A stretch of DNA of 64,000 nucleotides from the NCBI GenBank assembly GCA_003693705.1, contig RBZT01000667.1:39405-103404 (forward strand), written 5' to 3'. The position numbers and the translations under genes were made by a program. Positions 1 through 64,000 of this stretch are shown one piece after another (positions within the stretch are counted from its first letter, which is position 1; each line of letters starts with the position of its first letter). The stretch is from Polymyxa betae A26-41. Lineage: Eukaryota; Protista; Endomyxa: Phytomyxea. Below the pieces are notes generated by a model. The model was not told the DNA's origin and made no database searches. It was given only the letters and a program-made list of their open reading frames with translations.

Positions 1-752
1 CAACGAAGCCGTCTGGACGCTGTCGTCGGCGAAGCCTGGCAATGGCGTCGACCAACTCAGAGACGGAACTGTCGACTCGTTCTGGCAGTACGTTGGCAGA
101 TTCGAACTGTTTGCAAAGTGCCCGAGTGATCGCGACCTTTAGATCGGATGGCCAACAACCACACTTGGTTAACATTCAGTTTTACAAAAAAATGAAAGTC
201 AAGGTAATCCAGCTTCCAGGATCGGTGATATTTGGTAATTTTGTTGGTTTTGTAGGAAATTCAGCTTTATGTCGACGAGAAGCTAGATGAAAGCTATACA
301 CCGGTTGCTTTTATTCGAACAAAATCTTGAAATGGTTTCACGAACGTTTTTGCTGTCAGGCTAAGATCTCGGTCCGATCCGGGACCAGCTTCCACGATTT
401 ACGAGAAGTGTACATAATGGAGTTGGAGCATCCATCAGGTTGGGTTTCGATCCCATTAGGCGACCAATCGTATGCAGTCGAGATGTTTGAGGACCTGGCT
501 GATAAATTCTCAGATGTGATGGGTTCCTGAGAACACATATGCTGCAAATTGCTGTGTTGGCGTCGTTACAAAGCGGTCGTGATACTCACATTCGTCAAAT
601 CAAGATATTCGGCGTCCGACCGTAAGCGATCTGAAATATCCATGACGGAAACTGATTAGAACATAATCTTTAGGCCGGAGACAACAGGGTTTGGGACGCC
701 CCTAACCACGTTCACAAGCCCAGAGTTCGAGCAGTTTGCCACGATTCGATAG
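1..752 (+). CDS. APC10: Anaphase-promoting complex subunit 10 (DOC1), 5'-truncated by window edge, multi-exon
   Basis: Exons read [25 protein letters not shown] / [13 protein letters not shown] / LDESYTP / [14 protein letters not shown] / [24 protein letters not shown], ending FATIR-TAG at 752; typical APC10 motifs. Confidence 0.93.
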
Positions 753-1088
753 CGATAGTCGGATCCATAATAAAGAACCCATTGCTTTTCCATCACCTCG
801 GTTCTGACGAATAGCTTCAACTTTGAATCAAGACCCAGCGCTGTCTCATCGAAACCAATGTTCTATCGATTCGTACAACATTCATATGTTGATTTTCCGA
901 GGATCCATGTCTACGCTCACCGAATGAGAGTGAAAGTTATGAGATTGTTTGAAAGAGTGGAGAAGGAGCGCGGGCGCGCATTTCATACTGTCGCTGAAAC
1001 GTAGTCGCTGTCATGAACTGTTCTGGGTGATAAACAGACAGGAAGAGAGACCCCCTCATTGAATGACAACATTGCCATAGACGTCATT

Positions 1089-3359
1089 ATGCAAAACCAT
1101 CGCCTTAATGCTGCTGTCGAGGCTCTCTATCAGGAGCTGAAATGCACCGTCTGCTTCTCCATGATGGTCGAGCCGCATTCCCTGCCCTGCCTCCATATCT
1201 TTTGCAAAGTGGATCGCTAGGATGGCGGCTTGGCTAAGGCTGACTTCTATGCAGGCTTGTATCGATCGCTGTTTGACGGTCCGGCCCAACTGTCCTTTGT
1301 GTAATGCGAGCTTCCATCGTCGGCAAGTGGATCCCTCAAGGGTGGTATCATCGGTTATTGATGTTTATAAAAAGGTAGTCCTGTTATGTCTGCAACCATT
1401 CTTAACTTCCAAGTAGTTGTATAAAGCTCTAAGTGCTGTCGCTGACGTTCCTTGTTTATCTCAAGCTCTGACACAGCTACCTCCTCCGGGCAGCGCTTCG
1501 TTTAAATCAGAGGAGGTGCGATTTAACAAATCGATGCCTGACTTACCAAATGAAGATGTTGGTAAACTCATTACTCTGGCTTGCACGTTCTTAGTGTTTT
1601 GTAGAGCTCTGGCCGCTCCACAACGTCACCTTTTGAACAGTCATCGATTGAGCAGTACTTCCCTAAAGCGGATCAAACCCCAAACAAGAATCAAGTTAAT
1701 CCTCAGATTGAGGGCGATACTCAACATAGAGTGAATTCAGTAGAATTTCGAACAGTAATTACTCCAGCTCGTACGAAGCCGCAAATTGCTTCTCGAGCTT
1801 CAGCTGATAATGCTTATACTGAACCATGGTACATAGCCTCTTTCCTAAGTGGCTTTTTTGATATTGTTTATCTAGGTCACCTTTTCAGAGCTCTGCATTA
1901 GAGGCCAACGTCGCAAGGTGTAGCATCTGCTATGAGCCTAAAACTGACCTCAGGCCACTTCTGTCTTGTTCGAAATGTTCGGTTTCAGTTCATCGTGAAT
2001 GCTATGGGATTTCTCCAGATCTCGCTGAAGATGAAAGATGGTCATGTATTCCATGCGAGTTCGGTGTTGACTCTACGCCCACCTGCGTCTTGTGCCCGAA
2101 CACCGAAGATCGGGCATTTCGATCGTGTTCTGGAAGTTCAAACCAATGGGTTCATGTTTCTTGCGCCCTTTGGGCTCCACAACCAAAGTTCTCAGATACA
2201 TCGTTTGGCAATGGCGGTACTGTAGAAAACGTTGGCAATGTGCCAATGGTATCCAAAAGACTGGTACGGATAATTGTTTAGGAGTATTTACGCTATCCTA
2301 AGCTCGGCTAGCGTTGTTCGGTTTGTCGGAATCGCGGATTCTGCCTTCAATGCGAATATGGTCGCTGTACAACTGCATTTCACGTCCCGTGTGCAGCACG
2401 TTCAAAAGTTAAATTGGAACTTCGCGAACTTGATGAAAAAGTGTATTTTCATCAGTTCTGTCCAGCTCATGCACACCTGTCCAAAACGGTCCCAACTGAT
2501 AATACAGCTGGGTCTACGTTCTCGCGGCGAACTGAACGTCGAAAATCAGTTTCACCGTCCCCGGCACCAAAGCGTAGACTCTCTATGTCAGGTGCTCGTT
2601 CCAGGTCAAGGCATCAAGGTCAATTCGTGTTACTACTAACAGGTATAATTCGTCAATGATTTGTTAGTTCTGATTTGGTTCAGGGATAAAGCTTGATGAT
2701 CACATTAGCAGGCTGGTAGCGAATTCGAAGGATGTAGATGTGACATTGAATCTCTCTGATTCTGTTACGCACGTGATTACAAAATGTTTTACTACTGGAG
2801 CACAAGCTGGAAAGGCCAAAGCCAGGACGGTTAAATACATGTTTGGAGTCGCCAGAGGGATCTGGTGTGTCTCACAGATATGGATCCAGGATTGGATCAA
2901 GTTCGGCTATGCACCAGATGAGCTTAAATATGAGGTTCTGGGAGACTATGCTGCTATCGGAGCACCTCGGCGTTCCAGAGTTAATAGGCAACAAGGAAGG
3001 GCGCCGCTTCTCAATGGTGTCGCGTTTATTATTACTGTAGGCCATTGCAACTGTCATCTTTTTTATCCACCAGTGACCAAGAGTGTTAGGGTCCATTTGC
3101 GAAGCATCTTGGTTTAGATATAGAATTAGCCGAGATTATCAGAGCTGCTGGAGGCCTAGTCTCCCATGAGATACCTGATAACCCGCCATGTAAGCCCACA
3201 GTCTTGATCAAAGAGGCAGTTGATCCCGAGGAAGATGAAGCTGAGAAAAGGGAAGATGCATCGATCCGCCAGCAATGTTTGTCGATTGGTATTCCTGCTT
3301 ACGATGTTCAGTGGTTATTTGGATTATTAAGTTACTACACATCTCCTATCATAAGTTAA
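1089..3359 (+). CDS. BRCA1/BARD1-like protein: N-terminal RING, central PHD/extended PHD, C-terminal BRCT repeats; multi-exon
   Basis: RING: ELKCTVCFSMMVEPHSLPCLHIFC..CIDRCL..CPLC. PHD/ePHD: CSKCSVSVHRECYG..WSCIPC, CVLCP..WVHVSCALW, FHVPCA, FCPAH. BRCT: VTHVIT..ARTVKYMFGVARGIWCVSQIWI. Confidence 0.8.
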
Positions 3360-3418
3360 TGATTAATTAAACTATCATAATTATTCGAAAACATCTGCAC
3401 GACAGAATTAAATTCTGC

Positions 3419-3574
3419 CTTTTCAAATGCATTTTGTGGAANNNNNNNNNNNNNNNNNNNNNNNNNNNNNNNNNNNNNNNNNNNNNNNNNNNNNNNNNNN
3501 NNNNNNNNNNNNNNNNNNNNNNNNNNNNNNNNNNNNNNNNNNNNNNNNNNNTTCCACAAAATGCATTTGAAAAG
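3419..3574. repeat. 23-bp perfect inverted repeat flanking a 110-N assembly gap
   Basis: cttttcaaatgcattttgtggaa (3419-3441) is the reverse complement of ttccacaaaatgcatttgaaaag (3552-3574); Ns span 3442-3551. Confidence 0.9.
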
Positions 3575-3699
3575 CGACAGTTCTTGATCAAATTGATGCG
3601 GTAGCATCTCCAATTCATGGCCGAATTTGACCTATTGTCTACTTTGCATGCTCGATAAAACTATTAAGCACATAAGGCGAATCAGACGAGTTATGCCAA

Positions 3700-3900
3700 A
3701 AAGAGCTTTTTATTGAATTGAATGAGACGAATCCCATAGAAAGAAAGTGGCCAATTCGTTACGAACCGAATACGGGAACGGTTCACAAATCTGAACACAG
3801 TATCAATACACCAGCCAGATAATATATAAAGGAATTTTTCAAAGGATGGATAATCAGATTTAAAAAGCTCGTTTTTGTTAGTCAGCAACGAAAATTAGGT
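3700..3900 (+). mobile_element. Possible decayed pogo/Tigger-type transposase (CENP-B HTH) fragment
   Basis: Plus-strand translation ESGQFVTNRIRER followed, after a frameshift, by KGWIIRFKK; resembles the GxxVT..IREKA..SxGWLxRFKKR HTH motif. Stops and frameshifts present. Confidence 0.3.
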
Positions 3901-4639
3901 ATTGGACTTGCTTTTTCATCATGAAAAAAAAATTCGAAAGTAACGACTTACCAAACTTTCAACTTTGATGTTAATGATGCTAGATTTTATCCGCCGTTTC
4001 AACCAGGCACACCAGTAACAGATCACCTAAAGGGAAAACGTCAGAAAATGCACAAGCTTCGAGAAAGAAACCCGCAAAGGGAAAAATCAGAAGGAAGGCA
4101 ACATTTGTTTGATCAACACATTGGAATAAATTTAGACTTAGACACATTAAAATGATTCATCACATGGAAGCCAACATGAAAACGTTCCAGTTCATACCAT
4201 GATGGAGAGGACCACCAAGCGAAAATGTTGATGCAACAGAAAAGACCCTAGATTAAAATTTCAATTGAAAAGTCTTATACAGAAAAAGCAAAACTCAGAT
4301 GTGGAAACTCAGAGATCTTGGTGGAATCGTGTCATCAAATAGATTCAAGAGTAGCAAATATATAGAATACATCATCAAAATATCGGAAAAGGAAAGTCAT
4401 AACATACCGACAGAATATCTAGCCAGATCTCAGAATACGTACATCTCGCTGTTAGCGAATCTAAGAGCCAATAAGTGAAACTGAAAAAGGGACAATAAAT
4501 CCAAAATGATCAAGAAAAGACTCAGAAACGAGGAATTCACGTCTGTCCACATTCATATCTCTCGGAACAGGTCTGTGTCTAGGAACTCATCACCGCCAAC
4601 AACCAAAAACAATAAAAACACTGACAACGCACCTTCATT

Positions 4640-4830
4640 GGTTGATCAATGAAATTCGAGTGGCACTTCGCAGACACCAGGGTGCCAGAACTCTAAGACA
4701 AACTGTTACTGGACCAGCATCACGATGTCATGATTGCAAAATAAAACTTGAAATCAGAGTATAAAACATCGACAGAATATCGGGTTTGTAAGATCCGATT
4801 CCGACCGCCCGTCTAAGACGAGAATCATCC
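4640..4830 (+). mobile_element. Degenerate Ty3/gypsy integrase fragment
   Basis: Translations VPEL*DKLLLDQHHDVMIA and SGL*DPIPTARLRRES resemble the gypsy integrase zinc-binding (HD..AGH) and GLLQPLP..WES motifs; lies in an ORF-free A-rich region. Confidence 0.35.
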
Positions 4831-5134
4831 CGATAAAAAGAGAAACGTGATTCCCAGTACCTATAAACACCACATTAGTCGATTGCAACCAAAAATAGGT
4901 GCATTGAAATTAAGAAAAAGAATCAGAAAGTTTTGGTATATGGTTTGTCTCCAAAATGATTGCAGAAGCAGAACTGAATTGACATCATGTAAATCAGAAA
5001 GCGGAATATGAAAGCACTACCTTGAAAGAGAGCGTGTGGACCGACAAGAGTATTAATATCGTATGCCATAATAAATGCCTAGAGTGACGTCAGAAAGAAT
5101 AACCACATGCGAATGCTGGAAAATGAAAGAAAAT

Positions 5135-5503
5135 GTTCAATCATAGCGCAATGGTTCCTGCTGGCTGCAGGCATTGCAACTCCAAATGTTCATGTATCGA
5201 AAATCACTTGGGGAAAGAATATAATCATATTGAAACTTAACAATTTTAAACAAGTTTACCTTTACATGGATTGAAATTGGCGGGAATGTGCCGGAATAGT
5301 AGAGATTTCCATGGTTAGATTGCAGCGATTAGGAAGTCAGAAGACAGACTATCTGTAATGATGTTAACATATGGCATGATCATACAGCGTAACAGTGAAA
5401 CAAGTTCAATCATAGCGCAATAGATCCTGCTGGCTGCAGGTATTGCTGTTCCAAATGTTCATGTATCGAAAATCACTTGGGGAAAGAAATGTAATCATAT
5501 TGA
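5135..5503 (+). repeat. ~100-bp imperfect direct repeat (5135-5233 and 5404-5503)
   Basis: gttcaatcatagcgcaat...cctgctggctgcagg...ccaaatgttcatgtatcgaaaatcacttggggaaagaa...taatcatattga occurs twice with a few mismatches. Confidence 0.9.
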
Positions 5504-5761
5504 GTAAATGTAACAAACAAAGAGAAGAGTACCTGATAGATATAGATTCCATCGACACATTCATGGCGTCAATAACGACAGTATGAACAAACATGTGTCG
5601 AATGAACGACCAGATTGGAGAATGAAGAAGAAGCCATTTGGTAGCCCTGGATATGGAGCAGATCCCCAAAGGTCCGTCACGGACTCCGCTGATGAGGACC
5701 TTAGAGCAATGCGCATATAGCTGATTCGCAACCAATAAATCAAAAACGTTGAATTTTTTTT

Positions 5762-6937
5762 TTATTTGTGAATTTTTAAGGTGTCTTTAGGATCGCGAGC
5801 ATAGTCAGCTTTGTGACGATTGAACAGATTCTCTAACTCATTGACATAAATATCAAAATATTTATCAACTTCCGCTGCAGTTGGATTCGGAATCTTTGGA
5901 AACTGAATCGGCTTTCCTACAACCGACACCAAATCGACATTCCAATCTGGGAGAACCAGGTATTTGGACCAGAACAGAACTGTCATATAAAATTATACAC
6001 CCTTATGTTTAACTGCAATTTTGCTTTTACCTGCAGGCAATCTCCATTTGTTTAGCCATAAACGGAAATCAAGCAATCCTTCGAATGACTTATATGTAAG
6101 TTCCTCTCCAAACGTATACACTGGGCTAACTTGATATCCATAACGGAGAGCGTAAACAATAAACCCCTTGCGGTTTTTCAAATATACCTAATAAATCCTA
6201 AGTTATGTTTCCGGTGCAATTCATAATTCCTACTTGGTGCTGTCCATATCGGTAGACAGTGGCTTCTTCAAACCCGCCAGGGATCAATGCGACGTTCTCT
6301 CCGTTTCTCATCAGTTTTTGAGTGTGATGTTTGCTAACTTCACCGCCTCTCTGCCATTTGACAAGCTCTGACAGTACTATGACAAGTTAGAGCATTCATG
6401 ACGAATATGCGATTGTGCTCAAACCTGGCAGGTTATTCATCCACCAAGCTCCCAACCAGTTATATGGACCACGTTGCTCTAAATCCCAACTGACATTACC
6501 ATTAACAGTCCATCCAATACATAGCAACCCGTGTGGATGCCATGACAGAAGATGATTGGTCATCTGATCGCATTCGTTGTCCTCAAAAACCAGTTTCTCA
6601 GTTCGAAAATATTGGTATTTCTTTGCAAGCTGTAACGATTTTAAATGTCACGTCGCCAGCTAATAGCATTGAGGCATACTTTCATACTGGTTTTTCGAAA
6701 TCTTTCCCAAGGCTTTCTTGGGAAGAAATGACGATAAATTCTATATAAAAGCATGGCTATGTGGAGACGATAATCGCCCCAGAGAACGATACTGAGGACA
6801 AGCCAAGCAGGCAACGACGCGACGCAAAGCCAGATGAGGATAAAGCCGCCGAGATGCAGCACGCTGATCACTTTCGGCGTCATGACCCACGACCAGACCA
6901 TTTGTAAAATCGATGAATCCGATCCAAGGAGGGCCAT
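5762..6937 (-). CDS. DGAT2: Diacylglycerol O-acyltransferase 2 family (DAGAT), multi-exon
   Basis: WHPHG motif, NVALIPGGFEEA, RKGFIVYALRYG..PVYTFGE, VVGKPI..P..EVDKYFDIYVNELENLF. Confidence 0.88.
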
Positions 6938-7358
6938 GGTGCGATCAGAACTGATCGGATAGCAGAGTAAAGGGTTCCTGTAAAGGAATGTCACAAGTAA
7001 GTCCACTCAACTTGATTAGGGTTTATCTGACTGTGTTCTAAGGGCGACACGATTCACGCGTTGTTCTCACAGACATAGGCCACGCATGGCTAGACAAACG
7101 ACTGTATCAATGTGCAAGATAGAAGGCCCAACGATGTTCGAGCATTCGTCAATGTCCATGCTGGACACTATTTCTGTCTCGACGGGAAGTCTCTTTCCGG
7201 TTAAGAAGAAACGTTGTGATTTTCAGAGATCGTGACTAAAGGTTGCTCTGTTTGTTCTGACTTCTGAGAACAGCAGCCTTGCCTGTGTTGCCTAATAGGG
7301 ATAAATAAATAATAATTAATGTTTTTTATTGTTGTTGTAATGTGCTTGCAAGTGCTAG

Positions 7359-8373
7359 TCATCGCTTCATTCGTGCTCGTTCTTTCAGCAGCTGCCATTG
7401 CGTCTGGTACTTCTCGATCATTTTGCGCTGCTCCTCTATTGTGATCTTCTGCGAATCAATGAGAGATAGAGCGTCGTCTAATGCTGCTTTACACTGAAAA
7501 GGCCAGCTTATCGATAGATCCTAAATAAACATCCGACTAACCTTAGTGAGATTCGCTTCCGAGGCTAGTAACTTCTCTTGAGCACTGTGATAATCTGCTC
7601 TCGTAATGCTGTCAGCTGCTATTATATTACTTCTTTTCGCTTTGATAATCTGATATTGGCTCAACTCTCAGACACTTGCGACACTACTTTGATACAAAAC
7701 TTACTTCGCATTCAAATAGCTCCCGAAATTGATCCACTCGTTTTAGACAATCAGATCTTTGGCCTTGTGAAAGAGCAGATGATTCTGTTTCCGATCTCCC
7801 AGCTAAAGGATCGGCAGGCCCACCGTCTAAAATCTACTTTGATATTAAGGCACCATAATGAAGTAAACGAGCCTGTTACCTTATGCATGATTCGAGTGAA
7901 ATCCTCCACATATCTTGTAAGAAGATCGAGCAGGTTCTGGTTGGTCATAGTCATTGGTCTAAATGTCTGTCGGCACTGCATAAAGACCTTAATGAGAGAG
8001 CATTTGACCTAACATCTCTGTACCTGGCTTCTATAAAGCAGACCTTTCTCAATATACGATTGAACGTAATCAGCGTTTCGTTGAACAGCAGCAATCAAAA
8101 GCTGTAAGATTTCTATGCACTAAATCCAATAAGGTTTATGCATAAAATTCTCCAACCATACTGACCTTTGGATGTTGTTTGGTCTTACAAGCTTGGCGAT
8201 ATTTGGCGACAGCTCGCGTGTATTTGTCCAGCGCCTGACGATAATGTCCTTTACGTTCAGCTTCCTGGGCCTGTCGATTCAGCCTGCTAGCCTTAGATAT
8301 CGATCAGCTATGACAGGTGACGCCGAGCCAGCAGAACTACCTCCCAGAGCAGGTTCGGAGGGTCCAAGTCCAT
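7359..8373 (-). CDS. MIT-like N-terminus plus C-terminal coiled coil; possible NRBF2/Atg38-like protein
   Basis: Inferred exons MDLDPPNLLWE / ASRLNRQAQEAERKGHYRQALDKYTRAVAKYRQA (MIT-like) and a final exon EEQRKMIEKYQTQWQQLKERARMKR*. The family assignment is inferred from architecture. Confidence 0.5.
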
Positions 8374-8836
8374 GTGATCATATGAGCCTAATGTTAACCA
8401 GATCTCTTGCGTATTACCTCTTATTACCGCTCATTCGCCGAGATGCCTTAATTCTCTTGGGGGAAAACCCTATTTCAAATCTGACAGCATTCTATCACGT
8501 GCACATGCGATTTACGAAACTTTATAGCGGCTTCGGTATAAAATTTGAAATAAGACAATCCATTTGAATAAAAATTGTTGACGGCATCGCAGCAGCAGAA
8601 CGCGTCTCTCTCCCTAAAGCAATTCCACATATCTAATTGAAGCTGGACATTGTGCATTGTAAATGAGAGCCCTTTGAAAAGAAGCATTTGCAATAGAACT
8701 GAGGATTCCGGTCCTGTAATGTTACCTTCTTACATATGCCGTTGATCTGATTATTGTCTTGAAAGTATGTAGAATGTAAAGTTTCCCTTTTGTACTGCGC
8801 ATGGGCATTCCTGATTAATGAGGTCGGAGGGCGGCC

Positions 8837-10941
8837 ATGTCCCTGGCTGACGATGTCCTCCAGGCCATTCATCAGGGGCGTGCCGATGACCGCCTCGCCG
8901 CCCAGCTCACCGGCACCCTGCTCGACTCGTTCGCCGACCAGATCGACTACCAGCAGGCGTCGCCGGCCTCGCTCGCTGCCTTATTCTTTTATCTGCATCG
9001 ATCCCTCATGGCATTCGGCCATAGGACGCTTCAGGCCTGGAACCCGGTGTGTATCTGGGTCCTTGATAATCGCCACGATGTCGTCCCTGCCGCTTTCGAT
9101 TATGCCACGAATCTTGTCTTACGAGATGGCGAATTCCTCAATCGTTTGATGATGCATTTCTTCTCGAATCCCGTTGCCGAGTCCATATTCCAGCTGTTGA
9201 AGCATCAATGCAGCGCCGCCCCAAACCGATTCCTTGAGCAGATTCGACCGTTTCTCGTCAGTCCATTTACGTTGGTTGATTCTTGCTGGATTCCAACATG
9301 TTGCTTTATAGAGTTCGTCAACAAAACGAGAGGCGCTTCAGTTGATGTTTCTAATGGTTCAAAACAAGGTTGAAATCGTCTCGATATTCTGGCTTTTTGT
9401 TGCTCATTGTTTCTCTACAGCTGGTCGGTTACTGTCATATGCAAGGGACGTCGCTGTTCTCAGAGATTATAAGAAGCATTGTCTCTGCTCATGATATGCA
9501 AGTTGCAGCTCAGGGCTGTCTCATGTTGACAATTCTCTTGTCGTCGGAGACAGTCTTAAGCCCCGGTGATGTCACTGCTCTCTTTCCGTTTATAAAGTCG
9601 TTGCTGATCTGGCAGGAACCGAACGGAATGACATTGCCGAATCAATCACGAAGCAATTCCGTGCCTGCTCAATCATCGTCGTCCCGCGTTTCCAAGCGTC
9701 CTGAGCGACTCTCAGTTAATGCGACCTCAGATGGTCCATCGACAGTTCTTACGGCTGATGCTGCTTATGCTGTCTCAGTTTTGTTTCGACACGTTTACGA
9801 TTTATGGCCCTGGGAATCAATTTGTTTTCTTCGCAAAGAATCATCGAAATCGGCGCTATTTCGGAATGCTTGTTTCTTTCTCGTCGAAGACTTACCTGTT
9901 CTGCCTGCTATCATTGGCGTTAGTACTCAAAGGCCACCGGATTCTCCATGTCCTTCGCCGTTGATTTCCAGCTTTTCAGCAAATCTGTTTTCTCTGTCTT
10001 CTCCTCCAGTTGCACCTCGTTCTGTGGATGGTCCGAAAAGTTTTGCTGACGATTCGTTATGGGAATGCAAACAAGGCGGAATGACGCTTCCTTCAGATCA
10101 TAAGTCTCTAAAAACAGCTGCTCAATTATTACAAAACGAACTAATTTATGAGCGGTTTCAGCGGCGTACTCTCCAACACAAGCTGAACTCGTTACAATTT
10201 CGACCTCGCTCAGATTCCTCTCAGAACAAATTTGATAAGGAACGCGCCCACTTTCTGGGATTGATCCAGCACGGCCGAGATGAATTACGGCAATGGAAAC
10301 AGCAGCAACGCAAATGGGAGACAGATGTTCTGCGTCGGGTTGATAAACTGAAAACAGAACGATCGGCCGTCACTGAGCGTTGCTTGTTAATCGAAAGATC
10401 GAATGGACAGCTGCAGAGCCAAGTTACTTCACTGCAGTCAGAACTTACGACCCTCCGACTTCAAATATCAAAAGCCAGAGAAGATGTTCTCGTTGCCGAA
10501 CATAACCTTTCTGTGCAGGCGAAAATACTGCAATCCACGCAGTCTAAAGTATCATCGCTGAACGATGAACTATCGAAGAGACGGACACTGTCCTCCGATA
10601 CACCTTCTATTGGAGAAAGAGTGAACAAAGACAACAGCTCTCAAATAGAGGAGCACCTCGCACAGGCTTTAAAACGAGAAGGACAGGCTAGTTTTGAAAT
10701 CCAGCAGCTGAAAAAAGAAGTTGAAGAATTGAAACATGCAAACCAGCAACATGAAGGCGCTCGATCTGAACGACAGAATATGTTCAATATGCAGCGGGAG
10801 TTTACAAAAATCCAGCTGCAAAAGTTGGGCGAAAGATGTGAATCACTGAAGAAGATTAACCGTCTATTGCAGACTCGGCTCATTTGCACAGGAAAATTAT
10901 CTATGGATTGCAATCAACAAGAAAATAAACAGCCAATATAA
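8837..10941 (+). CDS. TSC1: Hamartin (TSC1)-like protein, probably 2 exons
   Basis: LFRHVYDLWPWESICFLR matches hamartin LYGMYPCNF..FLR; LLQNELIYERFQR matches LLHNQLLYERFKR; long C-terminal coiled coil. Confidence 0.72.
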
Positions 10942-10975
10942 TATTTATTACAATAACGGCGATCTGAACTGATAC

Positions 10976-13622
10976 TCACTGAAGAGGTAAATCGGCAAGC
11001 GCGGTCACTATCCTTTTCTCCTTCAAGCCCTTTAATCTTGATTGTGTAAAAAGTGACTGCACATTCCGGAAATGTTCCAGGCACTCTGAAACCATTTTCG
11101 GTTCCATGACGCTCTCAACAGCCAATGGATTAATCTTCGACCTAGGACTGACTTGCAACATTCCAACCGAGGAAACCGTTTGTAGGCTGCATTGCGAAAT
11201 AAGCATTGCCCTCATGATGCTTCCATGATTCTTACCGTGTAGAAAGCGATTTAAATGACGCTCCCTGTGAAGGTAAAACCATGAGAATTCCATGTAAAGC
11301 ACGGATTAAAGAAGGAAAGCTCTGGGGATCCAAAAGTTGAAGGCGGAGGCGTATGAATACTGGACTCTCGATCAACATTATGAGCCGGTCGATCTCAATC
11401 AGGAATCCGACAGTCACCTGGGAATCGGCACTGCGATAGAAAGTGTTGATTGAATAATTGCAGATTCAAAACCAAAGGTCTTACAAACAGCAAACAACTG
11501 CATTTGCTAGATCATATGCTTGGGACAGAAGGCAAAGACTGAGTGTTGCCACAGGGTTGTAAACCCAAGCTTGGAGCAATGTTTTGAGCAGATCAACCCC
11601 ATCTTTTGATTGCAGACAGTTCTGAACCTCGCGTCGAAATTCATACAGACTCGGTGAGGTAAGCAAAAGGTCGCTCAAGATCTGGATTACTGTGCTTAGA
11701 GACTCTAATAATTGCAAATGAACGAGAAGCAAGAGTCGTACTAATGGCAAATACCAAGTTGGTAATCTTGAGACGATGGGAATAAACGGGATATGGCACA
11801 AAAAACAACTCGTGGAGTTAGTAATGCACACAATTCTCGAACAATCAAACTGCTTCTTGATTTCAACAGTAGGGAATCAACACAAAGCGCTCTCAATAAA
11901 TGAGAGAAAAAAGAATCGAAGTAAGCGGGATTCCGAGAGATTTCGGCAAGAAGGGTAAGATCAACCTAGAAGCAACTGAATTAAACGAAGAGATGAAATT
12001 AGCTGTTACCTGAACAACGTGATCAGAAGGATCTGATAATGTTTGAATAAGTGCAGGAAATAGTTGATCAATGGCTTTAAATAATTCGTCTGGATGCTTT
12101 TCCAGAACCATTTGTATCCAATCCAAAACTGCAGACAGAAACTGAACATCTAGATTGCATTGATTACTAGATTGCTTACTGGGAAGCTTTGTGCATGCCC
12201 TGTTCAGGTTCAGATTATCAGTCAACTGGTGAAGAAGACCTTCTAACGCTGAGAGTGGCTCATTGGAGCTTCCAACCTGCAATCAGTTAAGTGAATATTT
12301 GTAACAGTTTAGAGACAACTAGCCTGATGCATCATGGATTTGCTAATGGACTCAGCTTGAGATCGAATATTGTCATGGTCAGTTTCGCTCATGCAGGTCA
12401 ACAAGCCATTAATGAGAACTGGATAACGAGGTAGTAGTCTACCCTTAAAAAGGACCACGAACGATTCAAGCCATTTCAATGCCATCAGTTTGCATACAGC
12501 AGGGCAAGATCCTGAACTTTGTTGAACTAAAACAGGGATCTAACAATTCATTAATATTGGGGCAACCAGAGGCAACAAACTACCATGTCTTCAATGGTAT
12601 CAGGCTGAGTCGATGTGATTTCATTCAAAAACTCTGACAGACATTCGTCAGCGGCTGTGACAATAGAAGGGTTTGGATCCGCCAGCATATTGAACAAACC
12701 GGACAGAATTCCAGGAAGAAATCGTAATAAATCGATATCAGGTACTGAGTCAAGAACCTGAAAAGCATTGAACAAAGGTATTGTAGTGTTAAGAATATTC
12801 AACCTGAATCCAGCCAACATTCAATTCTCTTATGGCACTATCTTTGATCAAAATGCGTTCTTGCAGTAATGGCATGAAGTTTGCGATGTTGAATCTAGTC
12901 GCTGGACTTAGCATTTCGCTCAAAGCAACAGTCAGTTATCATTACTGGTCTGATTCTGTAACTACGTCTTTCATGAGCCTATCCAGCAGCGATGCAGCAT
13001 TGCGAACGTCAGGATCTGGGTCTGCATGCAATGTGCATAAACCATCATAGATGGCATTGAAATGCTTCAGGACATGGCTTCGGCCGATCTTCGTGATGTT
13101 GTATAGAGACTCGCAAGCGTAATATCGGCATCTGCTCTCCTGGTCTTGCATCAGCAAAAGAACTGGCGGAAGCAAGCCTAAATTTTTTGAAAAAGGAAGT
13201 CAACAACAACATGTGCGATTTACTGTCAAGATATTGGTTGCAAGACTGGCCTAAACCGATTGCAACAGCTATAAGACCGTTAGAGCAAATCTGAAAACAG
13301 AAAAAAAATGTACCAGCCAGGGCTATTAATCCTCCCTTGCGACAGTTCGATTGGGTGCTTGCAATGAAATCAGAATTCAGCATGGCGACTAATTGGGTTA
13401 GTCAATAGATTGCCTAACAACATTCATATAAAGTTACTGATAGAATTCACATTAGCAGGTGATGGATCCTGTTTGACTAGATGCTCGACATCCAAAGCGG
13501 CAGTTTTCCTTTTCTCATACGATCTATCGCTGAGACCCTTAATCACAGAAGCTGGCACCAGGTTGCTGACGCTCCTGAGCTGGAATTAAGCTTGCCATAC
13601 CGAATCTGCTAATATCTGACAT
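10976..13622 (-). CDS. VAC14: VAC14, scaffold of the PIKfyve/Fab1 complex, multi-exon
   Basis: [80 protein letters not shown]. Confidence 0.93.
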
Positions 13623-14168
13623 TGCCGGAGAAGGAGACGGGCTCTTCGAAGCTGAGTTCGTCGGGAGCACCAAGGCCGCGGCCGACCAGACTGCTTCTGA
13701 CATGATTCAAACTAAGTTTCAGCACTTGATTGTGACGATATGTAGTACGTATCGTAGCTGCCCCGTTCCGATTTCCGTATCTTAAATTAGCTTTTTTCAA
13801 CTCATTTTAGTTTACCCTTCTTATAAGATGGCATTGAGCTTGGCTTAACGAAAACTGTTTTTTCTACAAACATTTCAAAGAATGCGATGGTATGCCTTAG
13901 GTGGCTGTTTATTTGTGTCAAATACATACAATGGTCGCACCGCGTTCAAAAAATACAGATGCTCTTGTCGTTCCAAGTTATTATGAAATGTCCACGAATC
14001 GACACTTTCTAACTCAGAATTGTATGGTCTTGGATTTCAGCACCATCAGAATATATGGTAAATATTGAGACCTTCACCGACGCCATAAACAACTGGACAC
14101 CCGGGACCCTTCATAATTGGACGTGTTGCAAAGGAATATTTTACTACTTAAGTATTTGAACAAGCTCG

Positions 14169-14633
14169 ATGCCAATGGACGGGAGACTGTTATGCTTGCT
14201 GATCTTCGCCAGGCTGGCCACTTGGTCAAATGGGCAGGTCATCACAGATAACACGAAAATGGGTGTTCGCTTAAATATCGATATGAACGTTCAAGCACAT
14301 TTAAGAGCTCTACAGCAGCAGATTGCTAACATTGGAATGAGTACATTCAAATCAAGCTGGCTAGGGGATGCCGGCTTTGCCCGTCAAGCAGATTTGTTGG
14401 GATCTTCCGAAGCAGGATTAGATGCCTCAGTCAGCGACTCTTTCAGAGGCGAAGCAGTGCTCAACCATCAGGGCGCTGCTATGGCTCTCCCTGGTGCCAC
14501 GCTTATAGACACAAGAAACACAGGAGGATTATATCAGAAGCGCTCCCAGAACTCGGATATCAATCGATGGCTGAAATCAGGGCTTCGTTCTACGACCAAT
14601 GGGAAAATGGCCAATTCATTATATATGTCATAA
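14169..14633 (+). CDS. Small putative secreted protein (154 aa), unknown function
   Basis: Single-exon ORF with signal-peptide-like N-terminus (RLLCLLIFARLATWSNG-Q); no recognisable domain. Confidence 0.5.
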   Translation: MPMDGRLLCLLIFARLATWSNGQVITDNTKMGVRLNIDMNVQAHLRALQQQIANIGMSTFKSSWLGDAGFARQADLLGSSEAGLDASVSDSFRGEAVLNHQGAAMALPGATLIDTRNTGGLYQKRSQNSDINRWLKSGLRSTTNGKMANSLYMS

Positions 14634-14754
14634 AAGACCGCTTTATTAAAACTGAAATTTATATAACAAGCAGCTGCTATCTACCGCTATAGTAAGGTGG
14701 TCGTCTCCATCTGACACGCGGACTACCCATAGAAACTTTATCACATCCGTCATC

Positions 14755-15077
14755 ATGTTTGCCATTGCTAGACGTTTCATAGCTCATTGCACATCGCAAG
14801 CAACAGCCGTCTCTGCTGCCTTTTTCGCAACCACTACGAAACTGAAGACCCATAAGGGAGTTGCCAAGCGGGTTAAGCTAACCAAAAACGGCAAAGTTAA
14901 ATGGTATTTTACCTCTGTATTATGAATGAAATTTGCAATTAATTGGGTCCCAGCGGACACATAGGACGCCGACATCGGGCACAGTCTAATTCAGGAGATA
15001 AGACGCGAGCCATGCGCCGGCCTAGGTTCATTCTTGGAGCTGAGGCTACCACCCTGACCAAGATGCTGAGAAGCTAA
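14755..15077 (+). CDS. Organellar (mitochondrial) ribosomal protein bL35, 2 exons
   Basis: Transit-peptide-like MFAIARRFIAH.. followed by KLKTHKGVAKRVKLTKNGKVK (bL35 signature); second exon GRRHRA..ends TAA at 15077. Confidence 0.8.
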
Positions 15078-15699
15078 GTTATGCCTCATTATAAACAAGA
15101 CCAGTTGCGCAAACCTTTTGCTTTAATAACGGCGGCAAGCCGAACAGCATGCGAAAGAAGTTATATTTATTCAAGAACAGTTTCCAGATTGCAAACCACG
15201 CTGCAACTAAAATTCAGTGATTGTCAAAAAGGGGTTCAGCATCAACACCTGCTAATATCAGCACCACATACAGCAATACGATGAAGGCTATTAAGCCAAA
15301 ATTTAGAATAGTTGCTGTCAAGGAGGGAGGGATCGAATCAGCCATGTGTATTTCCATATGATTTTCATTGGTAACAGCAGCCGAGCAATTAATATAGAAA
15401 GTCGCGTAGCTGTCCGTACATATGTGATGTGCATCAGTTTTGGCTGTTGCCACATGTTTCTCCCCGTAATGGCGTAATCCCGAAATCTCTATCAAAGAAT
15501 ACAAGATTCTACATCCGTTCTTATATAAAAGCTGGCAAGCCACGAAGTCGTTTGCTCTTAACTGATAAAAACACCCAGAAGTATATGGACCAAAACCCGG
15601 TCCCCTGCCATTTTGGGACCGAGCTTTTATAAATTCCAATGTGTAAAAATTTTTTAAAATTCCGGCCATTTGTGAGCCACAATGTGGCTGGAGGAGGGA

Positions 15700-16910
15700 G
15701 TGCTGATGTTTGAGTCGTAAGTGTCTGGATAGATTGCTTTGCTATCTGAATTATCGCTTGCACACTTCGCAGGCGAACGGTTTCTCGCCGGTATGTACTC
15801 TCTTGAGCTGTGTCAGATTGGCAAGCGACCTGAATTGACGTTTGCACACATCGCAGGCGAACGGTTTCTGGACGATAGATGTTCTTTGTGCTCTGTTAGC
15901 ATGCCTTTCTGCCTTTGGCGTTGACTCCATTCGGAGCATGTATAGGCGCCGGACACATAGCAAGGAGCCAGTCCTTTATTTCAATGACGTGCCAGTTTGA
16001 TGTATGAAAAACGTTTACTGCCATTTGCGATCACCGATGTTTTTTTTCGCCCATATCAATGTCGGCATGTTCAGCAATTCTTCTTTGCAGCTGAAAGTCT
16101 TTCAGGCGTCCAGAAATTGGTTAAAGAATGGCGGTCATTCATTCGACATCGTTGCCAGGGATCACGTTTCTGTAACAGAGTTCATGGAACGATGTCTTTT
16201 GAAGATGCCGAGTGTGAGTTTGGCGTAATCACCAGTTTGATCCTGGTGATTGCACAACGGTTGCCGAATCCCGCCATGTGGCTGAGCATGCCTTAGATCC
16301 GGCGCCCTCGGGAATACTTGTAGAAAAAATTGCTCCAATAAACGAATCGGCGCCAGCTGTCCCCTCTGTTACAATCCCCATCGACCGCGCTTCGTCGTTT
16401 GTCATAAGGCCAGTAGAACAGCGCACCACAGCTTCAGCCATCGCGTCATCGTATTCATTGATTAGATCGCGCGTTGGTTTTGCTTCCCGTTGGAGGAGCA
16501 AAAGAAGCATGAACTGATCGTCACTTGTATGGCATCGTTATAGGGCAATGGCTTGCCATCCTTAAAGATTGTTCGGTTGCATCTGAAATGGATAAGCCGA
16601 AATTCTGAACTGAATGCAAGCTCGACTCCACAATAATGGCAGACGAATGGACCGTTTCGAAGCCGGCTGAAACATTTAGAGCGCTCTTCAATGCGTCTTG
16701 TTTTAAAGCTATTGCTCGAAGCGACGCCTGCTAAAGCAACTTTAATTAGGAAAGCAGTCGTCCATGATTCGGTCGTTTTGGTCGTGCTTCTGACGTTATT
16801 GGCAATTTGTTCAACCATAGTTTGGGATGTCCGATATGCAATTGCTTCGTCCCGTAAAGGTATCTCCCGGTGGACAAGGGCTTGGCCCCACTCATCTGTT
16901 AGTTCAGAAA
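15700..16910 (-). pseudogene. Decayed gene or element with Cys-rich (possible His-Me/HNH-like nuclease) region and two C2H2 zinc fingers
   Basis: CHYCGVELAF..RTIFKDGKPLPYND..SSCFFC, then [40 protein letters not shown], with in-frame stops and frameshifts. Confidence 0.5.
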
Positions 16911-17021
16911 TCTAGGCTGCAAGATCGAGTATAAGCGAGACAAGGATTGCAAGCAATAGATGTTTGGAAGATGACGATCCCTCCATGACTAAGGATAGCG
17001 TTACATCCCCTGAGTCATGGA

Positions 17022-17432
17022 ATGCGACCCGATGGGGCCATCAACCGCCCCAGTTCGCGCTACATTCTTTCAAATGGCCGCTGTTCTGCTTATAGACATG
17101 GGCTTCTGGGTATCTCAAGTTACCTACGTCAACAAAGCTATGCCAATACTCACTGCAACAAATTCGGCATTATCTTTTATGATCTGCGGCTATCTCTGGC
17201 CCGTCTTCATGGCATCGAGCCCGATTCTGATGACGTAGGTTTCAAAAGCAAATGCCAACTTGCTGAGCAACTGCATCGATTACAGGTGCTTTGTCTGTAT
17301 GTTCACAGGGCTGTTATTCTTTTGATAATCTTTCCGCAGATCACTACGTTTCCTGATACCATAGCTACTGTTATGACAACGAAACTATGGGATGAGGTTG
17401 ATGTCGCGGTCGCAGAATGGAACAAGATGTAG
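17022..17432 (+). CDS. Hypothetical protein, possibly with a short intron
   Basis: 136-aa ORF with an internal GT..AG segment (~17286-17339); no recognised domain. Confidence 0.25.
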   Translation: MRPDGAINRPSSRYILSNGRCSAYRHGLLGISSYLRQQSYANTHCNKFGIIFYDLRLSLARLHGIEPDSDDVGFKSKCQLAEQLHRLQVLCLYVHRAVILLIIFPQITTFPDTIATVMTTKLWDEVDVAVAEWNKM

Positions 17433-18161
17433 ACGACAATATGATGGTCTGCTGTGGTTCAGGGTTCATAATAAAGCCTCATTTTACATATTAATCAATG
17501 CTTCGCCAAATCATGCACGTCCCATCATTAATGTATTGTTCAAAATTATGATCAGTTTCTACATAATCAGCAACAGTAATTGGGCATTTGACTCGTTGAG
17601 TCCCAAATCCAACCAATATATCAATTACAGATATAGGTAAACAGCTCAATGATGAGCTGCAGCAGGCCTGCTCGACTTTGATGCCGTACTCGACCATGCT
17701 GCAAAGACTGTGCGGGAGCTCAAGGTCGTTTGTTATGCTGAATTTTAACACGTGATGCAGGATAGAAAGTCGTGAGAAGATCTTGGAAAAACATCAGATG
17801 AAAGACAGAAACATGATAATGATCTAATCTAGCGACAGACACGAATTTGGGCTCGTGTTTGGCAACAATCAAGAATTTAAGAAACACAAACATTTCTTTT
17901 CGACTGCATTATGCATATTTTGGCTGCGTTTCAGCAAAGCTTGCCGGATTGAAGAAATCATCGCGTCTGTATCGCGTTTATGGGTTAACGAGATCTCTTG
18001 ATAGGTTTAATAACTGCCTTCCTCAGTTTATGAGAAAGACAAAGAAGTCGATAATACAATGTCGTGGGGGACGCCGTTCCGCACTGCAAAACTGAAACTA
18101 ATTTAGCCTTTCTGCTTTGTGCGGCCGATATCGGTCTGATGACCGAATCCATTTCTTTTAA

Positions 18162-21100
18162 ATGATTGAACACCAGGAAATCCACCATGGAGCAGAGACC
18201 CAGCGAAACTGCCCAGATTGCCAGGAAAAATTACGAAAATCAGCGCCGCTGGATTCCTGCAGCTTGTTTTCAGTACTGATAATGAGATTTATGTCGCCAT
18301 TGATGTCCTTGGGTTATAAAAACCCACTTACAATGGATGACATTCCCCTGCTTCCGACAGAAGACGATCTTGCTAATGCTCGTGACCGTTTTCTTCGCAA
18401 TTTAGCGGTTCGTATTGTGACTTTGAAAAGATGAAGTTTATGTTTTTACAGGCGGCTCGCGCTAAGGGAGACGAATCCACTGTGTTCTGCTTAATCAAAA
18501 CTTTTTGGCCCCGATGGCTCCGAGCTGCAATTGTACTCTTTTTTTCTGGTTTTGCAAGCTTGGCGAATCCTTTCATCATCACAGACTTTGTCAGAAGTAT
18601 AAAAGAGAACTGCCACAACCTGACGCACGGCTTGCTAGACGCCTTAGGTCTTTTTCTCGCCGGCACTGTTTCATCGCTATTAGTGGTAAATCGCGTCTTA
18701 TGCTTTGTTGTACCATGTTAACATTATCAGAATAATGCATATTACAACAATGTTCGCGTTGCTGGGGTGGTTCGCGAAGCTTTGATGGCAGCAATCTACA
18801 GTAAAAGTCTCCTACTAAGCTCATCAGCTAAAACTCCCACAACGACTGGGGAGACTGTTAACTTGATGGTAATGTGACATTCCTAGTTTGTTTGATTTCA
18901 GTGCTTATTATCATAGTCGGCTGATACACAGCGTGTCTATGAATCCGTCCTGTATGTTCATTACATATGGCTGTCGCCTCTGATTGTCATCACCGGTCGG
19001 CGCTGGAGATTTCAAACCCCAGGTGTCGCTGATACGTGGTTGCAGTATGCGGAGTGCTGGTGTATGAAGTCGGCTTAGCAGCGCTGTATGGAATTGTTGT
19101 TTTGCTGGCACTTGTTCCTCTGCAATGGCTTGGAACTGTATTAGCTACCCGGTATCGACGAGCTATGCTTCGTCATACTGATCACAGGATTATGTTCACT
19201 TCCGAAATGCTGACTGGAATTCGGATAATCAAACAGTTCGTTTTTCGTCTGATGATCTTTTGGAAGCTTAAAATTGGAACAGATATGCTTGGGAGAAACC
19301 AGTTAGTGAAAAGGTGTCTCAAATTCGGGGTTGGTCGTTTTCTGTTGTCGCTGCAGATTATTGATTCTCGATCCTTAGCTCAAGAGATTGCTGATCTGTG
19401 GAAATTGCTGATTGTTAACAATATCTCGGTTGCCCTGTTCAACGTAAGTGATGTATTATCTGTACCGGTAGTAATTGAATGTAACAAGGTCTGGCCGGGA
19501 ATTGTTACTGCTGTAATCTTTATTGGTTATGTTCTTGAGGGTCATACTCTGACGCCGTCTATTGTATCAATCCTGCAATTTTACTGGCATCAAACTGAAA
19601 TTTTGTATTGTTTGCAGGTTTTTATGATTATGGCGTTACTAGTGGCAATAAGGTTTCCTATAAGCATGATACAGAAAGCCTTTCAGGTCGGCACTGATGC
19701 CCTTGTGTCATTGCGAAGGTTTGCTGATGGCCTGATCGTCAACATTTTTTGTAAGAGTCAGTTCCTCAGAATTGGTGTATTTCTGGCTCTTCCAGAGATG
19801 GATTATACTGGTCGTACCACAGATACCGATGCGCCTGGGACGATTATCATTCGTAATGCTTCATTCAGGTATATGCGTGCATTTTCCGGTCCAAGATAAT
19901 GACATTGTTAGCTACGATCCATCGTCTCAGGCTCCTGTTCTACGAAATATCAATTTAAATGTCCAGCCTGGCACCTCTGTTGCAGTGATTGGCCCTGTTG
20001 CCTCGGGAAAATCTTCTTTATTATCGGCCATTCTGGGTGAGATCCAAACTGTTAGCGGAAGCATATCAGTATCAGGATCCACCGCATATACCAGTCAACA
20101 TCACTGGATCAGAAACAAGTATGGCATTATCTGAGTTTTACGATTATCAAACGCTAATGTGGTAGTGACTAGGACAGTACGAGAGAATATTATTTTTGGG
20201 AAGGAATTCGAAGAGAACAAATACAATGCAGTGTTGGCAGCGTCAGCATTAATCCAAGACCTCAATATCTTACCTGCTGGCGATTTGACCGAGATTGGAG
20301 AACAGGTCAAAAGCGTTGATTAAAATTGCACTGCAAATAACATTCTAACAGGGAATAAATCTGAGTGGTGGTCAGAAAGCACGAATCATGTTTGCTCGTG
20401 GTAATTTTTCCCTTGTGAAGCATTATGTCGATGCGATCTGAACGTACCTTTAGCGTGCTACGCTGATGCCGACATTGCTTTGCTTGATGATCCATTCTCT
20501 GCTGTTGATGTGAACACTGGTAACATTATGTTTCAGTATGGCATCAGAGGTACGTACGAGTTCAACCAGCATCTATTTCACTTTTCGGATCTTACCTAGG
20601 CCTTCTGTCTCGCACGACCCGTGTCATTACATTAAACTCTCATCTGCATTTTCTTAACAACGTTGATCTCATTGTCTATTTTAGACTGCCTGAAGGTTTG
20701 CTTAGCGCTGAGCTTCGTATTTTTTGTGTCTTCTTGAGTGATTCAGTTATCAGGTGAAGGAGACACTATTGTTGAAATATACGATTGCTATCAGAACTTT
20801 ACTGAATGTCATCCTAATTTTGAATTTGCTGAAGGCAAGCCCGCTGAAGAAGCGAACATAACGGTTGCAATGAAGCAGTCGATAGTAAAGGAAATCCTGG
20901 TTGAGAAGGAAATGGAACAGGTCTTCTTATCTCTGCAGCACAGCTCTCACTGCAACTGAAATGGATTCAGATAGGAACCGTTCGGCCCCGTGTTTATCTG
21001 GACTATTTAAAGCAATGTTCAGTTTTTGGTGCTGTATTTTCTGGACTGATAATCCTCTTATCATTCCTGATTGGCCAGCTTATTCGTGTTGGCTCCGATT

Positions 21101-23504
21101 TAGTGTCTGGGTTCTGGTCGCAAATGCTGCATCCAGGTTAGCATTAGTTCAGTTCCCAACGCTTTTCCAGAATCGGTTTCTCTAGATCAGAATTGGTGGA
21201 TTCTGCTTCAGAGCACAATAACGGCAGCGGCTCTTGTCACTTTTGTAATTCGTTCGTTTATTTTCAACAATATGACTGTTCGCGCTGGTCGGCTTTTACA
21301 TGATACTCTGTTCGAGCGGATTGTGAGAGCACCTGTACCGATATTCTATGGTCAGCAGTCAAGAGCATTGGTGTGTTCTCTTTCCCCTAATGCGAACAGA
21401 TATCACTCCAATTGGGCGCGTTGTGAATCGGTTTAGCAAAGATATGGACCAAATTGATGTTTCAATTTCAGACTTTTTAGGTTCGTCGATTTAATCGCAA
21501 ATTTTGCCAACATCATCTGATTATGTACTTGACAGGGCAGCTGTTATTATATGGGTTGACTTTAGGTCTGATATGATATTCGTGCACTCTACGTACTCTA
21601 ACGCTGGGACTCAGTGATTTCGGTTCTACTTAGTTGCTACGCACTCCCATGGTTCATCCTTCCGCTTGTGCCAATAATGGCTTTCTTTTATTGGATCCAG
21701 CGATACTTCCGTTATAGCAGTAGGCAACTTAAGCGTATCGAAGGGACCTCACGCTCACCAATTTTCTCAAAATTTGAAGAAACGTTGACAGGTAACTATG
21801 TTAGAATGTTAGAACTTTCTGGGCGGCAGTGTCATTGCTGTATACAGGTTTGGCCACGATTCGTGCCCATCGGAAACAGCTCGAATTTACCCATGAGGCT
21901 GAGCACACTATTGAACGAAATAGCCAGGCTCTACTGGCCAATGTAAAGTTGGCGATCTATTTGTGATAGAATGACAAACACATTCTAGCAACTAGCTGGA
22001 AGATGGTTGGCACTGCGACTTGACCTGGTTTCGAACTTGGTCATTGCTGGAGTTGCAGTTGCGATCGCATCGATTAGCTGCTCTGTTGATTTAGCAATCG
22101 CCATTGTTGCTCTGGTTCAAGTGTGATCTTGCCGAAACCTTTCATTTTCAACGAACGTCATTGCCGACTTAGGTCACGCAACTAACAGGGATGCTGCAGT
22201 GGACTGTTCGTGTGTCGACTGAAGTTGAGAACAATGTTATTATGTATTTACAGTTAAAGTGGCTTCCTGATTTCTTCCAGATGACTGCAGTTGAGCGCGT
22301 TTTAGAATATACAGATGTGGCTCCAGAAGCCCCGTCAACGACACCAAACGACCCTGATGAATCTTGGCCGAACAAGGGAGAAATCGTACTTCGAAATCTT
22401 GTATGGCAATTCTTCACTGTCTAGCTACTGCCTTTAATTTACCCGAACAGCGAGCTCGATATCGACCAGAATTACCTTTGGTTTTGAAAGGAATTAACGC
22501 TCATATCAAGTCGATGGAAAAGGTTGGCATTTGTGGCCGAACTGGTATCATTTCTGAAATTGATCTGTGATATGCGATAATCTGTTTCTCAAGGATCCGG
22601 AAAATCGTCCTTGCTGTTGTGCTTACTAAGAATGATTGAACGAGACCCTTCCGGGGGACCAATCATTATCGACGATGTTCCTACCGATACTATTGGATTA
22701 CATTGTTTGCGATCGCGGATCAGTGTTATCCCTCAAGACGCTGTGCTATTTTCTGGTACGATTAGACAAAATCTTGATGTCTGTAAAGGTTGCTCTATTT
22801 TTTGTGTTCTTTACTGATATGTATAGCCGTTTAATGAGCGAACTGATGAAGAAATAACCGAATCGTTGCGACATGTATATTTCATTTCAGATCGAAGCAG
22901 TGTGTCATTAGATGATATGGTTGCTGAAAGAGGCTCAAATTTTAGCTTCGGGCAACGTCAGTTGATTGTCAGCCACGTTAACTTCTTGGTAGTCGATATA
23001 TTTTACTAATATGCATTGTAGTGCATCGCCAGGGCATTTTTACGACGCTCGAAGATTATTATCTGCGATGGTAATAATAGTGTAATTGCTGCAGCTTAAT
23101 TTACATTATTTTTTAGAGGCTACATCGGGAATTGATTCCAAGACGGATGAATTGATTCAAGCAGCAATACGATCACTGTTCAGTAAGTCAATCGTACTCA
23201 GACTGCAAAGAAATCAAAATGGATTCAAAGAGAGACAAACCGTAATCACAGTTGCTCATCGTCTTGAAACAATTGCGGATTCTGACCGAATTATGGTTAT
23301 TCGGGAAGGCATTGTTGAAGAATTTGATACACCACAGAATCTCATTGGTATTCGTAACTATTTGTGCAAACATAACGACTATAACCGCTTACAGACAATC
23401 CTAATGGATACTTCCGACAGATGGTGGAAAGTGTGGGAGAATCTGCAGTTGAGCGGTTCAAGGCCATCACCAAAAAGAATATATTTACTAATCATGCTGA
23501 TTAA
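18162..23504 (+). CDS. ABC transporter subfamily C (MRP-like), many short introns
   Basis: NBD1 [44 protein letters not shown]; TMD2 [29 protein letters not shown]; NBD2 [35 protein letters not shown]; ends NHAD-TAA at 23504. Confidence 0.93.
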
Positions 23505-23949
23505 AAATGTACAATCTCGTGCATTACTTGATAGCGATGCAGAACGGCTTTGAAAAAATTTCGTCTTTTCCGAATTTGTTCCAAGAATATTGCTCTAACA
23601 GGATTATAAGCAATCTGAAGCGTTACTCGCATCTTCTAGTAACGGGTATCAACATTCGAATATTCAGCCTTTAAGCGTTTTGAACCCGTTTGATTGCCAT
23701 GGAGATAATTTAGCAGGCAACGAAACTGATTCTACAGCCCAGTAGATTAAAACTCATTTATCAATAATTGCAAACTAAGTAAACACATTCTTAATCCTGT
23801 GAATGCGTATAATAGCCCAATGCTCATACCACAGACGCTTTTGATGTCTCTGTACGATGGCTAGTCGTCTAATGGAGGCTAACGTACAGTATATCGCGTG
23901 CAGAATTAAATAGCTGTACTTGTTAATAAATTAAAACTGTTCCATCAGT

Positions 23950-24006
23950 GGGCTGCGCCATACAAAGTTGACCCCCTGTCCTTACAAAGTTCATCCTGCG
24001 CAGCCC
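23950..24006. promoter_or_regulatory. Stem-loop with iteron-like direct repeats; candidate replication-origin region
   Basis: Arms gggctgcgc (23950-23958) and gcgcagccc (23998-24006); the loop has tacaaagtt twice (23961-23969, 23983-23991). No canonical NANTATTAC nonanucleotide. Confidence 0.5.
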
Positions 24007-24101
24007 CTCTTTGGTACACTGGCGGGTGTTCCGTATGCCGTGGCGGTGTGTTCCAGGTCGTGCCGGGACCTTCGTGGTACGAACGCGCCAAATTTCAAAC
24101 G

Positions 24102-25505
24102 ATGCGCTTTCTCGATGATGAGGCCGATGAGGTTGAAGTCGATCGTGAGGCCGTGGAGGCTGGTGATGAGGGCGATTTGACTACGACGAAGGCGCGGTCA
24201 ATGGTGTTTACTTTCCATGTGAATCAAGAAATTTGGCTGGATGGTGTTAACATGGGCCCGGCTCCGGTTGATGGCGTTCCTGATCCGGAGGTTTTGCTGC
24301 GGTCGTTGCCGGCGAAGTATCTCGTGTGGGGCCGCGAGGTCGCCCCCGAGACCGGCGCTTTTCATCTCCAGGGTTATGTCCAATGGCGGAGCCCGATGTC
24401 GTTTAAGTCCGTACATAATAAGTTAAAGCCCTACAAGGTTTGGCTGAAAAGGGCTTACGGCAATGCCGCGGCGAACCGCGAGTATTGCACGAAGTCCGGC
24501 GATTTCGTGGAGGTGGGCAAGCGTCCTCCCGACGGGTCCGTCGAAGGCGGTACCCGTTGGGAGGAGGCGGTTGAGCTTGCCCGCTGCGGTCGAATCGACG
24601 AGGTCGATGCTCAAACGCTCGTTACGTGTGTTCGTTCGCTCGAGCGAATCGAGGAGCGACACATGTTTCTGTCGCGGAAGTTGTCGATTCTTGCTGAATC
24701 GCGTAACGTTTGGGTCGTCGGCCCGACTCGGTGCGGCAAGTCGTCGATTCTGACGCGTTTATTTCGGTACGTCATTGACTCTGCATTGATATGGAGTCCA
24801 CAATGATAAGGAGTCCACAGGACTGAGGATGTGTATCGTAAGATACACAATAAAAACTGGTGTAACTACCGCCAGCAGCCGGTGGTGTTGTTGGACGATA
24901 TTGACGCCCACGGCTTTGGCAAGTGGGGTTTACATCATCTTAAACACTGGACGGATTTTTATCCGTTTCCGGCCGAACGCAAGTTCGGGAATGTGTTTAT
25001 TCGCCCGCTGCACTTTATTATCACTTCGAATGTTTCTCCAAAAGATGTGTTCGAAGATGTTCCCGCGGATCATCTTGCTGCGGTGTTGGCCCGCTTTAAG
25101 ATCATCAATCTCTACGATTGTCCGGGCAATCCGGCGTTTTGCGGGTGTGCGGTTCACCACCGGAACCTGTACCCTAAAGCAAGCTTGCGGCGGTTTGTCC
25201 TGGAAACTGTGGATTGGTTTCGTTGGGACTCAACCGACAACACCGTCAACTGTGATTATGCGGATGATGATCCATTCTTCCGGCAACCAGAACCCGTCGA
25301 TCTAATGGAGTTGGTCGGCAGCAGTGCAGGCTTGCGGTTTGTCGACCGCCGGCCGCGTGTTGATCCTGCTGTTGTCCCGGGTGATCCAGTGGAGGCTCCT
25401 GTGGCGGATCCTGAGGCGGAGACTCAGGAGTCTATGGATCCTGCTGGTGAAGCGGTTGTGGCGCTGTCGCAGTTAGGGGTTGTTGTAGCAGTGGCCGGTC
25501 AATAA
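24102..25505 (+). CDS. rep: Rolling-circle replication initiator Rep (HUH endonuclease + SF3 helicase); join(24102..24766,24821..25505), 449 aa
   Basis: Motif I VFTF, motif II FHLQGY (after GREVAPETG), motif III NREYCTK, Walker A GPTRCGKS, Walker B VLLDDI, B' ERKFG, motif C IITSN, Arg finger AVLARF. A 54-nt GT-AG intron removes TGA-TAA. Confidence 0.92.
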
Positions 25506-25615
25506 TACACGGTGCATCATCGGGTCGTTTTCCCGCGCCTTAAGCTGCAGTGTGTTAGCGTTTCATGTGCAGTTGCAGTGTAGTTCGCGGGTCGTACCGA
25601 TCGGATAACTCCTCC

Positions 25616-25722
25616 ACTGGATACCAAGTTTAAGGTTAGTTGATCTCCACTGGAGCTTTTTTAATAACACCTTTACTGGATACCAAGTTTAAGGTTAGTT
25701 GATCTCCACTGGAGCTTTTTTA
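25616..25722. repeat. 48-bp exact direct duplication of host sequence at the right junction of the Rep element
   Basis: actggataccaagtttaaggttagttgatctccactggagctttttta at 25616-25663 and 25675-25722, 11-bp spacer; includes the stop codon of the neighbouring Myb gene. Confidence 0.92.
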
Positions 25723-26549
25723 TACTTTTTACGGGCATTTAACTGGGGACAGCTCGATCCTTCTTTCTGGAAGAGGACTTTCATTTGATTCAAAGCCATC
25801 ATAACCATATCATTCGTGACAGCTGCTCTATGTATAGGTCCTTGGTTCAAAATCAAAGGATTTGCAGAACTGATTGATGAGACAAGTCTGATAAGTTCCC
25901 GAATGTAATTGAGCAGATAATGAAGGACTTGAACTGAGACGATCTCCAAGCTTTCATCATCAGGTAAATTGAATCGCTTCTGAGCGTTGGTCCAGTTAAT
26001 GATAGAATTGAGACTTCTGTCATACTCTAATCGTTCCTGTGGTACATCGAATGCCGTATCGGAAGAATTGCATTCTGAAATTGTCTCAGACGATTGAGTG
26101 GATGACGTTAAGCAATCGTCTTCATTGCTAGGATAACCAAACCTTAGAGGTTCTTTCTTGGGCTTAGCAGATTGGCAGTGAAGTGTCGAGATGTAATTCA
26201 TTATTTGAAGTACATTACGCTCTGGAAGAAGTTGACAGATTTTATCAGTATTGCCGGGACCAAATCGTTTGATGCCAAAAATGAGTCGGTTCTTCTCCTC
26301 AGCCGTCAGCTGTGGAATCCTAAAGCAGGATATGGGATTCTCGTCATTATCCAGGTCATCCGATAGATAATCGCAAGGCTCCAGAGCGAAACTGTCGCCG
26401 CTGGTTGACAGATCCGAAGCGAACCCTTCATCAGATTCTTGATCCCGACTAGAATCTGAGCATGGTGGCCGCCTTCGAGGTATGGCTTGCAGAGGCTCTT
26501 GCAAAGAAAGCCTCTTATCCAAGTTCGATGATCGCGACGAAGTTGCCAT
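25695..26549 (-). CDS. Myb/SANT-domain protein
   Basis: LTAEEKNRLIFGIKRFGPGNTDKICQLLPERNVLQIMNY fits a SANT/Myb repeat; single ORF. Confidence 0.7.
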   Translation of the reverse strand: MATSSRSSNLDKRLSLQEPLQAIPRRRPPCSDSSRDQESDEGFASDLSTSGDSFALEPCDYLSDDLDNDENPISCFRIPQLTAEEKNRLIFGIKRFGPGNTDKICQLLPERNVLQIMNYISTLHCQSAKPKKEPLRFGYPSNEDDCLTSSTQSSETISECNSSDTAFDVPQERLEYDRSLNSIINWTNAQKRFNLPDDESLEIVSVQVLHYLLNYIRELIRLVSSISSANPLILNQGPIHRAAVTNDMVMMALNQMKVLFQKEGSSCPQLNARKKYKKAPVEIN

Positions 26550-26744
26550 TTGCAGAGACAAAAAGGCACATCAAGAACCAATTGGTCGCGCAGTATGGCC
26601 TGCAGTAGGTGTGACTTGGATGACCTTCGTTACCAGAAAGTGTCCAATGACGCGTTGGGAAAACACGATGATTAACGTTTCAATTTTCAACAGGTGACAT
26701 GGCCAGAGGTGAACCTCCTTTGATGTGGAGACATTCCAGTTTGA

Positions 26745-29700
26745 ATGTCGTCTCAAGATTACATTATAAACGACTTCCTCACTGGTGATGGCGCTCCCAG
26801 CTATCCACCCTCCTACCAACGTCAAGACGCGGGTAGGACGTCAAATCGTCTCATCAAGCAGATAAAAGATTTAGCTCCAGACCATCAAAGCTTGTATAGC
26901 AGCTACAATCATTTCAATGAAATGCAGAGTGCAGTATTCGATTCCGTGTATTTGTCTGATGAAAGCCTAGTTGTTGGTGCACCAACAGCTTCGGGAAAAA
27001 CCACACTTTTGGAACTTGCAATGTTAAGATTATTCTCCAGATACCGGCAAGACAAAGCCAACATTAAAGCTGTATATATAGCACCGTTAAAGGCTTTGTG
27101 CACCGAAAAATTTTTAGACTGGCAACAGAGGTTTCACAGCCTGGGATTGAGATGCTGCCAATTCACTGGAGATTCGGATACTGACATATATCGTATCGCT
27201 ACGTATAATATTATGTAAGAGATACACTCACATTTGTTTCCAATTCAACATAGCTTTCTAGATTAACGACCCCTGAAAAACTGGACGCATCATCGAGGCG
27301 CTGGGCTCAGAACAAGTTCTTCTTCGATCAAATCGGGCTCATCATGATAGACGAAATCCATACTGTTGGCGAAACTCGCGGTCGAGGAGGATGCTTGGAA
27401 GCTTTGCTAACTAGGTGTGAAGATGTCTCCATCAGAATACTGCCCTTAAACTAATTTTTTTGAAGATGCCTCACAATGTCTTGTCGAAAGCAAGCCAACA
27501 GAGAGAATTGTCCTGCGTCATCTATGAGATTCGTGGCATTATCTGCAACAGCTCCGAATGTTGAAGAAATTGGGAAATGGCTACATGCAAAGACGTTCAT
27601 ATTTGGAGATGAATATCGTCCTGTACCATTACAGTGCCACGTAATAGGATATCCAATGCCTCCGAAGGCGTCGTATTTCAAATTTGAAGGCAGTCTCAAC
27701 TTTAAAGTAGGCTGATCTTTATTCTGACAACTGACTTCCTCATGACATTTGCAGGTTTTAGACATTATTCAACAATATGCCTCTGGGAAATCTGCTTTGG
27801 TTTTCTGTTCCAGCAGAAGTGGGTGCTACAATTGTGCCAAAACTATTATCTCCTCTGCAAGGCAATTTGGCATTACCTTTGTTAACAATCATGAGCAGGA
27901 GCAGGCGCTGTATGGCCTGTCTTGCCAGCTTAAAGGTAAGGGCTATCTTTTTCCGGCATTTGTTTTCGGTAAAGTTATTTGTCCAGATTCCTCGATCAAA
28001 GAGATCATTTGCAATGGGATAGGAATTCATAATGCTACTTTGTCATCAGAAGACCGAACCCTGATCCAAGAGCATTTTCTGAAGGGAAACATCCACGTTT
28101 TGTGTGCTACCACAACTCTAGCCCAGGGAGTCAATGTAAGAATTTTGCCAGGCATGGGCATTTGCATAATGGGTTTCAGCTTCCAGCTCACCTGGTTATC
28201 ATCAAAGGAACTCAGGTGTACAACAAGGGAAATGGAAATGCAGAACATCCTACCGCGACAATCTTACAAATGTAACGTCTCGACTCAGTTACAAATTTGG
28301 ATTTTAAGCGTTCGTAGGATTGGCCGGGCTGGCCGCCCACAGTTTGACGACTTTGGTGTCGCGGTTATACTAACAACCAAGAATATGGTTGCACATTATA
28401 AGAACCTGTCTGGCAGACAAAAAGCAGTAGAGTCGCATCTACCTGAAAACGCTATCGAGCATGTCAATGCTGAGATTTCCTTACGTTTGTAGATGTCAAT
28501 CGTTCGTTTAATTGCTAATTGTACCTTAACAGAGACGATAACGTCCATGAATGAAGCAATCAACTGGATGAACAACACGTTTGCATCTATAAGAATGGCC
28601 ACCTGCCCTGCCCAATTTGGAATCTCCGCCTACGAGGCTTCGAATCCCGAATCTTTCCTAAAGGTGTTTTAGACTTTTGATCTGTAGTTGACATATAAGT
28701 ATTGGAAAGGTTTTGGCCAGGAGAATGCGTCATTCTATTGATTCCTTAGCTGAGGCTGGGATGGTTGTAATGAAGCAAAACGGCCGAATTATCGAATCAA
28801 CGAAGTTGGGAAGTGTGATGGTAGGTTTAAGGTTGCTTATATTCATCAAGATTATAAAGACAGGTTTATAGGCCAGTTATTATTTAAAATTAACGACTGC
28901 ACGAAGCATCTCAGAATTACAGCCTAACGCATCAATGGAAGATATTCTATTTATGCTGTGCTCTTCGTCAGAATTTCTAGACTTGCCTATCCGCCAAGGA
29001 GAGAAGAAACGTATGGCGACTTTAGTTGTGAATGGCTGTCTTTATAATATTGAATAAGAACTGAATGCTGCCAATAAAGCAGGAATTCGGTATCAAGTTA
29101 AGGGAAAGGTGAAAGAACTCGTAAGGCTCGTGACTCTGATTTCTGCTATCTATAAGTTATTGCAGGCCGATAAAATTTCAATCCTGCTGCAAACGGCGCT
29201 GGAATCAAGCACCATGAATCCATTCCAAACCGTTCTTCTAAACCAGGACATGAGAAGTTCATTGGATATTAGTCAGCGTGTCTTGGTAAACAATAGATTT
29301 GATTCGATTTCATCTTTAAGCTGAGGGCTCAAAGCAAGGAGCAATCTCCTATCTTGGCGAGTCCAAATGTCATTTCTCGGCGTATCTCAATTGCTTTATT
29401 TTGTAATCTCATATAGTATAATTTGATTGGACGATTGAGTCGTAGATGTTAGGCAAAAAGCATTACATATGCGAATGTGGTCAGATAGCCCACAAATCAT
29501 TCGTCAGATAGAAGGCATTGGACCAAAGAAGGTTGTACAATTGATCAGTTCGGGGATTACTACTATTGAAAAACTTCGAAATATATCGACAGCAAAAATA
29601 GAAGCGGTACTAATTTGCTCTGGTGAATTTATTTCTGTCATTTCCTGAAGCTTCTGTTGGCAGCTTTGCGAAAGAAATCCTCCTTTCGGTCTCCAGGTTA

Positions 29701-31076
29701 AGCAGAAACTTCGACAGTTCCCTGTTCTTAGTATACAAATCCATGTAATATAGCATCGTCAAAAAGCAAGTTGCTAACCAAACCTAGTTATATGACGATT
29801 CGTTGCGCATTGAGATCCAGCAAACGCTCCCAGATTTTGAATCCCGCCGCTCAACTTCAGTTAACGTTCTGGCCGGGCTATCCAACGAACGGTTTCTTCT
29901 TTGCCGAAAATTCCAGTGAAACAATTCCGGTTCTGAAATCTATTTATTGAATAGCTACAGGTTTGAAAATGGGGTGTCAACGCATAACATAGAATTGAAA
30001 GGTAAACATCCTTTTCTATTTGTGCTTGTCTTAAAGAAAGACAGACTTTTTGAAGCTGCAGGCGTCTGAAGTAACCGTGTTTGCAATCTTCGATTCCATA
30101 TCCGGATGTGACACATCCATAAGACATTATCTAGATGGGCATCTGAGAAAGCTAGAGATAGATAGTTGTACTAAGCCGAATGATGAGATATGCAATCGTA
30201 CATAAAACACTGACCAGGTAAACCTCAGCTAAAATATGTTTCTCAGGAAAAGAACGCTTATCTAAACATCATCGTTCGCTTGAAGAACAGAGCCAGGTAC
30301 TACAGAGTTGACCATTCTGAGATGTAAATGCATCCATTTAGATAATGCGACAAAATTTAACCTCATGTTCAAAAAAGAAAATGAGAATAACGACAACAGC
30401 CACGCAAGGATTGCCATCTAAAAATCACATTATTCAGAAGTGTGCCAAATCTATAGGAGATGTAAACGTTTCTTTGAGAAGCCACTCCACGCCGCTCAAA
30501 TCTAATGTCGGATATAATCGAGCCGTTCTGGGCATCCATTCAGTATGCGTTGAAAACAAGTCAATCAACCAAGCCGAAATACCATATTCTAGAGGCAATC
30601 ACAACGAATCATTTCGTTCACGAATTGAAGAAGATATGAAGGATATCGATGACGCAATTGGAACGTTCTCTCCATTATTCATACAGCAACCTGCCATATC
30701 AATTGTAGATAGAACAGCGACTTTCAACAATGAGTTGGATCTAGATGACTATCGGCAAACCAAACAAGACGTGGCCGGGACACCTCCTAAGCCACCAGCG
30801 GTTTCAAAGAAACCGTTAGCTTTCAGTCAGACAGCATCAGGTCAATTAGCAGTTGAGAAAACCGGCGGAGCAAGACTATCGCAAGCGGTCTCATTGGGAA
30901 CAGATCTGGGTCGTTTCTCAGATTTCATGATGCCTAAAGTTTGCCAGATCATCCCGAGTAATACCGATACGAGCTCGCTATGCAAGAACGCGATTTCAGG
31001 ACAAACTGAGATAACGACACAAGTTAATAATTTTTGCGACGAGCGACTGGTGTTTTCGAGTTTATTCGACGACTAA
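26745..31076 (+). CDS. MER3: Meiotic DExH-box helicase MER3/HFM1, multi-exon
   Basis: FNEMQS, APTASGKT, VYIAPLKALC, DEIH, RFVALSATAPN, FGDEYRPVPL, ATTTLAQGVNLPAH, GRAGRPQFD; Sec63 region; late Cys/His cluster (CNHGCKD..CGHLCC). Confidence 0.85.
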
Positions 31077-31155
31077 ACTTGATCGCAATTACCGTCACGA
31101 TAAAAACAATGACTGGACACGATTAGCGCATCGCTACCAAGTCGTCGTTTTAGTC

Positions 31156-31761
31156 ATGACAATCATGTCCAAATTAGAGTTGCAAAGAGGGTTCGTTCCT
31201 GTCGCAAACGCGTCCATCTGCCCACATCCGCTGCTCTTGATTCTGGGTTCAGCCCCCGGTCCTCTCTGTAACACGTGTATTCATCGCAAATTCTACGTCA
31301 TTCTCATCATTTAGTTTGCAGCTATTGCTCGCCAACAGTATTACGGCAATCCATCGAATCATTTTTGGAAGATCTTGGCAAATTTGTTCGGCGTTTCCGA
31401 TCAGCTACCATATAAAGAGCGATGCGAGCGCTTAATAGAAAAGCGAATCGTACTTTGGGATATGTGTAAGCAATTTGTACGAAAAGGTAGCAGTGATAAT
31501 GCCATCAAGCACATTGAAATCAACAGGGTTGACGAACTTCTTCGACAATTCCCGTCAATTCAAGTCGTAGCTTGCAATGGTCGAACTTCGGCGAGTCTGC
31601 TAAAAAGGCACGTTTCTCTACCCAAAGATGTTCGTGTTATTACACTGCCTTCGTCCAGCCCAGCTCATGCCATGAAAAATGCAGTCGCTGCCAAGAGTCA
31701 GCTTTGGAGGAAACTATTCGAAATCGAGCTGCTTGACCAACTGGAAATGAATCCCGAATAG
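31156..31761 (+). CDS. Uracil-DNA glycosylase superfamily, family 6 (hypoxanthine-DNA glycosylase-like), 2 exons
   Basis: LLILGSAPG / ..QQYYGNPSNHFWKIL, IVLWD, RKGSSDNAI, ACNG, LPSSSPAHA. Confidence 0.8.
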
Positions 31762-31768
31762 GCCGGTT

Positions 31769-32391
31769 TTATATCAATCGGCCTGATTTCTGGGCCTGTT
31801 CGATCTCACTCATTGCTCTCCATTTCGCTAGTTCATTTTCAATATCAATAGCGTTAATATGTTCCTAATAAATCAAATTAGTCATACAAAAAATCTTGTT
31901 TCTGTGGCCAAAGACCTGAACGGACGCCTCTATTTTTGAATATCTCTCCAGCTGGGCCGCCAATAGTTTCAGCTTTTCGCTGAGGAAATCCAACGCTTCT
32001 GAAGAGGTCAATGGGGCGTGAAACCCGAACCCAATATCCAAACAGATTTTACTTAAATCTGGCCTATCGTTGTATCAGTAATAATCACAACCAGGATGGA
32101 ATATTACTGACATAAACGCCTTCACAAAAAACTGTGACCCCAAATCAATCATTGTGTCTAATTCAGTCAATTGACGCTCTTCAACCAGAGCTAAGAAGCT
32201 TTGAGCCTGCAAACTGCCAGGCCTGATTAATCAGCAAGGAATGGATAGCAAGGATCTCACTATTGGTCGACTCTGTGCTGGACTAAAGATCGATTCTTTC
32301 TGGCCTGCAATAATTGAGGACGTAGCTTAGATTCGAGAAATCGGTGAATGGTCTCAATCGTTTGCTGATCGGACCCAGAAGACGCCATCAT
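31769..32391 (-). CDS. UXT: Prefoldin alpha-like subunit UXT, multi-exon
   Basis: IHRFLESKLRPQLLQAR, LDTMIDLGSQFFVKA, PDLSKICLDIGFGFHAPLTSSEALDFL; last exon ends GRLI-TAA at 31769. Confidence 0.78.
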
Positions 32392-32858
32392 AGTCTATCG
32401 GCGATTGTAAAGAGTCGGATTTCTCGCAAAACATCTGTTGATTAAATCGTTAGACAGATCTTTGTACCTATGCATTGATACGGATCGTTATCGGCTCACT
32501 TATACAGCTTATTCCTATTGAAACAAGTTGGTTACTTGTAAGATATAATTGTATAAGTAGCCTGTAAGAACTGAGATCTTATCAAAATCTGGCGTCAGAT
32601 ACTGGATTCTTGCGGAAAACAATTGATTTGGTGAGCTTCAACGAACTTGCAATAAACGCCAAATTGGTACGGTTTCCACTATTGCAAGAACGAAAGCAAC
32701 TTTCCGAATAACCAGGCCGGATGATCCAGAGAGACAAGTCCAGTAAAGATCCCAACGAATCTCAGTAGAATTTTGTGAAAAGATTGCACTGGAGTTTATT
32801 CCGCAACAGAAGATGTGTAACGTAATAGCGATGAGAGGCTACGTCATGACTCGCCATT

Positions 32859-33897
32859 ATGGAAGCTCTCATATCACAACCGCATCTGGCCATTCTGTCT
32901 CGAGCCCTACAATGTCTTTGTCGAGTCGCCTCATCAGTCGTCGTTGAGCTGTCCTCTGCTGGCGCTGTCCATTGGCGCGCTCTGAACGACACACAGACAA
33001 CATTCGCTTTGTTGAGACTGTGCTCGACGTTCTTCCAGGCGCCGGTCGTTTCTGCCAGACCTTCTCGCTGCCGCCTGCTAAGCCGAAATCTCATCTGGTC
33101 GCTGCGACCTCGTTTGACGGCATCCAAAGCCAATGTTAAGATTGAGCTCGACGTCGATGCGCTTGTTTTTGAACTGAAGGAAGAGAACGGCTTAGGCCAG
33201 CGGATTCAAATTTGCAGCGAAGATATCCAGGGCAGTATATATTCACATAGCTGTGACAAGAGCTCAGCATCCAGCTGCGTTGTTCTCAATAGTAAATGGT
33301 TCCAGAAACAGCTGGACGCATTCCATCCGTTACTGAAAGAAATTATCATGCAAGCGCTGCCAGACTACATGGTTCTGCGATCATTCACAGACCAGGAAAA
33401 CGCGGACGATGAGATTTCCACTCTGGACACAGAAATTCGTCTTCGTGCTGATGATTTCGAAGCGTATAACATCGCTGAAACTGCCAGCAGCTCTATAACG
33501 TTCGCATTGAAAGATCTCAAAGTAATGTTGCGATTTTGTGAGGTAACAATTTTTTGCATAAATCACGACTATGAAATCAAATTGAAAACGGTTTTAGATG
33601 GCGGAAACCAATCTGCATCTGTTCTTTTCTGGCGCTGGCCGACCTTTGATCATGAGCTCATCGGATGTCAACGATCTCTGCAATCCTTGGACATTAAATA
33701 TTGTTGTCGCCACGTTCTCTGCTGATGATGAAAGTGTCGGTACCAGGGAGGAAAGCCGTGACGCGTTGAATTCCCAAATATCAAACGCCAGATCAAATTC
33801 AACGTCAAATCGTTCGCTTGTTGCTCCGGAGCAATCTGAACAAGACAATATTTCCTCTGATTCTCATTCTCCGAAAAGGCGACGTCACAGCAGCTGA
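32859..33897 (+). CDS. RAD9: Checkpoint clamp subunit RAD9 (9-1-1 complex), 2 exons
   Basis: LSRALQCLCRV, RALNDTQTTFA..FF, TEIRL..DDFEAY, ITFALKDLKVMLRFCE, LFFSGAGRPLI; disordered tail. Confidence 0.85.
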
Positions 33898-33992
33898 TCT
33901 CAATATATATTGGACCTTCAATGACAAAAATTGTTGAAGCTTCACTCGTCGTTTATTCGCACAGTAGATAAACGAAGTGTAGAATGCCTGGC

Positions 33993-35342
33993 CTATGTGA
34001 TGTTATAGATAGTGGCTGCTGATTCTCTAGCCAGCTGAATCAATGCAGCATCAGCTAAAACAAGGGCTGTCATAGCTTCTACTATAGGGATTGCTCTAGG
34101 TACAATGCAGGGATCATGTCGTCCAGCTGCTTGAAGAACAACCTTCTCGCCATTCCAGGTGCTGGTCTCTTGCGCCTTTCCAATTGTAGCGGCAGGTTTA
34201 AATGCCACCCGGAATGTGATAATGTCCCTGTTGCTGATGCCACCCAGAACACCACCGCTTCTGTTCGTCGCCGTCCTCAACGCATTGTTCTCATCAACAA
34301 CAAAGGCATCGTTATGTTGGGAGCCTCGCTGCTTAGCCCCAGTGAATCCCGATCCGATTTCGAATCCCTAAACCATGTAAAAAAGGTGGAAATAATACAG
34401 GATTCCCCACACTTTAGTGGCTGGAATTGATAGCATGGCTTGAGCAAGCTTGGCTTCCTGACACAAATAAGTACTGAAACAACAGCTTCTAACAACATAT
34501 ATTACGAGGCGGTCAAATACAGGTTCACCCCATCCAACTGGAACGTTCTCGACCGTGCAGGTTACAACGCCTCCAACAGAATCTTGCTCAGCTGACACCT
34601 CTTCGATCAATCGGACCATTTCGTTGGCAATTTCCAAATCTGGGCATCGGACGAGAGTCGAATCGACTTGGCTTCGAGTCCACAGCACGGATCGACGCTT
34701 AAACGATTTTTAGAATGATGTTTAAACCGGATTGATGGTGAACCATTTACGTCCTCGGGCATTGAAATTTCTCCAACAGAAGATACGAAAGCAACAATGT
34801 TTACACCAAATCGTTCCTTTAACCATTTTTCCTAAGATCTATCAGCCTTCCCATATAGTATACAGAATCGCTTTACGAACGGCGATAGCTCCAGCAGCGA
34901 CTCGACCAATAGTCTCTCTTGCACTAGAACGACCACCACCGCTGCTTGCACGAACGCCATACTTATTCTATTTACAATTGAACTGTCGTTCTTTGAGGTT
35001 GTTGCTTGTTACCTGATAAGTGAAATCAGCATGCGAAGGTCGGGGGATATCTTTCATGGCTGAATAATCACCCGGTCGATGATCCAAATTACGAACCATC
35101 AAAGCGATAGGTGTGCCAAGCGTGACACCATTTTCCACGCCTGATATTATTGAGACCTGATCAGGTTCATCTCTTGATGTAGTCAGATGCGACTGCCCAG
35201 GGCGGCGACGTCGAAGTTGGGTTTGAATATCGTCTGGCGTCAGATGCATACGAGGCGGGACACCATCGATGACACATCCCACTCCAGGACAATGGCTTTC
35301 ACCGAATGTCGAGACACGCCAGGCATGACCAAATGTGCTCAT
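33993..35342 (-). CDS. aroC: Chorismate synthase, multi-exon
   Basis: [81 protein letters not shown]. Confidence 0.96.
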
Positions 35343-35437
35343 TGACTCGGGATGTCGCACATTCGTAGTACCATCGTATTCGTTGAACCTAAACCCTACA
35401 AATCCTTTTCCCTAAAACAACAACGATAGAATCTTCA

Positions 35438-38400
35438 CTATATAAATGATTTATTCTGATTTTCCATACATCTTCGGTTGCAGTAATAATTATTGTAATC
35501 TAGGCGTGTGCATAAATTAAGCATGTGAGACTCGTGCAGACCGACGGCGCGTTCTGTCAGCTGGTCGATTAATTCTGTTAGTTTCTCGTCAAACTGTGAC
35601 AAAAATTTGCTAATCATTTCGACATATTTCTCGTCCTGAGCCGCCAACCGTGCTTGTGAAGATAAAAGAGATAGCCGTTGTCGCCGTTTTATGGTATTCT
35701 GGCTTGACGCAGACAAAAACCTACATACAGTTGATATAATGATTGGGAAGAATGCACCGTTTACTCTTCGTGATCGAAGGAAGCATGGAATGTGTTGATA
35801 TTGCTTGCAAAGATTAGGCATGATGCTAACAGTGACGTCAGACATTGTAAAATATTATGATTAGTTAATAAGCATTCTTTTAAGCATTGATCCAGGAAAA
35901 TTTCATGAGCCTCGATGACCTAACTCGACGGTCAGTCCTGAGTAAAGAAAAATAATGATGATAACGATACGTTGTCAATAGTATTCATATTGTTCAATGA
36001 AAGCAATGCTTCCAGTTTTCTGTAATTAGGTTCTAAAACTTCAAATGTCAAATAAAATTGAAGGTTCTGCAAAAAGTGTGTCATCCGAAGACGTAAAGCC
36101 AGAGCGAGTGAATACGTCGATGCTATCGAGAGTTCACGAAGCCTGTATGATCCATCAGAATACCATGTTTACATCCTGGTGTAAGCCGGATTAACCTCTG
36201 GTGATGTTTCCACATGATTCCAATCTGTCGATCAACATGTTTGATGTAGAAGAGATGACGAAAGATGAGTTGGTATTTTGTAAGTGTTTTCTTGGATAAA
36301 ATCAATGAAAGCGGCCAAGAAACATTGTAATCTAGAGTGAGCGCCTGTTCTCCAATAAGAAGAAAGCTTGCAACCAAAACCTACTGCCCACCTCAATCCC
36401 AGAGATTTCTGGTTCTAAAACACCCGAAGCAATTGACAGCTTCTTTGTGCTAACAAATGATTCTTGAGAAAGAGCATGGATAACATTCCTAGCCAACGTT
36501 TAACCAGAAATCAATGAAATGCATTGACAATGATCCACATTTTTTGAATAAGCGTATGCTGTTCAAGACGGCACTGAATGTGTTCATGCAGAGGATCATC
36601 CTGAATTGAACACAGCGCCAAATCCAGTAAAGCTTGTAGCCGAACCAGCGATTGCGCCTGGGCAGACCGGGACAATTCCGATTCAGCACTATCCAGGAAT
36701 GTCGTGAAAAAATCGCCTTGCCCATGAAGGAAATAGCGATAAATGCATCTGAAACTAAATCAGCAAAATCAGCAAACCGGAAGGGCAAACCACCTCAGAT
36801 GATCTGTCAATTGCGTTTCAGTAAGGAGCACTTTTAACAGCTCTTGACTGGCATACTGGAAAGCTAAGTGAATGACTTTGGAGTTTCTATAAATAGTCAC
36901 TAAAATGGAAACGATCATTCCGATCCAGTACTTTTCTGTGTCGAAATTATATACAGCATCGTTTGCAGCCTGACGACGGGACTCGAGGAACGACTTGTTT
37001 AGAGCGCACTGGCGTAGAACGTTGATGTACTTTCCAGTAAGAAGAATCTCTTTGGAGAATGGCGCCAGAAACGATGGTACCTGTTCCTGTCGAATCACAT
37101 AACGCTCTTCCTGAAAACAAATTAATAATCTTTTCATGTTCCGAATGAAGTTCTTACCCAATAGGAATCGCTCAAATCTTTCTCATCCTTGGTCAAATCT
37201 GCTCGAACCTAAAAGCAACATTATGAAATGGAGAAGGCATACACCGGAACCAACCCTGATCTGAAACTCATCATAAGGATCGTCGACAATGCCGAAATGG
37301 ATCCAAGATGATAACAGCGAAAAGTAGGGAACGGCGGCATCCGAGAGAAAACGGTAATACAGGTCTCGAGTCATCAAATCTCTGAAGACCAACTAAGAGT
37401 TGTAACAGCTGGAGAAATCACACCAATGAATACCCTTGCGATATGTAAAGTTCATGTACTCGCTGTAGGAGAGCGCCACCGGTGGCGTTTTTGGTCAGGT
37501 TGATTAGTCGATGAACCTGTGAGATCTTGTATATGTCGTCTTGAAGGTGGAACCACATTGACTGCAACGTGGTGTTATCCATCTGAGCAACTTTAACGAA
37601 GAACATCTGCGTCTTCATTAGAAACTATTCCAACAGACTTGAATAAATCTATCACCTCTAGAAGCGATTCAGCTGACGACATTAACGCTTGGCTAACAGT
37701 CCCGAACTCGTAACGACTACGTCGCTTAAGCCGAATCAGCGATAATACTCAATGTGTTAACCTCCAGACCTTAATCTCGGATTTAATCATATAACAACTA
37801 TCACAAGTTGGTATAAATCTTTCGATCTGAAACTTGAGTGTTGACAACAGATTGACGGTAAACAGCTCGAAATGTGGTGTCGGATTCAGCATCAGGCCGA
37901 TATGGTCAGACGGGACGGCCATTAGAGCAGACTGGACAGCTCGAACTAACGCACGGTCCTAATTAATATTTTCAGCCAAATGATGAAAACTAACAGCAGT
38001 AGGAAAGCAATCAAATAGTTAAACTCGCCTGAACAGGTTGGCTGATACCAGTAAGATCAGGGCCGGATCGTTTTTCATGGGAACCGAGTGCCGAAGTGAC
38101 GAGATCTTCGTCTAACCAACTGGGAGAGTACGGTATGGATGCCTTCGAGATGGTCCATGATAGTCCAGGATGCGATACGTCGCTACAGTTGCAATTTAGA
38201 GAGCCATCTAAATGTGATTTTAGAACGAGTAAAGCTTGTAATGGGCAACACGACCTGGATCGCAATACAACATCGTTGCGAAACATGATTTCAGTATGAT
38301 TTTATCGAAACAATGTACTGGTTCACCAGCAAGGTGGGAACCATCTGAGAATAGTTATTAAATTTGATCAGGGGGCATTGCAGTAATTTCACCTGAGATG

Positions 38401-39608
38401 ACTCTCCATTTTACTTTGGAATCGGTGATTGAATGCGACGTGGAAATATCGCCGGAACAATCGGCAGCCAAAAACGATGACCCATTCGAGATTATTACAG
38501 TCTGTTATAATGATAAGGAACAAATCAAAGAAATAGGAGCTTATGAGAGTACATCGCCATATGAAAGTATACCACGACATCGTCTATTGCTGGCATTCGT
38601 CAGAGTTAACTGAAATGGAATTGGCCATCTAGCATTAAATTCATCCGAATCAGGAATATACGCACCTACAGCTTGCTTAAATTACAATACACGGAGCATC
38701 ATAGAAAACAGACCATAGAACCCATAGAAAGATCGCAGAGTGACACGATCGCCAAACGATAAAATAACGTGATCAGATGTAGCTAGGACGGTATTGATAA
38801 GAAGCTGAATGGATTAAGAGGGGTTTTGATTTTACTTCGACCAGGCTCAGACAATTCAGACAAATTCAATGATTTCAGAGATGACATTGCCGGCATGGTT
38901 TTATGCAAAGGTAATGCTGCAGATAAATTACCAGATATAACGAAAATATTCAATGAAACTTACCCGATGTGTGCTTTAAAAGAGAAGGAGACTGGATAGG
39001 CAACGCCTCCATCATTACAGTCGTACTGAGTGATGTGGATAACGTTGAAGAAGGCGATCTCAGAGGCGTTATGGATCTCTCGCCTGGTGGATTAACAGGG
39101 GCCGAGATTTCCCCTGAAGAACATAATAGCTGCCTAACAAGCTTCTATTAAGAAGTTGAATGAATTCTGAAAACCATACTTTACCGGCTACGTTGGTCGT
39201 CGATAATGTGGCTGACAATGTGGAGAAACTGGTCCAAATCGACAGGACTATGAAAGACATTTACAAGAAGGTAAAAAACACAAGTAAATGTTAGACGTAA
39301 TGATCTGGAAAGCAGAAATCGAATTTATCCCTACCAGTCTTTGGATTCATCAATCTTCGAAGTCAGTTCGACGAATTTCTGAAGGTCCTTCGCTTTCCTG
39401 GCAACCTTCTTACGAGCATGACGAATATTGAATTCTTCAACCTAATCGGTCTCAGTCAGACCAGTGCCTGGCATGTGAAATCCGGGTTCCGTCCGACTTT
39501 ATTGAAACTGGTCTGCGGCTTCACCAGGTGCAGGTATGATTCAGGCGACGTCAAATGCGGATCTATGGCCTGCAATAAAGCAGCGATCAGGTCCATGACG
39601 TCCGCCAT
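35438..39608 (-). CDS. GCP2: Gamma-tubulin complex component 2 (Spc97/GCP2 family), multi-exon; start uncertain
   Basis: TLQSMWFHLQ, GGALL, PYFSLLSSWIHFGIVDDPYDEF, VPSFL..ILLTGKYINV, LDYNVSWPLSLILSKKTLTKYQLIFRHLF, NLCTRLDYNNYY. Confidence 0.85.
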
Positions 39609-39974
39609 TGACAAAGACCTCCGTGCCTGACGACAACCAAAGATTGTTGTGAGGTTGACAGCGCATATCTCAGACCCCATGAACCCCAACGACCCCAATG
39701 ACAACGTTACCATCCACACATGCTGACAGATCACCCATTCTCTCTGTTTCGTGTTATTCCATGTGTAACGTAATCGTACAATGATCCATCTTAACACCTG
39801 ATTCGAGTCTTGGATTCACCGGGTCTAATATGGACACTGCTGTCAGGGACCTATGGACTTGCTGGGGTTCGGTTATCTACAATGTTTTGCTCACATGAGG
39901 TATAGAAACCATCTGCGATCTGGAAGCTATGGGGAGAACTCAGCTCCAAGGCCATAATGGCTCTTTGTCATGAA

Positions 39975-40111
39975 ATTGGTAAGGCCATAACCTGCTCCTA
40001 CAAACAAGGTCACTTCTTGAAGTAACAACGCAAGGTAACACCATTGGTAAGGCCATAACCTGCTCTTTACAAACAAGGTCACTTCTTGAAGTAACAACGC
40101 AAGGTAACACC
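39975..40111. repeat. 68/69-bp tandem duplication in the intergenic region between divergent genes
   Basis: attggtaaggccataacctgct..acaaacaaggtcacttcttgaagtaacaacgcaaggtaacacc at 39975-40042 and 40043-40111. Confidence 0.92.
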
Positions 40112-40156
40112 TTTAAACCATTTTCCATTAGAAAGAGTGCGGATCAGTTTCATCAG

Positions 40157-41098
40157 ATGACGAACTCTCCAGCCAAGTTCGTCACTTCCCGCCCAGCCCT
40201 GGTCCTATGTGGTGACTCTCTGCTGCAGCATTCGACGGTCCCTGGAGGACTGACGACCTTGCTGGCAGATGAATATAGCAGAAAAGCCGGTCAGTTGAAT
40301 ACCAGCCACCATTAAGACGAGACTTGAATTCATTGTTCAGATGTGATTGTACGAGGTTATAGTGGCTATAATACCAACCATTATATCGATCTTGTGAAAC
40401 GCCACCAAGCTAATGACGCATGGAAGTTTCAGGGGCTCATGATCCTTTGGTGTAAGACCGACATAATTCACGATGTTGGGTCTGCCTTACCATTGACTAG
40501 TGGGCGCCAACGATGCTGCGAAACCGGCTTTAGTGAAGCCCGACCAGCATGTCCCGCTGGACCAGTACGCCAGCAATTTGGTCAGGATTATAAATTCCAT
40601 CTCTGAAGGGTTTGGGAAATGGGAATAGAAGGCGATTCCAAAGCGAGTCTGATTGTATCGCATTCAGATCCAAGAACCCGGTTGTGCTAATAACGCCTCC
40701 GCCTGTTGACGACCTCGCCTATGATCTCCACTGCAAGTCGTTACCGAAACCAACACTTCGTTTTCTGGAAGTGACAAGACAATATGCTGAGGCTGTTCGC
40801 AAAGTTGGACAACGCAACAATATCCCGGTCGTTGATGTATTCAACGCCATGCTTTCGTGTGATAATTGGCGAGATTTTTTGAGTGATGGTGAGCTTAGTT
40901 TTGTAGCACATCTTTTATATTAAGTCATGGCTCTTAGGTCTCCATCTGACTGAACTAGGATACCGGAAAGTGTTCGAGTTACTAATGGAAACAATTCGGA
41001 CAAATCTGCCTGAATGGGATGCTAATCGCCTGCTGCTTGATGCACCCATATGGCAAGAGGCCGAATGCTGGGAAAGCGCCAATCCCAATTTCACTTAA
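40157..41098 (+). CDS. IAH1: SGNH/GDSL esterase, IAH1-like, multi-exon
   Basis: LCGDSL, EYSRKADVIVRGYSGYNT, GANDA, QHVPLDQY, LITPPPVD, LSDGLHL. Confidence 0.87.
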
Positions 41099-41994
41099 GC
41101 TTCAATTGTACCAATCATGTAGCATGTTTAAAGAAGATTGTTTGATCGATTGCTGTTATAAACTAAAACGAATTCAGTCGTTATCACTTTCTCGCCGATT
41201 ATAGCAAAACGAGTTTAATGGAACTTGTATGCAGAAAACACACAGAATTTACTTTGGTGAGTCGGAGTAATATCGATCATTCTAAAAAAAACAGGTCAGA
41301 ACCATTAAGATAAAAACCGACTACCTGTTATTCGTTCTGCATAATGAACTCCAGCGTCAGATACTTTTATATGGAGTATTAAACTTGACAGACAGTATGC
41401 TCTGTCTTCTATGGCATGGTCTATACAGAATGGAGCTTGGTGAATGAATCATATGATGTGGGTTACGAACAGATCAATGACAATGTCTAATTCAAAGGTT
41501 GTGGTCCTTCTCTCTTCCAGCATAGATAGCATTTTGCAATCGAAACTCTGTCGTGAAAACTTAACACCTTTGCAGCATCATTTCAATTATGTGCATGCTG
41601 CAATGTGCCCATGCAAACATCAAAATCCGGGACGTCATGATGATTGATGCAAAAACGCATGTTTGTTGGCTTTTATCAACATTCCAATAAGGCACTGTTT
41701 ACGTCGTTCATGGGCTCGATTCTGATGTTGTCGCTGTCGAGCAATCGAATTTGTTTGCTTGGTTCTGAGTCGACGTTTTATTTACTTTGAGTTCATCTTC
41801 AAAACGGTTGAGCAACTTTATGAGATGCAATTCGTGGATGAATCGAAAGGGATGATAACCAAAACAGGCATTCTGGACAACATGTTCATAGTAAAGCATG
41901 TTTGCAGGTTCTGGAGATCGTACGGAGTGCGAAGCTGTAGTGTTGGGTTTCTTATAACCTTTAATAGGGTCGTCCGGCGACTCTCAACGGCATC

Positions 41995-44039
41995 ATGAAC
42001 GATGTCCAGAGCCCGGTTGATGCATTGCCCGACAATCTCACTGCCGAATACGTCCTGCCTCAGCTTAAGAACGTCATAGTGCCACCACCGGATCTCAGAC
42101 GTAAGTACATTTGCCGTTGCTCATACTTAGATCACGATCAAATCGTCTCTTAGCTATTGTCGAGAAAACAGCCGCCTATGTCGCCAAACACGGAACTGCT
42201 TTCGAGGCTGTTATTTTATCCAAACAACAGAACGATCGCAGGTTCGATTTTCTGCATCCTGATAACGCCTACCATTCGTTCTATAAATCCAAGCTGGTTC
42301 AGCTTTTGCTGCCGCCGGAAGAACAAGATCGTCTGGCTAAGCTGCAAGAAGAACAGGAGGCGGAACGTCAGGCCCTAGCTCAGCTTGAAGCCGAGCATGC
42401 CGCCGCCGATGCCGCTGAAGAGGCTGCAGCTCCCAAACAGGTCGTCTTCAGCTTTCGCGAGCGCCTTAAACTCGATATCGCTCGTTCTTGTCAGGCTCAC
42501 GTCATCCCAACAAGCGCCGCTGAGCTTGATCCTGCTTATGCCAGCGTACTGCCTGCGAGCTATGGCGTCTCGCCTCTGGATCGCGATATTATTCGGCTCA
42601 CAGCTAGATATGTTGCTAGCCAAGGAAAAGCATTTCTAAATGGTTTAATAACGCGAGAAGCTCGTAATCCATCGTTCGATTTCATGCGATCGTCACATCC
42701 CTTTTATCAGTACTTTCAAGGAACTGTCCAGGCGTACGAACACGTCATGGGCGGGCGACTATCTGAGGTCGAGAAAGCAGTTAACGACCCTGAGTCAGTT
42801 CGTGAGGAAATTCTAGGAAGGATTGAATATGAGAGGATTCAAGAAAAGCTCGTTGGACAAAAAGAGAAAGATGATGAGACGGAACGGATAGAAATGGCAT
42901 CCATTGATTGGCACGATTTTGTAGTATTGAGGACCGTGGACTTCCCGGATGACGAGCAGATGTTTCTGCCGGCGCCATTCAACACGATTGAGGAGATCAA
43001 TCGCGCGCTGGAAGCTCAAGATCAGCTTCAAGCTGATCGTGATATCGAGATGGATGTTGAAGCTGATATGGCTGTTGAGCCTGAGGCACAACTTGAGATT
43101 GTTCCAGAGGCTCAGGTTAAGGATATCGCCCAGGCCGAGCGGAATCGCGCACAGCAGAATGCTATTCAGTTTCAGAAATGTCCAAGCTGCGGTGAATTGG
43201 TTAAGCAGAATGAGCTCAGCGAACACGTTCGTATCTGTTTGCTGGATCCACGCTGGAAAGTGCAGAAACAGGCATCGCTGCAGAAGCAGCGCGAAAGCAA
43301 TCTTATCAGCGGTTCTGATATCAGCCGGCACCTATCAGAGCTTGCAAGAAAACGCCAAGATATCTTCACTACCCCCTCTGGCTCCGCTGCTCCTCCTGCG
43401 CCAACCGAAACGACACAATCAACGCCTGTCGAAGAGTATACTTACCCTCCTCAGGAGCCTCCCAATATGCCTGCTTATCAGGCACCGTACATTCCTGTTC
43501 AGCCGATGCAAGGGTTCCCTCAACCAGTTCAATATCCATATGGTGGTATGCCTCCGCCTATGATGATGCCTCAGTCAACACCTATGCCTTATATGGGGCC
43601 TGCTCCTGGGGCAGGGTTCCCTCATCCAGCCTACCCCATGGCTCCAGGTGGTCCAATGGCACCGCCGCCTGGTCAGGGCTTTATCATGCCACCTCCACCA
43701 CCCCCTCCTAAACGAACTCGTGTCTCGGAGCCAGCGGCAACTTGGGCTAGCAAGTATCCCGAACCAGTAGATGTTGTGATTCAGTTGCCGAAACAAGACG
43801 ATTCGGATTCGAGTTTGAATGGGCAGCAGATTACGCTTAATGTGCCAATAATGTCGACCTCGCTACAGCTGAAACAGCAGCTGAGCACCCATGTGAACAA
43901 TCTGGCCCCGAAGAAGATGAAACTACAGGTCGCTGCCGATGGTCATTGGCTGAAAGACTCGGAGTCGTTGGCGGAACTCAACCTGCTTCCTGGCGTTCGA
44001 TTGAACTTCGAATTGAAAGAGCGTGGTCGTAAAAAATAA
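41995..44039 (+). CDS. SF3A1: Splicing factor 3A subunit 1 (Prp21), 2 exons
   Basis: IVPPPDLR / IVEKTAAYVAKHG (SURP1), DIIRLTARYVA (SURP2), IDWHDFVV, HVRICLLDPRWK, C-terminal ubiquitin-like domain ending KERGRKK. Confidence 0.95.
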
Positions 44040-44264
44040 AATATCCATAGATACATGTATTAAAGCCCAATACTTCAACATTTGCTGGAGTGATTTTCAG
44101 CTTGTTCAGCCTTTTCTATAAAAAAAGGTAGAGATGGGGCCGCGGGGTGGCTCTGGGGTCTCTTCACAGAGTCACGGAAGTTGTCATGTTACATAGCGAA
44201 AGATAGGCAGAGGCTTTCTTGACTCTCGTTTGTTTAACATCTCTTTGTTGATTATATCACAGCC

Positions 44265-45422
44265 ATGTTATCGACACCCATCGTCTGCGACAATGGGACT
44301 GGGTTTGTCAAGGCTGGATTCGCGGGATCGAATTTCCCCAAGGTCGTATTTCCATCTATGGTGGGACGACCGCTGATGCGATACGAAGAGGCAGTTTCGT
44401 CCATCGAGATAAAGGATATCATGGTCGGTGATGAAGCTGCCACTCTACGTCATATGCTCGAGTGTACATATCCTGTAGAGAATGGGATAGTTCGTAACTG
44501 GACTGATATGCAACATATTTGGGACTACACGTTCTATGAGAAGCTCCAGATCGACCCCAGCAACCATAAAATCATGCTTACCGAACCGCCTTTAAATCCG
44601 AAAGCTAATCGCGAACAATTCCTGCAACACATGTTTGAAACATATGGTTTTGCTGCGACCAAAGTCTCCATCCAAGCTGTTTTAGTCCTGTATGCACAAG
44701 GTCTTCTCACTGGAGTAGTTGTAGATTCTGGCGATGGTGTCACCCATATCGTCCCTGTTTATGAAGGTGTTTGTCCAGCGAATTTAATTCGTCGATTAGA
44801 CGTTGCCGGAAGGCATATGACCCGCTATCTCATCAAGCTTCTGCAATTGCGTGGATACAATTTGAACAGATCAGCTGATTTTGAAACGGTCCGGCAAATT
44901 AAGGAAGCTTGCTGTTTTGTTGGTTATGATTTGGAAGTCGAGAAAAAACTGGCCCTTGAGACAACTGCTCTCGTTCAGACTTATGAGTTGCCCGATGGCC
45001 GTGTAATCACTTTAGGACAAGAACGCTATCAAGCACCCGAAGTCTTGTTCCGTCCGTCTCTGATCGATGTCGAGAGTCCAGGCATAGCTGATATGCTATT
45101 TGACACGATAAATGCTGCAGATATCGATCTCAGGCCTGAATTTTATAAGCACATTGTGTTGTCTGGAGGATCTACAATGTATCCGGGCCTTCCAACCCGT
45201 CTGGAAAAGGAGATTCGCGCTCGCTATTTGAACGATATTCTTGGAGGGGATGAATCTCGGCTTGCTAAATTCAAGTTACGCATCGAGGATCCTCCTCGGC
45301 GTAAGCACATGGTGTTCCTGGGCGGGTCGGTTCTTGCTGACATCATGAAGGATCGAGATGAATTTTGGATATCGAAACAAGAATACGAAGAGTTCGGTGC
45401 AGCAATCTTGCAACGAAAATAA
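44265..45422 (+). CDS. ARP2: Actin-related protein 2
   Basis: [54 protein letters not shown]; intronless 385-aa ORF. Confidence 0.96.
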
Positions 45423-45451
45423 TAAGAGGCCCTCGTATAAAAATATTATCG

Positions 45452-48400
45452 TTATTTATTTTGTCTACTTTGTTTATCAGCAGCATCCAATTTATGCTTT
45501 ATTTGAATTGTTCCGCTCACACCAAATATGAAAGCCGTGCAAGCCCATATACCTGCTGTGACAGCCCCAATGAAGACCATTATTCCGGTTTTCTCCCAAA
45601 GCAGAATGCAGCAAGCAAAGAATTTAAATGCTGTTAGAAAATACAGCAACAATGATGTGCTGTTGATAAACAGGCCTAACGGCATAAGAACTGCAGACAG
45701 CGGTAATGCCAGTTGAATGGAACTGGGCATTGGCACTTTGTGGCCTGAGAGTGCATTAATGCCGATATTTAGAATACTGGACAAACCAGAAACCTAATGG
45801 CATAGTAAAATTAGTAGTTCAAGTTAGGAGATAGAAGGTAGCTTACAATAATCGAGGTCATTAAGGCTGTGTTGTCATTGAGCATAAAGAACAACACAAG
45901 GACGACATAGATGACAATACCAACTCCAGTTCCATTTAGAACCGATATAAACCCCCCTATTGCCCCGACCAGGATTAGATCAAATCGGGTATGAAGGCTG
46001 GATCGAATTGGCCCGTTATGTGAGGCATTGTTGAAGGTCAATTTGACGCAAATGATGCCAGAAGAAAGACCAAATGTGATAGCTGCAAGAATAATGACAA
46101 CTGTATCATACTTTAGCATCTCCGGCACAGCATTCCAGATATTTAGCAGGGATGCCAGAGCCGCACCTAATGTCGAAAAAGCAACCACAGACCACTCCAC
46201 AGGCTGTCCTGTCAGAATAATGCAAATTGTAGAAGCTAAAGCTGCTACAGAATTCAAATGAATGATCATGTTTCGTGTTATGAAACGATCAAATGACATT
46301 AATGGATACGAAAGTATTGCAGCGTCGATTGGGGCCATTCCAGCCAGTAAAGAGCCTATTGCTAGAATTAAATCGCTGCCAATATCGAACGAATTGAATT
46401 TCAAGGATGACGGATAGGCTTTCAGAACGATAAATAACGTGGGAATAACTGATAGAGCATAGGCAATAAAAGGATGGGAGCGTAAACAGCCATGAAATTG
46501 GCTGATCGATGAAATTCGATTGTATCGAAGACGTTCCCGACGCCGTTTTAAGCGAGCTTTATGCGCTGCTAAAGCAGCAACATTTCGATCATCAAAGTCA
46601 ACGATCAGTTGATCTTCCTCATTAGCATGCGCTAACTGATCCACATTCTCTTCCTGGCCCGCAAAATCCGCCTCTAACGTATTCGAATTTGGCAGTAACT
46701 GAAGCAAATCGGAAGATTCGCTAAATTCTTTGGTGACCACAAGCAGCGCGGGACGAATTAGAAAAATGTAAATGACGATATTGACCACAGCCAAGAGACT
46801 TCCCAAGACCGCATCTAAAATAGTGGCTTTAACCGCATTTGATGCAATATAATTCTCTTCAAGACGAACAAGCTCCAATACAGCTGGCCGAAGGAACTCG
46901 TTCTCGAGACGGAACAAATCTGTCATCGACTCGGTAGAAAACAAAGAAACTACAGAATCCTTCGAATGGGAAGAGAACGTGTCTAGAACATTTCTTTCTA
47001 AAGAGAGAAACTCGACGAACACGGAATGAAGACCATTCAGCGCAACACCCCATCTAAACGTAGCACAGTCCGAAATTGCAGACATTGATGGCAGAGAGCA
47101 ACTGGATTGATGAAAATCAATAACGCGTTGTGATTCTCCATTTACAGGCTTACATGCTGTTAAACTGAAGATTGAAGAACTCGTTAGAGCCTGATAGACG
47201 GTCGTTCGGCAAACTTTTAGAAGAGTCGCCATACATGATGTCATTCATTAGATCTGATGTTGAGGCTATATAGGATAATAATAATGATGGAGATACGCTT
47301 TTTGTGTTATTTACAACGACCTGATTTAAGGTGAGAAACGACCGCCTAATGAGATACTCCTGAAAAATGTAATTCAAAAGCTCGTTATGATGTGACGAAT
47401 CAGTGACTGACCTCATAACGTATCCAATTGATTTCTTCCGGCAACGTTTTGCCATCGTTAGAGATGGATATCATTACCACCACATTGGTAGTCACTACTG
47501 CTGCATAAAGTGAAGCCATTGCTAAAACGAATGTCGCAAGTTGTGTACAATGCTTCTTCTTATCTCGATTCGAGGCAGCAAGCAATTGTTGTGGATCGAA
47601 TCTAAGATTTGAGCTTGCTGGTTTTATCACGGATTCATCTCGCTTTTTGTTAATCGATGCATTATTAAATGATTCGTTTGGGCCATCGGTAAGGGTTTGT
47701 AACCGAAATAAGCACGTTTGAGTGAGATTCACTAAAACGATTCGTGGAATCTGCAAAAGTTGCAGCAGGGCTTGATCTTTTTCATCTAAAGAGGATATTA
47801 AGGCTGGTCTTAATAAGAACATTGACAGCATAAAGAGGGCGATGCACGCTGATATGGGTAGTATTATCTGCAGCATCACATACGAATTCGTCAGTGAAAG
47901 CGATTGTGTAATGAATGCAGACGACATTTGTTGCATTAGATCTGCAACAGCGCACATAAGAGCAACTTGTTCCTGAATGCGATCCGATTTGCCAATCTCT
48001 TGAAGGCTCATATTACGTATCACTCGACTTTCAGATACCGACAGTATTAATGCATCCGTTAAGGTGGTATTAAATGATGAAACTTGAAAATCATACATTG
48101 CAGTTAATGATGGTGGCCATGACTCTTGTGAAAGCCATTCGTTAGTGTCTTTGTCAAATAACGCTTGAGAAAACAAATCAATTTGCTTCCGGGCGCTGGA
48201 TTCACCAACGGAAGATAGAATCCCGTTTGCCATAAGCTGCAAGTTGTTAATAGCTAACGACAAGCTCACCAAGTCTGAAGCTCTGGATGACGATGCCGAT
48301 ATTCGAGAGGACAGCGACTGTTGTGAAGAGACAATATCGGATTTGATGATGATTGATATAATGATTATGACCGTTAGTAGGATTACGAATAGGAAAGAGG

Positions 48401-51065
48401 CACGATATAACCAGAGCTGAACGGCACGTTCACGAATACGTTTATTCTCTAACGCATCGTTTAGGCTTGAGCGATTGGAGCTCGACACGGATGGATTGAT
48501 AGGAGTTGCGTTTTGTTTATCTCTGGTTGGGTTCACGGAAGACGATGTACTGGCATTTAATTTTTCTGATACAGCTAACACACTTCTCTCAGAATGATCG
48601 CTGCGTGATTCTGATACACTCAAGTCGCTGTGGGCCAGCGCAGACTGCTCTTCGAAATCGTCATCGTCGTCATCGGCGTTTTGGTAGATATCGTTGACAA
48701 CAGCAGCTTGCACGCTGCTTTGGAAGATTGGCTCGACAGGGAAATCACTCCTCTGGCTCGAATCGTCAGCTATGCCAGCAAGAAATGCAATTCTTGCGAT
48801 ATAGAAATAAAATGCTTCATCGCCATGAGCTTCTATTCGCTCCATTTTCACATGAGCAGATTTCTTGCTTCCATCATGTAAAGTTATAATAACTCGATTG
48901 CTTTGGTTTTGCAGAGAATCAAACTCGGGTAAAATGTCATCCAGTAAACCGCCGACGACACCACTGGGAATCCAGTTATTTACGGATTCCGAAACAGCAG
49001 TAATCACTCCGTCAGAACCAGCTACTATCAAGTTTACGGCTTCGTCATGGATAGGCTCAATAACTGCGACCAAAGATAAATGATCGCGATCGACGAATGA
49101 TTTCACATGAACAACACAGTCGATCAAATAACCTGTGTATAAACAGCAAGGGAACCTTCGGTTCGTATTTAGAACAGATCCTCGACCCGTCAGCAGGTTG
49201 CTCTGAATTACGTTGGTATGCTGAGAGCAGAATGGTTCAGGAACTATAATGCTGATGTTCTTGCCGATAATCCCAGAACCAAACAACAAGCGCATCTTCT
49301 CGTTGACAGAAAAGATTTCTCCTAAATTCTTCATTTCGCCACTACAGATAACAACGGCGTTCTCTTCATTGAACAAAATACTGGCGAAGGAATCGCCTGA
49401 CGGTTCTAATAGCTTTATGTCCTGAGCTTTTGACCGATGTAACTGGGCGCCTGTATAATCCTGCATCAAAACCTCTAGAAATCCAGCATAAGCATTCAAG
49501 GTCTTTGGCGATTGCGACCAAATTCGCAGCATGGCTTCGTAAGAACTTTTGGCGACTGTCATTTGAGAAGAAATCCGGTGAGAAGCATTTCGTAACTTAT
49601 CAGCGTTCGGGAGAGGCTGGCTTAATTCTCTCCACAACGTCAATAAAGATCGAACTAACTCAATATCGTTCTCCATTGCGCTTGAGCACAGCGAAGCATA
49701 CTGATTGTATGAAAGCACGTCGGCATTGTTGGATGATGATGATCTATATTGGCTGTTACAGTAGGAGGATTGCAGTCGCATGATCATAAACAAAAAATCA
49801 GGTCCTGATTCGACTTCGATCATTCGAGCCAAAATGGCATATGCTGGCACAAAACGTCAAAAACCGACAATAAACGGTCCAAAACATCCTCTACCTAGGA
49901 ACGGGTTGTTAAATATTGTCAAACGAAGATGGGCTGCTCGGAACATTAAGATAGCACTACTTGGAAAGCATTTTTCTGCTCTTTGTAAAATTAAATCGAT
50001 ACGGCGCAATCGTCCATCGTCTGGTAATTCCTCATCCAATGCATCCATCAGTTCAAACCGGAATTTAGCCTCGGCCAAATATGCATTTGGCAGTTGATCG
50101 TCCTGAGTATTGCGAACATACTTAATACGCACATGGACGATGAGATTAGAGAGCACTACAATCAACCAAAAAGCCCCATAAAGAATAAAAATTGCTCCAC
50201 CATCGCCAGGGTCATTCACAATGACACTGATGAATGCGGCTAAGAAGGCCCAACAGATTAATGCTAGCAGTGTGCAACGCATATGTGTCATCAGCACATG
50301 ATGATATGGAACGTATAGGAAGAAGACAATCGTGATAGATAGCGTCAAAGAAAATATGACAAAGGATACCAGAATAGCTGACAGATCGCTGGTCACTGTT
50401 AGCATCACAATAACGGCTGTACGATATGATAAATATAGAATTTCAAACCTGGAATGCGCTCGAGCCCAAGGAGACATGGATCCAAGATCATAATCGAAAA
50501 GAGTCGCCACACAAGTAAAAATTGTAGATATAAGGGAAACCGCATTCAAAAACCCAAGCAGCGACAGAATCAGAGATTGAGAGCCAGCCATCGAGAAGGC
50601 GATTCCTAAAAGTGGGAAATAGAAGACAGAGCTACATAGTGAAAGGATGAAGCGAATCGAGCGAATGAAATTAGTAGAGTTAGAGGCATGGTTGCATATT
50701 TGATAGCCCGTTAGAAATAGCAATACTGGCAAACTGGTCATAACGACAGATCCAATAGTGAAAGCATAATCCTGCCCAAAATAGGTGATTAAACAGTTCT
50801 GGTCAATCAATCGTGCTATGGCACGGATTGACACAGTATTCGTGGCGTTCCATGAAAACCGTGACGGATCGGCGGGCAAAGCCAGCGCCAACAGCTGACA
50901 GCACTCGACGACGGCAGAAACAATGGCGACCACCAGCGACGAATGACCATAATCTGCCAAAGTCAACAGCGAAAGCCGAAATAAGAATACGATTCGAGAG
51001 AGAGCATGAGACTTGGTAGCCTGCTGATGGAGTGTTGTGGGGCCAGTAGAAGACTGGTCTGGCAT
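45452..51065 (-). CDS. Large TmcB/TmcC-like membrane protein (N-terminal TMs, TPR-like region, PAS) with C-terminal TauE-like multi-TM domain; multi-exon
   Basis: N-terminal TM bundle (HSRFEILYL, YVPYHH), YEAMLRIWSQSPKTLNAYAGFL, PAS (GEIFSVNE..IIGKNISIIVPEPFCSQH), two TM-helical repeats ending LQIP/LLP, then IGSLLAG..GAIGGFISVLNGTGVG. Confidence 0.72.
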
Positions 51066-51257
51066 CCCATCGGCGACTGACGGCAAGTGGTACCACACCA
51101 AAGGTCTCACATGACCAACGCTACTCGTCACTTGAGCAACATGTATTTTCTCCACATTTTCATTATGACGCCTATACACCTATACGCTTTATAAAACATT
51201 TATGCGCTGAATTCCTTTCTCGCGTCTGTCATCAGATTGGTGGAAGCGGCGGCGTTG

Positions 51258-51889
51258 ATGGCGAGTCAAATGTCGCCTCGGTCGTCGACTATGGAAGACG
51301 TGATTCAACCTGCTACAAAGAAAGAGCCGCAATCGCCTCGTTTGGAGTCACAGCTGCCGTAATCGAACGTTATTCAGCCTCCTTCTCAGCTTATTCTAGA
51401 CAGGCCTAAGCCCAAGCAAGGTCGTCCGAAGCGAGTACATGACGATATCATGCCGCCAGAGCCTACTGGGCCTTGCGTTCTGGCTCTGACGAAAGTTAGA
51501 CGAATCGCGAAATCCGAAACCAATATTAGCATGCTGGGCGGTGATGCAGCGTATCTTCTAGCGAAATCAGCTGTACCGATTCCGTAAATGCTTTAAGGAA
51601 AATGATTGATGTTGATCGCAGGAGCTGTTTATTTGGCGTCTGGCTCAAGACGCTTTCTGTAAGGCTAAAGCAGAATCGCGAAAGACCCTGCAGTATAAAG
51701 ACTTAGGTGAGGAATTCTGTTGTTTACATTTCTTTAACTCAATGCCGTCCTACTTTAGCCGCTGCTGTAAAGGACCGACAAGCGTACGAGTTTTTATTAG
51801 ATGTGGTTCCTCCAACCACAACTCGAGACGAATATCTAAATTCGATGTATGCAATAGATCCCCCCAGGGTTGTTCCCAAACATAAATAA
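51258..51889 (+). CDS. H2A-like histone-fold protein (POLE4/CHRAC1/NF-YC family), multi-exon
   Basis: LALTKVRRIAKSE..DAAYLLAKSA-ELFIWRLA..RKTLQYKDL-AAAV..YEFLLDVVP. Confidence 0.82.
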
Positions 51890-52783
51890 ATGCGAACTCG
51901 TTTCTGCAGGTTTATAAGCCTCAATGCAGGAGCTACATTGCAATGAGAAACTTGTAGGAAATTTTTGTTGGCTTTGGAATTCCACGCGGTGCAGCGAACA
52001 CAAATAAAAACGTTCGTTGTTCTTTCCAATGTTCTCTGTATTGGGCCTCGCTTGTTGATGTTCGATCATGACGTTATCTGCATTGCACGACAATAACTTC
52101 TACCGCATATAACCACATAGAGTAGAGCAGCACTTTCCACGGCTTCCTCTTACTCAGTCGTCTAGTCAGCCCTTTCTACGCCAACTACGAATTCCACCCT
52201 CGTTTCGACTTTCATAGGAATACAGAAGTCCAGCCCTAGTGCAAAATCTTTCGCAGAAAATACGTTACTGAACGTGATCGAGCAAGTAGGACGGCGCCAC
52301 GATGTGAACCGACACCCATTCATCACGAATATAATCACGTTCCGACCCCGACTTCAATAGCAATATAATCAGAGCAGGACAGCGACTCAGCACGACGACG
52401 GGCTCCATGATTTTGCTATTGGATAATCGAATTAAAGCTTCAAAAAGATCCTTATATTGGCTCCAGAAACAAATCAACATGAAAAATACACTTTCTGTAT
52501 ATACCTCTAATCGTTTTTATGGCACTTCTCTTGTATCTCCCTCAGATAACTATCTGTTGACGGACCACATGTTTGCCAAGCAGCAAATAGGCAAAGCAGG
52601 CCCTCATGATCGGGACTCTTCATTGCCTGTATTAAACTGATCAGGCAGGCAGTAGAGATCAAAGAAAGTTGAACTTGAAAGCATTTGTGAGTGTATTGAT
52701 TGGTATAAGAGTAAATAGGGTAATATTATATTGGTACAGCCATTGGTCCATTATACGGTGCCGGATCAAATGTTACAACTCTA

Positions 52784-53104
52784 ATGGTGTATATCTCTCA
52801 AGGTCCATCAGTTTCTGAATACATTGGATGATCCTGACGTCCCATAGGTCGTGTGGTCGAGAGTCGTCCGGTCCCAGTATCGGAGCGTCTATGGGACGTC
52901 GTGAATGGCATCGGGCTGTTCTTCAGGACGCTGATCGACCCAAGCGCTGCAGACGCGGTTACCCGTAGTTCAAATCCGACAGCGCCTCAAGGTTTCGGAG
53001 GTGGAGGATTTCGTTCTGGAAGAAGCGATGGACCCAATATTCATGGCATTGGTCGTACTTCTACAGGAGGTTTCGGTACCTGCTCAGGTGGTTCCTGTGG
53101 TTAA
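52784..53104 (+). CDS. Selenoprotein K/SelG family, Cys-containing homologue, 2 exons
   Basis: MVYISQG / RVVESR..LWDVVNGIGLFFRTLIDP, Gly-rich linker, C-terminal CSGGSCG* (TGT Cys codon, not TGA). Confidence 0.8.
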
Positions 53105-53143
53105 AGCTAGTAGTAATGATATGCAATCTATTTTACTATGCTG

Positions 53144-54337
53144 CTAAATTATTTGCTGAGGTAGATTTGATGGTTCTTCTCTGCAGAAATCTTTGTGAAG
53201 AATATTTCGTACTCTTTCAGAATGCTGCATCGCTGTATACGCCTCAGGGATCCAAGCCTCGATCTTATTTTGAATCGCTGATCGCACCGTTTCCAGTACA
53301 GCATTGGCTTCATCGACATTGATTGCATATGCATATGGTGGTCCGATCTTCATCATAAAATCATGCTGACTTCGAATCGGATGGGCCGGCAGATCAGTTA
53401 GCGAGCGTGGCTGGGCGTACTTCGCAAAGATATAGGGACTGCCAGCTGCAATTGCTTCGAATGCTGTCGGCGCTAGGACGGGATCGCCGAATCCAATCAC
53501 CGCCGATGATCTGACAAGAATCCGTTGCCATTCGGTTGAATTACAAATTCCGACGTTAACGACGCTTGTTGGGAACTGCAGCCCATCGAGCTGTGCAGAA
53601 GGAACCGTCGCCACGACTTTATACGATTCGGTCAGAGCAGCGATAACGCTTAGATGATTTCGAAAATATCGCCCGAGTTTCCCATGCAGCAGAATGATCG
53701 GACGGTCTGAGTCATCATCGTTAGTCGAAGTGATCAGATCCTGACGGAAACCAAGAAACTCATTCCAAGGATTTGGATAGGAGACCAGGAATTGCTCTAG
53801 TCGCAGATGGATGTGGTTCTGTTCAGGCGGTGTGCCCCAGAAATCGATAAACCTGAGCTTACAGGCTATTGCCGGATTGGTTGCATCGGGTATAACAGAA
53901 ATCAGAGATGCCAAACGATACTGATCGGACACAATCAAGTCGGCAGCTCGAAGCGATGCCTCGCTAGAATCGTCAACGGCCGTCATCACTTGCATTTGAA
54001 CGTCGGAACAAGACCGGGCGGCGTTAATGAAAGATCTAAACAGGCGAATTTCGCCACCAGCGCCTCCTTGATTCATGCGATTAACTTCAGCCTCGAAACC
54101 ATCCATGAAAAACACCACGTTGGTGGGTTTTATGATGGGATCACTCCTAGTTGCCAATGTTGAACCTGCACGCATGACATGGCGGAAGTCTCGAACTTCG
54201 AACTCGTCGTTAAGCCAACGAAATAAGACGGAGCCCGAGACGAAGCTGAAGAACGCAGCCAAGCCGAACAAGACACGAAATCGGATATCAGCTTGCTGAC
54301 AAGGACCACGATAGGAACCTGTGCCTGTGCTCTTCAT
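53144..54337 (-). CDS. Glycosyltransferase family 18 (GnT-V/MGAT5-like)
   Basis: Type II TM anchor; GGEI, ADLIVSDQY, CKLRFIDFWGTPPE, VIGFGDP..PTAFEAIAAG, RSQHDF..IGPPYAY match the MGAT5 catalytic region. Confidence 0.75.
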   Translation of the reverse strand: MKSTGTGSYRGPCQQADIRFRVLFGLAAFFSFVSGSVLFRWLNDEFEVRDFRHVMRAGSTLATRSDPIIKPTNVVFFMDGFEAEVNRMNQGGAGGEIRLFRSFINAARSCSDVQMQVMTAVDDSSEASLRAADLIVSDQYRLASLISVIPDATNPAIACKLRFIDFWGTPPEQNHIHLRLEQFLVSYPNPWNEFLGFRQDLITSTNDDDSDRPIILLHGKLGRYFRNHLSVIAALTESYKVVATVPSAQLDGLQFPTSVVNVGICNSTEWQRILVRSSAVIGFGDPVLAPTAFEAIAAGSPYIFAKYAQPRSLTDLPAHPIRSQHDFMMKIGPPYAYAINVDEANAVLETVRSAIQNKIEAWIPEAYTAMQHSERVRNILHKDFCREEPSNLPQQII

Positions 54338-56417
54338 AGAGCCCGTCAACAAATGCCCAATCAGTCGTTGTAGGATATTGGCCCTTCACCTAAATCATAG
54401 TAATACGGATGGTGTTCTTATCCAAGTGAAAGTTTGATAGTATTTTCGTTGCAATTCATTTCGATTTTTCTTCGCTTCAGCAAGATTGTCGAACGATATA
54501 TCGAACTATAATGTCGGTTTTTTGATATTCAACAGATAATGGATTCATTTTAAACTGACTTTGAATCCCGAGTTTGCTTTGTTGTTCAGCAGGATTCAGT
54601 CTCAACAATAGAGATATCACCATCAGAGTAATTTCCGACAAAGAAACTGCTGGAACGACCGATCTATGACAGATTGCGAAGTTTGAAACTAGAAGAACCA
54701 GCTCGAAATTCTCTAAAATATCTTGACGGTCTAATCACTAATGTAATGTAATCTGGCGCAGCCAACGGTATTAATATTCTTGATAAATAATTGTTTCCTT
54801 CGATCGAATTGTAAACGTCTGTACTGCAAGGGGATAGCGGACGACGAGAACGTAGTCACATGATGAGAACGTATAACCACATGATATTAAAACGCCAGGC
54901 CCTCAGTCCAAGCATTTGTACATTATGAAAGACGTTCTCAATCGAGGCGAACAAATATCACACATCCTGAATGTGGAGGTATCTGGTGAGCCGAGTAACA
55001 CGATTGGAGGCGAGATTCGCAGGTTTTTTCATTCATCGATCAATGCCATACCTCACACGTTCATCGTCGATGGTCATCCAGCAGTCACAATCACTTGGTC
55101 GATGCCTGGTGTGAATACGTCGCAATACTACTACACCGATAGCATCTAAAGTGACTGAATCTCTGTAGCACACGCCAAATTAATGCTAAAAGGACTAGTT
55201 AATCACGTCAAGGCTCATCCGAATTTCGAGCGACTTCGAAACCAGCAAGAATATGACAATCAATGGGGTGTCACTTACCTAGTCACGATGCCTCTTCCAT
55301 ACGGTTTCGACCCTAATTCCGCTGGAGCTCTTTGGTGAAACTGACGATCTCAAGTTTCCAAATGTATCTATATATCTGTTTTTGTTGAAACACAAACTCA
55401 AATAAATTTCAAGCATACACTAAACCACTTCTCTCTTCCAATCCCAACTCGACCATCACTAGTAATAGTCATTAGCTGGACATATACTTGGTCATCATAT
55501 TCGTCTGCTATATAAGAAAAGATCGTCATCTTATTTCAGGAGCTACATAAATAACATAATCCACTCGTTGCTGTCATTCGTCATAAAGTTGAGAAAAGTT
55601 TTCGCGACATTAGGGGAGCATTCGTTCCGGTTCATCGATTCTATATACACTGCGTTGTCGCTGCTGGTATCTCTATGTGGATGTTTATCTACAACAAATA
55701 TAACGAGCACCGAGACGTTCGCCAAGACTTGCGATGAGAAACTCCATAGCGTTCGTCAAAGAATTTGCTAGTGGGGAGATACCCACGAGTCATCTTAGAG
55801 ATTGTAACGATCTTTAATCGCAACAGCTTAATTATTGCCGGAATATAATAATGATGAAAGGATACGTAGAATCAAAGAAGGAAGACATGAAGATTGGGCC
55901 TTGAATACATGAACGTGGTCAACATTCAACGTCATCAATGCCTTTTATCCCATTGATGGCATTGATTGCATCCGCACCTATAAAATCAACAACCATAAAA
56001 TCTACCGATTGGTCTATCATACACAAATGAACTCCTTTCATCCAATGTCCTCTCCTTCCGATATTGCTGAATCACCAAAGCAATCAGTACTGGAAAAATG
56101 ATGAAATTTTCAGTCACATCGTCACGTTTGATAATTTCCGAATTGAAATCCAAAACTGAGAGAGTGAGTTACGAGATTGATTTGGCAGGAGGGTCAATTT
56201 TGAAATGGCAATTACAAAATCGACATCCAAGTGAGATTATGCCATGTTTTTTTGTATGGGTGGCCTCGTTCCCAGAAAGAAATATCCAGCAACAGGAAAC
56301 CGTTATCTCAAATTGTCAAATGTATCCGATGATTAAGACAGAATGGTTACAGAGATCTGAAACTGTGTATTAAAATATAGTAGGTAGGAGGGGTCGTGTT
56401 AATGACAGCAATGACAT

Positions 56418-58106
56418 TTAACTCGATTTGGATTTCTTCTCTTTCTTCACGCTCTTGTCCTTCTTTTCTTTCTTCTCGGCCTTGACTTTTTTCGCTTTCT
56501 TAGAGCTGGTTTCTGCTACAACAGCGTCCTCCTCTTTGCTCTTCTCCGAATTCTTCTTCTTTTCAGTTTTCTTGTTTGATTTTTTGGTCTTGGCTTCAGG
56601 CTCGACCTCGTCGTCCTTTTCCGGCTTCTCTTCGGAGTCAGCTTTTTTCGATTTCTTTTCCGTCTTCTTTTTGTTCTTCTTCTCCTGAATAACCTCAGCG
56701 GTGGTATCAGCTTTGGACCTCTTTTTCTTTGGCGACTCATCCTCATCATCGGCCTTCCTCTTCTTCGGTAGGTCGTCTTCAATCTCCATCGCTTGCTGCG
56801 AAGTCTGCAGCGACTCGGCCACCTCCCTCATTACATCAATATTCTTTCGAGGAGTGGTTCCAGTCGAATAGAACGACAGTCGCTCTTCAACTTGCTGCTT
56901 CAACGTCAGTCCATAAACATCGGTGGGCACCTCCGAGAACGAATCAATACGTGAGGCAATCGAGCATTTGTTGGCAAGATATCTGCTGATACGGCCCTTG
57001 TTTTTGGGGGCTGCTTGGCCGATGAAAGATGAATTGAAGATCAGGCCGTATTTGGGCGTGTTGCCGCGAGTTTTCAGCGCCCGGAACAGCGCCTTTTCAG
57101 CACCCAGAATTTGAACAGTTGAGGCAGGATATTTAGCCAGGTTCGTCAACGATCCAGCATGGCTGATGAGACGGGCACCGACAGCATCGCCGATCAAGGC
57201 GGACAGATTTGGAGCGCACGATGCCATCTTGTCATGCAGGTACGACGCCATCTGGGTCCTGTACGCCGACAGCGAGATGACCTGCTTGGCGAAACGGCTG
57301 ATCTGGTCCAGGTCAATGGCGCTGATATCAGTGCCCATAGAGGTACGGCCGGCGTCGATGATGTTCTGGGCCGAGGCGCCGTCTTGGGTGATATCAGTGA
57401 GTTCGGCGAGCAGCTCAGCGTTTTCAGAGGCATCCGACGAGATTCGGCTACGGTCGCCGAGCGCCAAAGCGATGCGAGCAAAGACGGTGTTGTCATTGGT
57501 GAGCTTGACCAGCTCGGGGAAATGCCAGCCGTACCATTCCTTAACACGCATACTGAACGTGTTGAGATCTTTGTCAAGCTGGTCGACGATCGCGATAGAT
57601 TGTATAACCATGTTGTCAACACGGTTGACGTTGAACTTGACTTTCGAACGCGAATACGAATGAGCCAGACCCAGCTGAGCTTGGGCGATATCGGATCGGG
57701 CCATGCCCTTGACGAAGTGCAAGAAATGCAGACGAAGGCCACGAACCAGTTCGGCGATACGCGAAGAGCATTCACATGAGATTTTCAGTTCATCCTGTAT
57801 AGCACCGCCCAGACGTGCTTCTTGAACGCCCAGAATTAACTTCGACTTCGATTTAACAGAAGGGACATTCTGTTCCAGGAAGGATTGCAAGAATGGTGAC
57901 AGAATCCCGTCGGTTATAGCGTTCATGTTCTCCAAGGCGACCTCGGCGGACGGGAATGGGGCGAACGCCTTCAACGTCATCATAGTGGAGAAACGGCCAA
58001 GGTCGGTGATCGAGGCCTGAATCTCTTTGACCGCGATATCATCACGAGCCTGAGACTCGAACAGGCTCAGACCGGCGGCGCTCTCATACAGGACGAACAG
58101 CGACAT
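56418..58106 (-). CDS. NOP56: Nucleolar protein 56 (box C/D snoRNP)
   Basis: LGLAHSYSRSKVKFNVNRVDNM, WYGWHFPEL, LAKYPASTVQILGAEKALFRALK, NKCSIASRID; KKE-rich tail. Confidence 0.96.
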   Translation of the reverse strand: MSLFVLYESAAGLSLFESQARDDIAVKEIQASITDLGRFSTMMTLKAFAPFPSAEVALENMNAITDGILSPFLQSFLEQNVPSVKSKSKLILGVQEARLGGAIQDELKISCECSSRIAELVRGLRLHFLHFVKGMARSDIAQAQLGLAHSYSRSKVKFNVNRVDNMVIQSIAIVDQLDKDLNTFSMRVKEWYGWHFPELVKLTNDNTVFARIALALGDRSRISSDASENAELLAELTDITQDGASAQNIIDAGRTSMGTDISAIDLDQISRFAKQVISLSAYRTQMASYLHDKMASCAPNLSALIGDAVGARLISHAGSLTNLAKYPASTVQILGAEKALFRALKTRGNTPKYGLIFNSSFIGQAAPKNKGRISRYLANKCSIASRIDSFSEVPTDVYGLTLKQQVEERLSFYSTGTTPRKNIDVMREVAESLQTSQQAMEIEDDLPKKRKADDEDESPKKKRSKADTTAEVIQEKKNKKKTEKKSKKADSEEKPEKDDEVEPEAKTKKSNKKTEKKKNSEKSKEEDAVVAETSSKKAKKVKAEKKEKKDKSVKKEKKSKSS

Positions 58107-58667
58107 GGCCGGGGTTTCTTCTCTTAGGAGAAAAACGGCAGCGTCGGAAAAATGAAGTCTGGGATCAAGAACTAGAGGGATTCCAGTCCGCCACGGAGTC
58201 CGTCGCGCAGTCCTATCTATTTTCTCTCAAATTTCCAAAACACCTTTCTGAAAGTGATTGATGGCTCGATTTTAAAGTGTTTTCAAAATCTTCCAATCCG
58301 GCCGTTCTCTTTCTTGCGAATTTACATCATCACTTCCCTTTAATCGTTACCAGATGGAGTCATCTTTGGTGCTTCTTATCAGTGTGACCTACCGAGTAAT
58401 TCCAGTTGATCAGTTGCTATTAGATCTGATAGTGTCTTTCCTGTTGCGAATATTTGAAATTGTCTGTCATGTCGCAATAATGGCTCATGATCCATAATAT
58501 CAATTGTTCTGGTATTAGCTCTGGATTGCCGAAGACCATGTTCGTCTTACTTTGGCATTGTATTTTAAATACGTATTAGGTGAGTTGGCTTCTCTCGTAA
58601 AAAAGAACTGCTCTGTCAAAATGCATGCCAATGTGTAAATGCAAAACGAAAATCTCAAAGAGAGAGA

Positions 58668-58741
58668 TGTCCCCGACGGGATTCGAACCCGTGACTTTCG
58701 GCTCATAAGACCAACACTCTAACCGGCTGAGTTACGGGGAC
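58668..58741 (-). tRNA. tRNA-Ile (anticodon UAU), intronless
   Basis: Reverse strand GTCCCCGTAACTCAGCCGGTTAGAGTGTTGGTCTTATGAGCCGAAAGTCACGGGTTCGAATCCCGTCGGGGACA folds as a cloverleaf with TAT anticodon and GTTCGAA T-loop. Confidence 0.93.
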
Positions 58742-59207
58742 ACGCGCTGATCCATTAATGAGTCTAGATGTATTTGGTGTATTTGTTGCCAAGTTCGTGC
58801 TTGGATGTTTCCTGCAAAGAGTAAAACATTATTTCCATTCAGCCAAAGTCGTCAGTCGAGTGATATAACAGCATAATCATGTTGCCGTTCTTTGTCAATT
58901 GTTTCCTCAGACTGCAACAAGATCTTCACACTTGTGATCTGCATTTCTATGTTCTTTGGTTATAGCCTATAGGTCTTCATTTGTCTCATCGCAGCTTACA
59001 TACCAGCATAGCGGCATATCAAGCTGAGTCAGTTAAACATCGCAAAATGCTGGCAATAATCGCATCCATCAATCTTCAATAATCTGATGAGAAGGAGCTT
59101 TCTACCGTAGTGATCCTCTGATGCGATCATGCTCGGATTTATGATTTAATAGATAGATATAAATTAAAGATAGATATCACAAATTGATATACAACGCGAC
59201 TGGTTAT

Positions 59208-60316
<1,109 letters not shown>

Positions 60317-60516
60317 GATTGCATACTTCTAAGCAAACTTCATCTATTGTCGTTACCGAGATTATATATTTACCATATTTATAAAGTACTAAGTTTTATC
60401 ATTCTTGCGGTTGATAATGTTGTCAAAATCGTAACTTTTTTCTGACTTCTTTCAATTTGTATGCACAAAATCAGCAGTTAAACATTGTTTCAAACAAAAC
60501 TTCAACTGCACAACAA

Positions 60517-62460
60517 TCACCGGCTTGGAAGTGCCCGAAGGATATAAAGCAATATTGCCTGACGCCTAGCCTCCATAATAAGCAGAGAGACGTGAACAAT
60601 CTCGTCTGGTCTCAGATTGTATCCTATCCCATCAAAAATCTCTTTTGTTAGACGATGGGCATCACAGCAGGACTTCTTAATATACAGCTTGATCGACCTG
60701 TTTAGAAAAACGTTGACTTCTTGATAGTTATAAGCATCATTCGAAACTCCAAACAAGCTAAAGAAGCCTTAGTTTCGATACTAATCCAAGCACCATATGG
60801 TAACATTACCGAAAAGTATAATGCCAAATAGCACGACGGAACGGGCCTGTATCAACCTCACTACCGCTGAAAGTTCGGTCAGTCATACTGTAAATATGAT
60901 CGAATTCTTCGTCAAGAAGAAGAGCACCCTGCTCGTGCCAATAACGTGACAGTAAAGAATAACCTTGACCTTTAAAATCAAAGTCGCTCATGTGAAACAG
61001 CTGATCAATTGTCAAACCATTAAATGGTAATTGTCCATCAAACCTACTTTATAGTCTTTTGACCGAACATTGAAATCTTCATACTGCAAATTCGTGGCAA
61101 CATCTCCCACATAATGTTCAAATAACAAATCAAGTGTATCATCGCTTGGACCAACAAGATCGTCAGACATCGAAACGTCGGAATCCGAATCTAATTGTCA
61201 AAATGGGGCGTTAGTACGATATAGTGTACAGCAGATCTCGAAACAATCATTACATATACAACTAGAAGCTTCCGAGAGTAATTCATCCAAAGATGTTCGC
61301 AGAAGTTTCGTCAGATTGTTGGTGTCGTCCTGAATTGGCCGCGTATCATTGATCGCCTAGACCAATGTATAAACACCAAAATGCTCGAACAGATTGCAAT
61401 GAACTACGTCATGTTTGATATCAGAGAGCAGTCCAACGCCAAAACAGAAACCGGAAAGGCTCTGGAATGTAGCTAACACTACAATGGCATGGACGAGCTC
61501 CGACATATTAGCATCTCCCGAAAGAATTTCTGAAACCATCTCCGTAGTGATTTTCCAAGGCTAGCGAAAGGTTCATGATCAATAAATGCTACCAACGACA
61601 CCATACCTGATGGGTCATATAAGCATTCAGCAAAAGAAACTGTCGAATTTTGCTGGGAGCCGTATGAGGATGAGAAAGCCATTCAGGAGGACCCCCATTC
61701 AAGAGAAATTCCGATTCCTGCCAGCATTTAAGACAAACCAACATTAGCGAACTATATATGAGACCTGAGACTTTACAATGTATCGGCATCTCTGTCTCGC
61801 ACCTGCTATGATGGCGAGATAGTTTCGCTCATAGACAAGTAATGGACCCTCGCCATACATCAAAGCATCGTAGCTTCTGAAGAATGATAAGGCGAACTCT
61901 GTGTAGGACAATCAGTTGAAAGTGAACAACCATAAACGTCTTAGAATTTTTGTGAGAGGCCAACCTGGCAACAGAGCGATTATCTGATCTAAAGGGCGAA
62001 CGCGACCCTGAATACCCCAGAATTAGAGCAGATTATTGTCACCTGAATACAAGCATGGCGTACCAGATGGAGAAAAGATTCCTGACAGAAGTCCAATAAG
62101 GGACCACCTTTGATATTTGACATTTGTGGAATAGATTGCACAGGCAAAAACGCTGAGATTGGGCGTGAGGAACATGGAATTTCCAGCTCTTTGCAAAGCG
62201 AAGTAAATATTTGCCTAATATCTTCGAAGGGGCATTCACTGGCAAGCCTCTAGGAGCAGTTTAATGGAAGCCACACCGTTTTAATTGCATACTTGAATAG
62301 TAGAAATTATTCGAATTTCTCCCTCACCGTTACAAAATTGTTGTTGAAGCTTGGTCACGATCCTTTTGGCTGAATTGCAACGCTCAGAACGATCGCGTGT
62401 GAGTAATTCCTTCAAAAATGCAGGATCTCTATAGCCGAATCGCCGCGCCGTCAGCGGCAT
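60517..62460 (-). CDS. SESN: Sestrin family protein, multi-exon
   Basis: MYGEGPLLVYERNYLAIIA, ESEFLLNGGPPEWL, ELVHAIVVLATFQSLSGFCFGVG, FRRAIWHY, YQEVNVFL, EIVHVSLLIMEARRQAILLYILRA. Confidence 0.88.
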
Positions 62461-63665
62461 CGTCACAATCTGGCACGAATGCTGGAGGTCACTACTACCA
62501 AGCAAATCCTTGGATCAACATATACCGTCAAATTCTGTTTTGGCCGAGATCGGAAGATCCAACTGCAGTGTGCTGAGATGGAGCTGAAGAAGGCAGAAAA
62601 CCGAAACGCGGCGCACTAGAGACGCACTGGTTGCAAAAACTACGTTTCTACAAATGCTTGTCATTTTTACCTTCTCGTTGTTAATCGTCTTCAAGCGCCA
62701 GCTGGTGTATATATTCTTCTCTACTCGTAGATTGCAGGCATTTGAACCTCATTTACTGCACCGAATTGGAAGTCTGGTATCTGCTCTGCTACATCCGCTG
62801 TCCTTGCTTATAGGATTACATCTTGCTGCTCGTTCTTTGTTTTGATACACGATTTGCTTATGGTATCTTGAAACTTGTTCTGTATTCTATTTCCAAATGG
62901 CGATTGTCGTGGTTAGCATTGCTGTCAATCCAAATGGGTTGTTGCCACTAGACAATTTGGCTGGAAAAGGGTTATAAGGGGCCGAACCGTCAAGACCATC
63001 GTTGATCTGGCTGGCAATTAAATTAACTGCTACAGCCTCTTGAATGATTCTACATGTAGGTAGGTTAAATGTCGCATTCGCAACCGTCTTTATAAACACT
63101 TTGCTATTGTACTTTTATTAATCTCTTGATTTACAAATCGCCTACCGAGTTTGTATCCACGATATATTTATAATATGTAATCGCTTCGGTTTACATAGTT
63201 TTATGATATGGAGAGCTTCCCAGATGAAAGGGTTCGGATTCATTATCATTTCTGATTCTTTGAACTCACCATCATTTCAGATTCCAAACAATGCGCTCGA
63301 TCTGATGGTTTACTGAGGAGCGAGACCGAGTAGCGAAACTTAGAAGTCATAGCACAATCAGGACCGATCTAGTCCTCAATCATTTGCCACCTGTAGAGTA
63401 CATGGAATGGGATCAAAGTACTGATACCATCAACGAATATAGTCGTCGCATCTCAAGTTCCTTTAATAACGTTAGTACGATCAAACCAGGGTCGACCGTC
63501 GTACTTTGATTCTTTATCATTTCCTTTCTTCTGCTTGTTCATTGCTGTCCTGTTGTTGTTGGCCTGAGCTGTTAACTGGAGTCTTGATCTGAAGAGGTCG
63601 TCCAAGATAACTGAACAGTGTCCTAGCGTATCGCATCAGGCGCGAACGTTTGTACAAATTAAGAG

Positions 63666-63959
63666 ATGCGTCTCTATCGCTACCTGCTGCACCTGCTGCT
63701 TATAGCAACGGTACTTATTGGATGGGGTGTTGCTCAGTCAACAACTATTGCCACGACCAAGAAAGCAACAACAAGGCACGATTCCACAACTAAAAAGCCA
63801 ATTTCCATCACAACCAAAAAACCGACTACTCGCGTTTTCACTTCCAAGAAGTCAACTGCTCACGTAGCTACAACCCAGAAATCAACCGCTCAAGTTGCTA
63901 CAACCAAGAAATCAACAAAAACCACACCCAGCCGTCCGAGCAGCTTTTACAGAAACTGA
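63666..63959 (+). CDS. Putative secreted Thr/Lys-rich mucin-like protein (may continue by splicing beyond the window)
   Basis: Signal peptide MRLYRYLLHLLLIATVLIGWGVA-Q followed by TTKK-type repeats. Confidence 0.55.
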   Translation: MRLYRYLLHLLLIATVLIGWGVAQSTTIATTKKATTRHDSTTKKPISITTKKPTTRVFTSKKSTAHVATTQKSTAQVATTKKSTKTTPSRPSSFYRN

Positions 63960-64000
63960 CTGCACCATCAATAATACCTTATAAAACCATAACACGCTTT

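Follow-up and report, generated by a model that had tools for sequence, protein, structure and literature searches.

The window considered here, a stretch of 64,000 nucleotides analysed at its full length, carries amid cellular genes a gene for a replication-associated protein (Rep) of the type found in viruses whose circular single-stranded DNA encodes a Rep (CRESS viruses), raising the question of how such a gene came to reside in a eukaryotic chromosome. The original prediction allowed for a recent integration that would identify the organism as host of an unclassified CRESS lineage, for a domesticated Rep, and for a transposon-like one. The first of these best accounts for the data: the gene belongs to an insert that is probably a fragment of a circular ssDNA virus or of a satellite encoding Rep only, taken up recently when a break in the DNA of what is likely a plasmodiophorid was repaired.

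The spliced Rep gene and its relatives

The Rep frame (24102–25505, plus strand) is open except for two adjacent stop codons (TGA TAA), both of which lie inside a 54-nt GT..AG intron (24767–24820, +) whose removal leaves 449 codons. Exon 1 (24102–24766, +) encodes an acidic N-terminus, HUH motifs I–III (HLQ type, with a single catalytic tyrosine), linker helices and the Walker A motif, and exon 2 (24821–25505, +) contributes Walker B, motif C and the arginine finger, as well as some 58 residues of a Cys-rich extension peculiar to the clade and a low-complexity tail. This combination of HUH motifs with a fused SF3 helicase is that of Cressdnaviricota-type Reps, and all seven motifs occupy conserved columns in an alignment of 121 Reps; the coordinates, 449-residue spliced product and complete motif set first proposed are thus borne out by the frame, the intron and the conserved columns. 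Excision of the intron is recorded by one X3 contig (depth 3.87, 41 letters on its shorter side), X3 being the one of three spliced-type runs (X3, X4 and X8) to cover it. All three runs cover parts of Rep and show GT..AG joints in host genes, and their RNA nature, which is not on record, was deduced from these spliced host genes. Retention of the intron is predicted to yield a truncated product of 234 residues. The core columns of the intron (225–235) are filled in one of the 121 aligned Reps, the query alone, and the intron is absent from all four of the closest relatives that span the site. An internal 17-nt tandem duplication occupies 33 of its 54 bases (24787–24819), possibly a trace of how the intron originated.

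Exon 1 matches the Pfam family Viral_Rep (E 2e-8), exon 2 alone weakly matches RNA_helicase (E 0.069), and the best relative of solved structure is PCV2 Rep (E 1.3e-11). A structure predicted for the read-through protein (pLDDT 82.9) had CRESS Reps as its top named fold matches in both fold libraries, and comparison with the PCV2 ATPase domain gave Z 9.4 and an rmsd of 1.8 over 90 residues. The activities predicted for the protein, by analogy with PCV2 Rep, are the nicking of ssDNA and that of a hexameric helicase. The Cys-rich C-terminal extension gave no clear fold match, since the PCV2 alignments include the helicase core only, and models disagree on this segment.

A search with exon 1 against 1.84 billion representative sequences returned 3372 matches at E 0.001, of which the 150 best were listed, and six relatives at 39–64% identity were prominent among these listed matches. 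Three long environmental Reps (P0004, P0005 and P0100) share the Cys-rich extension with the query, and a profile of the extension built from these four sequences matched, among 153 proteins and the open reading frames of 154 loci, only the same four and locus L075. The four Reps form a clade with an SH-aLRT support of 100 and a branch length of 0.85 in a tree of 39 rows from which two long-branch rows had been removed, and with a support of 74 when the two long branches were kept (73 rows); the trees used 38 and 47 of 152 proteins, and both were quick searches without bootstrap. The unclassified CRESS lineage foreseen originally thus emerges as a separate Rep clade. The contigs carrying P0004, P0005 and P0100 measure 5386, 5309 and 2659 nt, and contig sizes of clade members cluster near 1.2, 2.7 and 5.3 kb. 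Several of P0012, P0029, P0073, P0005 and P0100 were called as fragments starting or stopping near conserved motifs, a possible sign of introns at other positions.

The Rep of L075 is nearly identical to P0005, and this locus looks like a free virus. Its Rep is followed by a small ORF, probably spliced, and then by an Arg-rich ORF cut by the contig end, which had no Pfam or Atlas match and which, in this cut form, scored no better than shuffles against a tombus-type capsid. The segment in question (L075:810–1672) contains AT-rich intron-like stretches, the small ORF and the Arg-rich ORF, which ends in G-x-G-x-Y; this motif also stands ahead of the S domain in three tombus-type capsids (L052, L055 and L086), the L075 match not being significant. 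IMG/VR scans with P0001, P0004, P0100, P0005 and the clade motif returned no clade member, and neither did an alignment scan of IMG/VR, which gave 74 loci at 27–35% identity. A metagenome scan gave one clade member among 80 loci kept. Three named viruses were retrieved at 31–32% identity to Rep over the best segment, and word-indexed protein searches, an insensitive method, gave two and four matches. In these scans no full virus of the clade was seen.

The insert and its chromosomal site

The Rep gene is the central part of a 1783-bp insert (23939–25721) that takes the place of 13 host bases, with no target-site duplication. Its limits are set by an empty allele, as had been suggested should be sought: one 572-nt contig of X12 (depth 4.79) joins 23938 to 25722 via 13 other letters. 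X12 is a spliced-type run that differs from the window by about 1% in host exons, and may represent a sister lineage rather than the same species. The empty site was observed in one of eight runs and four carry the insert; in X13, X14 and X17 the Rep itself is uncovered at their low depth, which has no bearing on absence.

Attachment of the insert to the host chromosome is clearest in the DNA run X1, where one 8087-nt unitig extends from the ABCC gene through Rep and matches 22500–25645 without a difference at a depth of 190. The right flank has a depth of 179, and a 48-nt unitig from the terminal repeat has a depth of 380, twice that of the flanks, as expected for a single copy in the chromosome whose repeat has two units, free circles not being in surplus. 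At a 90% likeness threshold only four contigs of X1 match the insert, all at least 99% alike, consistent with a single copy, copy number here being based on read-run depth. As to a circular episome, X1 showed neither excess depth nor a branch at the left junction, contigs being a form in which rare variants are dropped. X1 may itself be the source of the window, as may a run of the study that produced X3. The left junction is also crossed by an X8 contig from another study (23830–24002, 109 host and 64 insert bases). At the right junction contigs carry 29 insert bases only, below the 31-base threshold, and support comes from graph depth and, in X3, X4 and X8, from GT..AG joints that link the repeats with the host flank (sides of 26–30). 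Of the two junctions to which the original prediction drew attention, the left is thus seen directly and the right is supported by depth and splicing, and the insert is contiguous with host genes at host depth, as befits an endogenous element. No differing letters were listed among X1, X3, X4 and X8.

The neighbours named in the original prediction, an ABCC transporter gene and a Myb gene, hold, with the qualification that the insertion lies inside the 3' end of the Myb-like gene and comprises more than the ORF. The disrupted gene, Myb/SANT (RRN5-like; 25695–26549, minus strand), is hit in its last codons: where the empty allele, as read manually in X12, ends in six codons of its own, eight codons derived from the insert stand instead, and the insert also provides the stop. 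Its identification as Myb is weak (E 0.013, below the cut-off); look-alikes of RRN5/SANT type were found by language-model features (0.89–0.91), a lead only. A 55-nt host intron on the far side of the insert (23775–23829, −), recognised by its CT..AC joint in X3, X4, X8 and X12, likely belongs to the 3' UTR of this gene and is now split off from it by the insert, since it lies on the same X12 contig as the Myb-like gene. The insert alters the C-terminus and 3' UTR of a host gene, and is usable as a presence/absence marker between lineages.

Several remnants flank the Rep gene within the insert. Eleven bases from the left end, a hairpin (23950–24006) consists of a 9-bp G+C-rich stem and a 39-nt loop with two imperfect 17-nt direct repeats; its folding z-scores are about −3.0 and −3.2, one of 200 shuffles being as stable on each strand, and it is a candidate origin or Rep-binding region. 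A motif scan of the insert found no canonical nonanucleotide, and one loose NANTANTAN match overlaps a stop codon. Beyond Rep lies an antisense intron (25545–25597, −; 53 nt, GT..AG, CTAAC branch site), which like the Rep intron is spliced in X3 and is probably what is left of the 3' part of a convergent viral gene that the insert otherwise lacks. The right end is made of two tandem 59-nt repeats (25605–25721) that are 95% alike; splice donors lie in them, and the host gene takes its new stop codon from them. Plus-strand GT..AG joints with donors in these repeats (25632–25836 and 25691–25751/25836, in X3, X4 and X8) end antisense to the Myb-like gene, and Rep transcripts may read through into that gene or toward the helicase gene. 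No capsid gene is present in the insert, which has no further ORF and no space for one, and a 23-codon antisense remnant for which a capsid assignment was tried matches nothing. An Rfam scan of the region gave one chance-level match.

The two introns of the insert (54 and 53 nt) fall within the host range of 46–56 nt (13 host introns defined by read joints). The GC content of the insert, 53.9%, exceeds the mean of 43.9% for 285 other stretches of equal length (SD 2.4, maximum 51.4%); the description of the gene as GC-rich is thus correct, with a contrast that is real but modest. A 15-nt, 80% inverted match near the insert ends was rejected as a terminal inverted repeat, since it straddles the left junction, and no terminal direct repeats connecting the two ends were found among the repeats listed or at the junctions. 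A 17-nt repeat match in L155 without further similarity was judged to be chance, and a bacterial promoter scan is irrelevant for a eukaryotic host.

The decayed transposon fragments said to lie elsewhere in the window were not recovered, as none of 67 ORFs of at least 95 residues matches a transposon family. The window further contains a uracil-DNA glycosylase-superfamily match (31315–31758, +), a chorismate synthase gene (33996–35411, −), one long ORF (53147–54385, −) that matches glycosyltransferase family 18 and a two-copy 69-nt tandem repeat (39975–40111, 97% alike) of no relation to the insert. Its sole assembly gap (3442–3551, 110 N) lies 20 kb away from the insert, where the sequence is AT-rich.

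Origin of the insert

The insert is judged to be young, since its site is empty in a lineage only about 1% different, the carriers show no differences among themselves, and its GC content has not yet reached the host level. Together with the junction-spanning contigs and the single-copy depth, this supports the recent integration proposed originally. Youth also explains the intactness of Rep better than selection does. The preferred account is that a nucleus-replicating CRESS virus or satellite would have supplied a linear fragment comprising the hairpin, rep, the tail of a convergent gene and the repeats, which would then have been patched into a chromosomal break by end-joining. Such a capture is suggested by the loss of target bases with no duplication, the single copy and the truncated convergent gene. 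Both introns would have arrived with the virus, since an insert of such youth leaves no time for introns to be gained and their size agrees with that of host introns. Having no capsid gene, the insert alone would need a helper for packaging.

Rep pieces related to, and different from, that of the insert occur in X8, X12, X14 and X17. X8 and X17 share a contig end in which a match to motif III continues into different, Rep-like letters. A 2162-nt record of X17 matches 25485–25599, apart from six differences and three bases inserted within the antisense intron; it runs about 1.4 kb past the point where the insert ends. In X12 the 59-nt repeat is found at depth 32 directly after letters resembling the C-terminus of another Rep, and in X14 there are a match to motif I and variants of the repeat, the latter at depths of 14–19 against about 2. 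X1 at 90% likeness showed none of these pieces, the other threshold being 80, so that the X8 and X12 pieces alone are comparable, and a gap in coverage is no proof of absence. The related contigs are visible only as short matches and 30-letter loose ends, for which depth is a poor measure, and they may be either free viruses or other isolate-specific inserts. A joint in X8 from 24490 to 25552 (GA..GT) is taken to be neither a splice nor a deletion: it reflects two separate matches of one related Rep contig, which has a loose end in common with X17.

These pieces bear on an alternative in which the insert is a self-mobilising rolling-circle element, a CRESS-derived transposon or a provirus cycling between chromosome and circle, whose Rep nicks the left hairpin, copies the unit as far as the right repeats and reinserts it. 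Rep is transcribed with its catalytic motifs intact, the hairpin and repeats lie close to or at the very ends, the same repeat directly follows a different Rep-like C-terminus in X12, variants of it stand at raised depth in X14, and Rep-driven spread of such elements has been raised in the available part of an earlier survey (PMC3198968). Nevertheless, X1 contains one copy, with the repeat at just twice flank depth and neither excess depth nor a branch at the left junction, and 13 host bases were lost at the site. The insert also stops a short way past the orphan antisense intron, which is how a genome that had snapped would end, and the related X17 contig continues for about 1.4 kb beyond that point. 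This explanation is distinctly unlikely, and the transposon-like Rep of the original prediction gained no positive support.

Domestication, in which the host would have kept Rep for a cellular or antiviral function, is a quite improbable reading. It draws on the open frame, on a spliced intron of host size and on transcripts found in three studies' runs, and conserved, expressed Reps have been read as co-opted (PMC3198968, in its accessible part). Against it, the empty site shows that the insert is not fixed, the viral-type GC content and flanking viral remnants have been retained, and the absence of differences among carriers leaves no measurable signal of selection (dN/dS). An assembly chimera of a contaminating virus and host DNA, for which one could cite the GC contrast, the tandem repeat at the right junction, the existence of an empty-site contig and the mixed plant and soil material from which obligate parasites are sequenced, is scarcely credible, because X1 joins the insert to host genes within one unitig at single-copy depth, an X8 contig of another study crosses the same left junction, and in X3, X4 and X8 spliced joints connect host sequence with the repeats.

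Recent capture of a viral or satellite fragment is thus the explanation adopted here. A broader and rather unlikely proposition is that plasmodiophorid crop parasites harbour active, intron-bearing ssDNA viruses and Rep satellites that repeatedly enter chromosomes, in which case the contigs of X8, X12, X14 and X17 would represent live infections. These contigs make virus circulation directly testable.

Host assignment and known Rep-encoding systems

Nop56 encoded in the window is 73% identical to that of Plasmodiophora brassicae and at most 63% identical to the other 119 of 120 among the matches listed, two fused plant Nop56 records reaching higher bit scores at 55% identity. Judging from this one protein, the host is likely a plasmodiophorid other than P. 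brassicae, possibly a Spongospora or a Polymyxa. The literature search found no paper describing this element, and the locus could be listed in subscription papers, in supplements, or in a genome-wide survey of endogenous CRESS sequences that reportedly appeared in J Evol Biol in 2021. The same search found, for plasmodiophorids, one short rep fragment and one cap fragment only. Both come from Polymyxa betae, the rep fragment being Draupnirviridae-like and 168 nt long, in a source that tabulates draupnirvirus-related matches alone (PMC10193959), and the claim that the locus identifies a host is tempered accordingly: a recent insert in a likely plasmodiophorid sustains it, but a short rep fragment had already been listed. 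According to the same source, as far as it was available, CRESS lineages are mostly without a known host, hosts being known for 14 of 57 before that study. Endogenous CRESS elements serve as evidence of host in another partly accessible study (PMC9615429), whose supplement has no plasmodiophorid entries, and the protist hosts listed elsewhere include none that is rhizarian in the parts covered (PMC13499601, PMC12451638).

Rep elements have been described in many eukaryotes, some of them expressed or located inside host genes (PMC3198968, in part), and the insert is one more endogenous CRESS element, of a known kind, with uncommonly good documentation; it gives an unclassified Rep clade a host and hints at related elements that still circulate. 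As with endogenous cressdnavirus Reps of protists (PMC3198968; PMC9615429; PMC10193959, each in its available part), a chromosomal Rep serves as host evidence, and some of those Reps likewise are expressed or interrupt genes. The present Rep differs from them in its full length, its splicing, the non-coding viral remnants on its flanks and its mapped empty site, and so links plasmodiophorids, among which are major parasites of crops and vectors of viruses, with a Rep clade that has no name.

With circovirus-type Reps (HLQ, single Tyr), including PCV2 Rep (7lar, 8xms), Vientovirus Rep (9pqq), Cybaeus spider associated circular virus 1 and Lake Sarah-associated circular molecule 6, the protein has in common its domain order, seven motifs and fold. 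It departs from them in a long insert after motif I, the acidic N-terminus, the Cys-rich extension, the intron after Walker A and a length of 449 residues against about 300. Cruciviruses, whose hosts are unproven, with SAR protists suggested (PMC7468197, PMC11832652, available parts), include spliced Reps in 36 genomes, and their sizes of 2.7–5.7 kb match the contigs of the clade; they are, however, defined by a tombusvirus-like capsid (PMC7468197, available part), and no capsid could be assigned to the clade of the insert. Should the clade prove to have such a capsid, the organism would be the first demonstrated crucivirus host. Replitrons and Helitrons resemble the insert as HUH endonuclease genes that are insertion-polymorphic in eukaryotic genomes, but, in the available part of their description (PMC10288648), Replitrons have no helicase, carry short terminal direct repeats and are multicopy, and Helitrons have two tyrosines and a fused SF1-type helicase and insert cleanly between AT or TT, whereas the present Rep combines a single tyrosine with an SF3 helicase in one copy in X1, at a site that lost 13 bases, and so belongs to neither group.
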